Below, in pieces: positions 1 to 64,000 of a stretch of 64,000 nucleotides of DNA. The DNA is taken from IMG/VR virus record IMGVR_UViG_2711768659_000002, positions 6,897 to 70,896 of that record; one strand, given 5' to 3'. A program made the position numbers and the translations under genes. Below the pieces are notes generated by a model. That model did not search any database, had not been told where the DNA came from, and worked only from the letters and a program-made list of their open reading frames with translations. Every line of letters starts with the position of its first letter. The stretch's first letter is position 1. This stretch comes from a virus. Taxonomy: Duplodnaviria > Caudoviricetes.

Positions 1-66
1 TACAACTTTACGAAAGCTTGTCAGAAGTTTCATATCGGGCCTGAGTGGTCTTAAGGAGGGGAGAAC

Positions 67-669
67 GTGAAATATTGTTCAAAATGCAAGAAAGTCTATC
101 CGAGTGGAATTGATTGTGAATGTCTTGAAAACAACTATTCGGACAGTTACTTAAGTAAATACAATGCAGAAATGAAAGCAGTTGATTGTGAACCGATTTG
201 CAGGTGCGGATCATCAGAGAGTTTAAAGTACCATCCGCTCCATCAATGGAATTCAATAGGATTAAAAGATGACCCTGCATACTGCACTTGTGCTGAATGT
301 GACAAGAAATTGGAAGCCAGAATCGTCCGGGAAAAGTCAATGAAATATCTCGTATTCGATAGCTGCCAGGACGAAACCAAACTTTGTGATGATACAGACG
401 AGGTTGAGGAATTTCTTGAATATTATGCAAATGATTCTGAATTTGAGTCTGGGCCCTTAAATGATGTACTGATATTGAAGTTGGAGCCTTTTGACGGGAA
501 CTTAAAGGAGTCCGATTTCAAGCCTCAGAGAGATTATAAAGACGGCGAATTCACAAACCGTCCAGAGCCGAATACTCACATTGTAGTTTGGGACGGAGAT
601 ATATACAGAGTTGAGGATGTTATTGTTCCAGAACTGGAATATGACGGAGGGAGGTCGATTAGCTGGTGA
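67..669 (+). CDS. Hypothetical phage protein with Cys-rich (Zn-ribbon-like) N-terminus
   Basis: GGAGGG RBS; CxxC pairs; overlaps next gene (GTGA). Confidence 0.7.
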   Translation: MKYCSKCKKVYPSGIDCECLENNYSDSYLSKYNAEMKAVDCEPICRCGSSESLKYHPLHQWNSIGLKDDPAYCTCAECDKKLEARIVREKSMKYLVFDSCQDETKLCDDTDEVEEFLEYYANDSEFESGPLNDVLILKLEPFDGNLKESDFKPQRDYKDGEFTNRPEPNTHIVVWDGDIYRVEDVIVPELEYDGGRSISW

Positions 670-1178
670 GTGAAGTAAAGATAATTCGTAATGATAGAGG
701 GGTAGATTTCAGGCGCATTGAGAAGTTTTTGGAGTTGTTTCAAGAAAGATGTCGCAAGAAAGCTCAGGTATTTACGCAGCAAGAATCTGAGTTAAAGAAA
801 AAACGTGAAACTGAAGCTTTTGCTTATTTTGGCATTGATTCTGAAATTGAAGAAATTAAGCGAATAGATGCTGAAATTAAAAAATTCAAGGAGTTGAGAA
901 GCCAGCACGAAGAAAAAGTCCGCGATTATACACAGGGAAAGGATAAGGAAAAACGATACAACAGCTATGATTCAATAAGAGAAGGAAGCCCGATTCAGGT
1001 GTTTATTGATGTCGGAATCGCTGATGTCAGTAAAAATAAAGATGAGATTTGGGCCTTGAATCAGCAGCTTTCAAACGAACTCTGGTATGCCAGGAACTTG
1101 GAGCAGGCTATTGAGATTATGCAGGCCTTTCAAAGCAAACTTGATTCAATTAGTTTGGATGGTGATGGTAATGCTTAA
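666..1178 (+). CDS. Hypothetical coiled-coil phage protein
   Basis: ORF coupled to neighbours in the early operon. Confidence 0.7.
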   Translation: MSEVKIIRNDRGVDFRRIEKFLELFQERCRKKAQVFTQQESELKKKRETEAFAYFGIDSEIEEIKRIDAEIKKFKELRSQHEEKVRDYTQGKDKEKRYNSYDSIREGSPIQVFIDVGIADVSKNKDEIWALNQQLSNELWYARNLEQAIEIMQAFQSKLDSISLDGDGNA

Positions 1179-1512
1179 AGAAGGTAAATATTGCGAAATC
1201 CTCAATGAAGATGCTTTAGCGCTAGCGTTGTTAAAAGTATACGGCAACAAAAGTCATAACCTTAAAATCATAGCTACAGACTTTAAAACAGGTGAGTTTA
1301 AATGCGTTGAATTACATTCTGATGGTGAAGTCAAAAGTCTATATCAATTTCTTAAAAAACACTTTGAGGGCGAAGATGGAGAGCGGTTTTCACATAAAGA
1401 TTACCTTGAATTTGTAGCTGCTATGAAATCTGAGAATTGCACAGAGAACGAAATTCCTTCTGAGGTGCAATGGCGGAAAGAACTTGAAGCAGAGTTTGGG
1501 GATGGTGATTGA
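1171..1512 (+). CDS. Hypothetical phage protein
   Basis: ATG at 1171 after GGTGATGG, overlapping the upstream stop; ORF-track start 1087 is probably too early. Confidence 0.65.
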   Translation: MLKEGKYCEILNEDALALALLKVYGNKSHNLKIIATDFKTGEFKCVELHSDGEVKSLYQFLKKHFEGEDGERFSHKDYLEFVAAMKSENCTENEIPSEVQWRKELEAEFGDGD

Positions 1513-1700
1513 AGATGGGTAAATTTCAGGAATATATAGACCAAGCAATTGCAGACCTGAAGAAAAAATATGGTCAGGACGTGGAGTATCTGGTCAACGA
1601 GCACGAAAATGGGTTCGCTGTAATTACGGTGGAGGGTTTCAATAAATTAAAGGCAAGGCAAAAGGGCTTACTGTTGGGGACTTTGAAGGGGGTAAAGTAA
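1509..1700 (+). CDS. Hypothetical small phage protein
   Basis: Coupled ORF in operon. Confidence 0.6.
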   Translation: MKMGKFQEYIDQAIADLKKKYGQDVEYLVNEHENGFAVITVEGFNKLKARQKGLLLGTLKGVK

Positions 1701-1702
1701 AG

Positions 1703-3349
1703 ATGAGCAAAATAAAAAGGCTTGTAACTCGGCAGGCACTGGGAATCGAAGAGTCAGCCTACAATTTTGGAAAAGTTAATGTGATTTCTGGTGGAAATGC
1801 TCGGGGGAAAACAAGCATTCTTGAGATAATCGAAAAGGGTTACTACAACACCGATAGACGAGATAAGTTTGTTCGTACTGGTGCAGATAAGGCCTACATA
1901 GAACTTGAGACAGATGATGGAATGAGGGTTGAAAGGACTATAAACGAGGATGGAACCAGTAGCGTAAAAGTCACCAGGGATGGTATTCCGGTCCGGGCAC
2001 CGCAGACATTTCTTGACCAGTTATTCGGAGTAACTAAGGAGCGTAAAGATGTATTCGCTTTTAATCCGGTGGACTTTATGGACAAGTCACCAAAGGAACA
2101 AAGTAAGATTCTTCTTTCCATGATGCCAATATCCGTAAGCCAGAAGGATATGAATGAATGGTTTGAGGGTAATGTGCCGCCGGTTAACCCCAATATGCAC
2201 GGATTATTAGTGCTGAAAGAATTGGAAAAGTACTGGTATGATGCCCGGCACGAAGCAAATGGGGCCGTCAGAGCTACGTCTGCGGAAGTTGAAGCTTTGC
2301 AGAAGCAGCTTCCTGATAACTATGACGTAACTGAATGGGAAAGTTATTCCTTAATGGAATTGTCAGACAAAATCCGTAAAGGTGAACAGACTAATAATTA
2401 CCGCAAGCAGGCTCAGGTTCTTATTGATGGATTGGATGATAAGAAAAAGTCCATAAATGATAAATACGATCTGCAGGTTAAAGAGCAGGAAGAACTTCGG
2501 GATTTTAAAGTTCAGAGAGCGCAAAAGTCCATTGATGATCAGAAACAGGTTATCAAAGATGAAATTGAGAGCATAAAAGTCGATATTAATTCTCATAGAT
2601 CCGAAATTGAAAGGCTTAGAGCTTTAATCTTTGATGAAGAGACTGCGATTAAGAATTGTGAAACCAAAATCCAGCTCAATCAGAAAGACCTTGATAATTT
2701 TGATAATTCCATACTTGCTACGAAAACTGAATCCATAGCAAACGAAATGAATATTGCAGTTAATGCAATTGAAGAGAACCGCCAGAAGGAAATTGAAGCA
2801 GCCGAGAAACGCGCAAAAGATGCTGAAAATTATCTTGTCGAGAATCTAGAAATAGAGATTATGCCTCTTGAAGAACAATATTCACAAGCTGAGAAAATGA
2901 AAGGTTTTGTTGAGATGGCTCACAACCTTCAGAACGTCCAAACCCGCCTTGAAAATGAAACGGCTGTGGCTGAGAAATACGACAGATTTGTTGAACTATG
3001 CCGTAAGAAACCTGCTGAGCTACTGAAATCCATCAAGCTTCCTGTTGAAGGTCTTTCAATTGGAACAATCAAGAACGGCGATAAAGAGGAAAACATTGTC
3101 CTTTTTGAAGGCCAGACACTTAAGCAGCACAATACAGCCAAGCAGATCACTACCTGTATAAACATCGCCAAAGCCTATGCAAAAGATACGCCACTGAAAC
3201 TTATTTGTGTGGATAGAATTGAATCGCTTGATGAAGATGCTAGAGAAGAATTCTTCCGTCAGATTGAGTCTGATGATGAGTATCAGTATTTCGTTACCTT
3301 GGTAACTCGTGGGGAAATGAAAGTTGAATCGAAAGGGCAGGTAGGGTAA
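1703..3349 (+). CDS. AAA/SMC-Rad50-like ATPase with long coiled coil (phage recombination module)
   Basis: Walker A GGNARGKTS, central coiled coil, Walker B-like ICVDRIESLD; directly upstream of YqaJ-RecT. Confidence 0.85.
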   Translation: MSKIKRLVTRQALGIEESAYNFGKVNVISGGNARGKTSILEIIEKGYYNTDRRDKFVRTGADKAYIELETDDGMRVERTINEDGTSSVKVTRDGIPVRAPQTFLDQLFGVTKERKDVFAFNPVDFMDKSPKEQSKILLSMMPISVSQKDMNEWFEGNVPPVNPNMHGLLVLKELEKYWYDARHEANGAVRATSAEVEALQKQLPDNYDVTEWESYSLMELSDKIRKGEQTNNYRKQAQVLIDGLDDKKKSINDKYDLQVKEQEELRDFKVQRAQKSIDDQKQVIKDEIESIKVDINSHRSEIERLRALIFDEETAIKNCETKIQLNQKDLDNFDNSILATKTESIANEMNIAVNAIEENRQKEIEAAEKRAKDAENYLVENLEIEIMPLEEQYSQAEKMKGFVEMAHNLQNVQTRLENETAVAEKYDRFVELCRKKPAELLKSIKLPVEGLSIGTIKNGDKEENIVLFEGQTLKQHNTAKQITTCINIAKAYAKDTPLKLICVDRIESLDEDAREEFFRQIESDDEYQYFVTLVTRGEMKVESKGQVG

Positions 3350-4344
3350 TGAATACAGAATCAATAACAAGAAATATTAATATTCTTTCTGATGTCAGAA
3401 CTCTCTCAAACGAGCAGTGGCTTACAGTCAGAAAGACTGGAATCGGCGGTAGTGAAATAGCCGCGCTGTTCGGTAAAAGCAATTATGCAAGTCCACTATC
3501 CATCTACATGGATAAAATGTCGGATGAAATCAGAGATGAATCCTCTGAAAATGAATTTTTAGAATGGGGGAAGACTCTGGAACCATTAATCAGAGAAAAG
3601 TTCCCAGCAAAATTCAAAAAAACTACTGGTATCGATATAGAGGTTCGGGAATTTCCATACATAATGCAGTCGCTTGATTGTCAATTCATGCTTGCCAACA
3701 TTGATGGACTTGTTGCTCCGCAGCAGGATTATAAATTCAACGTTCAGGTGTCTGATGGTGAATGGGAAGAATGCTTCATACCTGCTGGATTAACCGGAAT
3801 CCTTGAAATAAAAACAGGCAGCGGCTTTACGGCGAAGAACTGGAAGGAAAATTCACTACCGGACAATTATTTTTTACAGACGCAGAGCTACCTTGGAATT
3901 ACCGGCTTATCGTACGCATTTGTTGTTGCCTTAATAGACAAGCATCTGCTGTGGCGGTACATTCCGAGAGATGATGAAATCATCACAATTATAAAAGAAA
4001 GGGTTCATGAGTTTTGGACTGAAAACATTTTGAAGAAAGTTCCACCGGCTCCGATAGGTAGCGATATTGATACCGGCATCCTGAAATCAATGTATCCTCA
4101 GGAGCTAAAGGACAAAGCGCTGAATCTTGACCATATGGCAGACAAGAGAATTCGTTACAAGCAGCTTGCCGAAGAAATCAAGAATCTGCAAAAAGAGCAG
4201 GACACAATCAAACAGGAATTCATGTCTGTTCTTGGCGATGCAGAAGTGGGATTCTGCGGTGACAAGAAGGTATCTTGGAAAATGCAGGCTGGCAGTACAT
4301 ATACGGTTACCAGACAGCCGCAAAGGATTTTACGAATAGGATAG
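3349..4344 (+). CDS. YqaJ-like viral recombinase / lambda-type exonuclease
   Basis: WLTVRKTGIGGSEIAA, MLANIDG, LEIKT, YFLQTQSYL motifs. Confidence 0.92.
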   Translation: MNTESITRNINILSDVRTLSNEQWLTVRKTGIGGSEIAALFGKSNYASPLSIYMDKMSDEIRDESSENEFLEWGKTLEPLIREKFPAKFKKTTGIDIEVREFPYIMQSLDCQFMLANIDGLVAPQQDYKFNVQVSDGEWEECFIPAGLTGILEIKTGSGFTAKNWKENSLPDNYFLQTQSYLGITGLSYAFVVALIDKHLLWRYIPRDDEIITIIKERVHEFWTENILKKVPPAPIGSDIDTGILKSMYPQELKDKALNLDHMADKRIRYKQLAEEIKNLQKEQDTIKQEFMSVLGDAEVGFCGDKKVSWKMQAGSTYTVTRQPQRILRIG

Positions 4345-4352
4345 GTGCTCTT

Positions 4353-4685
4353 ATGAAAAAAGGTTCAAAGGTTAAGTGCATAAGCACAGACAGAGATCAA
4401 AGCCAATGGGGCGGGAATGATTCTGCAGAAGAATATTTAACCATTGGCGATATATACACATTATCACGTGACCCGGAGGTTCATTCATGGCACACAAAGC
4501 TATACCTTGAGGAAGTTCCAGGAAAGAAATTCAATTCGGTGCAATTTAAAGAGGTACCTATTGAAAAAAATCCACTTTGCATGAGCTGCGGTAGAAAACA
4601 AACAAATCATCCTGATAGCCCTTATTGTCAGGAATGTGAAGATAGGATTGACCGCCCCAAAGAGTGGTTTAGCAGGAGAGCTTAA
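4353..4685 (+). CDS. Hypothetical protein with C-terminal Zn-ribbon
   Basis: ATG at 4353 after AGGTG; CxxC...CxxC. Confidence 0.6.
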   Translation: MKKGSKVKCISTDRDQSQWGGNDSAEEYLTIGDIYTLSRDPEVHSWHTKLYLEEVPGKKFNSVQFKEVPIEKNPLCMSCGRKQTNHPDSPYCQECEDRIDRPKEWFSRRA

Positions 4686-4709
4686 AAATAGATTGGAGGA
4701 TTAACTAAT

Positions 4710-5546
4710 ATGGCACAAGCAGGTAAAGGAAATGAAGAATTAAAGAATCAACTGATAAACAATCAAAATGCAATTCAGAAAGCGCCTACGGTTCAGGGGT
4801 TATTAGAAACTCCGAAATACAAGAAAAGGTTTGAAGAAATCCTTAAACACAGGGCAGCACAGTTTATGGCCAGCATTATAAATGTCTCTCGTGGCATGGA
4901 CGCGGAGCCAAACAGCATCATAATGGCTGCTGCAGTTGCTGCAAGTCTTGACCTTCCGGTTGATAAAAACCTAGGATATGCATGGATAGTGCCGTTTAAG
5001 GAAAAAGGTGTCGCCGTTGCGCAGTTTCAAATGGGTTACAAGGGTTATGTACAGTTGGCATTAAGAACAGCTCAGTACAAAGGTATTGGCGCAGTACCGG
5101 TATATGCTGGTGAAGCCAAATATTATGACGAACTGCTTGGAATATTTGAATATGAGCCTAGGGATGATATTAAGCCAGATGAGAAACCTGTCGGTTATGT
5201 TGCTAAATTTGCCCTTCTGAACGGCTTTGAAAAAGCACTATATTGGACGAGGGAAAGAGTAGAAAAGCATGCCAAGAAGTATAGTCAAACTTATAAGCGC
5301 GGCTTTGGAAGATGGACTGAAGACTTTGATGCAATGGCTCTTAAAACAGTTATAAAAACTCTTCTTTCTAAGTGGGGCATTCTCTCAATTGAGATGCAGA
5401 AAGCGCAGGCAGCTGATGGCGGTGTCATAAAAAATGATGATGTGACGAACCCAGAATCTGTTGAATATCCAGATAACTCCGATGCGATAGAAGTTGAGTA
5501 CACTGCTGAACCTTCGGATGCTCCTGAATTTCTTCAGCAAGATTAA
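4710..5546 (+). CDS. recT: RecT family single-strand annealing protein
   Basis: LGYAWIVPF, AQFQMGYKGYVQLALRT, W..DFDAMALKTV motifs; strong RBS. Confidence 0.95.
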   Translation: MAQAGKGNEELKNQLINNQNAIQKAPTVQGLLETPKYKKRFEEILKHRAAQFMASIINVSRGMDAEPNSIIMAAAVAASLDLPVDKNLGYAWIVPFKEKGVAVAQFQMGYKGYVQLALRTAQYKGIGAVPVYAGEAKYYDELLGIFEYEPRDDIKPDEKPVGYVAKFALLNGFEKALYWTRERVEKHAKKYSQTYKRGFGRWTEDFDAMALKTVIKTLLSKWGILSIEMQKAQAADGGVIKNDDVTNPESVEYPDNSDAIEVEYTAEPSDAPEFLQQD

Positions 5547-5626
5547 GCAACTCCAAACAATTCATATAGATCAGATGGCGGGGCCGGGTCGAGGTCCCTG
5601 TCCATCAATATAAAGGCGGTATGTAA

Positions 5627-6370
5627 ATGGCAAGACGCAGATATATTTCAACTGAAATTTCAATAGATAAAGCAGTTAACCGACTTGCTGTAGAATACGG
5701 AGATTTTGCGGCTCTGCTTTATACATGGATGATTCCCCACGCGGAGGATACTTGCCTGATAACTGCAGATCCATTTGAGATTAAAAACAAGGTTATGCCG
5801 GCCAGAACTGATAAAACAGAGGAAGATGTGCAGCATGCGATTGATGGAATGATAAAATTAGGTCTTGTTTCATTAATAGACGGCAAAATATTGAGTTTCC
5901 CTCCAGAATCCTTCTATAAGTACCAGACCTACATACCGGAAAAGAAACGCCGAACTTCACCGCAAAATACCGAAGAACACCGTTATCCTTCACATTCTCC
6001 TATACCTAACTTAACCTATATAGAAGAAGAGGAAGAACGTGCGCGTGAGGGTGAAGTGTTCAAATTTTTTAACCAAAACATTGGATTAATTACACCGTTT
6101 CAGGCTGAGCATATTACAAAATATTTGGATGAAGATGGTTTTGAACCCAAAATGGTACTTGAAATTCTCCGAGATAGCATAGGCATGGATAACAAATGGG
6201 GTTGGATTAAAGCTGTATTGCATAATTCAGTACTTCAAAATGTCAAAACCCTTGAACAATACCAGTCAAAGAAAGCTGAGAGAGGTAATAAAAAAGGCAG
6301 AGATGCACCCAAAAGAACAGCCAGCTTTTTAGAGATGGCAAAGGAGATGATGGAAGATGAACAAGAGTGA
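5627..6370 (+). CDS. Phage replication initiator (N-terminal DNA-binding domain plus DnaD/DnaB_2-like C-terminal domain)
   Basis: Position after RecT; internal iterons in linker; FFNQNIGLITP..WGWIKAVLHN..VKTLEQ resembles DnaD domain. Confidence 0.8.
   Translation: MARRRYISTEISIDKAVNRLAVEYGDFAALLYTWMIPHAEDTCLITADPFEIKNKVMPARTDKTEEDVQHAIDGMIKLGLVSLIDGKILSFPPESFYKYQTYIPEKKRRTSPQNTEEHRYPSHSPIPNLTYIEEEEERAREGEVFKFFNQNIGLITPFQAEHITKYLDEDGFEPKMVLEILRDSIGMDNKWGWIKAVLHNSVLQNVKTLEQYQSKKAERGNKKGRDAPKRTASFLEMAKEMMEDEQE
5950..5989 (+). repeat. Four phased 10-bp iterons inside the initiator gene (putative ori)
   Basis: ccgaacttca/ccgcaaaata/ccgaagaaca/ccgttatcct; lambda-O-like intragenic origin design. 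Confidence 0.7.
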
Positions 6371-6908
6371 GACACTTGGTATAATGGCTGCTCTTGAAAT
6401 AGCATACCCTAGATTTTATGCCAATAAGACAAAGGACGAAAAGGATGCTGCAATTAATCTATGGTCAAAACTGTTTAAGTCTGATGATGCCAAAATAGTC
6501 ACTGAAGCCGTAAATGCCATGATATGCACTCTTGAGTTCCCGCCAACTATTGCAGATATTAAAAAGAAAATAGCCTTATTGACACAGCCTAAAACCTCCA
6601 CTGAGTTAGAGGCTTGGAATAAAGTTTGGAAAGCTATCCAAGACGCTAATTACAGAGCACAGGAATATTTTGATAGCTTCCCACCACAAATTCAGCAGCT
6701 AGTTGGCAGCCCAGGACAGCTTAGAGAATGGGCATTAATGGACAGCAAGGTTATAAACAGTGTAATACAGTCAAATTTCATGCGAAGTTATAAATCAAAA
6801 ATCGAGCAAGACAAAGAATATTCGATGCTTCCGGAATCTGCGAAAAAACTTATAGCTGACCTTAGTCAGAAAATGTTGATGGATGGTGGGCAGGATGCTA
6901 AGGCCTGA
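6357..6908 (+). CDS. Replisome organiser / helicase loader-inhibitor (SPP1 G39P-like)
   Basis: AYPRF..INLW..LF..D..V.EAV..I..LEFPPTIADI pattern directly after the initiator. Confidence 0.7.
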   Translation: MNKSETLGIMAALEIAYPRFYANKTKDEKDAAINLWSKLFKSDDAKIVTEAVNAMICTLEFPPTIADIKKKIALLTQPKTSTELEAWNKVWKAIQDANYRAQEYFDSFPPQIQQLVGSPGQLREWALMDSKVINSVIQSNFMRSYKSKIEQDKEYSMLPESAKKLIADLSQKMLMDGGQDAKA

Positions 6909-7086
6909 ATACGAAAGCTTTTCCGAGTATTACGAGCATTACAAAGAAATCATTGACAAATGCATTCCCGAGGCAGTTTTAAATAGGCTGTTAGGTCGGA
7001 CGCAAAGCGGAGAGCAAATGGGGGATGCGTGGGAACCAGAGTCTGGCAAATACTACGACGAAAACGGTGAAGAGCTTCCTTTCTGA
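6895..7086 (+). CDS. Hypothetical small protein
   Basis: Coupled ORF ending EELPF. Confidence 0.55.
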   Translation: MLRPEYESFSEYYEHYKEIIDKCIPEAVLNRLLGRTQSGEQMGDAWEPESGKYYDENGEELPF

Positions 7087-7094
7087 GGTGAATC

Positions 7095-7448
7095 ATGGAC
7101 ACGAATTTGATTATAGAGCTTGAAACACTGAAAGGCCGATTGCGGAAGGCTGAAGAATACGAACGTACCAAATATATGACTGATACTCCTGAGAATAGGG
7201 ACAGGGCTGAAAAAGCCTTTCAGGAAGTTATAAAGAGAATGGACGAGATTTGGGAGCAATTGCGTCTGGTTGTTGAGCTTAATGCCAACAAGACCGTGGA
7301 ACAATGGGAACAAGATATACGGGCCTATGCCGGAAGGTTTATGGCTCCAGGGAAGATTATTGTTTACAGAAAGAGTGAGAGGATATTTGTCCGTCTGGAA
7401 CCGCCGGAGTTCTGGAAGGACCCTGTAACAAAAATTATTAATGAGTGA
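7095..7448 (+). CDS. Hypothetical phage protein
   Basis: GAGGTGA RBS; coupled to next gene. Confidence 0.65.
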   Translation: MDTNLIIELETLKGRLRKAEEYERTKYMTDTPENRDRAEKAFQEVIKRMDEIWEQLRLVVELNANKTVEQWEQDIRAYAGRFMAPGKIIVYRKSERIFVRLEPPEFWKDPVTKIINE

Positions 7449-8573
7449 GGTCGCAAATGACACCAGATGAATTTAGGCAAAAACAGAGCTTGCCAACACC
7501 GGCTAAATTTGTGCATGCAGAGATAAAAGCCTATGAATACCGTGATTGGGCAGAAGCTCATGGTTATAACATTTGCGTGAGCATAGGCGGGCTGGATAGC
7601 TTAACGCTTTATTACTTCTTAAAATCCTTAAATATTGATGTAGTTCCGGTATCAGTATCAAGCCTTGAAGATAAAAGTATTCAAAAAATTCATGAGCAAA
7701 TACCTGGAATCCAGATATTAAAACCATATAAAAGCAAAGTTGAAGTCATTGAAGAATTTGGATTTCCTGTTATTAGTAAAGCTAAAGCTCGCAAAATAGA
7801 AAACCTGCAAAAGCCGAATAACCCAAAACAAACTTTTATCCATGCAATAATGACCGGGGATATGGGTGAGCAAGGAAAGTTCCAGCATAGCAACAAAATA
7901 AAACTTCCTGATAAGTGGATTCAATTATTCGGAGGATTATATGCTGAACACAGACCGGAAATACCTTGGGAATATGCGCAATGCAAAGGTTGCGCACCGT
8001 TCAATGTTTCTCCTGAATGTTGCAAATGGATGAAAGAGAAGCCTTGCGAGGACTGGCAAAAGGCTAATAATATGATTCCTTACCTCGGGCTTGGCATCTG
8101 AGGGAGGGCAAAGAGAGCTTGGTTTAACCAAGAATGGATGCAATTATTACAGTGACACAACTATCCGAAGTTGCCCATTTGCTATATTTCAGAGACAAGA
8201 CTTATTGCAGTTAGCAATCAATCTAAAAGTACCGGTTCCAAAGATTTACGGAGAAATCGCAATAGATCGCAATGGTCATTTAAGAACTACCCGGGCACAA
8301 AGAACTGGATGTCAGATGTGTGGTTTTGGTATTCACATGGAAAAGCGACCTCATAGGTTTGATAGGCTTCGACAGGACAATTTTAAAGAATGGGAATTCT
8401 GGATGTACAGGTGCGCTACTGACCAAGTAACTGGTGAAAAGTTCGGATGGGGTAGGGTTTTAGATTATATCGGAGTGAAATGGGAGGATGAATATATTGA
8501 ATATGAGCAAACAAGCCTATTTGACTATTACCCAGATGAGCCGGACTTTGACCCGGATATAGATGAGGAGTGA
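7445..8573 (+). pseudogene. PAPS-reductase-like (PP-loop) protein split by a frameshift near 8092
   Basis: SIGGLDS PP-loop in 7445-8101; C-terminal half (SEGGQRE, RSCPF, RTGCQMCGFG) in another frame 8091-8573; CTT-G-GCA-TCT-GAG appears to lack AT of an expected LMASEGG. Confidence 0.8.
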
Positions 8574-8577
8574 TTAA

Positions 8578-10635
8578 GTGAATTTAACAGATAAAGAAAT
8601 GAAGTTGTACGTCGCGGCATTTTGCTGTGGAGCGGGCGGTCAGACACTTGGCCTTAAGCAATCCCAAAACGAATACAAGGGCATTGCAGGTGGATTTGAG
8701 ATGTTGGCCGGGTATGACAATGACCCGACAGTTATTAAGAATTATGAACGTATAACCGGGAGCAAAGGAATATGCGCCGACCTTTTTACCCGAGAGCAAT
8801 TCGTATTATTCCATGGTGAAGAACCTGGACCTGAGTGGGAAGAGCTGACTGCCGCCAAAGTCCGGGAGCAATGTGGAAAAACTCCGGATGTGGTGGTAAT
8901 GTCCCCTCCATGCAAAGGATTTAGCCGTTTACTTCAGCTACCTGAAAGAGTATTTGACCTGGTTCTTGAGGCATGGTTCGATGACCTACCAGCTATCCTG
9001 CTAATGGAAAATGTTCCTGGAATCAGAGATAAAGGACGTGGGATTGAAACCTTGAAAAAGATAAAACGCAAGCTTGCGTTACGCGGATATGTTTTTCATG
9101 AGGATTTGTACGATTGCGGTGATTGGGGAGGACTCGGGCAACATAGGGTGCGATACCTGCTAATAGCGCGATTACCTGACAAGGTTCCTGACTTTGTATT
9201 CCAGCCTCCGAAACTGCCACTCAAATCCATAGGTGATATTCTTGGTCCGTTGCCTATGCCGGGGGATATGGAAAAGGGCGGTAAAATGCACCGAATCCCA
9301 AACCTTGCATGGAGAACATGGGAACGCCTAGCTCTCATACCGGCCGGAAAGGATTGGAGAGCTCTTGAGAATTTTGGTAGAGATCAATGGAAAGGTGCAT
9401 GGAGAATAGTTCCCTGGGACGAGCCTTCAAATGCAGTCACATCATCAACAAAGGGAGTTGGACAATCAACAGGCGTTTCGGCTGTAGCAGACCCAAGGAT
9501 TGAATTTGTTCAGGGATATGGCAATAAATACAGGGTAGTTTCGGCAGATGAACCAAGTCCAACAGTAACCGGAAGTAGATTAGGCAGTGGAGCCCCAATT
9601 TATGCTGACCCGAATATCCAGAGATTTGCTGAAAGCTTCGGTACGGATTTGTTAGGTGAAATTGAAGATAACGATATAGAACCCGAAAGCATTGGTCCAA
9701 AGGTGCCAAAGTTCGCCGCCAATTCAAGTAAAGTACAGTCATGGGACGAGCCTTCTGGAACCGTAATTGGTGGGGCAGGTGTATCAAATGGTGCTTTGAA
9801 CGTGGCGGACCCACGAATCGAACATCCAACATGGCGCAGGACACAGATAAGAAAAGTGCAGGAATGGGATAAGCCGTCTGGTACGATTACAGGCTCGTCA
9901 AATCCAAGTGGAGCAGGTTCTGGAATCATTGCAGACCCAAGACTGAAATGCGATGCCAGACCAGGAGCATACGGTGTACAAAACTGGGATGATACATCAG
10001 TTACATTGACTTCAAGTATGGATGTTCACAATTTCCCTGCCGCTGTATCCGACCCGAGGTTGAATGAAAGGAATGGACGATATCCAGGTACATATAAAGT
10101 TATTCCCTGGGAGGAACCGTCAACGACAGTCATTGGCCAGACAGATATTCAAAGTGGCGCTCTCAATGTGGCAGATCCACGGAAATGGTCCGGGGCTGGA
10201 AACTACGGCGTAATGGATTGGGGTGAACCAGCAAAGACGGTTACAGCCAGCGGAGATATTCATGCCGGAGCAGCTGCTGTAGCTGACCCGAGGATTCCAG
10301 AACCAGATGATAGAGGTATCTACATAATCATTGCAGCAGATGGCACCTGGCACAGACCAATAACGACTTATGAAATGGCTATGTTGCAGGGATTCCCTAG
10401 GACCATGAGGGACGGCACTCCTTTTGAGCTCATTGATTGCAGCGACGGCAAGGCACGTGAGTATATCGGCAATGCAGTTCCTGTTCAGACAGCAACAGCT
10501 ATAGGGAATGCGCTACTTCAGACGCTTATGCCAAACATGCTGGGTGATGTTCATTGGGGATTCTCCAATTTGAAAATATGGGTAAAAAATAAGTTTGATG
10601 AGGTCAGGAGGTACTTTGATGAAGATAGCAATTGA
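8578..10635 (+). CDS. DNA cytosine-C5 methyltransferase with seven internal W-D-E-P...ADPR repeats
   Basis: Motif I FCCGAGG, catalytic SPPCKGFS, ENVPG, Q.R.R motif VIII, C-terminal LQGFP and IGNAVP. Confidence 0.92.
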   Translation: MNLTDKEMKLYVAAFCCGAGGQTLGLKQSQNEYKGIAGGFEMLAGYDNDPTVIKNYERITGSKGICADLFTREQFVLFHGEEPGPEWEELTAAKVREQCGKTPDVVVMSPPCKGFSRLLQLPERVFDLVLEAWFDDLPAILLMENVPGIRDKGRGIETLKKIKRKLALRGYVFHEDLYDCGDWGGLGQHRVRYLLIARLPDKVPDFVFQPPKLPLKSIGDILGPLPMPGDMEKGGKMHRIPNLAWRTWERLALIPAGKDWRALENFGRDQWKGAWRIVPWDEPSNAVTSSTKGVGQSTGVSAVADPRIEFVQGYGNKYRVVSADEPSPTVTGSRLGSGAPIYADPNIQRFAESFGTDLLGEIEDNDIEPESIGPKVPKFAANSSKVQSWDEPSGTVIGGAGVSNGALNVADPRIEHPTWRRTQIRKVQEWDKPSGTITGSSNPSGAGSGIIADPRLKCDARPGAYGVQNWDDTSVTLTSSMDVHNFPAAVSDPRLNERNGRYPGTYKVIPWEEPSTTVIGQTDIQSGALNVADPRKWSGAGNYGVMDWGEPAKTVTASGDIHAGAAAVADPRIPEPDDRGIYIIIAADGTWHRPITTYEMAMLQGFPRTMRDGTPFELIDCSDGKAREYIGNAVPVQTATAIGNALLQTLMPNMLGDVHWGFSNLKIWVKNKFDEVRRYFDEDSN

Positions 10636-11725
10636 TAAAGGCGAGCTCGTAAAAGCTTTAGATATAGTTTTGAAAGTGGCACCAGTAGGAAAGGTTAATA
10701 CGCAGATTCTTGAGGGGGTTTTGCTCGAGTCGGCTGACAATGGGAAACTTCATTTGACATGCAATAACCTCGAAACGGCGATAAAATTAACGGTTGAATG
10801 TGAAATTATTGAGCCGGGCAATGTAGTTGTTAATTCAAAGCTATTTAGTGAAATCATAAAAAAGATGCCTGATGAAGAAATAGACATTCTTACAAACGAT
10901 AGGGAAATGAATATTGAAGCAGGTAAGACCGTCATGAAACTTCCAATTCTTAAGGGTGAATATCCAGGAATGCAAACAATAACTGAAAAAGGCAGAATGG
11001 TAATAAGTAAATCAATTTTTTCAGAATTAATCAGTAAGGTTGCATTTACGGTATATGACGGTGAGGAAAAGCCAGTATATTCAGGAATAAAAATTGATAT
11101 TTTGGGCGGGAGGATAAATGTCATCGCGACTGATACTTATACTTTTGCCTTACAGCGGAGAAGCATGAATGCACCGGATATAAGTACACTGTTGAACGGG
11201 AAATCTCTTGAAGGTATGTCCAAGGTGTTGTCTGGCGAAGAAAACATATCCTTGTCAATTGGTGAAAATATGGCTGTTCTGTATACAGACAACATCCAAG
11301 CAAATATCAGAACGGTTGAAGGTAGCTTTTTAGATTACAAAAGATGGATATCTATTGCACATGAAACACAAGTAAGCGTAGATAGAAAAAGCATAATGAA
11401 ATCGTTAGAAAGAGCTGCGTTAGTGCTCGAAACTGGCGCAAAGGGGTCGGTGGTCAATGCATTGGAGGTCAGTTCAAATACGGGTGGCTTAACATTGAAA
11501 AGCTCTGGGCAAAAAGGCTCCTTTGATGAAAAAATCCCTGGAGATATAAAGGGTAGTGACTTTAAAAAAATTGGCATTGACCCTCGAAGAGTCATGGATT
11601 GCCTGAAATGCATTGACGACAAAGAAGTGATTTTAAATTTCTCTGGAGAGCAAACACCGTTATTTATAACTCCGGTGGAAGGGGATGATTACATCTACAT
11701 CATTCCGCTTGTCCGGACTAGGTAG
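10619..11725 (+). CDS. dnaN: DNA polymerase III beta sliding clamp (phage-encoded)
   Basis: ILEGVLLE..L.LTCNNLE, GNVVVNSKLFSEIIKK, IATD..FAL, C-terminal YIIPLVR; about 368 aa. Confidence 0.9.
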   Translation: MKIAIDKGELVKALDIVLKVAPVGKVNTQILEGVLLESADNGKLHLTCNNLETAIKLTVECEIIEPGNVVVNSKLFSEIIKKMPDEEIDILTNDREMNIEAGKTVMKLPILKGEYPGMQTITEKGRMVISKSIFSELISKVAFTVYDGEEKPVYSGIKIDILGGRINVIATDTYTFALQRRSMNAPDISTLLNGKSLEGMSKVLSGEENISLSIGENMAVLYTDNIQANIRTVEGSFLDYKRWISIAHETQVSVDRKSIMKSLERAALVLETGAKGSVVNALEVSSNTGGLTLKSSGQKGSFDEKIPGDIKGSDFKKIGIDPRRVMDCLKCIDDKEVILNFSGEQTPLFITPVEGDDYIYIIPLVRTR

Positions 11726-11734
11726 GTGTAACCA

Positions 11735-14254
11735 ATGGGATACTTAGCATTTTTAAAGCGAAAGATGGACATTGCTCCTGAGACCGGGTTTGATATTGAT
11801 ATCTCCGAGGTGAATCCTGCTTTAAAGCCACATCAGAGAACAGCAGTTGTCTGGGGGATAAAGGGCGGCAGACGAGCGATATTCAAATCTTGGGGACTTG
11901 GAAAAACAATAGTTAACCTGGAGATATGCCGGATTATTCAAAAGCATAAAGGCGGCAAGGCACTGATAGTTTTGCCGCTCGGGGTAAAGCAGGAGTTCTT
12001 AAGGGACGCAGTTCGGATTCTCGGGATGGAGCCACCACAATACGTCCGCAATATGGCTGAAATATATGCAACAACTACGGATATTCTCCTTACAAACTAT
12101 GAGCGTGTAAGGGATGGAGATATAGACCCGACATACTTTACAGTTTGTACACTCGACGAAGCAGCCGTATTGAGAAGTTACGGCAGCGATACATATCAGA
12201 CGTTCATGATAAAGTTCAAGGGGGTGAAGTATAAGTTTGCGTTTACTGCCACACCCTCTCCGAACAGGCTAAAAGAGCTTATACATTACGCTGCTTTTTT
12301 GGAGATTATGGATTCAGGGCAGGCCTTAACAAGATTCTTCCAAAGAGACTCAACCAAAGCAAATAACCTCACTCTATATCCCCACCACGAGGACGAATTC
12401 TGGCTTTGGTGCAGCTCATGGGCTTTATGGATAACACAGCCTTCAGACTTGGGTCCCGAATATTCTGACGAAGGATACGACCTGCCACCATTGGAGGTCA
12501 GATATCATGAGATACAGGTAGACCGGGAATTGTATGTAACAGACCGAGATGGCAGGATGAAAATTCAGGATGATGAGGTTGTCTCCTTGCCTGATGCTAT
12601 GAAGGAAAAGCGCAGGAGCATTGATGAGAGAGTCGTAAAGATGGCTGAAATAGTCAATGAGAACCCAGACGACCATTTCATTTTGTGGCACGACCTGGAG
12701 GATGAGCGGAAAGCTATCAAGAAAGCCCTTCCTGATATGGTTGATATTTATGGCAGCCAAGATTATGAGATCCGTGAGCAGAGAGTTATTGACTTCTCAG
12801 ATGGCAAATTCAGGCTGTTTGGCACGAAAAAGGAACTAAGTGGGAGTGGTTGCAATTTTCAGCGGCATTGCCACCGGGAGGTATTCTTAGGTATTGATTA
12901 TGAATTTGAAGATTTCATTCAAGCAATTCACAGGGTCCTTCGTTTCTTGCAAACAGAAAAAGTTATTATCGATATTATACACACCAGCCGAGAGCGCAGA
13001 ATCCTTCAGGTACTGCTGAAAAAGTGGGAACTGCACAAATACCAGGTCAAGAGGATGACGGATATCATTAAGAAATACGGGTTATCCAGCACATCAATGA
13101 TGGAGAAGATGTCTAGGACAATGGGGGTAAAAAGGGTGGAAGTAAAGGGAAAGAACTTTACAGCGGTAAACAACGATTGCATTCTGGAGTTCGAAAGATT
13201 GCCTGATAATTATTTTGATCTGCTGCACACTAGCATACCGTTCGGGAATCACTATGAATATTCAGCCAGTTACAATGATTTTGGATTCAATCCGGACACT
13301 GAGGCATTCTTAGAACAGATGGACTACCTTTCCCCAAACCTTCTCAGAACACTTAAGCCTGGCCGTGTATTTGCCTGCCACGTTAAGGACCGTGTGTTGT
13401 TTGGTAATACAACAGGTGATGGATTCCCCACAATGGAACCATTTCATGCTCTATGCATACAGCACTATATGAAACATGGTTTTAGGTATTTCGGGATGAT
13501 AACAGTAGTTACTGATGTCGTCCGGGAAAATAACCAGACCTACCGCCTTGGATGGAGCGAATGCTGCAAGGACGGAACGAAGATGGGAGTCGGCTGCCCT
13601 GAGTACATATTGCTATTCAGGAAGCTGCCGAGCGATACCAGCAACGCATACGCAGATGTTCCAGTTGTAAAATCTAAGGAAGAATATACCCGGGCACAGT
13701 GGCAAATTGATGCTCATGCCCTTTGGAGATCATCTGGAAATAGGTTATTAACTAAGAAAGAATTATTAGATATCTCGGTGAACAAACTTCAAGCTGCATA
13801 TACAAAGTATTCTCGTGAGACAGTTTACAGTTATGCTGAGCATGTTGAAATATCGAAAAAACTTGATGAAGATGGAAAGCTTCCTGGGAGTTTCATGGTC
13901 GTGGCGCCGGGTAGCTGGACAGACCAAGTTTGGGATGATATCTTACGCTTTAAGACTTTGAATGCGAAACAGACTCAAAAACGTTTACAGAACCATGTAT
14001 GCCCGATTCAGATAGATATTCCCGAAAGAATCATCAACAGATATACCAATCCGGGCGAATTGGTAGGAGACCCTTTCGGGGGACTAATGACAATTCCAAA
14101 CGTAGCATTGGATTTAGGGCGTAAAGGCTGGGGGTGTGAACTAGCTTCGAACTACTTCCGGGATGGAGTAGGCTACCTGCAGGCGGCAGATGCAGATGTA
14201 AGAGTTCCGTCGTTATTTGATTTCTTTGGAGAGGAAATGGAGGACCTGGGATGA
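11735..14254 (+). CDS. SNF2-like helicase fused to N4/N6 amino-DNA methyltransferase
   Basis: WGLGKT, LDEAA, TATPSPN, QAIHRVLRF helicase motifs; HTSIPF, GELVGDPFGGLMT methyltransferase motifs. Confidence 0.88.
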   Translation: MGYLAFLKRKMDIAPETGFDIDISEVNPALKPHQRTAVVWGIKGGRRAIFKSWGLGKTIVNLEICRIIQKHKGGKALIVLPLGVKQEFLRDAVRILGMEPPQYVRNMAEIYATTTDILLTNYERVRDGDIDPTYFTVCTLDEAAVLRSYGSDTYQTFMIKFKGVKYKFAFTATPSPNRLKELIHYAAFLEIMDSGQALTRFFQRDSTKANNLTLYPHHEDEFWLWCSSWALWITQPSDLGPEYSDEGYDLPPLEVRYHEIQVDRELYVTDRDGRMKIQDDEVVSLPDAMKEKRRSIDERVVKMAEIVNENPDDHFILWHDLEDERKAIKKALPDMVDIYGSQDYEIREQRVIDFSDGKFRLFGTKKELSGSGCNFQRHCHREVFLGIDYEFEDFIQAIHRVLRFLQTEKVIIDIIHTSRERRILQVLLKKWELHKYQVKRMTDIIKKYGLSSTSMMEKMSRTMGVKRVEVKGKNFTAVNNDCILEFERLPDNYFDLLHTSIPFGNHYEYSASYNDFGFNPDTEAFLEQMDYLSPNLLRTLKPGRVFACHVKDRVLFGNTTGDGFPTMEPFHALCIQHYMKHGFRYFGMITVVTDVVRENNQTYRLGWSECCKDGTKMGVGCPEYILLFRKLPSDTSNAYADVPVVKSKEEYTRAQWQIDAHALWRSSGNRLLTKKELLDISVNKLQAAYTKYSRETVYSYAEHVEISKKLDEDGKLPGSFMVVAPGSWTDQVWDDILRFKTLNAKQTQKRLQNHVCPIQIDIPERIINRYTNPGELVGDPFGGLMTIPNVALDLGRKGWGCELASNYFRDGVGYLQAADADVRVPSLFDFFGEEMEDLG

Positions 14255-14568
14255 ATGAAGCGCTAAAGGCTATACAAACTCTAAAACAGTTAACTCTCTG
14301 TGGAAATTGCGCTACCGGGGCAGATAAGGAAGGCGGCTGCACTGCTTGTGACAGAATGATAGCTAAATACCAGGCTATTAAGGCCCTTGAAAAACAGATA
14401 TCAAAGAAAGTTATTACCGAATTAATGACAGATTATAACGAATGTGTCAGGGGCCCGTCTTATGAAATATATAAATGCCCTGACTGTATGAAACACATAT
14501 ATGACATAGGTGCTGAATTTTGCGGCAGTTGTGGCAAAAGTCTGGATTGGGGTGATTCTGATGAATGA
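14251..14568 (+). CDS. Hypothetical protein with Zn-ribbons (CPDC...CGSCGKSLDW)
   Basis: Coupled ORF; typical phage Zn-finger C-terminus. Confidence 0.65.
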   Translation: MNEALKAIQTLKQLTLCGNCATGADKEGGCTACDRMIAKYQAIKALEKQISKKVITELMTDYNECVRGPSYEIYKCPDCMKHIYDIGAEFCGSCGKSLDWGDSDE

Positions 14569-14841
14569 AATAGAAAAGACTATCGATTACTGCAAAGGTC
14601 ACATCAAATCCCTTGAAGAAAAGCAGAAGCGGGAACAAGGATGCAAGTATTGTAAAGTACCCTACAAAGATATCATTGACATAATTTTGGGCGAATCAGT
14701 AAACGGGGAAGAAGTTCATTTATTTATAAATACAGATGGTCAAAATCTTAGGCTATATGATAATTTACCGGATAACCCTAAAACCGATACATTAAAATTG
14801 GCTACTGTCCAATGTGCGGAAGGAGGCTAAGTCATGAGTGA
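14561..14841 (+). pseudogene. Small Zn-finger protein (ends YCPMCGRRL) with apparent 1-bp frameshift near 14790
   Basis: The typical tail IKIGYCPMCGRRLSHE* lies in another frame from 14791 and would end with an ATGAGTGA overlap into the next gene. Confidence 0.6.
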
Positions 14842-15028
14842 GCCGGAAGAAAAATGTTGTTACATCTGCGAGAATTACATTGCCTTTCACGGAACAGCAG
14901 GTACATGCAAAATAAAACCCAAGGCAATATTGGTAGACGCTTTGGATATATGTCAGGATTTTAAAGAGTATGGCCGGAAGCAAATCCCGGGTAAGGAGGA
15001 GGCAAACCATGAGAGTACTACTAATTGA
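14834..15028 (+). CDS. Hypothetical Cys-rich small protein
   Basis: GGAGG RBS; CCYICENY...C...C. Confidence 0.55.
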   Translation: MSEPEEKCCYICENYIAFHGTAGTCKIKPKAILVDALDICQDFKEYGRKQIPGKEEANHESTTN

Positions 15029-16013
15029 TGTAGATGGGAAGCTACCAAATCTTGCATTGATGAAGCTCTCAACCTGGCACAAATCCCTTGGCGATGAAGT
15101 ATTCCTGAATGAATGCATCAATCCGGATAAAGTCTACATATCAGTCTTGTTTACATGGAATAGATCAAAAGTCGAAAAAATTATGCTGCTTTACCCGAAT
15201 GCAGAGATTGAAGTCGGCGGCACCGGTTGGGATATTCACAAAACACTTCCGGCAGAAATCGAAGCTTACAAGCCCGACTATAATTTATACAAAGTATCCG
15301 ATATCCTGCCAAGAATTAAAGGCGGTATTGCTACCAAGGAAAGCAAAATTAAAAAGGCTGAGACGATTGTTAATGCTGGCATGGGATTTACTTCCCGGGG
15401 ATGTATCCGAAACTGCGGATTCTGCTTTGTACCGCCAAAGGAAGGTAAATTTCATAGAGTAGGAGAGATTCAAGACCTTATCAATCCAAAGTCAAATGTA
15501 ATTATTCTACTGGACAATAACTTGACTGCCGACCCAGATTGTATAGAAAAGCTGCACGAAATACGGGACAGAGGGCTTGTTGTGGACATTACACAAGGAA
15601 TTGACGTAAGGTTGGTAACACCAGGAATTGCACATGCATTGAGCGAGGTTAAGCATCTTCGAAGTATACATTATGCCTGGGACTTGATGCCATTTGAAAG
15701 ACAGGTATTTGAAGGGATAAAGATACTTTCAGAGCATGTCAAACTGTATAAGCACATCTGCATGATGTTAACCGGATATGATACCACTTTTGAAGAGGAT
15801 ATGTATAGATTCAGAAAACTTATTGAGCAAGGAGTTAAGCCTTATGTAATGCCCTACAACAAAGCATACCCGACAGTAAAACATCAGTGTTTTGCAGGTT
15901 GGGTAAACAGCAGAAAGCATACAGTATGCAGTTTTGAAGAGTTTGAACCATGGGTAAAGTCACAAAACAAAAATCAATTGAACTTATTTGAAGGAGCGTG
16001 GGCGGATGGATAG
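15009..16013 (+). CDS. Radical SAM protein
   Basis: TSRGCIRNCGFCFVP (CxxxCxxC), LLDNN; N-terminal PNLALMKLS resembles truncated B12-binding-type domains. Confidence 0.85.
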   Translation: MRVLLIDVDGKLPNLALMKLSTWHKSLGDEVFLNECINPDKVYISVLFTWNRSKVEKIMLLYPNAEIEVGGTGWDIHKTLPAEIEAYKPDYNLYKVSDILPRIKGGIATKESKIKKAETIVNAGMGFTSRGCIRNCGFCFVPPKEGKFHRVGEIQDLINPKSNVIILLDNNLTADPDCIEKLHEIRDRGLVVDITQGIDVRLVTPGIAHALSEVKHLRSIHYAWDLMPFERQVFEGIKILSEHVKLYKHICMMLTGYDTTFEEDMYRFRKLIEQGVKPYVMPYNKAYPTVKHQCFAGWVNSRKHTVCSFEEFEPWVKSQNKNQLNLFEGAWADG

Positions 16014-16161
16014 ACACCAGTATATCAGTTGGTATAAAGGCCACTACGGCCATATGCCACCACAGAAGTTATTGGACAAGTATTATCCTATTGTCCAGAA
16101 GGAAGATGTGATTCCAGAGCCAACGCTGGAAGAGCGGGAAGCGTTTTGGAGAGAGGAGTAA
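16006..16161 (+). CDS. Hypothetical 51-aa protein (not in ORF track)
   Basis: MDRHQYISW...FWREE; GGAG RBS; overlaps upstream stop. Confidence 0.5.
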   Translation: MDRHQYISWYKGHYGHMPPQKLLDKYYPIVQKEDVIPEPTLEEREAFWREE

Positions 16162-16166
16162 GAAGA

Positions 16167-16760
16167 TTGAAATTTAAAGATTTTGCAGTGGCTATGGTTC
16201 TTGTGTTTATGCTTGTTTTACTGGGGAAGTACAACAGCTTGGCGCTTGAAAACCAGGACAGTATAGGTATTATGAATCAACAAATAGAAGACTTGCAGCA
16301 GCAAATGGAAGCGTTGCCGTCAATATCATCAGATATCAGTGATATTACTGAACAAATCAAAGTGCTATCAGCCAAAATTGAATCCAACCGAAAAGAGCTT
16401 GATAATAAAATATCCCGTGGCAGTGCAGATGTTCGAAAGATGAGAGTAACAGCATATGACCTGTCCGTGGAATCCTGTGGAAAACGGCCCAGCCATCCGT
16501 TGTATGGGATTACGGCCAGTGGTGAACCGGTGAAGGAATGGAGTACAATTGCGACCGGACCAGAGCTTCCATTCGGGACCAGAATATACATACCTTACTT
16601 CCGGGATAAGCCCAACAATGGAATTTTCGTTGTGGCAGACAGAGGTAGCGCAATTAAACGGAATTGTATCGATGTGTATATGGCTGACAGTGATGCTTGC
16701 CAGGAGTTTGGTGTAAAGATGTTTGATGTTTATGTATTGGGGGAGGATGATGAAAAGTGA
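16167..16760 (+). CDS. 3D-domain protein with N-terminal membrane anchor and coiled coil
   Basis: MRVTAY...GITASG..IATGPELPFGTRIYI..VADRGSAIKRNCIDVYM. Confidence 0.85.
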   Translation: MKFKDFAVAMVLVFMLVLLGKYNSLALENQDSIGIMNQQIEDLQQQMEALPSISSDISDITEQIKVLSAKIESNRKELDNKISRGSADVRKMRVTAYDLSVESCGKRPSHPLYGITASGEPVKEWSTIATGPELPFGTRIYIPYFRDKPNNGIFVVADRGSAIKRNCIDVYMADSDACQEFGVKMFDVYVLGEDDEK

Positions 16761-16978
16761 GAGAAATGAGCCTTGAAATGGTTCGTAGCAACAGGGCCAG
16801 AAAGTGCCGGAAATGTGGCGCAATGATTCCTGCGAAGCAGTTTTCTCAAAAGATAACCAAGAAGCAAACCGGTGCAATAAGCCGAACAGAAACTTATTAT
16901 ACGTGTATTAATTGTCCGGAGAAGAATGAAATAAAAGCAGGTAGTTCAGTTCTGCATAAGCCTACAGGTGAAACTTGA
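16757..16978 (+). CDS. Hypothetical Zn-finger protein
   Basis: CRKC...CINC. Confidence 0.55.
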   Translation: MREMSLEMVRSNRARKCRKCGAMIPAKQFSQKITKKQTGAISRTETYYTCINCPEKNEIKAGSSVLHKPTGET

Positions 16979-17147
16979 TTTGTCCTTGGAGTAAACAAGC
17001 CGGAGAATATGGTTTGTATTGCTGGATGGCCACCGTCAGTTGCAAATCTTTCAGATTGTGAGCTTAAAGATATCGGAAATGGAATAACACAGCAAGAAAG
17101 GAAATACCGCGATAATGAATTCGGGCTGAATTGGGAGGAATAAAGGT

Positions 17148-17624
17148 ATGAATAAAGGTGCAATCATAGACGAAACAGGAAAATACAGATACTTGCTCTG
17201 GCGAATATGGGACGAAACAAAGCCATTAGCAGTGTTCATTATGCTGAATCCCTCCACGGCTGATGCAGAGGAGGATGACCCGACAATACGCCGCTGTATG
17301 AATTATGCCCGGAGTTGGGGTTACGGCGGGATAAAGGTTGTAAATCTCTTTGCATACCGGGCTACAAATCCGAAAGAATTGACCAAGGTTATTGACCCCG
17401 TTGGACCTGAAAACCATGGTCATGTTATTAAGGCAATTAATGGGGCTGAGATTGTTATAGCAGCTTGGGGAACTAAAGGAAACTACATGAGTATGCAGAG
17501 CAGTATTATCCAATTGCTAAAGACAACTCCAAAGTTACACTATTTGGGTATTACAAAGGATGGTTATCCAAAGCACCCTTTGTATCTTAAAGCAGATTTG
17601 AAGCCGGTTAAGTGGGCGATATAA
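17148..17624 (+). CDS. DUF1643 family protein
   Basis: YRYLLWRIW, FIMLNPSTAD..DDPTIRRC, VNLFA, AWG, GYPKHPLY. Confidence 0.88.
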   Translation: MNKGAIIDETGKYRYLLWRIWDETKPLAVFIMLNPSTADAEEDDPTIRRCMNYARSWGYGGIKVVNLFAYRATNPKELTKVIDPVGPENHGHVIKAINGAEIVIAAWGTKGNYMSMQSSIIQLLKTTPKLHYLGITKDGYPKHPLYLKADLKPVKWAI

Positions 17625-18043
17625 AGGAGGTTTATGTTTTGATTAACAACAAAGACATCGGTTCTCTTAAAGATTATTTTTGTGGTCTTGACCACTCTGT
17701 GTTTGGACATCAAGTAAAAACAATGGCGCGGCATGGCAAGGAATTAATTGAGGTTATCGAAGCTCAGCAACAAGAAATTGATAAGTTGAAAAAATATGAG
17801 AGTGAATATCCAGGGCTTAAGGTGAAATACCGTGTATTTAAGGCAAGGAACAACGAGCCTGTGGAAGGATGTTTCGTCCTTAGACCAGATAAAGATTTGG
17901 CGGCCAGAACTGCATTAAGAGCATATATGCATGCGACTGATAATTATGTGCTGCAACAAGACTTGAAGAAGTGGATTGCGGAATTGGAAGGAGGAGATGG
18001 CCTTGCAACAAATAATAGATGTTCTCAAAACTCTTCGGATTAA
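17612..18043 (+). CDS. Hypothetical phage protein
   Basis: KYRVFK..FVLRPDKDLAARTALRAY pattern; coupled ORF. Confidence 0.6.
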   Translation: MGDIKEVYVLINNKDIGSLKDYFCGLDHSVFGHQVKTMARHGKELIEVIEAQQQEIDKLKKYESEYPGLKVKYRVFKARNNEPVEGCFVLRPDKDLAARTALRAYMHATDNYVLQQDLKKWIAELEGGDGLATNNRCSQNSSD

Positions 18044-18365
18044 TCCAATCAATGAAGAATTTGACCTCCAGGCCGAAATTGAAAAGTTGCTGATAGCAGC
18101 AGGCATTACGCATGAAAGAGAGTGCTATCTTGGTAGAGGAAACAGGGTTGACTTTCTCACTTCAAATGATGGGATTGCTATTGAAGTTAAGAAAGGCAAG
18201 CCAAATAAAATGCAGGCAATAAGTCAACTTCGAAGATACTCTGAATTTGACCGAGTAAAGGGAATTATTCTTGTTATAGAAAAGAATATGGACATTCCAA
18301 AGATATTGAACGGCAAACCTTGTGTTTCCCTGGGATTAAATAAACTGTGGGGGATTGCACTATGA
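17997..18365 (+). CDS. PD-(D/E)xK-like nuclease-fold protein
   Basis: E..L..GNRVDFL...IAIEVKK..Q.RRY motif. Confidence 0.6.
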   Translation: MALQQIIDVLKTLRINPINEEFDLQAEIEKLLIAAGITHERECYLGRGNRVDFLTSNDGIAIEVKKGKPNKMQAISQLRRYSEFDRVKGIILVIEKNMDIPKILNGKPCVSLGLNKLWGIAL

Positions 18366-18640
18366 TCAATACAATTAATCCAAAAGTCGCAAAATTATAT
18401 AATAGAGATATTGAAGGCAATTTACAGGAGATTCCGAACTTAATTCAAGATATAACTCTTTCATTCAATGAATCTGAAACAGAGCATAGCGACTTGACTC
18501 CACCATTAGAATGCTCAATTGAAATGTCTATTACCTTTATATCCGCTAAAGAGATAAATGTCGTAGTTGGCTTTGATGCATTTAAGCATAAATCAAATAA
18601 TTGGCGAAAGATGCATGGCCTCCCCATGAGCAGGAGGTAA
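18362..18640 (+). CDS. Hypothetical protein
   Basis: Coupled ORF ending NNWRKMHGLPMSRR. Confidence 0.6.
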   Translation: MINTINPKVAKLYNRDIEGNLQEIPNLIQDITLSFNESETEHSDLTPPLECSIEMSITFISAKEINVVVGFDAFKHKSNNWRKMHGLPMSRR

Positions 18641-18643
18641 TCC

Positions 18644-20392
18644 ATGATTCCAGCATATTTAAACAAAATAGAGACTGCTGACTATTTTTATGGCTCACTT
18701 GAGTATGAGCAGGATACCGATTCTTGGGTAATAGAAGGCGAACCTTGTATTATTGACATGGCAAAAAGGATATTCCCCGGATGCTCAGGCAAGGGTTCAG
18801 GATTGGCCAGATTCCAGAACACAAAACGAATCAACGGGGATTTAAACTGGCTGATGCAGAGATATCCTCTTCAAATTAAGCAACCAGAGCTATGGAATTC
18901 GTCATATGAGCAAGCTGTTGAGCATGTTATAAAGCGGCAGGAACTCAATGAGCGTCCGTATAGGGTAAGGCCTTCCATGGACTTTATTGGCGAACTGAAG
19001 GGGTTTCAAGAGGAAGGGCATACTTTCATGCTTCATAATAGTCGAACACTTTTGGCAGATGAAATGGGTTTAGGAAAGACTGTTCAGGCAATTGCTTTTC
19101 TTGCATCTACTCAAAGCTATCCTGCTCTGCTTATAGTCCCCCCGCATTTAATACGCAATTGGCAGAAAGAGATAAACAAATTTTTGAAGCTCCCTCGAAA
19201 AGTGGTTTCCTTATTTGAAGAAAACGAGAAAGAGTCTGTGCATGTTATTAAGGGATTAAGACCGTACAAGTTGCCAGAGGCAAGTATATATATCATCCAT
19301 TACCTTTTGCTTAGGGGCTGGAAAAATGTTCTGCCTGAAATTGGATTCAAGGCTATCATATTGGATGAAATCCAAGAGCTGCGCCATACCGGCACCGAGA
19401 AATACAGTGCGGCATCCCTGGTAGCTTCCAGATGTGAAAATGTAATAGGCCTATCGGGTACTCCAATATACAACAGGGGCGGTGAAATTTGGAGTGTAAT
19501 GAATATAATAGAGTACCACTGCTTAGGTGACTGGGACAGTTTTACACGGGAATGGTGCTTTGGTTATGGTTCAGATGTAGTCAAGAATCCAGACTTATTG
19601 GGTGACTATCTCAGGCGCGAAGGACTTATGCTCAGGCGGCGAAAGGCAGACGTGCTTAAAGAACTTCCTCCAAAACGCCGGGTTGTTCAGACGATTGATT
19701 TTGATACCGGCACCTACAGTAACCTTATTCAGTCTGCTGTAAGCAAGGCCAAAATGATTGATAGTATCAATGATCGTTTTGAAAAAGGGAGAATGTCCAG
19801 GGATATTGTAAATGAAACCAGACAGGCCATTGGTATTGCAAAGGCTCCATATGTGGCTGAGTTTGTCAAAATGCTACTGAATGCCGGGGAACGAATTCTG
19901 CTTTTTGCTTATCATCATGCGGTCTGGGAAACGTTCAAGGAAGAGCTGGAGGAGTTTCATCCAGTATTCATTACGGGAAAAGAAACTTTAAATCAAAAAG
20001 ATGAATCCGTATGGGCTTTCAAAAACGGAGAGACGAACCTGTGCTGCGTTTCTCTCCGAGCTGCAGCAGGTATTGATGGATTGCAAGGTGCTTCTTGCGT
20101 TGTTTTCGGTGAACTGGACTGGTCGCCAGCAATACACAGCCAAGCAGAAGATAGGGTACAAAGAATTGGCGTAGACGAAAACAAAGATTCTATCCTGTGC
20201 TATTACCTTGTGGCTGAGGAAGGCACAGATGAAACCATTCAAGAATTCCTTGGCCTGAAGGTTTCTCAATTCGTTGGAATCATGGGGGACAAGACAGAAA
20301 CTGAGGAAGATAAAATGCTGGCTCAACAGAAGGCAACGGAACATATGAACAAGATAGTTGAGAAGTTGAAAGGGGGAGTGACATATCAATAA
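18644..20392 (+). CDS. SNF2-family DEAD/DEAH helicase
   Basis: LADEMGLGKT, ILDEIQ, LSGTP, QAEDRVQRIG. Confidence 0.92.
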   Translation: MIPAYLNKIETADYFYGSLEYEQDTDSWVIEGEPCIIDMAKRIFPGCSGKGSGLARFQNTKRINGDLNWLMQRYPLQIKQPELWNSSYEQAVEHVIKRQELNERPYRVRPSMDFIGELKGFQEEGHTFMLHNSRTLLADEMGLGKTVQAIAFLASTQSYPALLIVPPHLIRNWQKEINKFLKLPRKVVSLFEENEKESVHVIKGLRPYKLPEASIYIIHYLLLRGWKNVLPEIGFKAIILDEIQELRHTGTEKYSAASLVASRCENVIGLSGTPIYNRGGEIWSVMNIIEYHCLGDWDSFTREWCFGYGSDVVKNPDLLGDYLRREGLMLRRRKADVLKELPPKRRVVQTIDFDTGTYSNLIQSAVSKAKMIDSINDRFEKGRMSRDIVNETRQAIGIAKAPYVAEFVKMLLNAGERILLFAYHHAVWETFKEELEEFHPVFITGKETLNQKDESVWAFKNGETNLCCVSLRAAAGIDGLQGASCVVFGELDWSPAIHSQAEDRVQRIGVDENKDSILCYYLVAEEGTDETIQEFLGLKVSQFVGIMGDKTETEEDKMLAQQKATEHMNKIVEKLKGGVTYQ

Positions 20393-20402
20393 AACAATAC
20401 TC

Positions 20403-20813
20403 ATGGGTCGCCTTACTAAGGAGCCTGAACTCAGATATACAACAGGTAACAACACAGCAGTCGCAAGTTTTACTCTGGCTGTAAATAGGAGATTTGCGCA
20501 AGAGGGTCAGCCAAAGGCAGATTTCATAAACGTTGTGGCATGGAGTAAAACGGCTGAGTTTGTGGGAAAGTACTTCACAAAGGGAATACAGGTAGCTATA
20601 GTTGGCAGAATCCAGACAAGGACCTGGGATGACAACGAGGGTAAGAAGCACTATGTTACGGAGGTTGTAGCGGAGGAGGCTTATTTTGCAGATAGTAAGA
20701 GAAGCGGAGAGACGGGGGGCGGAAGTCCGGCACCCAGAACCTATTCCGAGAATCCTCCATCATCGGGAGATGGTTTCTATCCAATTGACGAGGATGATGA
20801 GCTTCCATTTTGA
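20403..20813 (+). CDS. ssb: Single-stranded DNA-binding protein
   Basis: GRLTKEPELRYT, ADFINVVAW, GRIQTRTW, acidic DDELPF tail; conserved N-terminus extends in frame to ATC at 20385. Confidence 0.95.
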   Translation: MGRLTKEPELRYTTGNNTAVASFTLAVNRRFAQEGQPKADFINVVAWSKTAEFVGKYFTKGIQVAIVGRIQTRTWDDNEGKKHYVTEVVAEEAYFADSKRSGETGGGSPAPRTYSENPPSSGDGFYPIDEDDELPF

Positions 20814-20829
20814 AAGGATGGTGTAAAGG

Positions 20830-21006
20830 ATGATAAAGAAAAAATCACGGTTTAAGCAATTGCTTTGTAAGCACAACTTTATACATGCAAGAAAAGAGAG
20901 CATGTATCATTCTATATCTGGTGAAACAATTTATATAGTCTGTGAGCATTGTGGGAAAGTTAAGTCCTCATATTACAGAGAATATGAGGGGATGGGATAT
21001 AAATAA
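20830..21006 (+). CDS. Hypothetical 58-aa protein (CKH...CEHCGK)
   Basis: AAGGA RBS; not in ORF track. Confidence 0.5.
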   Translation: MIKKKSRFKQLLCKHNFIHARKESMYHSISGETIYIVCEHCGKVKSSYYREYEGMGYK

Positions 21007-21137
21007 AGGATATTAGGCTATTACGTAAAGGAGTGAGGTAATTGGTTGATGCTGATAAACTCAAAAGTTTTGATTTTGATTCAGGAATTGGAAAAAGAAT
21101 CAGATAATTCGTGAAATGAATAGGAGGTGTGATATAA

Positions 21138-21293
21138 ATGAGTTTAAATTATTGCTGTGATTGCAGATTTATCAATTATTCAGAATTGAATCAAGAATGG
21201 CAATGCTGGAAGGATAACGGCTTCAACGAGGGATGCCCTTTAAATTATTCTCAAAGGGGTTGTAACGAATTTGAGCCCAAAGACATACAGTAG
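21138..21293 (+). CDS. Hypothetical 51-aa Cys-rich protein
   Basis: AGGAGGTG RBS. Confidence 0.5.
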   Translation: MSLNYCCDCRFINYSELNQEWQCWKDNGFNEGCPLNYSQRGCNEFEPKDIQ

Positions 21294-21295
21294 TA

Positions 21296-21529
21296 CTATT
21301 TTTTACTGGTTAAGTCTTTAGCAGTGGACGCTAGGTCAAAAATATCTCCCGCAATCCTGGATTTTTTTCGGGCAGACCTTCTACTATCTCCTGCTACTAA
21401 TGCAAATCTATATACTAACTTGCGGATTATTAATTTAATGATAGCCGGAACAAGCATTACAGCAAAAATCGGGAGAAATACCATTATGGGTTCCCGAAAA
21501 GCTTTTATAACCACAAATATATCAAACAT
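21296..21529 (-). CDS. Small membrane protein moron, antisense to the early operon
   Basis: AGGAGA RBS, own sigma-A promoter, one TM segment and basic tail. Confidence 0.75.
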   Translation of the reverse strand: MFDIFVVIKAFREPIMVFLPIFAVMLVPAIIKLIIRKLVYRFALVAGDSRRSARKKSRIAGDIFDLASTAKDLTSKK

Positions 21530-21561
21530 TTTGTTCTCCTATTCATGTAAATTTTACAAAT

Positions 21562-21590
21562 ATTATACAGCAGCCGACAAGTAATGTAAA
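21562..21590 (-). promoter_or_regulatory. Sigma-A promoter of the antisense moron
   Basis: TTTACA-17 nt-TATAAT on minus strand. Confidence 0.75.
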
Positions 21591-21642
21591 GCAGGGACAA
21601 GGAGATTCCAGTTCACATTCAAAGCATAGAAACATAGAAAGG

Positions 21643-22125
21643 GTGATTTATTTGAAAGCAATAACCATTTGGCAACCGTGGGCATCACTTATTGCTTGCG
21701 GAGCTAAAAAATATGAAACCAGGTCATGGCCGACCAAATACCGTGGGCCGATAGCAATACATGCAGCGGCACAGAAGCCAAGTAGTATAAGGGAAACCAT
21801 AAGATATATCATCGATAAAGTAAGGGCGGAACTTGGCATAATAGAACTGGATGATTTACCCAGGGGATGTATTATCGCCACGGCTGAGCTTATCGGCTGT
21901 TATCGGGTGTATGATACTTTAGATAATGGACTTCATATCGTGAAATGCCCGAATACTGCCTATGATTTTGACAAGGTGGAATATATACCACGTCAAGAGC
22001 AAAGCTTTGGCGATTGGGGAGAAGGTCGCTTCGCTTGGGAATTGGCAAACGTCAAGATGCTGCCGGAACCTATCCCTGCAAAAGGCCAACAAGGCCTTTG
22101 GAACTGGGAAGGTGATTCAGAATGA
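21643..22125 (+). CDS. ASCH domain protein
   Basis: ITIWQPWASLIACGAKKYETRSW..YRGPIAIHAA; PAKGQQGLWNW. Confidence 0.9.
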   Translation: MIYLKAITIWQPWASLIACGAKKYETRSWPTKYRGPIAIHAAAQKPSSIRETIRYIIDKVRAELGIIELDDLPRGCIIATAELIGCYRVYDTLDNGLHIVKCPNTAYDFDKVEYIPRQEQSFGDWGEGRFAWELANVKMLPEPIPAKGQQGLWNWEGDSE

Positions 22126-22688
22126 ATCCATTTAGTATAAGTGGGCATTGGAGGATAGACCCTGACAACCGGCAGGATAGAAAAGATGGAAGATGCCTTA
22201 TAAGAAAAATGACGCCAGAAGAAGTGAAAGAATACGGGCCTGCTACTGTTCAAGTTGAAAAAAGGAAATCAGAGATTGCCGCCATCCCGGGGATGGTCAG
22301 AAAGGACATATTCATGAAGAAGATTAAGAAAGAAAGACTTATTGAAATATGCAGTGAGCACGGATTCACTGCTGAAGCTTATAAAATAGCAGCAAAAGAA
22401 TTTGCTGTGTCTATAAGTAGCGTAAAGAATTATGTGTCTACAAACAATCTGAAAAGTGATGTGGTAGCCAAGAAGCTTCATGGTACAGAAGAATCATCAC
22501 TGGCGCAGCACAAGCCAGACATCTTGGCCGAGACACCATGTAGTGCAAATGAAGAGCTTGAGATTATTACGAGGATAAAATCAATCCTTCAGGAAAATCA
22601 TTCGCTAACTGGAGAGAATACAGCTCTGAAAGAAAATATGTCCAAGGTTAAGGCTGCCCTTGAAGACATACTAAAACTTATAGCCTAA
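22122..22688 (+). CDS. Hypothetical protein, possible HTH plus coiled coil
   Basis: Coupled ORF. Confidence 0.6.
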   Translation: MNPFSISGHWRIDPDNRQDRKDGRCLIRKMTPEEVKEYGPATVQVEKRKSEIAAIPGMVRKDIFMKKIKKERLIEICSEHGFTAEAYKIAAKEFAVSISSVKNYVSTNNLKSDVVAKKLHGTEESSLAQHKPDILAETPCSANEELEIITRIKSILQENHSLTGENTALKENMSKVKAALEDILKLIA

Positions 22689-22707
22689 AGGAAACGGGGT
22701 CATAAAT

Positions 22708-23238
22708 ATGTTAATACGGCCAGAAGAAATGAAGCATCTTTTGAAAAGCTTACCGGTTATAACAGTGGCCTGCGAGAGCATGAAACGAGGACTTGAAACA
22801 CTTGTGGAGGATGCAGACGAAGATATATATTCAGCCTGTATGAACGGCCCTGTTGTCGGGGGCGGTCTTCCAGGGCTCGGAGCAATATCAAACAAAACTG
22901 CCAGAATAGCCATGGAGTTTAGGTATGCTTCTAGGGAGAATGTGAAGCAGCTACAGAGAGATGTTACAACATTATGTAATGTCATTGAAGGCTTGAATTC
23001 AGGCATAAAAACGCTTACGAGAATGCAGAGAACGATATTAGGCTTCCGATACCAGGAAGGAGCCGAAACGCCGTGGAAAGATGTGGCGGTTGAACTCAAA
23101 AAAGCCGAGGTATTTATTAGCGTCAGCCATGCGAAGAGGATTTTTAATTACAGCATAGCACGGCTGATATCGGCGGCACAGATTTCAGTTGAAACGTACC
23201 AGGAAGTCATGGGGATAATGAAGGGGAGGGGCGAATAG
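22708..23238 (+). CDS. Probable late transcriptional activator (ArpU/RinA-like, sigma region-4-type HTH)
   Basis: Last gene of early operon; L..L...QR.IL..RY.......W..VA..L pattern. Confidence 0.65.
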   Translation: MLIRPEEMKHLLKSLPVITVACESMKRGLETLVEDADEDIYSACMNGPVVGGGLPGLGAISNKTARIAMEFRYASRENVKQLQRDVTTLCNVIEGLNSGIKTLTRMQRTILGFRYQEGAETPWKDVAVELKKAEVFISVSHAKRIFNYSIARLISAAQISVETYQEVMGIMKGRGE

Positions 23239-23247
23239 CCCCTTTTT
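23227..23247 (+). terminator. Intrinsic terminator ending the early operon
   Basis: aggggc-gaata-gcccct followed by T-run. Confidence 0.75.
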
Positions 23248-23343
23248 AGTTGATTGTACTCTTGGTTTTTACCTCATGTATCATCCAGGTAAGAGAAACA
23301 ACATTTATATCACTTGACAATAATAAAAAAATCTTCCCTCATA

Positions 23344-23373
23344 TTGACATTAGTATGTATTATATGGTAGTAT
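23344..23373 (+). promoter_or_regulatory. Sigma-A promoter of the toxin/peptidase operon
   Basis: TTGACA-18 nt-TAGTAT with extended -10 TG. Confidence 0.6.
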
Positions 23374-23409
23374 ACTTGCATAACTAATCAGTGCTATTTG
23401 GAGGTGCGC

Positions 23410-24063
23410 ATGAGTGATTTTAACGGTAAAGAGTTATTAGGGCAAGATTTCCCAAGGAAAATTCGAACAGAGTTTGTCAGAACAATTAAGCAATCATATA
23501 AAATTGTCAAAGTACTTGAAGGTGATTGGGATTATCTGGGTTCAATACTTGGGAGAAATATTATTACTTCTTTTAGCGATATAGTTGTTGAATGTGAATT
23601 CATGCGAAAAATTGACGAAGGAGAGTTGCCGTTTACATATAAAATACTTCCAAATAAAGCAGGGAGTCATTTTCACACAGAATTTTTGTCTGAGAATTTC
23701 ATATTTACAATAAGCCAAATCAATAGAAATGGCAAGTTGCCTCGAAAAGCAGATTTTCGTATAAATAACAGTCTTAATAATCAGATGTCAATATTTGAGG
23801 CATTCGAAAATGATTTAAAGCAAAGATATTATGCAATACTAACTCACGGCAAATATATAAGGGGTTTGAGCTTCGTTAACTTAGGAATACCTGACAATCA
23901 AAATGGAAACTGGTTAAATGATTGTTTAATGAGGTTAATGCCTGAACCATTTATTATAACAGAACCAGAAGCTGACTTAGTACCAGAAGAAGAGATAACT
24001 GATGAACGAATAGTATCGGCAAAGAAATATCTTAAAAAAAGGATGACAGGAGATGTCAAATAA
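23410..24063 (+). CDS. Putative toxin of a RosmerTA-like two-gene system
   Basis: AT-rich; overlaps HTH-peptidase gene; LPRKADFR..NQMSIF..YAILTHG..F..LGIP pattern recalled from partners of ImmA/IrrE-type genes. Confidence 0.6.
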   Translation: MSDFNGKELLGQDFPRKIRTEFVRTIKQSYKIVKVLEGDWDYLGSILGRNIITSFSDIVVECEFMRKIDEGELPFTYKILPNKAGSHFHTEFLSENFIFTISQINRNGKLPRKADFRINNSLNNQMSIFEAFENDLKQRYYAILTHGKYIRGLSFVNLGIPDNQNGNWLNDCLMRLMPEPFIITEPEADLVPEEEITDERIVSAKKYLKKRMTGDVK

Positions 24064-25201
24064 AAAAGTAATCCCTGAAAGGATAAGAGAAGCCAGAATA
24101 TCCAGAGACTTAACTACTACTCAATTAGCTGAATTATTGGGGATAACAAGGCAGTGCGTTTCTCAGTATGAATTAGGACATTCAGAGCCAACTCATTTAA
24201 TTTTAAGAAAAATGGTCGAGATTTTTGAATTTCCTGTAGGGTTTTTCTACAAACCGCTGCCTAGAACAAATGGGTTGGAGAGCATTACCTTTTATAGTCC
24301 TGCTTTTTTTAGAAGTTTAAAAGCGGCTAAAAAAAGCGGTAAAAACAAAGTAACAGTTAGAACAGATTGGCTAGAAGAGATATATCTATATTTAAAACAA
24401 CATGTGGATTTCCCAGAAGTTAAAGCTCCTGAAATGAGCAATTTTTTAACTGGTCAGGAATTAAGCCAAGACGAAATAGAAGATATAGCGGAGCATGTTC
24501 GGAGAAGCTGGGGGCTTGGAATAGGACCTATAAGTAATGTTCTGTTGCTATTAGAAAAAAACGGCTTTGTTGTTGCAAGAAACTCAATTAAAGACAAAAA
24601 AATTGATGCATTCTCCCAATGGAAAGGGGAAACTCCATATGTTTATTTAAGTTCAGATAAAGATTGTGCTGTAAGAACAAGGTTTGACGCCGCTCACGAA
24701 TTAGGGCATCTTTTGTTACACATTGATTCGGATCAACATAATTATGATGATGAAAATTATATAAAAACTATTGAAAAGGAAGCAAACAGATTTGCAGGTG
24801 CTTTTCTCCTTCCCAGAAACAGTTTTGGTCAAGAGGTAATGTCTACATCATTAGACCATTTTATTAATTTAAAACGTCGCTGGAAAGTATCTATTCAGGC
24901 AATGATTTGTAGATGTTCGGACCTTGGAATTCTTAATGAGAATCAAATTTTATATTTAAGAAAACAGATATCAATAAGGAAAATGAGGACAAATGAGCCT
25001 CTGGACGATGAACTTATTCCTGAAAGTCCGGTAATGCTAAAACAAGCAGTAGAAATAATGCTTGAAGATAACAGTCTTAATAATGAAAAAATTGTGGAGG
25101 ATTTATGTTTGCCAATAGAAGAAATAGAAGCATTAACTAATCTACCAAGAGGCACACTATCACTATCAGGTCATATTATCCCATTAAGATTAAAAAAGTA
25201 A
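24053..25201 (+). CDS. XRE-HTH plus ImmA/IrrE (Peptidase_M78) Zn-metalloprotease
   Basis: ERIREARISRDLTTTQLAELLG HTH; RFDAAHELGH (HExxH); EKEANRFAGAFLLP. Confidence 0.92.
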   Translation: MSNKKVIPERIREARISRDLTTTQLAELLGITRQCVSQYELGHSEPTHLILRKMVEIFEFPVGFFYKPLPRTNGLESITFYSPAFFRSLKAAKKSGKNKVTVRTDWLEEIYLYLKQHVDFPEVKAPEMSNFLTGQELSQDEIEDIAEHVRRSWGLGIGPISNVLLLLEKNGFVVARNSIKDKKIDAFSQWKGETPYVYLSSDKDCAVRTRFDAAHELGHLLLHIDSDQHNYDDENYIKTIEKEANRFAGAFLLPRNSFGQEVMSTSLDHFINLKRRWKVSIQAMICRCSDLGILNENQILYLRKQISIRKMRTNEPLDDELIPESPVMLKQAVEIMLEDNSLNNEKIVEDLCLPIEEIEALTNLPRGTLSLSGHIIPLRLKK

Positions 25202-25276
25202 GAATTGTCAGATCTTGTTTAAATACAAGGTCTGTTTTTTCCTATTTCCAAGGAATTCAAATATATTTTACAGCTA

Positions 25277-25304
25277 TTTACAATATTACTAATATTGATA
25301 TAAT
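25277..25304 (+). promoter_or_regulatory. Sigma-A promoter of secreted-protein moron
   Basis: TTTACA-16 nt-TATAAT with TG extension. Confidence 0.6.
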
Positions 25305-25326
25305 ATTCATAAAGGAGGGCGATTCC

Positions 25327-25932
25327 ATGAAAAAGTACATATCCGGATTACTCACAGGGTTAATAATAACAGTTCTGTCACTTGGAGCTTTTGCTGCGGC
25401 GGTAAAACTTGAAGCAGTGCCAAGTCCATTCCCAATACTGATAAACGGCTCAAAAGCCGATATACAAGCTTATAGCATAAAGGGTTCAACATATATAAAG
25501 TTGGCCGACCTGAAGGCTGCAGGTGTTGATGCTAAGTTCAATAGCCAGAAAAAGCAGATTGAGATAAGCCCTATGGCCAAGTCAACCACCGAACCTGCTG
25601 TCAGTGTTGGTTTGCCTGATTATACGGTTCCGGAGATTGATGGGTCTAAGCTTTACTATAATGTGACTGTTCTTGGTGATGAGGATGTGGAAGTAACTAC
25701 CTACGGCAGATATAGTGCAGTCAGATACAATGGCGATATTTACGTGGTTGAACGTGATCTGCATAAATTTAATAAAATAACAGTAAAAATTGAAAAATTA
25801 GGAGTAAGAAAGATATACATGGACGGGACACTGATTTTAGAAACTCGTAATGCCGACCCATTCAATTACGTAAATTATAACGGCACACCTTATTATAATA
25901 TAAAGTTCTTAGGAGAATACCTAGAGGAATAA
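25327..25932 (+). CDS. Secreted protein with copper-amine-oxidase N-terminal-like (stalk) domain
   Basis: Signal peptide MKKYISGLLTGLII..AFA; ILING.....AY.IKGSTYIKLADL. Confidence 0.7.
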   Translation: MKKYISGLLTGLIITVLSLGAFAAAVKLEAVPSPFPILINGSKADIQAYSIKGSTYIKLADLKAAGVDAKFNSQKKQIEISPMAKSTTEPAVSVGLPDYTVPEIDGSKLYYNVTVLGDEDVEVTTYGRYSAVRYNGDIYVVERDLHKFNKITVKIEKLGVRKIYMDGTLILETRNADPFNYVNYNGTPYYNIKFLGEYLEE

Positions 25933-25946
25933 CCCCTAGGTATTCT

Positions 25947-27707
25947 TTAATATATATTATGGGTTAATTCAAATCCTCCACTAGCAGACCATGTAACCAT
26001 ACCATTGACTGCGCCAGTTGCAGGGTCTACTGTTGCAATATGAACCCCAGGGCCAATGCCGTGATTATGTGGAGGTTGTAAGTGATTTTCTACAAGAATG
26101 CCATGTATTCTTCCACCAGAAGCTCTTTTGGGAGATAGGTAAATATCAGAATCTGACGATAGATCAATGCTTTTGCCATTCCGCGAATACAAAGACATGG
26201 CATCACTGGTATTATACTGCAGGCCGCCTTGCAGAGTATTATTGTGGTAGTATTGCAAATCTCCGAGGCCAATAGAACTGTCATTGGTGATTGATATTCC
26301 TGTCTTAACCAAACCTGTAGAATAGCTTGACAGACCATTGGTGGTTATTTCAAGTCTATTGCCGCTGCTGGATGTTCTGAGCAGCGCGCCAGTGATGGTC
26401 GTACCATTTATCGCTCCTCCATTGATTGTTGGTGATGTGATACTAATTGTCGCGTTGATAGTTCCGGCTGTAATTTTGTTTGCAGAGAGGTCATTAATTT
26501 TTGCGTTGGTGATGGTCAGATTCTCTATGCTATAACCGCTTATCTGTCCATTACCTTTGAAGGTATTATCAATAAATGAATTAGTCTCAAATGAAGCCTT
26601 AAGATTCTCTACAAGTCTTTCAACCGGGTCGCCAATTTCAAGTTCGCAAATCCAGGGTTTGAACACATTATATTTGTGCCGGTACAACCTCACCCGGGGT
26701 GTCTCTGGTGCAACCGATTCATCAGCCACATCAACCAAATCTCCGACAGCAAAGTCTTCATGGGAGTACTCGGGAAGAGTTCTGATGTCAACCATTTTGA
26801 CAGAGTATTTGTATCGAGGACGGCAGTTCATTAAAAGCTCAGCAGTACCTTTTTCTTTAAGCTCCTGGGCATTATATATGTCCTGGTTTTTATAAACACC
26901 GACATACTCTCTTGGAGTATAGCTGTTATTGGTCAGAAACTTCACGCCGCCATTCACAGAGGATATATCAAGGTCGTCATGTCCAAAGCAGTAAAGCTTA
27001 GTAACGAGCCGGTTACTTTGCGTACGGGTGATATGCTTCAAATTCTTTTTATACCTCACCTGAAATCCAGTATAATTCTGCCATTGTGAGCTATCCCTGA
27101 GATGCACAATCTTATTAACTGAGTCCCAAACCAGATGGCCTCCCCACAGGTTTTGTATCTGGCGTATGATAGTGAGCCGGTTATCCTTTTCCATTTCAAG
27201 GTCGTGTGTTCCCGGGACATCACAGATGCCGAGAGACCACCCAGAGCCCTGGAGCACAGCACGAAGGGCATGGGCCGCCGAACCTGTAGGGTATATGCCT
27301 CCGGATAAGTTTGTGCCGCCACCGACTATTATTACGGTGAGATCAGCAGGGTGGGGGATAGTTGGGTCATTTGTTATGTATGGCTCTACAAAGCTGGTTT
27401 CGAGGTTCTTCCATCTTTCGACCGCCATATACTTTGCCCACAGTCTGTTTTTATCATCACGGGTAGTGTCAGATGACTCAGATATCAACAGCGAATAAAC
27501 TCTGCCCCCGGCCCATATCTGACATTCCGGGGTAAGTTCAGAAATCTTCTCAGATGTTGCAGGTATCATGAATTCAAGTGTGCTTTCGGCATTCAGGCGG
27601 CAATCAATAAAACAGTCTTTTATGCTATCTTCATCATCATTTGGTGATAAAAAAGCGGCCCTTTGGCCGCTGCTTGTTTTCACCTCAATATATTTTGGTA
27701 TCTCCAT
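25947..27707 (-). CDS. Baseplate hub / tail-associated (Tal, prophage tail endopeptidase-like) protein
   Basis: YKKNLKHITRT...VTKLYCFG..L.I..VNGG...L.N pattern; follows Dit-like gene; GGAGG RBS at 27707 start. Confidence 0.8.
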   Translation of the reverse strand: MEIPKYIEVKTSSGQRAAFLSPNDDEDSIKDCFIDCRLNAESTLEFMIPATSEKISELTPECQIWAGGRVYSLLISESSDTTRDDKNRLWAKYMAVERWKNLETSFVEPYITNDPTIPHPADLTVIIVGGGTNLSGGIYPTGSAAHALRAVLQGSGWSLGICDVPGTHDLEMEKDNRLTIIRQIQNLWGGHLVWDSVNKIVHLRDSSQWQNYTGFQVRYKKNLKHITRTQSNRLVTKLYCFGHDDLDISSVNGGVKFLTNNSYTPREYVGVYKNQDIYNAQELKEKGTAELLMNCRPRYKYSVKMVDIRTLPEYSHEDFAVGDLVDVADESVAPETPRVRLYRHKYNVFKPWICELEIGDPVERLVENLKASFETNSFIDNTFKGNGQISGYSIENLTITNAKINDLSANKITAGTINATISITSPTINGGAINGTTITGALLRTSSSGNRLEITTNGLSSYSTGLVKTGISITNDSSIGLGDLQYYHNNTLQGGLQYNTSDAMSLYSRNGKSIDLSSDSDIYLSPKRASGGRIHGILVENHLQPPHNHGIGPGVHIATVDPATGAVNGMVTWSASGGFELTHNIY

Positions 27708-27732
27708 AAAAACATCTCCTCCTATTATTTTT

Positions 27733-28803
27733 TTATAACCATCTATCCTTCCAGCGGATAGTAACATTTTCTCCTGCTGTAACATTTGTTTCCCCGGGCG
27801 GCAGGGAAGGGAATGCTCCGTTATATCCAGACATAGCATTTGCTCCAGCTAACTTAGCAGTACCTGAACTTCCTTTTGAGATTATAACAAGGGTCTGGCC
27901 AGACGGGACCGTACCTGTATACGAAATGGTTTGGCCACCAATTGTTAACGAGGGGTTGATTACGGGACCGGCTATTTCAATTGTAATCGGGGTCTCAAAT
28001 GTCCCCCTATTAACAAGTATACCGCTGCCAGTAAGGGCATTCTCAAACGAACCCATTATAAAAGGGTTCGACATTTTAAAAGGTATTGTAAACTCAAACC
28101 ACGTTGGATACTGAGTAGGGTCAATTTTACCTGAGTACTTTACTACGTACGTTTTTTCGATATCATCAGAGAATATTAATGTCTTGGCACCTTTAGTAGG
28201 GTCAAGATACTTTGCAAAAAGTCTTTGGAGCTGGGCCTTTTCTAAAGGTGAATAGCCTTCATCTGTTGCAACGTGTAGGTCGAAAGCTCGGGAATTGAAT
28301 TCACTCCCAAAATCAAACTCACCATGCATACCCGGGATTTCATCAGTACTGTCCCTGGTGGATGGGATAAGTTCAAATCGGCTATCTCTTAGAACCATGA
28401 CTCCGAGAGGCTGAAAAATATCATTTGAATCTATAACAAAGAAGGCGCCTGCTACATTGGCATTATCAACGCCGTTTGCAGTCTCATTTACCTCAACCAT
28501 AGCCTTTATAGGGGATATGGTGTCGTCCCCGTTTGCCTCGTCAGATACACTTACAGTGGATGTTATAGACACTAATTCGCCAACGGAAGTTGACTGCTCC
28601 TTAAATTCGATATTTGCAATAAGAACTATAGAGTCTGCTCCTAATGCATCATCTGTAACATTTACTGCCGAAATAATATTTTTAACTTCATCTATTCCAT
28701 AGCCGGAATCCAATACTATTATTACAAATGGAGCAGAGTTATAACTTGCGCCTCCGTTTGCTATCCTTCGATTGTAAATTCTTCCTGAGTTATAATTCGC
28801 CAT
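27733..28803 (-). CDS. Distal tail protein (Dit-like) with N-terminal extension
   Basis: EIPGMHGEFDFG..F.SR.F.L, KTLIFSDD.EKTY.VKYSG, F.IPFKMSNPF, GTFETP..IEIAGP..NP. Confidence 0.8.
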   Translation of the reverse strand: MANYNSGRIYNRRIANGGASYNSAPFVIIVLDSGYGIDEVKNIISAVNVTDDALGADSIVLIANIEFKEQSTSVGELVSITSTVSVSDEANGDDTISPIKAMVEVNETANGVDNANVAGAFFVIDSNDIFQPLGVMVLRDSRFELIPSTRDSTDEIPGMHGEFDFGSEFNSRAFDLHVATDEGYSPLEKAQLQRLFAKYLDPTKGAKTLIFSDDIEKTYVVKYSGKIDPTQYPTWFEFTIPFKMSNPFIMGSFENALTGSGILVNRGTFETPITIEIAGPVINPSLTIGGQTISYTGTVPSGQTLVIISKGSSGTAKLAGANAMSGYNGAFPSLPPGETNVTAGENVTIRWKDRWL

Positions 28804-28855
28804 TTCTATCTCACCCCCGTTATTTCTTAGTAGACCTTAAATCAATATCAGAATA

Positions 28856-28999
28856 TTATCCAATGGCGCTTAAGATCTCCATCTTTTCTGACTCTATAAG
28901 TGCAGCATAATCTTGAATGATTTCTTCCGCCGTTCTTTGCTCCTGTGACATCCTGGCTTTAATAGCGTTTACAAATATGTTTTTCTTCCAAGTAAGCAT
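28856..28999 (-). CDS. Small 47-aa tail-region protein
   Basis: GGAGGTG RBS; MLTWKKNIFVNAIK...; typical tail-module tailpiece. Confidence 0.55.
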   Translation of the reverse strand: MLTWKKNIFVNAIKARMSQEQRTAEEIIQDYAALIESEKMEILSAIG

Positions 29000-29003
29000 A
29001 ATA

Positions 29004-29291
29004 TTATGTAGCACCTCCTATAATTGCTGCTATAGCCACAGTAAGGTCGTTAACTTGTTGCTGTAAACTATTTATTTGCAATTGTTTTTCTAAAAGCTCT
29101 ATTTGAATAATGCCAATTGCGGGATATATACTATAGCCATTTCCCGTGGGCTTATAACAATAATTAAGTATTCGGATATCGGAAAAGTCACCAAAAACCA
29201 TATATCTATCAACCTCTACTTGCGTAAGAGTACTGTCCGATATGCTGTTAATCTGCATTATTTCAAAATTTGAATTTATACCTATCAGCAT
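29004..29291 (-). CDS. Tail-region protein (possible fibre chaperone)
   Basis: C-terminal coiled coil SLQQQVNDLTVAIAAIIGG. Confidence 0.6.
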   Translation of the reverse strand: MLIGINSNFEIMQINSISDSTLTQVEVDRYMVFGDFSDIRILNYCYKPTGNGYSIYPAIGIIQIELLEKQLQINSLQQQVNDLTVAIAAIIGGAT

Positions 29292-29303
29292 AGAACCTCC
29301 TTT

Positions 29304-29828
29304 TTATTCAATCCATACTTTTGTTACATTTACGTTGAATCCATTGATACAAGAAAGAGTCACGAATAAACTTTGATTATTTATATTGGTGATATCAAAC
29401 AATATTGTTGTAATGCCTCCTGTGGTTTTTAGTTGTGCTGCTGCCAGGTGCGAAGGATTTGATGTTCCTGTTGGTCTCGAAGAGCTAAGAAAAATTTCAA
29501 AATAATCCGCAGCGCTCCCGCCTGTATTGGTTGATTGTGATAAGGTTACTCTTAGAGTTGTTACTGCTCCTAAGGGCACTGCAACTGCTGTTGAATAACA
29601 AGAAAAATTATACCCAAAGAGTCCACTGTTACCCGCAAATGCACTATTTATAAAAACATTATTGGCATTTTCTACTACTCCGCCACTTCCGCCGGTTACT
29701 CTATCCCATCCGCCCGTTAAGCCTACGCATTCATTACCAGCATCATAAAGGTATTTTTTATTATTGCTTGATACTCCACTTAATTTACCATTGCTAATAA
29801 GGCCCTGGCTCAATAAACCTCTGCTCAT
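29304..29828 (-). CDS. Tail fibre / receptor-binding candidate
   Basis: YLYDAGNEC..TGGW beta-rich domain; AT-rich. Confidence 0.55.
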   Translation of the reverse strand: MSRGLLSQGLISNGKLSGVSSNNKKYLYDAGNECVGLTGGWDRVTGGSGGVVENANNVFINSAFAGNSGLFGYNFSCYSTAVAVPLGAVTTLRVTLSQSTNTGGSAADYFEIFLSSSRPTGTSNPSHLAAAQLKTTGGITTILFDITNINNQSLFVTLSCINGFNVNVTKVWIE

Positions 29829-30145
29829 TAAGTGATCACCTCATTTACTCCCCAAATATAATAATCCATATCCGTTGCAACTTCGCCAGTTGCCTTTATT
29901 GTTTTGCCCGCTGTTACAGGTATATTTAAATTATCCTGTAATAACGTATCAAGTGTTGGCACCGGCCTTGCAGCAACAAATCTCTTGTCATCTATTTTTA
30001 GCGTTGCTTTTTTATCGGCGGCATTGCTATTGCTTATCCAAAATCCTCGCATGACAAAAGTAGTATTTGCTGATATTGTTGCAATTGTAACTTCACTTGC
30101 TGTTAGAGTACCGGAGTAAACTTGGTCTGTATATGTTTTAGCCAT
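29828..30145 (-). CDS. Tail structural protein
   Basis: Beta-rich; coupled in tail module. Confidence 0.6.
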   Translation of the reverse strand: MAKTYTDQVYSGTLTASEVTIATISANTTFVMRGFWISNSNAADKKATLKIDDKRFVAARPVPTLDTLLQDNLNIPVTAGKTIKATGEVATDMDYYIWGVNEVIT

Positions 30146-30743
30146 TATATCTTATCCCCCTTACTTTTAAATATTGTATATCTGCCATATGTTTCTCTAT
30201 ATCCAATAAATGCGAGTCAAGATCCTGTTTAATATCTATAACTTTAGTTTCGATGTCTGTTCCAGACATGATAATCATATTGGCAGGAAGAGTTTCTGGA
30301 AGGATGTATTTGTTTGCTTCTGATTCAATACCGGCCAGCTTGTTTTTATCAGCGGTGGAATAATCTTCGCTGGATAATTGCTTATTTAACACTTGAGAGG
30401 TATGCGAGACATCAGCAGTCATTATATCAGTCTCTAAAATTGGAGTGTTAAATATTATAGCTCCGCCACCATAATCGATTTCAAAGTCAGCAGTTATTGT
30501 TACGCCGTTTTGTTTTATCACTGGGGCAGGGGAGGATAGCCAATTCCTTTGGCCTTCAGGGGCTTGATATATTCTGGATCTATCATCATTGGAAATGAAA
30601 ACTTCTGATAATGGAATGTCAAGTTCAGACACGGCTTGGATTCCAATTGATTGTTCTATTTTGCCGACGGCCTCTTGAAGTCCAGACATGTGTGTAGAAC
30701 GTATTTCTCCAGATCCTGGGTCTTGCCAATTTGTTTTAGACAT
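30138..30743 (-). CDS. Tail fibre-like protein
   Basis: KTNWQDPG N-terminus; LSSEDYSTADKNKLAGIE fibre repeat motif. Confidence 0.65.
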   Translation of the reverse strand: MSKTNWQDPGSGEIRSTHMSGLQEAVGKIEQSIGIQAVSELDIPLSEVFISNDDRSRIYQAPEGQRNWLSSPAPVIKQNGVTITADFEIDYGGGAIIFNTPILETDIMTADVSHTSQVLNKQLSSEDYSTADKNKLAGIESEANKYILPETLPANMIIMSGTDIETKVIDIKQDLDSHLLDIEKHMADIQYLKVRGIRYNG

Positions 30744-30758
30744 ATTACACCACCCACC

Positions 30759-31499
30759 TTATGATATCGCGACCAAAAGTTGTACCACCCAGGTATCAGG
30801 TTCAACCTTCACCCTGGCAGCAGTTTCAACTTTTCTGTTTAAATTTTTGCCGCTGTCGCTATTAGAATTTGCAACGGTGAATTCCCGCCACTCATGATTT
30901 CCTGCTGTAGGTCCGAATGTGGACCGAAAAGTCATTGTATTGCCTGAGACTTGGGGAAAAGTTGCGTCCATAGGAGCATAGGTTTTATTAATGGTTGCCT
31001 GTAATCCCGTCTGAGTGGATACGGCGGCAGCTATCCTCACAGCCACTCCGCTACCGCCAGATTTAGAGTATGGTGCTGATAACGTAATTGAGGTATTGCT
31101 ACTAACCGATTGAACCTGCGCAATTGCTCCATCTGCTGTTAAGCCAATAAAATCGCCAACAGTTATTTGAGATGAAAAAGAGGTTCCTGAACCAGTTACT
31201 GCTGTTGAACCGTTTGTAAAAGTTATAGTTCCAGATAAGTTTGTGGGTCCTCCGTCACCAATTCCTATATAGGCATTTGCATTGCTAAAGGTTGTTGCGG
31301 ACCCACCGATAAGCAGTGTGAACAGTTCTGTTATGCCTTCATTCAATAGTAAGTTCCCGTCTATTTCTTCGACGTCATATAGTCTCATGTTTCCGTCGTA
31401 TTTTTCTATAATCCATTTTGGTTGCCATTTTGCATGCTCGTTAATTCCCACGCCTGCACCAATAGCAACGGTATCTTTTCCAAATCCATTCTCGCGCAT
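30759..31499 (-). CDS. Tail/baseplate structural protein with Ser/Thr/Gly-rich insert
   Basis: GNLLLNEG...IGIGDG...FGPTAGNHEWRE; GTITFTNGSTAVTG insert. Confidence 0.65.
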   Translation of the reverse strand: MRENGFGKDTVAIGAGVGINEHAKWQPKWIIEKYDGNMRLYDVEEIDGNLLLNEGITELFTLLIGGSATTFSNANAYIGIGDGGPTNLSGTITFTNGSTAVTGSGTSFSSQITVGDFIGLTADGAIAQVQSVSSNTSITLSAPYSKSGGSGVAVRIAAAVSTQTGLQATINKTYAPMDATFPQVSGNTMTFRSTFGPTAGNHEWREFTVANSNSDSGKNLNRKVETAARVKVEPDTWVVQLLVAIS

Positions 31500-31576
31500 A
31501 ATATCGTCTCCTTCTGTGCAATATTAAAGCCGCCCCACGCATGTGTTTGGAACGGCTTTCTATTGCATAAATTTGT

Positions 31577-31939
31577 TTAATCCCAAATATTTTTATCTTT
31601 TAATCCTTTGGCGGCATCTTTAAATGCCACAACAAGGCCAATGACCGGGTGTATTACATTGCTTCCGAAGGATGCAAGCAGACCAATCAGTATCTGCTGG
31701 GCAGCAGGAGGAACGCCAGATAGGGGAGATACCTCTTGAACGCCCAAGAACCCTGCGGTAAGAACCAATAGTGGCCCTATGAGTATTGTAATTGCAATTT
31801 TCTCTGAACCGGTAAGCTCAGTGAATTTTTTCTTTGTGAGGCTGCTCTTGACCATCAGAAACAATGGCTTAACCAATTCGACAAGCCTTTCAACAGTGAC
31901 AGCCACAGCCAGGATAGTACCCAAAACAGGGTCAATCAT
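31577..31939 (-). CDS. Holin-like membrane protein
   Basis: Three hydrophobic segments; AVTVERLVELVK...GLLASFGSNVIH; overlaps endolysin stop. Confidence 0.65.
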   Translation of the reverse strand: MIDPVLGTILAVAVTVERLVELVKPLFLMVKSSLTKKKFTELTGSEKIAITILIGPLLVLTAGFLGVQEVSPLSGVPPAAQQILIGLLASFGSNVIHPVIGLVVAFKDAAKGLKDKNIWD

Positions 31940-32646
31940 TTTACCACCTGCTTTCCGGTTACAGCCTCATACAGCTTAACCATCAATACTGCTGCTTGTT
32001 CCCGGGTCAATGTGCCAGATGGATTAAAAGTGCCATCCGGATTACCGGAAATTAACCCTAACTCTTTTGCAGCAGCAATGTGTTTTGCCGACCATCTGCT
32101 ATCTTCCACATCTTTAAATACTTTACCCATGCTTAATTCCTCCTTCACGTAGGTTACAAAAGGACATTCCAGCCAATGTGTCCATGCATTAGCACCGATT
32201 CCCTTTAGTGGAGTTTTGACCACACCGTTTTTTGTACCCTTGGATTCAATAACCCAGCCGTTCCCGACATATACACCAATGTGACCAGGTTTATGAACGC
32301 CAAGTCCCGGAACCTCGGGAAGGGAAGAGAGAGAACCCTTGATTTTTGCTGCATTATACATGCCGTCAGCGTTTAAGTCGGTTTTGGCATCATATATAGG
32401 CCCTGCAGGTGTCCACCAGAAATAAGACTTAAATAAGCCAATACAATCCACTGTACGCTGCCCGAGCCAGTGTTCTTTAATAAAATCAAGATACTGTTCT
32501 ACCCCAGCTCCGAGTTGCTTGCGTTTTTGTTCTAAAATTGTAGGAGTAAGCACTTGGCCCCAGGTCCCCAGCACATATCCCCATTTTTGAGACAGAGCCA
32601 TTTCGGCATGTTCGGCAAGCCCTAGATTGGTTTTAGATGCGCTCAT
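31936..32646 (-). CDS. Endolysin: NlpC/P60-CHAP-like catalytic domain plus C-terminal SLH domain
   Basis: DCIGL, GHIGVYVGNG.VIES; FKDV..RWS..HI..AKELGLISG.PDGTFNP...LTREQAA. Confidence 0.88.
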   Translation of the reverse strand: MSASKTNLGLAEHAEMALSQKWGYVLGTWGQVLTPTILEQKRKQLGAGVEQYLDFIKEHWLGQRTVDCIGLFKSYFWWTPAGPIYDAKTDLNADGMYNAAKIKGSLSSLPEVPGLGVHKPGHIGVYVGNGWVIESKGTKNGVVKTPLKGIGANAWTHWLECPFVTYVKEELSMGKVFKDVEDSRWSAKHIAAAKELGLISGNPDGTFNPSGTLTREQAAVLMVKLYEAVTGKQVVK

Positions 32647-33136
32647 TATTATTCACCTCCGGTTGCTGTTTTTGTTCTAAAACAGCAGATTCTTTCTTTT
32701 TTACCCAAAATAAAAGGGGCTTCAAATAATCTGCCCCTGCGTCTATAAGGTTCTCTATGTTGCTTGCAAATTCCCGGAAGAAGAGAAAGGCATATACTAC
32801 TGTTGCCACAACATTACTAATGTAGGGTATAGAAATAAACCTCATAGATAGCCCTGCAAGAATCTGTATCACCAAATAAGCAACAATTTTTATAGCGGTC
32901 TTGTTGAACATGGTTTCAGAGTTCCAAGCCTTAGTCTTCAAAGCCCTCGTAATTCCACCGCTTTTAGAAAAGATAGCAAACCACCTCGTAAGTAAATCAA
33001 GTATGACTGCTACCCACAGAGCAATGCACCACGCCACAAAACTTTGTTCCGGGAATATCAAATACGTTATCCCCGCCCACAAAAGAGCTACGGCGGGCTT
33101 GACCGTATCAAAAACCTTGTTGAATAACTCATACAT
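32633..33136 (-). CDS. Phage holin (holin_4-type)
   Basis: LDLLT..., REFASNIENL..AG motifs; TM segments. Confidence 0.8.
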   Translation of the reverse strand: MYELFNKVFDTVKPAVALLWAGITYLIFPEQSFVAWCIALWVAVILDLLTRWFAIFSKSGGITRALKTKAWNSETMFNKTAIKIVAYLVIQILAGLSMRFISIPYISNVVATVVYAFLFFREFASNIENLIDAGADYLKPLLFWVKKKESAVLEQKQQPEVNNNERI

Positions 33137-33152
33137 ATTACACCTTCTTTCG

Positions 33153-36100
33153 TTATATTTTTACAACAACTCTTGCTAGTTCACCAGCCAAACTCTGTTC
33201 GTCGGCATTGTCTTCAAATACTGTTTTTTCAGAATTAAACAGAGGAGCGTTAAAAATTACTCGCCTGTCTGTATTGTTCGAAACGCCTGGAGATGTCATT
33301 GGTCCCGATGAATTTGCTCTCAGTGCGGTCATGACCTGCTCTAAAGTCGCTGATAGATTTGGAGGAAATACAATTTCGCCTTTATGTAGTGCCGCAAATC
33401 CGTCTGATAAAGCTTTGCCACCGCCATCAAAAGTAGGATATTCACCCTTAGCGGGGTCCTTTCCATATTTAGCCCGAAGAGCATCATTAGCAGTATGAAG
33501 CGACTTCATATCTGTACTATTAAATTCTTTATAGCCTTGTGATTGGAGAGCAGCCCATTGTTCTCCATTGGCTTTAAAGGCTTGGTAATCAGCATCTGAC
33601 ATCCCCCAATCATGAGAGGGGAGAGTGGAAATTGAATTGTCAAGAACTCCTGAACCAGATGCAAAGCTTGAGAGATTACCGGAATTCAAAGCAGTTTGAA
33701 GCGGAGTAAGATAGTTGTCTACCCACTGCCGGTATGCCTCCTTGGACATTACGCCAGCTCTGGCTACTATATCTGCGCTATGTTCATCAAATGCTTTTTC
33801 GATAAGCTTATAGGATGATTCCCATTTTTCTTTTTCCTCATTTGCAGCTTTTTCAATTGCATCTATGGCATCTTGAGCAGTTTGCTTTTTGTCCTCAAGG
33901 GTCTGTTTTTGAAGCTCTACCTCGTGGTCGTGCTCCTTTTCGGCTATCTGCTTATTGAGATCTGCAACATTTTTACGAGCTTCCTCTGAGGTTCTGACAC
34001 TCCAGTATGCAAGCTGCTCCCTAAGGTCGGCCATCTCATTTGCATAGTCATGCTCGCCTTCTAGTCGGTCAAGTGCCTTTTCCTCAGCTTCAATTCCCCT
34101 GATTATTTCCTCCTGAGCCTCTTTTTTCTTCTTAGCCTCATCCTCAATTTGCTTTATTCTTTCGTCATAAGCATTCTTAATGGATTTTTGCTGTTCATCC
34201 AGGAGATTCTTATAAAGCCCGAACAGATTCTCAGTGCGCTTGTATTCTTCAGCCTGGTCTTTGGCTTTAACTTTGTAAAGCTCGCGGTATTTATCAATTT
34301 GCTGCTGAATACTATAGATGCCAAGCTTAGCCCAGTGCTCAATACTGTTCTCTTCCTTCTGGGCCGTTTCTTCAGCGAGCTGGGTTCTTAGCTTGTAAAG
34401 ATTTAGGGTCGCCTGTTTTATAGCCTCCTGATTATTTGCCTGTGTTTTGAGGACTTTTTCCCAAGCGGCGATTTCCTGAGCCACAGACATCTTACCGAGT
34501 TCTTTTTGCTCAGATATCCAATCAACAGAGATCTGAAGTCGCTTGTCTTTAAGGCGTTTTTCAGTATCGTAAATACGCTCAGACATATCATTATGCTCAT
34601 CGGCCGTTTTTGCATAAGCAGCATCAATTCTTTGGAGTTCCTTAAGTTCAGCCTGGATTGACGAAATAGTTTCTTCCGAAATCTTTTTGCGGTGTTCAAG
34701 GGCCTTGAGTGCATTATTTAAAGCTTTGTTCTCTTTTGAACCGCTTTTTGAAGTTACCCCATAGCTAGGATTTGATAACTTATCTTGAAGGGAATTTATT
34801 AAGTCCAGGGCTTCTCCGTAATCATATAGAGTTTGTTTTAGGTTATCAGAACTTTTAAAAGCCTCGTCAGGAATGATTCCGCGTAAATTTTCAGGAGGGC
34901 TAGTAATGTTTGCTGCCGCCACTCGCGCGTCGCTTAAAGTTTTGATGGCACTTATTTCAATGCCATATGCTTTTAACCTAGTGCCGAGTTCTCTTGATGT
35001 AGTTTCAGTTATCCCGAGTTCAGCCTTTAGTGTTTCAGTTTGCTGCTTTATCTTTGCTTGTCTTAGTGTCTCAATCGCATCAAATTCTACTGTATATCCT
35101 TCAGCGGTCTTATTAATTGCACCAATAAGCTCAGGATATTGTACAAGCAACTCAGTAATTTGTTCGGCAGTTATTGAATTGCCTTTATTTACGCTGTCTC
35201 TTATTTGGTTCAGGTTCTTTAGTTCATTGTTGAATTTATAAAGTTCACCTTTATTGTCAAAGAAAGATTGAGACAAAGCATCAATTCCTGCTTTGAAGGA
35301 AGGAAGCTCATTTTTAGCTTGACTTATTGTTGAACTATTACCAAACATTGATTCCATGGTTAAAACAAAGTTGTCCAGTTCAGGTTTACCGGCAGCAAAT
35401 GTATGAACCAAATCCAAAATCGACTTTGAAGCGCTATCAATGCCAGCGGTATCGCCTTTGGCTTTAAAATCGTTGTACTTCTGAATTGCTTCATCAAAAT
35501 TCGAATTGTTCAGCTGCTCTATGAACCCTTTTAACGCATCTCTTTGTGATTGTATATCCTTAGGCTGCAATGCTAACGATTTTGTGAATTCAGCGGCGAA
35601 TGCCCGGGTTGAATCAGATACCTTCGTGCCACTTTGTTGAAGCTGTTTAAAGATGGATTCTGCATCGTTTTTAAGTAACTGCTGACGGTCTTTTGAGATA
35701 TCAGATATTTTACTGTTAAATTCGATGTATGTTTGCTCTATTTCTGAAGCTACTTGACTATAAGATTGAATAGATGATTTCAACCACTTTGCTTGTTCAG
35801 GGTTAGAAGCGTCATATACAATTCCTGAACCAAGATTGATTTTCCCTTTAGTTTCAAGTGCTTTTTGCATATCAGCAATTTTTTGTTGAGTCTCCTGGAG
35901 GCTTTTATAGGCAGCATCTCGCTTTTTAATTGAACCCTCTAATTTCGAAACATCATCGTTATCTTTAGCACGGACAGCAGTCTCAAGCCTTTTTTGTTCT
36001 ACGGCAAGTTCATCTTCAAGAGCCTTTGTTCTGAGTTTAATCATTTCTATAGAATCTGAATAAGCTTCGCCTTCAGCGTTGATGCCGGTAATTGAAACTC

Positions 36101-38498
36101 CATATTGGGAAACAAGCTCTTTTTGAACTTCTAGTAGCCTCAGTTTTTCGTCAGCGGTTGCTGTTAAATTCTGTTCTTTACTTTTCAGGGTCTCGTACTC
36201 AAAAGAAAGTCCCTTAAGCCCAGATTGTTGATCGGATAGACTTTCAATATTTTTCTTGGTAGTTTCAATAAATTGCTTTTGCTCTTCATTTGCCCTTTTT
36301 ACTGCTGCCGTAATTGCCACAGTAGCCGCGACAACTCCGGTTATTGCAAGCAATGGCCAGTTTGCGACAAAGAAACCTTTAACGCTGGCAGTAAGCCCAA
36401 TAACTCCAGCTTTCAAACCTGCAATGCCCGTTGTAAGAGAAGTAACCACCGGTAAAGTAATTCCAAAGAGCTTTAATGCAGATTGCGTAGTTTTTATGGC
36501 AATTGCAAGTTCTCCCCACAATACAACAAAGTTTCGTAAGTTGGGGTCCATAGAGTTAAGCAGTCCCAATGCTTCGGTGCCTGAATCAGCTAACCCTTTT
36601 AAGATACCCGTCATTCCTGCATCACCCATAGCTACGGCTAATTGAGTAGCCGCCGCTTGCAATGATTGATATTTCTTTTCCAGGGTATCCATGGTTCGTT
36701 CGTTTTCTGCCATGGAATACCCTGCGGCATCAGTCATGTTGTTAAGAACTTCCTGAGCTCCGGATAACCTTTCAATCATACCAATAAAATAATTTCTACG
36801 ATAAACACCGGCAGCAGCCTGAGAGATGTCTCTTTGCTGCAAATCGTTCCATTCCTGCTGAGTTCCGATTGCAGACGCCAATTCTTCATTGTATAAACCA
36901 GCATCATCAGCAGCTTTGACAAAACCATCTTGAATGTCTGCGCTCAAAGTACCCCATCTTGATGCAATATCTTGGAATATATCCATAACATTTCTGAATT
37001 GAGTTTTGGCAGCATCAGTGAACACTTGAATACCTAACCCCTCAAGGGTTTTGATTGCAATTGGCCTTTGTATATATGACAGAATAGAATTGAGAGCGTT
37101 ACCAACTTCACGGCCCGTCCTCCCAGATGCTTCACGCATAACTGTTAGTAGGGAAATGGTTTGTTCAATTGACAATCCCATTATTTTTGCGGCTCCGGAT
37201 GAACGCAGCAGCCCGTCAACGAGGTCTTGAGATGTAACAGTAAAGTCATCAGCAGTTTTATTAATTTCGTCAAGTATCAGGGGAAGGTCTTTTGAAGTTA
37301 ACTGCCACTGAGCCATAATACCGATTAAATCTTCAGTTGCTGCTTTAGCATCCAATTCAGCAGTATTTAAGGCGAGCAAAGAAATCTTTGTATTTTCCAA
37401 ACTGTCCGAAACATTATATCCAGCTTGAGCCCAGCGCAAAGCTATGTCCTGGTCATTATCAAATGTCTGGCCATAGTCAACGCCAAATTGGAGGATGGCA
37501 TCTCTATACTTGTTAAATTGAAAGCTAGAATCTTCCATAACACGGGCAATTTCGGTTATGCCCATTTCAACATCAGATATTGCTTTAACTGCATCTTTGG
37601 CGCCATTGGTAACTCCAAAGAAAAGGCTTCCAGTCATAAACCATTCAGTACGGCGCTGGAAGCCCTGGGCAAATATGTTCGGGTTATTTATTCCATCGGA
37701 GGAACTTGTTCTGGTTTGAGAACGGAGAATGCTTAACTGCTCTTTTAATTGAACAGTCTGTGCAACTTCCTCGGCAGATAATTTACCTTCTATGGATAAC
37801 CTTCGCTGCAGCTCCGTTAGCTGATTGCGAATCAATGTTGCCTGTAACTTGTATTCTTCGCTCAGTCCTTTTGCAGAAACCTTCTGTTGAACCGCTGAGG
37901 CTTGTGCTTCCATGGATGCCAAAGTGCTTTGTTTAACTTCCTGCCCCATTTCGGCCTTAGTGGCTTTGATTGCGTTTTCAGATTTGAGTTTTTCATCAAG
38001 TACCTTCCGGTGCTCGGTTTCGGCTTTAGTGAGTTCCTGGACAAGTTTTATCTGCTCCTGCTTTTGAAGAGAATTCCAAGTGGAAGAATCGGTCCTGAAC
38101 GGCGAAGCATTATCAACAAAGTTCTGCGCGTCAATCTGCTGTGTTTTGCGTAGATGAATAAGGTCAGCCAACTCCTTGTTGAGCTTTGCCTGTTTATTTT
38201 TTGCATCTTCGGCTTTCTTTCCGACTTCAATCAGGGTATTGCCGTATTGATCAAGTATGGTTTTTGATTGGGCTATATCCTTAACCGATATGCCAAGCCC
38301 CTGGGTTTTAAGCTTACTCAGTTCGGCAACAAACGAGGTGTTTATATCTTTCGCTGTTTGACCTGCGGTAGATTTCAGAGCAATAAGTTGAGCCTGAAGA
38401 TCTGTTACGTTCTTTTCAAATTTTATGGTAGCCTGAATTGCAGGGTTATAGTCCAAACCCAATGCTTCCATTATTTTGACCATTGAATCGTCAGCCAT
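33153..38498 (-). CDS. Tail tape measure protein (1781 aa)
   Basis: Long helical protein; SGAAKIMGLSIEQTISLL..GREVGNALNSI TMP core; follows tail chaperones. Confidence 0.92.
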   Translation of the reverse strand: MADDSMVKIMEALGLDYNPAIQATIKFEKNVTDLQAQLIALKSTAGQTAKDINTSFVAELSKLKTQGLGISVKDIAQSKTILDQYGNTLIEVGKKAEDAKNKQAKLNKELADLIHLRKTQQIDAQNFVDNASPFRTDSSTWNSLQKQEQIKLVQELTKAETEHRKVLDEKLKSENAIKATKAEMGQEVKQSTLASMEAQASAVQQKVSAKGLSEEYKLQATLIRNQLTELQRRLSIEGKLSAEEVAQTVQLKEQLSILRSQTRTSSSDGINNPNIFAQGFQRRTEWFMTGSLFFGVTNGAKDAVKAISDVEMGITEIARVMEDSSFQFNKYRDAILQFGVDYGQTFDNDQDIALRWAQAGYNVSDSLENTKISLLALNTAELDAKAATEDLIGIMAQWQLTSKDLPLILDEINKTADDFTVTSQDLVDGLLRSSGAAKIMGLSIEQTISLLTVMREASGRTGREVGNALNSILSYIQRPIAIKTLEGLGIQVFTDAAKTQFRNVMDIFQDIASRWGTLSADIQDGFVKAADDAGLYNEELASAIGTQQEWNDLQQRDISQAAAGVYRRNYFIGMIERLSGAQEVLNNMTDAAGYSMAENERTMDTLEKKYQSLQAAATQLAVAMGDAGMTGILKGLADSGTEALGLLNSMDPNLRNFVVLWGELAIAIKTTQSALKLFGITLPVVTSLTTGIAGLKAGVIGLTASVKGFFVANWPLLAITGVVAATVAITAAVKRANEEQKQFIETTKKNIESLSDQQSGLKGLSFEYETLKSKEQNLTATADEKLRLLEVQKELVSQYGVSITGINAEGEAYSDSIEMIKLRTKALEDELAVEQKRLETAVRAKDNDDVSKLEGSIKKRDAAYKSLQETQQKIADMQKALETKGKINLGSGIVYDASNPEQAKWLKSSIQSYSQVASEIEQTYIEFNSKISDISKDRQQLLKNDAESIFKQLQQSGTKVSDSTRAFAAEFTKSLALQPKDIQSQRDALKGFIEQLNNSNFDEAIQKYNDFKAKGDTAGIDSASKSILDLVHTFAAGKPELDNFVLTMESMFGNSSTISQAKNELPSFKAGIDALSQSFFDNKGELYKFNNELKNLNQIRDSVNKGNSITAEQITELLVQYPELIGAINKTAEGYTVEFDAIETLRQAKIKQQTETLKAELGITETTSRELGTRLKAYGIEISAIKTLSDARVAAANITSPPENLRGIIPDEAFKSSDNLKQTLYDYGEALDLINSLQDKLSNPSYGVTSKSGSKENKALNNALKALEHRKKISEETISSIQAELKELQRIDAAYAKTADEHNDMSERIYDTEKRLKDKRLQISVDWISEQKELGKMSVAQEIAAWEKVLKTQANNQEAIKQATLNLYKLRTQLAEETAQKEENSIEHWAKLGIYSIQQQIDKYRELYKVKAKDQAEEYKRTENLFGLYKNLLDEQQKSIKNAYDERIKQIEDEAKKKKEAQEEIIRGIEAEEKALDRLEGEHDYANEMADLREQLAYWSVRTSEEARKNVADLNKQIAEKEHDHEVELQKQTLEDKKQTAQDAIDAIEKAANEEKEKWESSYKLIEKAFDEHSADIVARAGVMSKEAYRQWVDNYLTPLQTALNSGNLSSFASGSGVLDNSISTLPSHDWGMSDADYQAFKANGEQWAALQSQGYKEFNSTDMKSLHTANDALRAKYGKDPAKGEYPTFDGGGKALSDGFAALHKGEIVFPPNLSATLEQVMTALRANSSGPMTSPGVSNNTDRRVIFNAPLFNSEKTVFEDNADEQSLAGELARVVVKI

Positions 38499-38518
38499 TT
38501 ATGTATATCACCACACTT

Positions 38519-38803
38519 TTAATGTATTCCGCCGAACATACCGGCAAGAGCAGCGAATTGACTTACTTTTGGAGGGCCGCTACCTGGAGGTGGGGCAGAG
38601 GAGGGCGTAGGACTATTTCCGAAGATGTTTGGGATATTAACTTTTATCTCGGACCATTCTCCGAGAATGGCTTTAATCTGAGGCAGTGTTCTCTTGGGGA
38701 TTTCATCATATCTGAGACCTGCGTCAAGAAGCCGAGTATAAGTAACGCCCCAATCGGTGGGGGGCGGTTTTTCGGCCCCTCCCTTGCCATCAGAAGGGGC
38801 CAC
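38519..38803 (-). CDS. Tail assembly chaperone, downstream (gpT-like) ORF
   Basis: In the -1 frame relative to the upstream chaperone; YDEIPKRTLPQI. Confidence 0.65.
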   Translation of the reverse strand: MAPSDGKGGAEKPPPTDWGVTYTRLLDAGLRYDEIPKRTLPQIKAILGEWSEIKVNIPNIFGNSPTPSSAPPPGSGPPKVSQFAALAGMFGGIH

Positions 38804-38805
38804 CG

Positions 38806-39132
38806 TCAGCCCGATATATCAACCAGCTTTTTTACAAATTGTTTTAAATGAACAACATTCCAATTGTCAGCGGTTATTTTCTCAATTGACATTGGCTCAT
38901 TGTTCTCATCAGTACAGTACCTGGACAAGTATTCATCAAGCTTTGCTTTTGCCTTTTTGTTGCCAAGGTTAAACAACTGGACATCTATAAACAAGCCATC
39001 TTCGGCAAATTTTAAGGCATCACCAACAAGCATAGGCTTAACGGTATACGATTTTTCTCCAACGCCAAAAGACTCGCCATCCCCACTCATGACTGAAAAG
39101 GGAATGGGAGTTTTCCCATCAATTTTACTCAT
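38806..39132 (-). CDS. Tail assembly chaperone (gpG-like)
   Basis: Position between tail tube and tape measure. Confidence 0.75.
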   Translation of the reverse strand: MSKIDGKTPIPFSVMSGDGESFGVGEKSYTVKPMLVGDALKFAEDGLFIDVQLFNLGNKKAKAKLDEYLSRYCTDENNEPMSIEKITADNWNVVHLKQFVKKLVDISG

Positions 39133-39146
39133 GGATTAGACCTCCC

Positions 39147-39932
39147 TTATTCAATAGGTGTTACCGTATAATCAACGGCCCTGTTGTTGCCGCGAGGCTT
39201 CAGAATAGTAAATGTGACAGTAACAGGCTGTGGAGTTCCACCTTGCTGAGGGGGATTGATTGAGCCCATTACCTTGCACTTATCAACTACGATTGCAGCC
39301 TCATACAAAGTTTCATCTTCTCCGGCAGCTTCACTTGATACGATGAGTTCATAAGTAGGCCTCACAGGAGTTTTGGGAAGACCAAAGCGTGTAGCCTTTG
39401 CAGCCTGATAATCGTAAGAAACAAACAGAGCCTTTCCAGCGTCTGCGGCGACAAATTCAAGCTCGTCCCCATCAAGGATATATTTACCGGATGCAGGAGT
39501 CTCGTCAGTCTCATCCCATGGCTTTGCATTTTTATCAACAAGGATGAATGTAGTATCTAAAGGTTCGTGCTTAAGCTTGACTATATACTTGCCTCCCGTA
39601 GGCTCCATGGGAACTGTGATTTCCTCGTCGACAATAGGAAATGGAGTATTGGTCAATTCCTCCGAGGTATCGCCCATAATGAAAGCATAAAGTTCAGGTG
39701 GCATGAAGCCGAGTTGCACGGCCAAAGTTCCTTCAATTGAAGTATCTGGATTAGCAGCATTCCATAAGCTGTTACCATCAGCGATGGGCGAACCATTGAT
39801 TGTGATGTTTGGCGTTATTTGCTGGACAGCGCCATTGCGGAAATATGAAGTGGTAGCACTCCTGACAGGTATACCATTCACGTACTTGTTAAGCTGGAGT
39901 TTGCCAGCCTTTGAAAAATAAATAGGTTGCAT
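39147..39932 (-). CDS. Major tail tube protein
   Basis: Position and size; beta-rich, acidic. Confidence 0.75.
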   Translation of the reverse strand: MQPIYFSKAGKLQLNKYVNGIPVRSATTSYFRNGAVQQITPNITINGSPIADGNSLWNAANPDTSIEGTLAVQLGFMPPELYAFIMGDTSEELTNTPFPIVDEEITVPMEPTGGKYIVKLKHEPLDTTFILVDKNAKPWDETDETPASGKYILDGDELEFVAADAGKALFVSYDYQAAKATRFGLPKTPVRPTYELIVSSEAAGEDETLYEAAIVVDKCKVMGSINPPQQGGTPQPVTVTFTILKPRGNNRAVDYTVTPIE

Positions 39933-39946
39933 TAAAACAACTCCTT

Positions 39947-40375
39947 TCATAAATTCCGATGGAATTTGTACCTACTCCCACAACAAAAAAAGCCCGACAT
40001 GGTGGGGAGTTCACCAAGCGGAGGCTCTGCATAAAGGTATCTGTTGTTGACTTTCTTTTTGTGAAGCAATTTAAATATCTGCTCTTGTACCAACCATGCC
40101 TTGTAATCTTCGGTGGCAGGGACATGGCAATCAATTTCCATGACTTCCTCAAAAAAACTTTCATTGCGTACCTTACGGGCAGGGAGGAAGTAAACACAAA
40201 GCCTTTTGTCACTTCCAACAAGGTCGCTCCATTGACTTCGCTTGATGATTCGCTTTGCGATATTCACCGGTGTCGCACCTGTGAGGTCGAGCAGAGAAAG
40301 TATGGATGTGTCAGATTTTAAAATCGTCTGTACCGCCGTTAAGTCTTGCGAAGGATTGTACAAAAGCACCACCAC
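39947..40375 (-). CDS. Tail terminator-like protein
   Basis: Position upstream of tail tube; EIDCHVP motif. Confidence 0.6.
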   Translation of the reverse strand: MVVLLYNPSQDLTAVQTILKSDTSILSLLDLTGATPVNIAKRIIKRSQWSDLVGSDKRLCVYFLPARKVRNESFFEEVMEIDCHVPATEDYKAWLVQEQIFKLLHKKKVNNRYLYAEPPLGELPTMSGFFCCGSRYKFHRNL

Positions 40376-40410
40376 CTTTCAGGGCATAAAAATAACCCCA
40401 GGAAGGGGGT

Positions 40411-40905
40411 TTACTTCTTTGAAACAATAATAAACTTACCAAAAGGGAAAGCTTTAACTGTTTGTTGAATCAATTCTCTCATCCTACCATGCCGCATCCA
40501 CCGCATAGCTGTTTCAATGGCATGTGAGGGAGGCTGTGGTTCAAACTTTCCACCCAGCTTTTCCAGGTCAACTCCGGCTACGTTGGAACGAGATTGCACT
40601 TGTTCACCAAAGATATTGGTATAAGTCCCGCGCTTTCGGCTACGAATCGTAAGGTCGGTTCCCCTGGTAGGATTCCATAAAGAGCTGCCGACATAATCTT
40701 TAAGTGCAGGGTTGAAGCGGTCCATCAGTGAACCAGTTCCAAATTCGTCCATTGCTGCCCAAGCACCACCTGAAATTCCGGCAATAATAACTCCAGCAAT
40801 ATCCTGAATATCTTCATCATGTAGACTATCTGCGCCTTCAGGTGTGAGCATGCCTTGTTTAGCCTCGGCAAGCAGCTCTTGCTGGAGTTGCTTCATGGAT
40901 GTCAT
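40411..40905 (-). CDS. Neck / tail completion protein
   Basis: [11 protein letters not shown]..., [11 protein letters not shown]; HK97 gp10-like position. Confidence 0.6.
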
Positions 40906-40949
40906 GAGTTCAAGCTTTAGTGCAGCAATACAGCCGGTTGAATCAAACC

Positions 40950-41348
40950 TTATCCCATACGCCCCAGTCCCTCCATAAGTAGATTTGCTTTCTGCATATA
41001 GCCAGCCTGTTTTTTGTCCCAGGGCTTTTTATATTTTTGAATATTAAATGGTGGGGCAGAGGTACGACTTTTCATAGCCATGCAGAGAATTCCGGCAAGA
41101 TAATACAAAGCGGCTGATTGAAGCTGGTTCCATTTCTTTTCATCGTCGATTTTGTTGCCCATCATCCCCATTCTCTCTAAAGCAGGAGCGATGAGCCGTT
41201 TCATACCACCGATGTTCAGGTCGGCGTCAATAATCCGATTGGGGAGAAGAGCTTCATCAGCAGTAAGCATGTGTCGCAGTTTGGCATGATAACCTTCTCC
41301 GAGATACTCAGCATATAATTCTTTTTCTTCCATAAAATTCGCCTCCAA
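40950..41348 (-). CDS. Head-tail connector-like protein
   Basis: [14 protein letters not shown] pattern similar to 41942-42367. Confidence 0.55.
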
Positions 41349-41355
41349 ATTTTAT

Positions 41356-41940
41356 TTATGGCCGGGTATCCGATTCTAATTGAATTCTTGATACACCAGA
41401 CATTCCTATTTCATCAATACTCGAAACTTTGTACTTGTTATCTTTGCCTTCGCCATATACAAATCTGTCAAGCAAGACAACTCCCAGTGATTTCGGCACC
41501 TGAAAAGTATATTTTGTACTATCCAATAATCCAGGGTCCTCTTGTCGGAGCCGGTAGGTTATGATTTCACCATAACAAGACACATCAGCGTGAAGTGTCT
41601 GCCACTCCTGAATTACATTGTTGTTTTCGTCAGTATCCTCAACAAACCGCATATGCTGAATAACAGCATTGCATTTGGCTGAGAAAAAGGCTGTTTCCCC
41701 AGAAGCCGGGTCGGCATTGGCTGACTGTACCAGATATTTATTTCCCAGAATATCGAGGACTTCGCCGCTTTGCAAAGCAGCATCAGCAAGAATCAAGCCT
41801 TCCCAATAGGCCTCCCTTGAACCAAGGTCTCTTGATGAACGAGTAGAACGCTTTATTGATACCTTTGAGTTGACAGGAATATCCCGGAGGATAGTACAAG
41901 TCTGGCCACGGGATTTAAGGAAGTTTCCTGCGTATGACAT
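41356..41940 (-). CDS. Head closure / head-tail joining protein
   Basis: Position; beta-rich. Confidence 0.55.
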   Translation of the reverse strand: MSYAGNFLKSRGQTCTILRDIPVNSKVSIKRSTRSSRDLGSREAYWEGLILADAALQSGEVLDILGNKYLVQSANADPASGETAFFSAKCNAVIQHMRFVEDTDENNNVIQEWQTLHADVSCYGEIITYRLRQEDPGLLDSTKYTFQVPKSLGVVLLDRFVYGEGKDNKYKVSSIDEIGMSGVSRIQLESDTRP

Positions 41941-41941
41941 G

Positions 41942-42367
41942 CTACCACCTCCGGGGCCTTGTTACAGTAAAATGTAGCAGGGAGGGAGTGACAATATCGG
42001 GGGAAGCCAATTCAATAACCTTTCCGATATACTCATCTCGCTCCACTTCAAGGTTTGCCTGTTTCTTATTCCAATCAACATTCAATTCATAGCCTTCATG
42101 AGGGCCGTTTTCTTTTGTCGGTAGCCGGGCAGGAAGAGACGAACATAATAAACGAGAGCACTCACAAACCACAGCAGCCTCGAGATAGACTTTTGCATCA
42201 TCTTCAAGGCTGCCATAATCGGGCAATTGTGATATTATGTTCGCCTCAGCCACGGTTATGTTTTCAGGTTGTTCAATAACGGAATCTGGGAGATAGGCAG
42301 CATCTATACCGAGCTTATCCCGGATACGTTGTTGCCAACCGGCTTCAGTTAAAATTCTGTTCGCCAT
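41942..42367 (-). CDS. Head-tail adaptor protein
   Basis: Directly after capsid; IRDKLG...YLPD..I...LEAAVV. Confidence 0.65.
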   Translation of the reverse strand: MANRILTEAGWQQRIRDKLGIDAAYLPDSVIEQPENITVAEANIISQLPDYGSLEDDAKVYLEAAVVCECSRLLCSSLPARLPTKENGPHEGYELNVDWNKKQANLEVERDEYIGKVIELASPDIVTPSLLHFTVTRPRRW

Positions 42368-42385
42368 AGGGGAAACACCCCCTTC

Positions 42386-43477
42386 TTATTCCAGCGTCAA
42401 AATGCGAGCACTGTTCTTTGTCATCTTCATGAAACCGCTATTCTCCGTTACGGTAAAAATTTCTGTTTGGTTTTTAATGAACCTATCAGCTTCATTGATG
42501 AGTGAACCTACTTCTACCAGTTCCGTAATACATCTGTCCCTATTAAGGGCAATAATAGCTTCTTTGTTGTTGATTTTCTCAACGTCAGGACTGTATAACA
42601 GGGTTACGGTATTTATCAGGTTTTGTGGCATCTGGACGCTCACGGTTAAACCGTTTGCAAGCAATTCGTCCATGACTCCGGCAGTCGAAACGGTTGGGTA
42701 TAAAACAGCGAGTATTTGCAGCAGACCATCAATATTGGCAACAATAGTATTTGCACCGCCATTTCTGTAGAACTGAAGTAAAAATCTTACCCATACTTCT
42801 CTGTCCAAAGATGTTTTTCCAGAAACGAGTTCGCTTGATTTTACAGTAGGTGCAGCATTGTCGTTTCCATCACCATCTTTGATAGTTGCCAATATCTCAG
42901 TCGATTTATTTTCAGCAGCGGCGTCAGCAACCTCTTCCAGCCAGACTCTGACTAAGTCCAGCGCTGACCTTCTCAGTACTTCATAAGATACCTGGAGGCC
43001 TCTGCCGTACTTATAAAACTCTACAGATGACTTACCGGGAGTTATTTTAGCCAGCGGAATATCCGAAGCCTCAGTAATTCTCCTATGCTCCACAGCCTTC
43101 TTGTTCTTCGGTTCCGTCATATCGATATAAGCACCTTTGTATGTGTTACCGTCAATCGGAGTTCTGCTCGCAACAAGGTATCTGTACAGTGGGAATTCTC
43201 TCATCCTGTTCACAACTACACGACTTGTGTACTCAGGAAACAGGGCTTTGTTTTCAGTAGTTCTCAAGAATGCTTCTCCGGTTGAAGGATAAATATTCCT
43301 TTCCGGTATTGCTTGGGTGATTATACCTCCTTCTTTAAGGAGCCTTCCGAATGCATCAATTTTACTACCCTCTGGAGAAGGATCATTCATTTCCAAATAA
43401 GAAGAGAGGGTTAATCCATTGGAAAAAGCCTCTCTGTAAGTGTCGATATTTAAATTCTGTAAAGCAATTTTTGGCAT
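42386..43477 (-). CDS. Major capsid protein
   Basis: About 363 aa after decoration protein; ITEASDIP...KYGRGLQVSYE HK97-fold pattern. Confidence 0.85.
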   Translation of the reverse strand: MPKIALQNLNIDTYREAFSNGLTLSSYLEMNDPSPEGSKIDAFGRLLKEGGIITQAIPERNIYPSTGEAFLRTTENKALFPEYTSRVVVNRMREFPLYRYLVASRTPIDGNTYKGAYIDMTEPKNKKAVEHRRITEASDIPLAKITPGKSSVEFYKYGRGLQVSYEVLRRSALDLVRVWLEEVADAAAENKSTEILATIKDGDGNDNAAPTVKSSELVSGKTSLDREVWVRFLLQFYRNGGANTIVANIDGLLQILAVLYPTVSTAGVMDELLANGLTVSVQMPQNLINTVTLLYSPDVEKINNKEAIIALNRDRCITELVEVGSLINEADRFIKNQTEIFTVTENSGFMKMTKNSARILTLE

Positions 43478-43496
43478 ATTTTCATCTCCTCTCTGA

Positions 43497-43892
43497 TTAA
43501 CCCAAAAATACGGTTGCGGTTTTTGCCGTACTGTCAACCTCGATAAATATCGGGCTTCTTAATTTTGCGGTAGTTGCGCTATCTTTGACTTTGCCAGCAC
43601 CATCCAAAGCAGCAATTTTACCGACAGTTGGTGCTGTTGCGGTTGTTATTATATCAGTCCTGTATCCTGCATATTGAACACTGCAATATCCATCATTCTC
43701 ATAAACGTCGATAAAACCAAATACGGTATCGCCATCTGCTCCAAAGTCAACTGTCTGTGCTGAGCTTACAACAACAGGCAATCCGACAACAGCATCTCTA
43801 TCTGCCGCTGCTACAAGAGCTTTAATGCCTGCACCTGCTTTGAAAGCAGCAGCAGCAAATCCTATGCCTTCGTATGAAAGTCCACCTCTCAT
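43497..43892 (-). CDS. Head decoration / capsid cement protein
   Basis: 131 aa Gly/Ala-rich between scaffold and capsid. Confidence 0.7.
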   Translation of the reverse strand: MRGGLSYEGIGFAAAAFKAGAGIKALVAAADRDAVVGLPVVVSSAQTVDFGADGDTVFGFIDVYENDGYCSVQYAGYRTDIITTATAPTVGKIAALDGAGKVKDSATTAKLRSPIFIEVDSTAKTATVFLG

Positions 43893-43962
43893 GTAAACAC
43901 TTCCTTCCCGCCCTTTAGGGCATAAAAATACCGCTCTTTAGCGGTTCAAATAGATTTTCGAA

Positions 43963-45243
43963 TTATACTCTAAAAGCCTCATCAGGGATTGACTGCGCCT
44001 GCTTCTGCTGTCCAGCCTCAGGATTTGTAAATCTGCCAGCCGGTATTTCAGCTTTTGCCTGAGCCTCAAAGGTTTTCATGATGTCTTTAATAGCTCCTGT
44101 TCCCATAGTTGAGAATGTAGTTTTCCAGGTTTCAGCAGGAAAGCCATTTCCTTGGGCACGTACGCCCATTGCTATTGCTTCATCAACAACCTGTTTGTGA
44201 TAGTCCAGGCCTTCCTTGGCAAGCTTTAGGACTTCATCAGCAGAGAGTTCTTTGCCGAGTTTTTCCTTGGCATGTTCCTCAGTCATGTAGGAATCAACTT
44301 CACCTTCCTTTGCTTCAACTTGGGGAATTGCAGCCCATTTTTCTGCAAGCTGATTGCACAATTCTTCAAAGGTTGTTTTACCTTCCTCATAAGCTACGCC
44401 AAGGGTTCCAAGCATATTTTTTAACTTTTCATTCATTGGGTTTTCACCACCTTTCAATGCAAACACTTTTTTGTGATCCGATTTTTTAACCATGGTAGTT
44501 AATTTGCCGTTATAATATTGGCCCAATACAACTGTACCGGCGTTAAGGCTTTTATAATCATCAATAACCACAAACTTTCCATTTGGATTTTCAATGACAT
44601 CTCCGTCATTCGAAAGGCTGGCACCTGGATAAGCGCCATCCCAAACAATGGATTCTTCATATAAATTTGTGTTGGAATTCTGAAGGATAACACTACTTGG
44701 CATTGCCAGAACAGTACATTTCTTTTTAGTTCCGTCAGCCATTTCATATGTAGCACCCTTCCAATGACTACATTTACCGCCGTAGTAGTTCATTCCACAA
44801 ATAGAGCAGACCATTGTATCAGTTCCCCAGCCTATAGAGGTATCTGAAAGTACGCCTGTTTCGATACGTTTTATAAGTGCATTTGCTGAAACACCGTCTA
44901 CAGCTTCATCATCACGAATAATATATTTATCCAGCGACATTGATATTGTTTCGCCGTTTTCTGTGTCCGGCTGCGTCCGACCGTCAAATACTTTACCATA
45001 AGGAACACCTTTAGAACCAAATTGGCTCCAACTATGGTTAAACATGAAGCTTACCCCAAATTGTGCATCTTTCACGCATTGCTGAAGAAACTCAGGACTC
45101 AACCTGATGGACCTTCCGGGGATTAACATATCACCAGCTGATTTATTCGAAAATGCGAATACTTCATCTTTTGATAAGTTCCTTCTGGCGAATTTCTGTA
45201 TTCTTGACAATCGCTGGTCGGTAATTTCTAAGATTTCACTCAA
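43963..45243 (-). CDS. Prohead protease plus scaffold
   Basis: FMFNHSW..PYGKVF, DTSIGW...CSICG..Y..C.H..G, EESIVWDGAYPGA; coiled-coil C-terminus; TTG start after GAAGGTGA. Confidence 0.8.
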   Translation of the reverse strand: MSEILEITDQRLSRIQKFARRNLSKDEVFAFSNKSAGDMLIPGRSIRLSPEFLQQCVKDAQFGVSFMFNHSWSQFGSKGVPYGKVFDGRTQPDTENGETISMSLDKYIIRDDEAVDGVSANALIKRIETGVLSDTSIGWGTDTMVCSICGMNYYGGKCSHWKGATYEMADGTKKKCTVLAMPSSVILQNSNTNLYEESIVWDGAYPGASLSNDGDVIENPNGKFVVIDDYKSLNAGTVVLGQYYNGKLTTMVKKSDHKKVFALKGGENPMNEKLKNMLGTLGVAYEEGKTTFEELCNQLAEKWAAIPQVEAKEGEVDSYMTEEHAKEKLGKELSADEVLKLAKEGLDYHKQVVDEAIAMGVRAQGNGFPAETWKTTFSTMGTGAIKDIMKTFEAQAKAEIPAGRFTNPEAGQQKQAQSIPDEAFRV

Positions 45244-46648
45244 ATTTATCACCTTCTTTCGAATTGGATTTTGCAGACTTCTCAGTTCGTAACATGCTGT
45301 TCCCGCCACCTGAACTGAAACTTGCACGGATGTTTTCGCTTGGTTTCCCGGTAGCTTTTTGTACCTTCATAACTTCCTGGGCAGCCACATCGTTATCAAT
45401 CCAGCCCATCAAAACAGCAATCGCGTAAAACTCCTGCTTCATCTTTTCGACGGTCATTCGCTGTTCTTCGGAATTCCAATCAACAGTGTTATGTTTAAAA
45501 TGGGGAATGGCTTGAATACCTTTTATTCTCAACCACAGGCGCATAGTTTCTTCAACAAGACGCTTGCTGCCACGTTGACAAGAAGCGATACCAGAGCAGA
45601 AAATACGGAACTGAACAGTACCCCAAGATTCAGTAACACCCTGATTTCTGTTCATAAAAATAGCCATCTGTTTCAAACCAGATAGCGTCTGAGTATCAAC
45701 CAATTCAGTTACAGCTCTTACGTCAAGGCTTCGAGCAGCATTTGCACCTTGATTCATATTTATTATTGTGTCGCTGAAATGAACATAGTCTGCATCAGGA
45801 TTCATTGTTTCCAGGGCATGAATCATGTTATCAAGTTGCTTTTGAAACCATTGTTCAAGCTTTACGGCATCATTTTTTATGTGGGCAGGACAGAGAGCAT
45901 ACATTTGCGTTATGTCCATAGAAACATCAATTTTGGGATAACCTTGGTGATGGAGAACAGCTTGCAGGTCTTGAAGTATTTGCATTTGAAAATCAATAGC
46001 TTGAAGTACCGGCGTCATGTTTAGTGTTCCTGTAGGGTCTCCAATTTCCGGGTCAGCAGGTACCCAAAAGAAGTTTGCCTGACCAGGACCAAGGTAAACT
46101 TTCTCAGTCATATTCCATTGAAACGGAACATACTTCTTTCGGCCCTTTACTTCCATTAGCTCCCATTCAATGGTCTGTGGGATTACAGGGTGAACATCAT
46201 AAATATCATTGCGCCGTTCATTGACCTCAACTTCCCAGCCCATGGCACCTCTGAAAAAGTGACTTCCGTGAACCTGGTCAAGTAAACCATCCAGGCCAGA
46301 ATTACTTATTTCATTTATCCGAGCTGCAAACTCACGCCACTGGCTTTCGACATCAGTAAGTCTGGTTTTACCATCCAATGCATAAAATTGAGCTTCATGC
46401 CCTTGATTCGCCAACCGAATAAAGTTCCACCCGGCCATTGATACATCAGGATTTACCCTTTTAAGAAAGTTGATAGCTTCAGCTTCCTCAGGAATATGTC
46501 GCAATGTTTTAAGCGTATCATATGTCCTTGATTTATGAGGAGATAAGGTTGAGTTGAATCCATTTCCGATTTGTGTACGTCTGCCCGGGGGAATATTTGT
46601 AGGTGCATCTCTTGATTTTTTTGCAAACATTTCGTTCCAAAAGGCCAT
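45236..46648 (-). CDS. Portal protein
   Basis: 470 aa between terminase and protease; P.IGDP.G...PVLQAI. Confidence 0.8.
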   Translation of the reverse strand: MAFWNEMFAKKSRDAPTNIPPGRRTQIGNGFNSTLSPHKSRTYDTLKTLRHIPEEAEAINFLKRVNPDVSMAGWNFIRLANQGHEAQFYALDGKTRLTDVESQWREFAARINEISNSGLDGLLDQVHGSHFFRGAMGWEVEVNERRNDIYDVHPVIPQTIEWELMEVKGRKKYVPFQWNMTEKVYLGPGQANFFWVPADPEIGDPTGTLNMTPVLQAIDFQMQILQDLQAVLHHQGYPKIDVSMDITQMYALCPAHIKNDAVKLEQWFQKQLDNMIHALETMNPDADYVHFSDTIINMNQGANAARSLDVRAVTELVDTQTLSGLKQMAIFMNRNQGVTESWGTVQFRIFCSGIASCQRGSKRLVEETMRLWLRIKGIQAIPHFKHNTVDWNSEEQRMTVEKMKQEFYAIAVLMGWIDNDVAAQEVMKVQKATGKPSENIRASFSSGGGNSMLRTEKSAKSNSKEGDKFE

Positions 46649-46658
46649 TTAATCACCT

Positions 46659-46931
46659 TCAATCCTTCAACATTTCTATTTTTTCAAGCAGTTGCGCCTT
46701 AGCCAAATCAATAAAACTCTGGTTCTTTTTTATAAGGTCAGAAATAAAGGCTGCATCATCCTTGGTTATCTCAATTTCACCGGTTTTAATCAAGTCATAA
46801 GCCCATGCCATTGTTTGAGCTGGTCGGTTTGTGCTTGATGTTGCCAAAATATCAGCTAATATTTCGCACAGGCGGTCATTCTGTGGAACTCCTATTAAAT
46901 CGAGGAGATTATCATCAAGATTTAGTTTCAT
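46659..46931 (-). CDS. Hypothetical protein
   Basis: GGAGG RBS before ATG 46931. Confidence 0.6.
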   Translation of the reverse strand: MKLNLDDNLLDLIGVPQNDRLCEILADILATSSTNRPAQTMAWAYDLIKTGEIEITKDDAAFISDLIKKNQSFIDLAKAQLLEKIEMLKD

Positions 46932-47325
46932 TTGGTTGGCCTCCGTATTTATTTTTCTGATTCGGCAATTCGCCATTCAGGGCCTTATCAACAAGTTTAC
47001 TTCCCATGGCATAAAACTTCTGGAATTCAGGATTCTCGGGGTCATGATTCCATCCAAGATATTCTTTCGGAGGTTTATTCAGTGCCTTACCGTACATTGA
47101 GCAAATCCCGCCATCAAGGTTTAATTTCCTGATGAATTCGGGTGGCATTTTGCCTTCAACATATAACTTCGTTAATTCGTGGTTTACCAGATTAAGTACC
47201 CCAGTCATAACCAGAACTGAATACCGAAGTTCCTCGTAGTCCGGTCTGGCATTTGATTTGCAGTCCTCAATAATTTCTGATAGATTTCTCATAAAATCAT
47301 CCTCCATTCTATTTGAATTTTTCAA
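46915..47325 (-). CDS. Hypothetical protein
   Basis: Coupled ORF in late operon. Confidence 0.6.
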   Translation of the reverse strand: MKNSNRMEDDFMRNLSEIIEDCKSNARPDYEELRYSVLVMTGVLNLVNHELTKLYVEGKMPPEFIRKLNLDGGICSMYGKALNKPPKEYLGWNHDPENPEFQKFYAMGSKLVDKALNGELPNQKNKYGGQPNETKS

Positions 47326-47548
47326 TTATCCAGCCTTGTTTCTCAAGCCTTAGGATAGCTCTTTTAAGGCCAAATTTTGTGAGCTTTTCTGCGAGCATTG
47401 TCCGGCGCTCAACAGACCATACTATATATCCACTGGGCATTTTAAATATAACCGCCCGTCTGTACCAATTCTGAACCGGTTCACCTTTTCTTGGCGGTAA
47501 TACTGGCGGGTAACACATCAAACTCGGAATATTGGTTAAGTCAATCAT
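47309..47548 (-). CDS. Hypothetical protein
   Basis: GGAGG RBS. Confidence 0.55.
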   Translation of the reverse strand: MIDLTNIPSLMCYPPVLPPRKGEPVQNWYRRAVIFKMPSGYIVWSVERRTMLAEKLTKFGLKRAILRLEKQGWIIEKFK

Positions 47549-47662
47549 TGCAGATACCTCCACATAAAATATGTAAAAGCATGCCGCACGTAGGAAGGAT
47601 GGCCTGGAGGTTTAGGCCGGACCCATAACTAAGTCCCCGTTATTCACGGCATGCAAAATTTA

Positions 47663-48214
47663 TTAACTTGATGCTTTTAAAGCTTCTTCCGAATAGGGTA
47701 AATATTTAGCTCTTGCTTCAATCACAGCCTTTTCAGCTACTTTGATATCTGTAAAACGTCCAAGGTAAATTGTTTTACCTCCAACCCGACAATCTGCAAC
47801 ATAAACACCAGGTGTATTTTTGACGGGATATACTCCTCGGATTCCAGTTTGACTTTTTCTTGTGGCTTGCTTTCTGTTCTGAATGTTTTTCCCAACAGGA
47901 ACAGCACGTAAATTACACCTTCTATTGTCAAGCGTGTTATGATTTATATGGTCAATATCATAACCCGGCTTAGCGTTCATAATCAGCCTATGCATTTGAA
48001 GGAATTTTCTTTTTTCTCCAATAACATAAGTACGCCCTGTAGCATATAAATTTCGGCGCCTTTTATTTTGACTACCATTTACAGTCCATTTCATAGGGAC
48101 ACTACCGACAAGTTCAAAATCAGCAGTATCTATTAAAACCTCGAGACGACTACCATCTATTTTGTCAATAAATATTGTCGTGACATCTCCGCGAATTTCA
48201 TATTTATTTCTCAT
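47663..48214 (-). CDS. Free-standing HNH endonuclease with C-terminal AP2 domain
   Basis: MHRLIM...IDHINHNTLDNRRCNLR; GIRGV..Y.A..IYLGRF....A..A....R..Y. Confidence 0.9.
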   Translation of the reverse strand: MRNKYEIRGDVTTIFIDKIDGSRLEVLIDTADFELVGSVPMKWTVNGSQNKRRRNLYATGRTYVIGEKRKFLQMHRLIMNAKPGYDIDHINHNTLDNRRCNLRAVPVGKNIQNRKQATRKSQTGIRGVYPVKNTPGVYVADCRVGGKTIYLGRFTDIKVAEKAVIEARAKYLPYSEEALKASS

Positions 48215-48312
48215 ATTTGTCGCTCCTCTCAATAGCGCTCCCAAATTTTAAGCATAAGAAAAGGACGGGGGAGCGAATTCCCGTCCTGTCAGTGTTGCAA
48301 CACTGTCTTATG
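48215..48312 (-). ncRNA. Structured 5' leader (three-way junction plus loop-RBS pseudoknot) of the HNH-AP2 gene
   Basis: Outer stem CAUAAGA/UCUUAUG; hairpins CAGUG/CACUG and AGGACGGG/CCCGUCCU; loop UCGCUCC complementary to RBS GGAGCGA. Confidence 0.7.
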
Positions 48313-48326
48313 TAATATTTGTAATA

Positions 48327-49889
48327 TCAACTTGCCCTTACAACTCCAGTCATTCGGAACATACCTGGTAGCACAAGAGCTGGAGCTTGAAAATCGGCAA
48401 AGCAGAAATATAAAGCACTAACAATATCGTCGTAGTCTGAATCTGTTCCGTTATGGTATTGTGTTGATTGTCCTGGCCGGTTAACCGAGATATATCCTTT
48501 TAACTGATTTTCTGTTTCCTGGCTCCATGGAATCTCACACCACTGTTGCTCAACCACAATTGAGAAATCATCAACAAGCTTTTCTTTATTACGGCCTTGC
48601 TCGTTAATAGGGAAGACGGTTAATCCTCTTTTGACAAGCTGGGAACCTATTGTTTCACCGATACCGGTTTGACCGAAGTTAACTGAAGCTCCGTTATATA
48701 GCCGGGAATAGAAAGCTATTCTATCCCACTGCGAATCCCAGCCAAGTCCAATCATTTGGTCAATTTTAACAACACGACCTTTACTGTTTCTTATTACAAC
48801 AGGTTTACCATCACCTTTGGAAGCTGGATCATGTCCGAGAGTGTATGTCTCAAACGGCTCAGGTTCTTCCCACAGTCTCCAGAACTCATTAACTTGCTCA
48901 TCAGTCAGACCGGCAGGAGCTTTCCTTAAAACTCTTTCGTAATTCGGGAAAACGGAATTAATATCTGCAATAAACTCAGCAAGATAATCCTGACGATACC
49001 GGTTCTTTGACATTCTGCGCTCGAGGTTTTCTCTATAAATACGGCCGTTCTTTGTAACTTCGTTTCCTCGGACCGCCATATATGGATTATCCCAGGTAGT
49101 AAACTTCCATGACTCCCAATCAGGGTCCCAATCAGAAGTACCTTTTTGCCCCCAGCGCCACATTTTATAAAAATAATTCATGCCGAGTGGGGAAGAGTTA
49201 ATCAGTGCAACGCCGCCTTTACCTTCAAGACCGCGGCCAGGAGAATTAAGACGTGCCTCAAGGTTTGACCATACATCTTCCATATCTGAAATTCTGGCAG
49301 CTTCCGTGATAGTTACAAGGTCAAGACCGACACCGACCAAAGCTTCAGGGTCATAGGCAGAATGAACTTCAATAACACCGCCATTTACTGTTTCAATTGT
49401 TCTTGTCGTTTTTGAAACATCGACAACTATTTCTTTCGGTAGGTTATGCGTAAGCTCACGCCAGTTCTGGTTAGCTACCTTCTCTGTAGGAGCAATTATC
49501 CACCAAAGCGCATAAGGAACCATGTCAGAACCACGATCTTCATTAAGGCATTTAATAAAGTAATCAATGCCTTCCATGATTGAGCAACGGTCCTTACCCC
49601 ATCTGGCGCCACATGCCAATACTTTGAATCTTGCTTCACTATTGTGAACCAGTTCCTGCCCCCAATGAGGAGTATAGTCGGCAGAGATATTGATACCGCC
49701 TCTGGCATTTGCCATTCGACATTCAGGGCAGGTCTTAAAGGAAGTATAAGACTCGTACTCAGGGCGCCAGATTTGAGAGAATGGCCTGCCGCATTGCTCA
49801 CACATTGAAACTCTATCGCTGGTCGAGTGTTGTATTAACTTTTCATTTTTTTGTTGGATTATTGAGACTGAACCGCCTTTTCGGGGCAT
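48327..49889 (-). CDS. terL: Terminase large subunit with N-terminal Zn-finger
   Basis: CGARWGKD Walker A, LVTITEAA Walker B, GHDPASKGD nuclease and DDIVSAL motifs. Confidence 0.9.
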   Translation of the reverse strand: MPRKGGSVSIIQQKNEKLIQHSTSDRVSMCEQCGRPFSQIWRPEYESYTSFKTCPECRMANARGGINISADYTPHWGQELVHNSEARFKVLACGARWGKDRCSIMEGIDYFIKCLNEDRGSDMVPYALWWIIAPTEKVANQNWRELTHNLPKEIVVDVSKTTRTIETVNGGVIEVHSAYDPEALVGVGLDLVTITEAARISDMEDVWSNLEARLNSPGRGLEGKGGVALINSSPLGMNYFYKMWRWGQKGTSDWDPDWESWKFTTWDNPYMAVRGNEVTKNGRIYRENLERRMSKNRYRQDYLAEFIADINSVFPNYERVLRKAPAGLTDEQVNEFWRLWEEPEPFETYTLGHDPASKGDGKPVVIRNSKGRVVKIDQMIGLGWDSQWDRIAFYSRLYNGASVNFGQTGIGETIGSQLVKRGLTVFPINEQGRNKEKLVDDFSIVVEQQWCEIPWSQETENQLKGYISVNRPGQSTQYHNGTDSDYDDIVSALYFCFADFQAPALVLPGMFRMTGVVRAS

Positions 49890-49925
49890 AAAAATCACCT
49901 GCCATAAGCAGGCTCAAAGGCTCAT

Positions 49926-50066
49926 TCAAATATTAATTTCAACTTCTTTTTTGCAGTGTTTGCACCATAGGTAAATTTTATGAGCTTTACTACCTGTTAT
50001 TAACCGGCATAGCTTCTGTCCACATTCTGGGCATGTACTCCAGATTATATCTATATCCTCTGGCAT
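49926..50066 (-). CDS. Small Zn-ribbon (Com-like) protein
   Basis: CPECGQKL...LWCKHCKKEVEI. Confidence 0.65.
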   Translation of the reverse strand: MPEDIDIIWSTCPECGQKLCRLITGSKAHKIYLWCKHCKKEVEINI

Positions 50067-50098
50067 CTTAGATGATTCATCTAAGTAAATATAATTGC

Positions 50099-50407
50099 TC
50101 AAAATATCAACCCCCTTACCGGAAGCCCCGAAGCTTTGAGCTGTTGCCAAATTTGAAGGAAAAAGCTTCTGAACCATAGTGAATATTTAATGATATGGGG
50201 TGAATCGCAAAAATTAATAGGCTCTTCCATGTTTAGTGGCTCACCTTCGGATAATGCAAGTTTAACAGAATAAGCTAGAGTTTTTCCAGACTGTCTACCT
50301 CCAAACCAGTAAGGACCGTCATGAAATAAATATTCAGTTTGTCCTGGGTAAAGTTTTATGTCCAAAGCCTTTTCAATTAAGGGAATGGTTTCTTCGGTTA
50401 TTTTCAA
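50099..50407 (-). CDS. Small protein resembling the N-terminus of a terminase/helicase ATPase
   Basis: LYPGQ plus GGRQSGKT P-loop with no downstream Walker B. Confidence 0.6.
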   Translation of the reverse strand: MKITEETIPLIEKALDIKLYPGQTEYLFHDGPYWFGGRQSGKTLAYSVKLALSEGEPLNMEEPINFCDSPHIIKYSLWFRSFFLQIWQQLKASGLPVRGLIF

Positions 50408-50425
50408 TTTGACCGCCTCCGATAC

Positions 50426-50590
50426 CTATTCTTCGCGTTTGCAGCTCTCACATCGTAATATGGTTCTTTTGTCAGTCACCAGATAACCCTGCTCCATAAG
50501 CGCTTGTTCAATAATAAGACATTCTGAATCACATTTTTTACATATTATCTTGATTTTTTTTGGTTTTCGAGCAACCAGGTCCTTAAACAT
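50426..50590 (-). CDS. Hypothetical 54-aa Zn-ribbon protein
   Basis: CKKC...CESC; ATG overlaps upstream stop. Confidence 0.5.
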   Translation of the reverse strand: MFKDLVARKPKKIKIICKKCDSECLIIEQALMEQGYLVTDKRTILRCESCKREE

Positions 50591-51104
50591 GGCAATAGTT
50601 CCTCCAATGTTCCCTCACAAAGCCCCTCATACCAGCACCGGGATTATATTCCGGATACACTTTCAAAAACTCGGCTTCGCAATCTTCCAGCGTTTCGCCT
50701 TTGATAATGCCATTCTTGATGAGATATAGCAGACAAATGGATGCTGACCTGCTCTCACCCTGATTGCAATGCACCAAAACTTTGCAGCCTTCAGATAATT
50801 TCTTTTCAATGAAGTCCAGAGCCTTGTCAATCATTCTTTTATCAAAAAAATCAGGCTTTGGGGCATCGACGATATTTAATGCCAGCCTATTTCCACGTTC
50901 AGACCATAGATATTCGGGAGAATCTTTTGGACAACCACGGCCAGTATAACCTACAAATTGCCTGTGGTGTGATTCTTTGCAGGCATGCAAAACTGCCCAT
51001 CCGTTTGTTGGCTGATCAACTTCTCTACCAGGAATGTGTTCTTTTTCAAGATTTAGATAATCATGATCGTTGCCACAGAATAAATTTTTAAATATTTCTC
51101 TCAT
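50583..51104 (-). CDS. Dual-specificity / tyrosine phosphatase family protein
   Basis: VLVHCNQGESRSAS (CX5R). Confidence 0.85.
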   Translation of the reverse strand: MREIFKNLFCGNDHDYLNLEKEHIPGREVDQPTNGWAVLHACKESHHRQFVGYTGRGCPKDSPEYLWSERGNRLALNIVDAPKPDFFDKRMIDKALDFIEKKLSEGCKVLVHCNQGESRSASICLLYLIKNGIIKGETLEDCEAEFLKVYPEYNPGAGMRGFVREHWRNYCHV

Positions 51105-51181
51105 AATGACCTCCAATTATATATTAATAAAATAAAAATAAACGCATTGCAAAAACCTCGAAACACTGATGTATCAATGTG

Positions 51182-51210
51182 TTGACGGAAAACAAGTTTT
51201 ATAGTATAAT
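51182..51210 (+). promoter_or_regulatory. Near-consensus sigma-A promoter antisense to the late operon
   Basis: TTGACG-17 nt-TATAAT. Confidence 0.8.
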
Positions 51211-51272
51211 CTTTTTTAGAGTTAAAAATATTGAGTTACATGGCCATGTACTCCCGGAAAGGAGTACAAATT

Positions 51273-51353
51273 ATGAAAATAAAATATAAATTAATAATTG
51301 CATTAATAATCATTTTGATTTTGATAATTTTGTCAGTAGAGCCTGTATACTAG
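51273..51353 (+). CDS. 26-aa hydrophobic peptide, type I toxin-like (not in ORF track)
   Basis: MKIKYKLIIALIIILILIILSVEPVY*; AGGAG RBS locked in an 8-bp hairpin; own promoter; downstream hairpin at 51365-51383. Confidence 0.65.
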   Translation: MKIKYKLIIALIIILILIILSVEPVY

Positions 51354-51420
51354 AAATAGTAGGGCAGAGGTTATTAACCTCTGTACCTCACAAATAATAT
51401 TAATATAATTAATATTATAA

Positions 51421-51570
51421 TTACTCAGTATTTTCATCATCCTTAACATCAAAAATACAACCTTTACCCGAATTTTTAATATAAAAGTCAAAGAAATCTT
51501 TATAAGTCTTAAGCTCAACAACCTCAAGATTTTGCCATTCATGCCATTTGCAGAAACATAACTTTATCAT
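51421..51570 (-). CDS. Hypothetical 49-aa protein
   Basis: MIKLCFCKWHEW...; weak RBS. Confidence 0.4.
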   Translation of the reverse strand: MIKLCFCKWHEWQNLEVVELKTYKDFFDFYIKNSGKGCIFDVKDDENTE

Positions 51571-51583
51571 ATATTCTTGTCCC

Positions 51584-51739
51584 TTACAATTTTTTCTCAA
51601 TAACGCTAGATATTCCAGCCCAGGGTATAAAGAGTAGAATCAATAATGGATTATCATAGTGTGAACTAAGAAGTATAAATATACCTAGTGCAAACATATC
51701 AATTCGCCCGAATATTCCTTTAAAAAGCCATTTAATCAT
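51584..51739 (-). CDS. Hypothetical 51-aa membrane protein
   Basis: GGAGG RBS; two hydrophobic stretches. Confidence 0.5.
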   Translation of the reverse strand: MIKWLFKGIFGRIDMFALGIFILLSSHYDNPLLILLFIPWAGISSVIEKKL

Positions 51740-51755
51740 TACATTCAACCTCCAA

Positions 51756-52301
51756 TCATTTATGTAATAAAAAATTCCTGAGGTAGTAATAAAACGACAG
51801 ATAAATAAACTGTCCAGAGCATTTTTTATCTTTCATAAAATAAAAGGGAATATCATATCGCTCGCTGAAACTATGCAAAGTAGCCAAAAATGACTCGGGC
51901 TTGTATTCAGTTCTGTAATTATGCTTAAGAATATCAGTGTATTCAGCATCTTCAATTAAAAGCAGCATTTTACCCTTCTTCCGAATGAATTCCGATTCAA
52001 TCCGGAGCCGGTCATTCGTGAAGTTTCCCGAGAGCTCAACTAAATCACCTTTGCGCTCGATGCTGATTTTATCCGTAAAATACAAATCCCTGACTATTCC
52101 TAATTCAGGAGCAGCAGGGAGGAAGAAGCTGTAATCACCAGATTCGATTTTCTGAGTGACATATGGAATTTTCTTTTCAGTCAGCCATTTAGTAATATGG
52201 CCAAAAACAGTTTCTCTACTATCAATAATAATTGTCATGCTTTTAAGTAATAATTGTAATTCTTTATCACTATATCTATAAAAGCTAACCATAGTTGCCA
52301 C
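51756..52301 (-). CDS. ERCC4-domain nuclease
   Basis: IIIDSRE...GDYS...SIERKG..EL..N...R...E. Confidence 0.88.
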   Translation of the reverse strand: MATMVSFYRYSDKELQLLLKSMTIIIDSRETVFGHITKWLTEKKIPYVTQKIESGDYSFFLPAAPELGIVRDLYFTDKISIERKGDLVELSGNFTNDRLRIESEFIRKKGKMLLLIEDAEYTDILKHNYRTEYKPESFLATLHSFSERYDIPFYFMKDKKCSGQFIYLSFYYYLRNFLLHK

Positions 52302-52914
52302 CTGCCTTATCAGTGAGTTGGTCAGTGTAAATCAGAATTTTTCCTTCTCGGTTTTTATCATAAAAATCTTGAAGTGGGTACCAAACAAAAAAATCTTCAT
52401 CATCTTTTGAGGCATTACATCTTCTGCAAGCGCATACAATATTGGACTTTGTGTAGTTGCCACCTTTTACTAATGGTATGAAATGGTCGTTTTCAAGCTT
52501 GACTTTTTCACCGCAATAAGCGCATAAATTATTGAAATATTTAAGACATTCTTTCCAATCGGTGCTAGTAAAATTATTTAATAGATTCTTTAGCCTTTCT
52601 CGCCTTTTTCTAACAGATTCAAGTCGCATCTGATGACCTTTTTCAGTCTTTTCCCATGCCTTAGAGGTTTCTTTATCTCTTTCTTTATTTTTTATTCTAT
52701 AATCGCGGACATAGTTTTTGTTTTCTTTTGTCCATTTCCGTTTTCTTAGAATAAGTTTGTCGTGATGTTTCGCCATATACTGTTTATAATCATCACTGCA
52801 ACATTGTTTACATCTGTACTGTAAACCATCTTTGTAGTTTTTGTTTTTCGAGAAATACTCAGAAGTTGCAGGCTTTAACTGATTACATTTGTTGCATCTT
52901 TTTAGTTCTTCCAT
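52285..52914 (-). CDS. HNH endonuclease with N-terminal Zn-binding domain
   Basis: CNKC..KP..YF...C..C; CAYCG...DHFIPL.KGG....NIVCACRRCNASK. Confidence 0.9.
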   Translation of the reverse strand: MEELKRCNKCNQLKPATSEYFSKNKNYKDGLQYRCKQCCSDDYKQYMAKHHDKLILRKRKWTKENKNYVRDYRIKNKERDKETSKAWEKTEKGHQMRLESVRKRRERLKNLLNNFTSTDWKECLKYFNNLCAYCGEKVKLENDHFIPLVKGGNYTKSNIVCACRRCNASKDDEDFFVWYPLQDFYDKNREGKILIYTDQLTDKAGGNYG

Positions 52915-53018
52915 GATTTTCGCACCCTTTCAGTATTCGCACCATATGTATAAAAAGACATAAGAAAAGCGAGGTAGGTGCGTATACCTCGCTATCAGCC
53001 CGTCGGCTGTCTTCTGCC
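52915..53018 (-). ncRNA. Structured 5' leader of the second HNH gene (same architecture as 48215-48312)
   Basis: Outer stem GGCAGAAGA/UCUUAUGUC; hairpins CAGCC/GGCUG and AGCGAGGU/ACCUCGCU; loop CGCACC complementary to two GGUGCG, one at the RBS. Confidence 0.7.
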
Positions 53019-53026
53019 ATATTTAA

Positions 53027-53575
53027 CTATTCATCATCTGAATTATCAATCTGTATTGCTCCCTGGACTGTCCCGGAGCTCTTGAACATGAAATTAATCT
53101 TCTGCTTTTTCTTGGTACCGAATTCGTCCGTAGAATTTCGGTTCATAAGATTTTTTAGAGTGCCAGTTAATCGTTCAGCAGCTTCAGCCATGAATTTCAT
53201 GTCCATAGGAGTGTTTATGTTTTTTGATACACGGTCCAGGGTTTCTTTTGAAAGAACAGAATCAATTATCTTCTCAACAGCTCCGACTGTTTTTCTGGCA
53301 GTATCGAGCTTCTTATTATCAACCTCTAGCTCAATCTGCTGCCGTTTGACTGCCAACTGCTGCTTATTTATCTGCGCCAGAGACTCTATATCGGTTATCA
53401 TTTGGACTCTTTGTTCAGTTTCATCATTTACGGTTATAATAGGCGATTGCAGGAGGGGATTAACCGGTAGAAGTTCGTTTTCCAGAGGGCTAGGTTCGAA
53501 GATGTCTACTTCTACAGGGTCTGATTTCTGTTTTGCAGGTGTTTTTTTAGTTTTATGAGATTGTTTAGCCGACAC
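53027..53575 (-). CDS. Hypothetical helical protein, candidate terminase small subunit
   Basis: Size, helical core and position near the start of the late operon; no diagnostic motif. Confidence 0.35.
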   Translation of the reverse strand: MSAKQSHKTKKTPAKQKSDPVEVDIFEPSPLENELLPVNPLLQSPIITVNDETEQRVQMITDIESLAQINKQQLAVKRQQIELEVDNKKLDTARKTVGAVEKIIDSVLSKETLDRVSKNINTPMDMKFMAEAAERLTGTLKNLMNRNSTDEFGTKKKQKINFMFKSSGTVQGAIQIDNSDDE

Positions 53576-53600
53576 GATATCACCTGCTTTCGGGGGAAAG

Positions 53601-53627
53601 AAAAAGCACCCTTGATTTTAAGGTGCT
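53601..53627 (-). terminator. Intrinsic terminator after the 93-aa moron
   Basis: agcacc/ggtgct stem plus T-run on minus strand. Confidence 0.65.
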
Positions 53628-53651
53628 CAAATCACATGCTATATCTTTTGA

Positions 53652-53933
53652 TTAGGTTTCTTTCAGGTATGTATCTCTCAGGTTAGCGAGTAAAACATTA
53701 CCTCTGGCTATTTCGCCGTTATAATTATAAACAATAAAATCATATCCAGGGTATTGTTTTTTTAGTTTTTCCTTTAAAAATGACACATTAGCAGAGTTCA
53801 TTGTTGCATATTTTGCGTTATAGTTATATGGCAAATCAACTTCACTTCTTACGTTCTTCCCATTTTTAACAAAGTCTACTCGGACACCTTCAATTTCAAA
53901 AATAGTTTTCTCAACATAGGCAACTGTTGGCAT
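53652..53933 (-). CDS. 93-aa moron protein of unknown function
   Basis: AGGAGG RBS; own promoter TTGAAG-17-TATAAT (53958-53986); own terminator. Confidence 0.8.
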   Translation of the reverse strand: MPTVAYVEKTIFEIEGVRVDFVKNGKNVRSEVDLPYNYNAKYATMNSANVSFLKEKLKKQYPGYDFIVYNYNGEIARGNVLLANLRDTYLKET

Positions 53934-53997
53934 ATTAGCACCTCCTTTTTATGTTAAATTATACATAAAGAAGTGTAATGCTTCAAGTTATTACAAT

Positions 53998-54573
53998 TTA
54001 TTTTAAATTTGGGCGTCTATCTATAAATTCCTGATAAGCGATAAAACGAGCCTGCCTATATGAAATCTTCATGTGTGGAGCTGCCTTGTTCGCATTATCT
54101 ACCACACGCTTAAATTCTGTTGCTAATTCTTTTGGTATCCAATCATTCCAGTTTTCACAATTCTCAGGCTTTGTCTTTGGCCTGCCAGAGCTCACCTTTG
54201 GAACTCTCCCGGTCCGCTGCCATTTATCAAAGTGACTTTTCTTTATAGCCCATGTCTTGCGGCCTTCTTCTTCAAAACAGACAAAGAGGTGGGCAATAGG
54301 GGCAAGTTCACTTACACCAGAGGGATTGCTTTTATCAAATTTGGCAACGGTTGCTTTTGGGATACCTAACATGCGAGCGACACCAAATAAACTGTAAAAG
54401 GATTCTGGCGCTTTAAGCATGGCCATCACCACCAGTGGCAGCTTTTTGAGCTTTCCTGAATTGATATATTTTACGTCTGATTGCACGTCGGCGCTCTTTA
54501 AAAGCTTCGCATTGCTTTCTCTGTCTGTATTTATCGCAACCAATACAATTTTTTTGACACTCCATAAAACCAC
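53998..54573 (-). CDS. Hypothetical, probably DNA-binding, protein
   Basis: GGAGG RBS; basic; GRPK AT-hook-like motif. Confidence 0.6.
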   Translation of the reverse strand: MVLWSVKKIVLVAINTDRESNAKLLKSADVQSDVKYINSGKLKKLPLVVMAMLKAPESFYSLFGVARMLGIPKATVAKFDKSNPSGVSELAPIAHLFVCFEEEGRKTWAIKKSHFDKWQRTGRVPKVSSGRPKTKPENCENWNDWIPKELATEFKRVVDNANKAAPHMKISYRQARFIAYQEFIDRRPNLK

Positions 54574-54587
54574 CTCCAGGGAACTAA

Positions 54588-54702
54588 ATATGCGGGCAGG
54601 GATTTACACCCTGCATGTGATGCTTCCGTTAAGTCTATGCACCACTTAATTTGATGTGTTACCACCAAAAGCCATGCGTCTACCTATTCCGCCACCGCAT
54701 AT
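54588..54702 (-). ncRNA. tRNA-like RNA (Leu-type D-arm, T-like arm, expanded central domain)
   Basis: AUAUGCGG/CCGCAUAU acceptor; UGGCGGAAUAGGUAGACGC D-arm; GCAGGG-UGUAAAU-CCCUGC T-like arm; no canonical anticodon arm or CCA. Confidence 0.65.
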
Positions 54703-54892
54703 TCAACCATTTCTTTCAGGCTGCCATCTTGAGCAAAACTGCCCCAGGACAACCACCGCGCCTTTCAAGCCGGGAGCTACTTAGGCATCACTCAAGCTAA
54801 AGGCTGCTTATGCCTGATGTACTCACAACAGGCTTCTGACATCTTATATCCATTCATCATTATTTATGCTAAGGCTCTGTGGCCGATTAGCT

Positions 54893-55447
54893 TTATTTTA
54901 TAACTTGAAATTTTGGTCGAAGTTCGATTGCCTCTTCCAGAAATTTGTCAATTACCCATTTTGGCAGGACCTTTTTAAATTCTTCCTGGAAGAACAGGAA
55001 AACATTTAATGTCAGTCGCTTTTCCTTGAAGCCATACAATGGATTGAATACAAAGTAAACAAGGCCGTCAAAGGAGATTTCTGTTATAACGCTGGCCCGT
55101 TTCATTTTTTTTATTAAGGCCTTGCATTGTCGATCACTCATATCAAGAACTTTACTCATTTCAATAGTGGTAATTGGTTTAATAGTATTGCCACTCCTAT
55201 AAACGAGAAATTGATTGTCTTTTAAAATATAATGCTTTAACTCATGAATCCGACCTTTTTCTGCCCAAGTAAATTCCTCAGGGAGTGGAACCTCTAAAAA
55301 GGTCTTTACATTTGCCTTGCGGCTCCAGAATAAATAACCCTCATCATCAAATTGTAAGTCCACCCATTGAACTTTTTCGCTGAATTCGCCAGTTGATTGG
55401 TTAGTATACCGTGTAATTTTCTTTGCTTTTTGTTCCATATTCATCAC
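54893..55447 (-). CDS. RepL-like HTH protein, first gene of the late transcript
   Basis: NQSTGE N-terminus; ITTIEMSKVLDMSDRQC..LIKKM HTH; FVFNPLY. Confidence 0.6.
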   Translation of the reverse strand: MMNMEQKAKKITRYTNQSTGEFSEKVQWVDLQFDDEGYLFWSRKANVKTFLEVPLPEEFTWAEKGRIHELKHYILKDNQFLVYRSGNTIKPITTIEMSKVLDMSDRQCKALIKKMKRASVITEISFDGLVYFVFNPLYGFKEKRLTLNVFLFFQEEFKKVLPKWVIDKFLEEAIELRPKFQVIK

Positions 55448-55669
55448 CTACAATTTTTTTGTCAAAAACAGGTCATTTTTAACACTTTTTTTGTAAAACG
55501 AAAAAGTCCGATAACCATTGATAAACAATAGATACAAGACTTTTATGGGGGCAATTTTGATACGAGATATTATATAGCATTATATATACATGTCGCATCA
55601 AAACGAAAATAGTAAAGGCACCAGCTCTTAACCAGTGCCTATCAATTCCTACTTGCTCCGCTAGTATAA

Positions 55670-55698
55670 ATTATAGCACAGTACTTGTACTTTGTGTG
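55670..55698 (-). promoter_or_regulatory. Probable late promoter (extended -10, poor -35)
   Basis: TGcTATAAT at 55670-55678; GTCACA at the -35 position, abutting an 11-bp repeat array. Confidence 0.6.
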
Positions 55699-55763
55699 AC
55701 TCATATTTGTAGCAATATTGACTCATGGGAGTATCACGGTTGTATCATATTTGTATCATTTTT
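55698..55763. repeat. Six tandem 11-bp repeats upstream of the late promoter
   Basis: gactcatattt/gtagcaatatt/gactcatggga/gtatcacggtt/gtatcatattt/gtatcattttt. Confidence 0.7.
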
Positions 55764-56027
55764 ATTTTCCGATAAGTTTTTGAATAAAACTTGGTGAAAA
55801 TACAAGTCTTTTTCTGACCTTTTTACTGCGTTTCAGGGTGAAAATGCCATCGACTTATTAATAAATACCAAACTGGAGGGGAAGGCGCACGGAATGCTGG
55901 GTTGACCGGCTTATAGGAAGGGGATATTTTTACGAGAGGTAACTCTCCCGCCCAAGCCCCGACAGCCCCCCAGGGGTCCCCAAATCCTGCAAAAACAGGC
56001 CGAAAGCATGTGCAAAACTGGCAAAAG

Positions 56028-56054
56028 TTATCCACATACCACTATATGTTGTGG
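56028..56054 (+). promoter_or_regulatory. Perfect DnaA box adjacent to an NrdR-like box
   Basis: TTATCCACA (56028-56036) and CCACTATATGTTGTGG (56039-56054). Confidence 0.5.
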
Positions 56055-56134
56055 TTGGCTATCAATCAGGGCTGTGAGGGTACATAAAATACAAATACAG
56101 TACCGAAAATATACAAAAACGGTACTGTGTATGC

Positions 56135-56213
56135 AAATGAGAATGATTATCATTTAAGGGAGAAATGGGAGGGTATGGGCTGGTGTGAATATAAATGAGA
56201 ATCATTATCATTT
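56135..56213. promoter_or_regulatory. Two Fur/PerR-like boxes
   Basis: AAATGAGAATGATTATCATTT (56135-56155) and AAATGAGAATCATTATCATTT (56193-56213); 7-1-7 TGATAAT-N-ATTATCA with one mismatch each. Confidence 0.6.
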
Positions 56214-56720
56214 AGAAAGGGTTTATTCCGGGGCTCGGATACTGCCTGTCAAGTACTTTTACTTTACACAATAACAATACACTTGCACCCTGAACCCCAG
56301 CAGTACAAGGCACTACACAGGCTTGTCAAGTAAAACACCTTTACACACATCCCGTTATGGCCTAAAGCATACTGTTAGCACGACACATAAGGCACAGGTA
56401 AACACCTTGAAACCATTGGAAACAGCGGTGTTTGAATGTATTGTAAACCAAAACATAATATTAAGTTGACAATGAAAAAATCAGTAAAAATGATTTTAAT
56501 TGAAAAGGCTGCTGCCGGCAGCATGATTAAGTAAGAAACATTAATCCAGATCCGATAACCTAACCGCAATCATGTGCCAGCCGGACAAGGAACGAAAAGC
56601 GTGGAGGAGGGGGAGGAAAACCCCCTGAGAATCCTTTGTAATGAATTGCCTGATATATATAACAGTGATATTGATAATATGTTGTAAAGGGTATACAATA
56701 GGTATACAAAAGAACAAGGG

Positions 56721-56936
56721 GTGATTGTATTGACTAAAGCAAATAGAGAGAACCAGACACCTTTTAGGTTTGCACCAATAGTTAAGGAAAGACTGAAGAA
56801 GATAGCACATTACCAAGGTGTTGACATGGTTGTGGTTGTCTCCATGTTGATAAACAAAGAGTATACGGATAACCGGGAGCAAATAGAAGAATACTTGAAG
56901 GATTATCCAATTGATACGGAAAACGCAGATAAATAG
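56721..56936 (+). CDS. Ribbon-helix-helix-like repressor
   Basis: QTPFRF (strand) - VKERLKKIAHYQG - DMVVVVSMLINKEY; operator-like repeats upstream. Confidence 0.6.
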   Translation: MIVLTKANRENQTPFRFAPIVKERLKKIAHYQGVDMVVVVSMLINKEYTDNREQIEEYLKDYPIDTENADK

Positions 56937-56980
56937 AGAAATATTAAGTATCTAATAGATATATAATAGATGTACAGTAT

Positions 56981-57026
56981 AATACCGAATTTCTGAGGAA
57001 TTTACAGATTTTCGGTATTATTTTTG
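56981..57026 (+). terminator. Hairpin/terminator after the RHH gene
   Basis: aataccgaa...ttcggtatt followed by T-run. Confidence 0.55.
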
Positions 57027-57028
57027 AT

Positions 57029-57057
57029 TTGAATTGTATACCCATTGGATATATAAT
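57029..57057 (+). promoter_or_regulatory. Sigma-A promoter of the rightward small-gene cluster, with operator in the spacer
   Basis: TTGAAT-17-TATAAT; TTGTATACCC overlaps the -35 and spacer. Confidence 0.7.
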
Positions 57058-57091
57058 AGATATATAAACAAACGAACCGGAGGGCATGAAC

Positions 57092-57283
57092 ATGAAAGGA
57101 CATTATGCAATCGAAATAATAGGCTGCCGGAAACAAAGGTTTGTTATCAAAAAAGTAGCTGTAACCGGTTTAATCCTTCCGGTAAACGGGAAAGCATACC
57201 GAACATTAGAAAAGGCTCAGACCGCAGCTGCTGATCTGGGATTGATAATAGAAAAAGTTGGAGATTGCTACGAGATTCTATGA
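57092..57283 (+). CDS. Hypothetical early protein
   Basis: GGAGG RBS. Confidence 0.65.
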   Translation: MKGHYAIEIIGCRKQRFVIKKVAVTGLILPVNGKAYRTLEKAQTAAADLGLIIEKVGDCYEIL

Positions 57284-57296
57284 GGAGGGCGCGGAA

Positions 57297-57530
57297 ATGA
57301 AAAATAATTACACATTGCTGGGAATAGGCGCTAAAAGCGAAAAGCCAAATATATTATCACACGGATGTATGCATAAAAGCGTAGGGGTAAAGATCGAGGA
57401 AACTCGCCAGGAAGGTACACCCCTGATATACAACATTTGCATGACCGTCTGGATAGATGAAAACGGAGAGTATATTGATTTTACGAATACCAGATTTAAG
57501 GAATCATATGGGAAGGTGTATTTAAATTAA
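57297..57530 (+). CDS. Hypothetical early protein
   Basis: GAGGAGG RBS. Confidence 0.6.
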   Translation: MKNNYTLLGIGAKSEKPNILSHGCMHKSVGVKIEETRQEGTPLIYNICMTVWIDENGEYIDFTNTRFKESYGKVYLN

Positions 57531-57623
57531 ACAGCTTTAGGCTGGATATTGCTGTGGCAAAGGCAAATACCCCGTGAACATATTTGAATTTATCTTAATC
57601 AGAATCAGAAGGAGGATTGAAAG

Positions 57624-57806
57624 ATGAAAAATAGACTTTTGAAATTAGCTGCAGTTTTAATATTAATGGTGGCTACAGCGGTAATCACCTGGCACATAAC
57701 AATTCTTACGCTGAAAATAGAGGTCAACGAGGACACCGCATATATTACCAGCTTCGGTCAGACAGATGAATTTGATTATATGCCGTTGTGGCACACCGGG
57801 GACTAA
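57624..57806 (+). CDS. Small membrane-anchored early protein
   Basis: AGGAGG RBS; N-terminal TM. Confidence 0.7.
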   Translation: MKNRLLKLAAVLILMVATAVITWHITILTLKIEVNEDTAYITSFGQTDEFDYMPLWHTGD

Positions 57807-57815
57807 AACCTCCGG

Positions 57816-57866
57816 CCGTCTGCGGGTACCGCACTGATGATGGTCTCTGAAATGAGGCCGAAACGG
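57816..57866 (+). ncRNA. Type III hammerhead ribozyme
   Basis: ccGUC | ugcgg-gua-ccgca CUGAUGA u ggucuc-ugaaau-gaggcc GAAA cgg; predicted cleavage after C57820. Confidence 0.8.
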
Positions 57867-57886
57867 AAAGTGTAAAGGAGGTTCAT

Positions 57887-58333
57887 ATGATGAAAAAATC
57901 TTATTTTAATTGTGACAGAGGATTTGCCGAAATGCTGCAATATAACCACAAGACCTTGGCGGACGAAGTCGTTGATATTTTAAAATCTGAATTCTTGAGG
58001 CTGGGCGTCCTGCCAGAAGACCGCAATGAATACACAGAGAACTGCATCAAGAGCATAAAAGAAGCAATCCAGTACTGGAACATAGGAACCGAAGCCATTG
58101 AACACATGAACGAGGCCATAGAAAGCCTTGAAGCATACCTGGAAGAAACAGAGGCCGCTAAATCATGTGAAGAGTTAAAAAATGCATTGCTCCACTTAAA
58201 AGATGCTTTTATTGGTGTCTTGCAGGCCAGTGATTACGAAACAGAGTTTGACGGCCTTAAATACCCGTTTGACTGCAATTTTAAAGAGATGGTAAACAAA
58301 GTCATCGACTGGGTTGACTTTGAGATAATATAG
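57887..58333 (+). CDS. Hypothetical acidic early protein
   Basis: AAGGAGG RBS right after the hammerhead. Confidence 0.75.
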   Translation: MMKKSYFNCDRGFAEMLQYNHKTLADEVVDILKSEFLRLGVLPEDRNEYTENCIKSIKEAIQYWNIGTEAIEHMNEAIESLEAYLEETEAAKSCEELKNALLHLKDAFIGVLQASDYETEFDGLKYPFDCNFKEMVNKVIDWVDFEII

Positions 58334-58439
58334 CAGCCTGGCACCGACCAAAGTACACAGGCTGCTACGAATACACAACCAACAACGGGCCGTGTGACTA
58401 TATTTTAGCACGGCTCCCCACGAAAGGGGAAGAAATATT

Positions 58440-58808
58440 ATGATTAACACAAATTTAAAGGCAACAGCCATATTTGATAATGGCGGAGGATTAACTCTCC
58501 AATTAGGTGATAATTACGGTCACTACTATCCACACAACATGCAACAGGCCGCAGAGGACTACGCTCAATACCTGGCAGATCAGGACACCAGTTGGTGGGA
58601 GGGCAACGAGGATGACGCAAGAGAGCTGGAGCCTGAGCTGGAGCAAATCCGTAACGGTGGATATAAGGTTTATAATGCGTCAGATATCGCCGGGTTACTC
58701 CCAATGATTGATACCCAGCAGTTTAAAGAGGATGGATATATTACGGGTTGGTATAATGTTGACGAGTTTGTAACGGCCCTGTCGGCATTGACTAATGTAA
58801 GTATTTAG
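58440..58808 (+). CDS. Hypothetical early protein
   Basis: ORF after a structured spacer. Confidence 0.7.
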   Translation: MINTNLKATAIFDNGGGLTLQLGDNYGHYYPHNMQQAAEDYAQYLADQDTSWWEGNEDDARELEPELEQIRNGGYKVYNASDIAGLLPMIDTQQFKEDGYITGWYNVDEFVTALSALTNVSI

Positions 58809-58858
58809 GTTTATCAACAACAATTTTGATTCCCGGTTTTCGGGAGAATGGAGGATAT

Positions 58859-59170
58859 ATGACTAAGCTCAATAAATGGTTTGATATGACAAATGATGGT
58901 GAATTGTATACAACGTATACGCGCGATTCTTGGGAAGTTCCCGAGGAGGGAACAGAAATATGGTGTACTGGATGGCCTCGCGGGCAGACGATTAAACCCT
59001 ATGGTGATGGGTGTCATGTTGTGGTAGGGCTGAGCATCTACCACTGTGATCAGCTGATGGAAATTCTTATGCGTTTAGAATCTGAGGGTCACAAATGGGG
59101 TATTGACGGCGTAACAGCCAAACGTGAGCAGCAGATAGGCGGTTATTGGGTACCTGTTCATATCTCATAA
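58859..59170 (+). CDS. Hypothetical early protein
   Basis: GGAGG RBS. Confidence 0.65.
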   Translation: MTKLNKWFDMTNDGELYTTYTRDSWEVPEEGTEIWCTGWPRGQTIKPYGDGCHVVVGLSIYHCDQLMEILMRLESEGHKWGIDGVTAKREQQIGGYWVPVHIS

Positions 59171-59247
59171 TTTTGCAGATGGGCGGCCTTATGGCCGTTA
59201 ATGCGCTCCCGGATACCGGGAACCCGTCCAAAGCCGGGAAGCATGAC
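59166..59247 (+). ncRNA. Circularly permuted (type P5-like) twister ribozyme
   Basis: GCA-GA-UGG-GCGGCC-uuau-GGCCGU-UAA-UGC-GC-[P3]-A-CCCG-UCCAAAGC-CGGG; both pseudoknots pair; predicted cleavage U59199/A59200. Confidence 0.8.
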
Positions 59248-59262
59248 AGGAGGGTTTATCAG

Positions 59263-59565
59263 ATGGGAAGTTTATCACAGCTCAAAAAAGAATTGCAAAA
59301 GGGCAAAAGGTTTATAGTGCTTGACCATCAAAAGCCAGACTTAATTGGAACAGTCAGAGAGGTAAGCACCGTTCAAGGCAATGCCATTTATACCAAAATA
59401 GCAGACAATCCCGAACATAAGCATTCCATATGCAATGGCGGCAGAGGTTTGAGAATGGATTACGCAAAAGCAAGCTGCTATGAGTTTGGCGACAGCATCA
59501 AATGGTTTGCGGCTCCTATCGGAACTGACGATAACAGGCTGATTATGGAATTTAAGCTGCTATAA
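59263..59565 (+). CDS. Hypothetical early protein
   Basis: AGGAGG RBS right after the twister. Confidence 0.7.
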   Translation: MGSLSQLKKELQKGKRFIVLDHQKPDLIGTVREVSTVQGNAIYTKIADNPEHKHSICNGGRGLRMDYAKASCYEFGDSIKWFAAPIGTDDNRLIMEFKLL

Positions 59566-59616
59566 GGCTTTATCAGCGGCCCGGCAAATCCGGGCCTGAA
59601 AGGAGGATATAATAAC

Positions 59617-59805
59617 ATGAATATCAAAAAGAAAAACCTGAAGGACCCGCCTGATTTTTGCTTCTGCTGCGGGAGAAGACTGGAAATCACGGAATACGTT
59701 CTTGATCTCGGAACAGCTGGGTCTACATTTGAACTGTGCAGAAGCTGCCTTAATAGGCTTAAAATAAAGGCAGAAAAAGCATTAATTAAGGATGGGCCCG
59801 GTTAA
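59617..59805 (+). CDS. Small Zn-finger early protein
   Basis: CFCC...CRSC; AGGAGG RBS. Confidence 0.65.
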   Translation: MNIKKKNLKDPPDFCFCCGRRLEITEYVLDLGTAGSTFELCRSCLNRLKIKAEKALIKDGPG

Positions 59806-59832
59806 TTCCGGGTCTAAAAGGAGGTTTATCAA

Positions 59833-60045
59833 GTGGCACAAGAAAAACTCTATCATTGTTGCAATACCTGTAAGCATAAAGCGAATAATTTTTATGATTG
59901 CACTATCCCGAAAGAATGCCTTAATGGGTTTAGCGCTTACGAGCCAAACGAAGAAATGGCGAAGCAAGAAGCGGAAGAGGCTTTATCAGTACTCAAAAAT
60001 ATGCCGAGCCCGGCGGTAATTCCGGGCGGAAGGAGCAGATTATGA
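59833..60045 (+). CDS. Small Cys-rich early protein
   Basis: AGGAGG RBS; CNTC. Confidence 0.6.
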   Translation: MAQEKLYHCCNTCKHKANNFYDCTIPKECLNGFSAYEPNEEMAKQEAEEALSVLKNMPSPAVIPGGRSRL

Positions 60046-60320
60046 TACGACAAATGGAAGTAATAAATAGATATCCATATGGAGTACCAACAGCCACAAG
60101 CTTTATCAAGGTAACAGGCGAGGATGGCGTATTTTATGACATTGTTAGGTCATTCGACAGCCAGAAACACAGAGGAATGTTGCAGGATGAAGGCTATGAA
60201 GCCGAGGTTGTGCCACCAAAGGTTGTGCCTTCCTGTACAATGAGAGATTTTACAAATGGTCTTGGAAGTTATATGCCTGTTGTGTTTAGAGATGGCGGGG
60301 ATTTTTACCATAAGCCGTAA
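60042..60320 (+). CDS. Hypothetical early protein
   Basis: AAGGAG RBS; ATGA overlap. Confidence 0.6.
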   Translation: MIRQMEVINRYPYGVPTATSFIKVTGEDGVFYDIVRSFDSQKHRGMLQDEGYEAEVVPPKVVPSCTMRDFTNGLGSYMPVVFRDGGDFYHKP

Positions 60321-60543
60321 TGCAGATTGGTATATATGGGCATCCAACAGGATTTACCCTCTGGCAAGTTCCCAGCTTCGGCAACTTTATCAAGCACACT
60401 GATAGAGGCGAGAGGGCAGTAATGGGTTTATCAGCGGTCCGGTTAATTCCGGGAAAGGGTATATAATAATTTCAATCCACACTTTTCCCGTGACAACCTT
60501 GGTTTACCAAATTCATAATTTTATTTCAAGGAGGAATTGCAAC

Positions 60544-61368
60544 GTGAGAGCAGCTATTTACACACGCGTAAGCACCGAGGAGCAGGCTCGTGAAGGCTAT
60601 TCCCTGGCAGCCCAGGAAAAAGTTTTGCGTGATTATTGCGAGCTTAAAAATATAGAGGTTATAGAAGTATATTCAGATGAGGGCATTTCCGCAGGAACTA
60701 TGATAAAACGTCCGGACATGCTAAGAATGCTTTCAGATGCGAGGGAGTATAAATTCGATTTTATTCTTGTTTGGAAATTGACCAGGTTTAGTAGAAATTT
60801 AAAGGATTTGCTTAATACTTGTGACGAACTCGAAAGACACGGAGTTTATCTGCAAAGTTTTTCTGAAAACTTTGACGGCAAAACACCCGCAGGACGACTA
60901 ATGCGCGGAGTGTTGGGCCTTATGGGGCAATTTGAAAGAGAGGTCTTATCTGAAAATGTTATTCTCGGTTTAACTGAGCGTGCATATGGGGGTGCAAGGA
61001 CATGCAGTCAACTTCTTGGCTATGATGTAATCAAAGGTGGCAGTATGACTGTTAATCAAACTGAGGCAGAGATAGTCAAATTTATTTTTAGTACATACCT
61101 GAAGTACAAAAATTTAACTGAGGTTGCGTCATTATGTCGCCAAAAGGGTTTCCGTGGCAAACGTGGCAGGAAATTTGATGCATTCAAGATTGAGGTAATA
61201 CTTACCCGTTTTGTATATGCGGGGTTTTACAATTGGCATAATAAGCCACTAAAAGGAGATTTCGAGCCAATCATTAGTATCAAAACATACAACAAGACAC
61301 AACAATTGTTAAAGGCTCAAGGTTCAATCGTCGGCAGAAATCGTAAACACGAACTCGTATTTTTGTAG
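60544..61368 (+). CDS. Serine recombinase (catalytic plus recombinase domain; no Zn-ribbon/coiled coil)
   Basis: AAIYTRVSTEEQ..GYSL..Q, DEGISAG...RP, KLTRFSRN, GYD; only about 274 aa. Confidence 0.9.
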   Translation: MRAAIYTRVSTEEQAREGYSLAAQEKVLRDYCELKNIEVIEVYSDEGISAGTMIKRPDMLRMLSDAREYKFDFILVWKLTRFSRNLKDLLNTCDELERHGVYLQSFSENFDGKTPAGRLMRGVLGLMGQFEREVLSENVILGLTERAYGGARTCSQLLGYDVIKGGSMTVNQTEAEIVKFIFSTYLKYKNLTEVASLCRQKGFRGKRGRKFDAFKIEVILTRFVYAGFYNWHNKPLKGDFEPIISIKTYNKTQQLLKAQGSIVGRNRKHELVFL

Positions 61369-61550
61369 TGATGGCTTTAGATTCTCACTCATAGGTTTAT
61401 CTGTGCTTAAAATAATTCGGGGCAATTCCCCACGCGCGCGTACTACACATATTTAAGTTTTTATATTTATTTTATTATATATTACTAAGGGTATATACCT
61501 TCTCCTTCTCCTAACCTACTATATTTAAATATAGTATATATTATATATGT

Positions 61551-61630
61551 AGGTTAACGGCGTTTTGCGGTGAAATGCGGCGTTCTTCGGTGATGTTCGG
61601 TGATTGTCGGTGATGTTCGGCGTTTTGCGG
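61551..61630 (-). repeat. Eight phased 10-bp iterons matching those in the initiator gene, followed (on minus strand) by an AT-rich tract
   Basis: Minus strand: ccgcaaaacg/ccgaacatca/ccgacaatca/ccgaacatca/ccgaagaacg/ccgcatttca/ccgcaaaacg/ccgttaacct. Confidence 0.85.
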
Positions 61631-61665
61631 TGTTACAAATATTTACAGTGAAAGGATGTGATTCT

Positions 61666-61857
61666 ATGACGAATGCACAGGCTCAGGGATATGCTGTTGT
61701 AGCGTTAAGCCGGTTAATTGCAGCAGGACGCATTAAAGGCAATCGGGCAGAATTATGCCGCCTGCTCGACCGGAAGATGTATGATCTGATGGATATCATG
61801 TTTGAAGAAGAGGCCGAGGAAAAAGCCGGAAGAATTTTAGAGGGGAGAGTGGTTTAA
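61666..61857 (+). CDS. Hypothetical 63-aa protein
   Basis: AAGGATGTG RBS; directly abuts the recombinase. Confidence 0.65.
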   Translation: MTNAQAQGYAVVALSRLIAAGRIKGNRAELCRLLDRKMYDLMDIMFEEEAEEKAGRILEGRVV

Positions 61858-62442
61858 ATGCTTAAACTACCAAAAATTATTGACCAAAAGTCTGTCAAAA
61901 AAATGCTGGCACAGATCAACGCCGACTGCCCAACCGGCGCCAGAAACTATGCAATAATCATTATGATGTATCGTGCTGGCCTGCGTGTACAGGAGATATG
62001 CGATTTAGGTTTATCTGACTGCAATTTTGAAACGGGGCTAATATACGTCCAGCAGGGCAAAGGTGGCAAGGACCGGTATGTGCCTATGGATGATGACATT
62101 GAAAAATCATTAAAGGCCTGGTTTGCTGTCCGGCCAGAAAGCCAGTTAGTATTTTGCACGCTTGAAGGCGGTCAGTTGATGCAGAGATACATTAGGGAAG
62201 TCTGCTACAGAATATCTGAGAAAGCCGGCGTATTTATCCAGGACGGCGCTGTAAAAAAGCCTGTAAGCCCTCATAAGCTTAGACATACCTTTTTGACAGA
62301 GGTTTTGAGAGAAGGCACTGTAAACATCCGAGAGGTGCAGGAGCTGGCCGGACACAGTAGCTTAAACACAACAATGGTATATACCCATGTGGTTATGGAT
62401 GAGCTGCAGGAGAAAATTAAGAAAAGGAAGGGAATTACCTGA
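61858..62442 (+). CDS. Short tyrosine recombinase (catalytic domain only, FimB/Xer-like size)
   Basis: YRAGLRVQEICDL, GKGGKDR, PHKLRHTF, LAGHSSLNTTMVY; 194 aa. Confidence 0.92.
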   Translation: MLKLPKIIDQKSVKKMLAQINADCPTGARNYAIIIMMYRAGLRVQEICDLGLSDCNFETGLIYVQQGKGGKDRYVPMDDDIEKSLKAWFAVRPESQLVFCTLEGGQLMQRYIREVCYRISEKAGVFIQDGAVKKPVSPHKLRHTFLTEVLREGTVNIREVQELAGHSSLNTTMVYTHVVMDELQEKIKKRKGIT

Positions 62443-62477
62443 TTTAGTCGACATGAGAGAATTCCCAACGCTTGGAA

Positions 62478-62741
62478 TTACATTTTGTATAGAAACCACT
62501 TGCAAGAAGCAATCTCATACTTCAACTCATATATTTTTTCTGTATTGTCAACAACGCTTTGACATTTATATAAATACATACGGTTTCCTGCAATCTTCTC
62601 TTCCTCCACAGTTATGATTCTGCCCACTCTTATTATAATGCAATCATCACCGTCGGATGCAAACTTAAATTTAACAGGATTAGGTTTTCCTGCCGTTGTA
62701 AACCACGCTATCATTTCTACCGGCCTCATTAAAACTTTCAT
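62478..62741 (-). CDS. Small accessory protein downstream of the Y-family polymerase
   Basis: 87 aa coupled to dinB-like gene; occupies the YolD/UmuD-partner position. Confidence 0.65.
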   Translation of the reverse strand: MKVLMRPVEMIAWFTTAGKPNPVKFKFASDGDDCIIIRVGRIITVEEEKIAGNRMYLYKCQSVVDNTEKIYELKYEIASCKWFLYKM

Positions 62742-62752
62742 TCTGCACCTAC

Positions 62753-64000
62753 CTATAATATACTGGTCATCATTGTATACTCTTCTGCCGGAACTCCTCC
62801 ACTTACAGGAGAATATCCGGAATGTAAAAAACAGGAACGAAACACGGACCGGGTTCCATGCTGCATACGGATACTATCTATGGCAGCATCCAGTTGCTTT
62901 TTCTTCTCATCGTATTTTTCAAATAATGACAGCTGTACAAAATCATTTCCGCAAAACTCACTAACTCTTACTCCAAGTTTACGTATATTTTGCCCTTGCC
63001 ATAACTGATTGAAGAGCATGCATGCAGCCTGATATATATCATTAGTACAATCGGTAGCAGCGGCGAATTTGTGCTGGTGCCCGCAGTGTACAAATTCATT
63101 ACTGGTTATTGATACAGCAACCAAACGTGCACAGTATTTTGCTTGCCTGAGTCTCATACAAACGGTTTCTGTGAGGGATAATAGCACTTTATATGCATCT
63201 TCTCTGCTGTCTACATCATGTCCGATAGTTGTGGAATTTCCAATGCCTTTCATAGGCGGACGGCCGTCAGAAGCAACATCTGAGCTTTCGATTCCGTTTG
63301 CATACTCGCGCATAACTTTCCCGTAACTTTTAAAATAATACGACAGAACTGAAGGGTCTGCCTGAGCTAACTGCCCAATAGTGTATATCCCAAGTTTATG
63401 CAATTTAGGGATAGTAGCACGTCCTATTCCATACAGGTCACCTACCGGTAAGGGCCACATTTTTTTAGGTATTTCATCCTTCCACAACGTATGTACCATA
63501 TCCGGTTTCTTTAAATCTCCTGCGATTTTAGCAAGCAGTTTGTTGTTGGATATACCGATATTTACTGTAAATCCCAACTCCTGCTTTATCCGGTCCTTGA
63601 TTGTATGAGCAGCAGCAGCAGGGTCGGGCCAAATACGCTCCATACATGTGAAATCCAGAAAGCATTCATCAATACTAAAAATTTGGATATTAGGTGAGTA
63701 CTCTTCTAAGAGCCGTATCATAGCTGCACTGCATTGCATATAGAGGTCATACCTGGGTGGAACGACGACTATACTTGGACACCGTTGCCGTACTGCATAA
63801 AGAGATTCACCAGTCTGTATTTGATAAGCTTTAGCTGGAATGCTCTTGGCCAAAACAATTCCATGCCTGGAAGTCTCATCGCCGCCCACGACAGAGGGTA
63901 TCTTCCGGAGATCAACAGTATCTCCGTGTTGAAGTCTCCATGTGGCCTCCCAAGATAAATATGCACTATTAACATCGATATGAAAAATAATCCTATCCAT
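62753..64000 (-). CDS. dinB: Y-family DNA polymerase (DinB/UmuC-like)
   Basis: FHIDVNSAYLS, SIDECFLD, IGISNNKLLAKIA, LYGIG; C-terminal QLSLF clamp motif. Confidence 0.95.
   Translation of the reverse strand: MDRIIFHIDVNSAYLSWEATWRLQHGDTVDLRKIPSVVGGDETSRHGIVLAKSIPAKAYQIQTGESLYAVRQRCPSIVVVPPRYDLYMQCSAAMIRLLEEYSPNIQIFSIDECFLDFTCMERIWPDPAAAAHTIKDRIKQELGFTVNIGISNNKLLAKIAGDLKKPDMVHTLWKDEIPKKMWPLPVGDLYGIGRATIPKLHKLGIYTIGQLAQADPSVLSYYFKSYGKVMREYANGIESSDVASDGRPPMKGIGNSTTIGHDVDSREDAYKVLLSLTETVCMRLRQAKYCARLVAVSITSNEFVHCGHQHKFAAATDCTNDIYQAACMLFNQLWQGQNIRKLGVRVSEFCGNDFVQLSLFEKYDEKKKQLDAAIDSIRMQHGTRSVFRSCFLHSGYSPVSGGVPAEEYTMMTSIL

Follow-up and report, generated by a model that had tools for sequence, protein, structure and literature searches.

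The element at 61431-61630 raises the question of why a temperate phage would carry, in non-coding DNA 55.6 kb away from its initiator gene, a second and inverted set of the phased repeats that lie within that gene. To answer it, we analyzed the 64,000-nucleotide stretch of DNA that contains both sets (the window), together with the genome that harbors it and two related prophages. Our findings suggest that the element is probably a second, intergenic copy of the replication origin, bound by the initiator, and a paralogue of the origin at 5950-6047. Given this second-origin reading, our analysis makes firing and a predominant role in fork arrest appear about equally plausible. The coordinates of both copies and of the associated genes are collected in Table 1.

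Table 1. Components of the two putative origin copies and associated phage genes, in window positions.
Feature	Position	Strand	Description
YqaJ exonuclease	3349-4344		
RecT	4710-5546		
Initiator (replisome organizer), 247 aa	5627-6370	+	Winged-helix N-domain, origin-holding linker, DnaD/DnaB_2 C-domain
Intragenic iteron array	5950-5989	+	4 x 10-bp units, the last being CCGTTATCCT; in the organizer linker
Intragenic spacer	5990-6047	+	Purine tract GAAGAAGAGGAAGAA; ends with the CGTGCGCGTG box at 6038-6047
G39P-like helicase loader	6357-6908	+	Pfam Inhibitor_G39P 8e-17; PHROG 2289 "helicase loader"; overlaps the end of rep
SSB	20403-20813		
GC box CGCGCGCGTG	61431-61440	-	Closes the element
AT-rich tract, candidate DNA unwinding element	61441-61550	-	110 bp, between array and GC box
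Extragenic iteron array	61551-61630	-	8 x 10-bp units, the last being CCGTTAACCT; non-coding DNA
63-aa ORF, no family	61666-61857	+	ATG at 61666, AAAGGA ribosome-binding site; 35 bp from the array
194-aa tyrosine recombinase	61858-62442	+	Xer-like catalytic domain only; Pfam Phage_integrase 1e-39

The anatomy of the outside element agrees with what the first-pass annotation had described from the letters alone. The eight phased 10-bp units are present on the minus strand, where all of them, read from 61630 to 61551, start with CCG. The individual unit matches to the intragenic array were also reproduced, at 9 of 10 bases for ccgaacatca/ccgaacttca and for ccgaagaacg/ccgaagaaca, and at 8 of 10 for ccgcaaaacg/ccgcaaaata. 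Similarly, the shared CCGTTA(A/T)CCT array end, the GC motif that follows it in both copies, the AT-rich tract of roughly 110 bp and the non-coding position upstream of the 63-aa gene and the tyrosine recombinase were all recovered (Table 1). Within the window, the pattern CCG-N7-CCG-N7-CCG-N7-CCG occurs only at 5950-5982 on the plus strand and as five overlapping matches in 61558-61630 on the minus strand, with none expected from 100 shuffles. Across the 4.9-Mb genome, a scan for the phased CCG pattern returned both arrays and one unrelated GC-rich site only.

The AT-rich tract has an AT content of 80% (measured over 61442-61557) and includes an invariant purine tract, GGAGAAGGAGAAGG, and a 20-bp palindrome at 61517-61536. 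No other 100-bp stretch of the window is as unstable as 61448-61547, within this tract, whose dG of -99.0 kcal/mol lies about 4.9 sd from the window mean (-131.2, sd 6.6). As single-stranded DNA, the tract folds no better than its shuffles (z -0.2), and a simple scan found no promoter-like site on its plus strand. A promoter-like site on the minus strand, with a hairpin, lies at 61418-61432 and is conserved in neither of the two related prophages, G018 and G062. No DnaA boxes were found at either iteron origin, and GC skew, which tracks gene orientation and turns near 25.4 and 55-56 kb, marks neither of them. A perfect DnaA box, TTATCCACA, is located at 56028-56036 in a gene-free divergent region, where cumulative GC skew turns and early and late transcription diverge. 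Comparison of 60.4-62.5 kb with 50,697 phage records gave no DNA match.

The first set of repeats lies in the linker of the initiator, a predicted replisome organizer (Rep). This protein matches Pfam DnaB_2 over residues 145-214 (5e-9), and it also matches PHROG 186 "DnaD-like helicase loader" (1e-18) and NCBIfam DnaD_dom. An AF2 model of residues 1-110 (pLDDT 90) is a winged helix; the structural matches of this N-domain were winged-helix domains only, with generic scores (Z up to 8), no specific initiator family stood out among them, and the N-domain has no Pfam match. Searches of phage records with the organizer and the loader returned distant protein matches only. The intragenic spacer has an AT content of only 65% (5990-6040), presumably because it is required to remain coding.

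Phased 10-bp (C/G)CG arrays were present at the same linker position in all the more distant homologues of the Rep N-domain examined, whose sources were viral contigs as well as genomes with titles such as Moorella, Tepidibacillus and Clostridiaceae, so the origin-in-gene design appears to be family-wide. The longest intragenic array observed in the family, in a distant homologue of the organizer, comprises 11 phased units, mostly CCGGAAAACA, at L028:10325-10434 (IMGVR_UViG_3300012179_000012). The Rep studied here is shorter by exactly 10 residues (30 bp, equal to three iterons) than those at L020:10321-10390 and L005:1826-1895, both from related prophages. As the 10-bp units lie within a reading frame, the length of an intragenic array can change only three units at a time.

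A closer comparison of the two copies reveals a common order of parts: iterons, CCGTTA(A/T)CCT, a short AT or pyrimidine stretch, a purine tract and the GC box, with the outside copy holding about 60 bp of additional AT-rich DNA. Compared position by position over three phages, the intragenic and extragenic arrays have the unit pattern CCG[A/C]AnA[A/T]CA in common, and the GC box is present in all three extragenic copies and in two of the three intragenic ones. Translated searches detected similarity to Rep residues 107-132 across the outside array, which is that of the iteron DNA alone, and none to the N- or C-domain of Rep in the flanks of the array. Judged from their sequences, the two copies are homologous, paralogous units of a putative origin.

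Two syntenic relatives were available for comparison: the G018 prophage (the same phage as IMG/VR provirus G063) and IMG/VR provirus G062 (74,199 bp). Rep is 72% identical in G018 and 75-80% identical in G062 (tblastn best segment and full alignment), and DNA identity over the aligned parts averages 74-76%. In all three prophages, the extragenic array has the opposite orientation to rep, at a distance of 50-56 kb on the integrated map. Both relatives carry 7 intragenic units and 8 to 10 extragenic ones; the earlier statement that the outside copy has twice as many iterons is thus correct for this phage (8 vs 4) but does not hold as a rule. The outside arrays of G018 and G062 end in CCGTTAACCT, followed by a near-identical AT-rich tract and then by TACGCGCGCG.

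Both copies are among the most conserved DNA of the alignments. In the alignment with G062, no 135-bp window of the prophage reaches a higher identity than 61437-61571 (97%, compared with a mean of 76%); against G018, the two best 135-bp windows are 5905-6039 (the top one, 91%) and 61495-61629. Within the outside element, the AT-rich part and GC box (61431-61560) are 96% identical to G062 and 84% to G018, the iteron part is 77% and 64% identical, respectively, and identity collapses immediately past the GC box. Sequence conservation of the AT-rich tract is far above what melting needs, which suggests that the tract carries some further function. A single iteron consensus is common to the three prophages, with no allele-specific co-variation linking the array to this Rep. 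Exact-motif scans of viral and metagenome contigs with CCGTTAACCTACATATAT and AGGAGAAGGAGAAGGTAT found the element only in the two related proviruses, the other matches being without iterons or within coding GEGEG stretches. No second array was found in the more distant Rep relatives, for which most of the records searched are incomplete.

Among the neighbors of the outside element, the 194-aa recombinase gene is a conserved companion, with 76-82% nucleotide identity in G018 and G062. Its coverage of the NCBIfam XerA, XerC and XerD profiles is limited to their C-terminal part. The 63-aa gene is also retained in the relatives, where the G018 homologue is on the opposite side of the origin copy; its product has no Pfam, PHROG or NCBIfam match, and the Atlas returned hypothetical clusters only, below 0.9. 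An invertible DNA switch of the FimB/FimE kind, served by a short tyrosine recombinase, was considered and rejected: no convincing inverted repeats were found bracketing 61400-61660, and Xer models give the recombinase a better score than models of invertases do. To the left of the element, a 292-aa serine recombinase (60490-61368) matches positions 8-251 of the 542-position CcrB profile, that is, the N-terminal half of large serine recombinases. With only this half matched, and with no counterpart in G018 or G062, the gene probably represents a remnant or a split gene.

The prophage extends over 76.0 kb between 46-bp direct repeats of the 3' end of tRNA-Trp, located on contig C1 at 154617-154662 and 230640-230685. 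A third, partial copy of the tRNA-Trp 3' end (21 bp) lies at C1 154403-154423, 214 bp to the left of attL, and may be the scar of an earlier integration at that tRNA. The left end codes for a tyrosine integrase of 496 aa as well as for HTH repressors and antirepressors. The early genes are oriented rightward as far as about 25.9 kb and the late genes leftward from 55.4 (55.5) to 25.9 kb, and a further rightward block occupies 56.7-62.4 kb. One early protein of 384 aa (L001:15255-16409; C1 161477-162631, about 4.7 kb to the left of the window) combines a PemK/MazF-like toxin domain (1.5e-31) with a P22-type antirepressor (P22_AR_N and ANT domains), an unusual fusion. At the right end, a Y-family DNA polymerase (IMS, 415 aa) and a small upstream ORF of 87 aa occupy 62478-64000 on the minus strand; this polymerase is cargo within the prophage beside attR, and the G018 prophage is without it. 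The outside array lies 2.8 kb from attR, and therefore the excised circle would have a short arc of about 20.4 kb and a long arc of 55.6 kb between the two copies. The separation of 55.6 kb given by the first-pass annotation accordingly applies to the integrated map, whereas on the circle the copies are also connected by the short arc.

In addition to the organizer, loader, exonuclease, RecT and SSB genes listed in Table 1, we searched for further replication functions. No phage DnaB-type helicase was found in the prophage (contig C1), the DnaB_C matches of the genome being confined to contigs C3 and C4, and the ORFs scanned yielded no Holliday-junction resolvase. The loader, at 183 aa, is longer than the 126-aa G39P of SPP1; a longer loader in a phage lacking its own DnaB-type helicase may reflect retargeting to the host helicase.

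Several other functions could be attributed to a second iteron array. It could act in copy control or incompatibility, titrating or handcuffing the initiator and damping the intragenic origin in the style of P1 incA. The higher number of units outside than inside rep in this phage, their common pattern and the conservation of the array in three prophages are all compatible with such a role, which we nevertheless consider unlikely. Pure titration could do without an unwinding element, but the tract attached to the array is less stable than any other DNA of the window and better conserved than any other of the prophage; the 2:1 ratio of units is not general, given the 7 intragenic units of both relatives; copy limitation would be of no obvious gain to a lytic burst; and, with its att sites and integrase, this is an integrated phage rather than one maintained as a plasmid. 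Control of transcription provides another option, in which the array would be an operator and the bound initiator would block or tune expression of the 63-aa gene and the recombinase. The array ends 35 bp before the 63-aa start codon both here and in G062, a gap that leaves no room for a promoter, so any transcript of these two genes must cross the array, and the recombinase gene adjoins the element in all three prophages. However, the 63-aa gene of G018 stands on the other side, with a different small gene about 190 bp after the array, and the plus strand of the tract yielded no promoter in the simple scan. An operator would also leave unexplained the eight phased sites, the unwinding element and the GC box held in common with the intragenic origin, and we find this function quite improbable.

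The remaining alternatives concern the origin of the element rather than its activity. The block at 56.7-62.4 kb, which holds two recombinase genes and many ORFans, had been proposed as a Rep-less satellite whose origin would be the outside array and which would borrow the initiator of its helper. This proposal is very hard to sustain, since a single pair of att repeats bounds the entire 76-kb prophage with the block inside it, and since G018 and G062 have other DNA in place of 56.2-61.4 kb but retain the origin copy and the recombinase, which are core DNA within that one att pair. Furthermore, the serine recombinase of the block is an N-terminal half only, and the motif scans of viral and metagenome contigs never placed the element in a small Rep-less contig. 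Descent from a second rep gene that has decayed, with the array surviving by chance, would account for the translated similarity to Rep across the array, but we regard it as scarcely credible: that similarity is the iteron DNA itself, the flanks bear no resemblance to the N- or C-domain, Rep has one match in the genome, and little DNA of this prophage lineage is as well conserved as the element. Decay without conservation, which the first-pass annotation had named as an outcome that would overturn its proposal, is thus the opposite of what the related prophages display.

The unit pattern, the predicted ease of melting and the conservation in three prophages are best accommodated by the second, opposed origin that the first-pass annotation had included among its options. 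Its companion suggestion, that the working origin has moved out of rep, is unsupported, as every relative retains the intragenic array. For the second-origin reading, we envisage that, after induction, the winged-helix N-domain of the organizer would coat both arrays. The outside array would offer eight helically phased predicted sites for this DnaD-type organizer, and binding would be expected on one face of the helix because of the 10-bp phasing. The AT-rich DNA beside the outside array would melt, and the G39P-like loader would bring the replicative helicase, presumably that of the host because the prophage encodes none. The outside site could in this way serve as another origin, oriented toward the first one along the long arc. 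When occupied, it could also form a tight initiator-DNA complex that stalls forks coming from the other origin. Such stalling would correspond to the role proposed for SPP1 oriR, namely a switch to concatemer synthesis driven by RecT and the exonuclease.

A different arrangement, which we consider doubtful, is that of two opposed unidirectional origins with unwinding elements that face each other across 55.6 kb; the outside AT-rich element would be the main lytic origin, and the conserved Xer-like recombinase beside it would resolve the circular products. The fork starting in rep would move in the direction of the early genes (6 to 25.9 kb) and the outside fork in that of the late genes (55.5 to 25.9 kb), and the two would meet where transcription converges. 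If true, this would amount to a replichore-like organization in a temperate phage, which is not described for SPP1.

The two-copy organization can be compared with several well-known replicons. In phage lambda, the origin lies inside gene O, with phased iterons and an AT-rich stretch in the linker between the DNA-binding and recruiting domains. The intragenic copy described here resembles it in occupying the linker of the initiator; lambda differs in having a single origin, and it is not known to have a second copy. The satellite phage P4 has two separated clusters of repeats bound by the alpha protein, ori and crr, which are kilobases apart. Alpha is a primase-helicase, crr is an auxiliary site required in cis and without its own unwinding element, and neither cluster lies inside the initiator linker. 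The likeness is that one replicon holds two separated clusters of repeats, which in our phage are putative initiator-binding sites; the differences are that the organizer is of the DnaD type, that the second cluster is a full origin copy with an AT-rich element and that one array lies within the linker of the initiator. In plasmid-prophage P1, the incA iterons lie beside repA, have no unwinding element and act negatively on the plasmid replicon. The incC/incA pair is similar to our case in that a second iteron array outside the origin serves the same initiator (putatively so here), but the array studied here has the full anatomy of an origin and belongs to an integrated phage.

The closest counterpart is phage SPP1, in which oriL lies inside gene 38 and oriR is intergenic; G38P binds both, and each combines direct repeats with an AT-rich unwinding element (PMC6316719, PMC5737612, PMC3485210). 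The oriR copy adjoins moron genes, and the two origins are 12-13 kb apart on the circle and 32.1 kb apart on the linear map; G38P bound to oriR has been proposed to act as a barrier that stalls forks and leads to the switch to concatemers, with the exonuclease G34.1P, the RecT-type G35P, the SSB G36P and the resolvase G44P as the players in that switch (PMC6316719, PMC5737612, PMC3485210, PMC3561973, PMC5615212). Reading the SPP1 sequence, we located the copies, which share one orientation, at about 35940-36020 in gene 38 and at about 4870-4960 in the interval that separates genes 7 and 8. The claim of the first-pass annotation that no described phage system has such an arrangement therefore does not stand, as oriL and oriR of SPP1 already have it.

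The likeness to SPP1 extends over several features. Both phages carry repeats with an AT-rich element in the linker of the organizer gene and again in a distant intergenic copy beside accessory genes. In both, the gene for a G39P-type loader follows the organizer gene. The prophage likewise encodes a recombination set suited to a theta-to-sigma transition, comprising a YqaJ-type exonuclease, RecT and SSB. Along the shorter way round, the copies are separated by 12-13 kb of a total of 44 kb in SPP1 (PMC6316719, PMC3485210) and by about 20 kb of 76 kb here.

The two phages also differ in several respects. The copies are direct in SPP1 and inverted here, and their repeats are unrelated, with GAAAAAGACAC boxes of about 11 bp in SPP1 and 10-bp CCG units in the present phage. 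BLASTP between the organizer and G38P gives an E-value of 0.08, and the C-domain is DnaB_2/DnaD here and Phg_2220_C in G38P; without significant similarity and with another C-domain, the organizer appears to be an analogue of the same class rather than a member of the G38P family. SPP1 encodes a DnaB-type helicase, G40P, whereas none was found in this prophage, and SPP1 is lytic, whereas the present phage is temperate and integrated. Unlike in SPP1, the outside copy exceeds the inside one in repeat number and, by a wide margin, in the strength of the AT-rich tract.

The SPP1-type dual origin is a known design, and the prophage described here is, as far as its sequence allows it to be classified, a conserved further example of it. 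These findings would extend the two-origin design of SPP1 to temperate 76-kb prophages of the clostridial type that have an organizer of an unrelated family and no phage helicase, and in whose genomes both origin copies rank among the most strongly conserved DNA. As the role of an oriR-type copy, firing or fork arrest, is unsettled even in SPP1, this lineage could serve as a second test system, one that has inverted copies and an outside copy predicted to unwind clearly more readily than the inside one. The comparison also suggests a rule for annotation: when the linker of an organizer gene contains phased repeats, a second copy should be sought elsewhere before an intergenic array is named as new.
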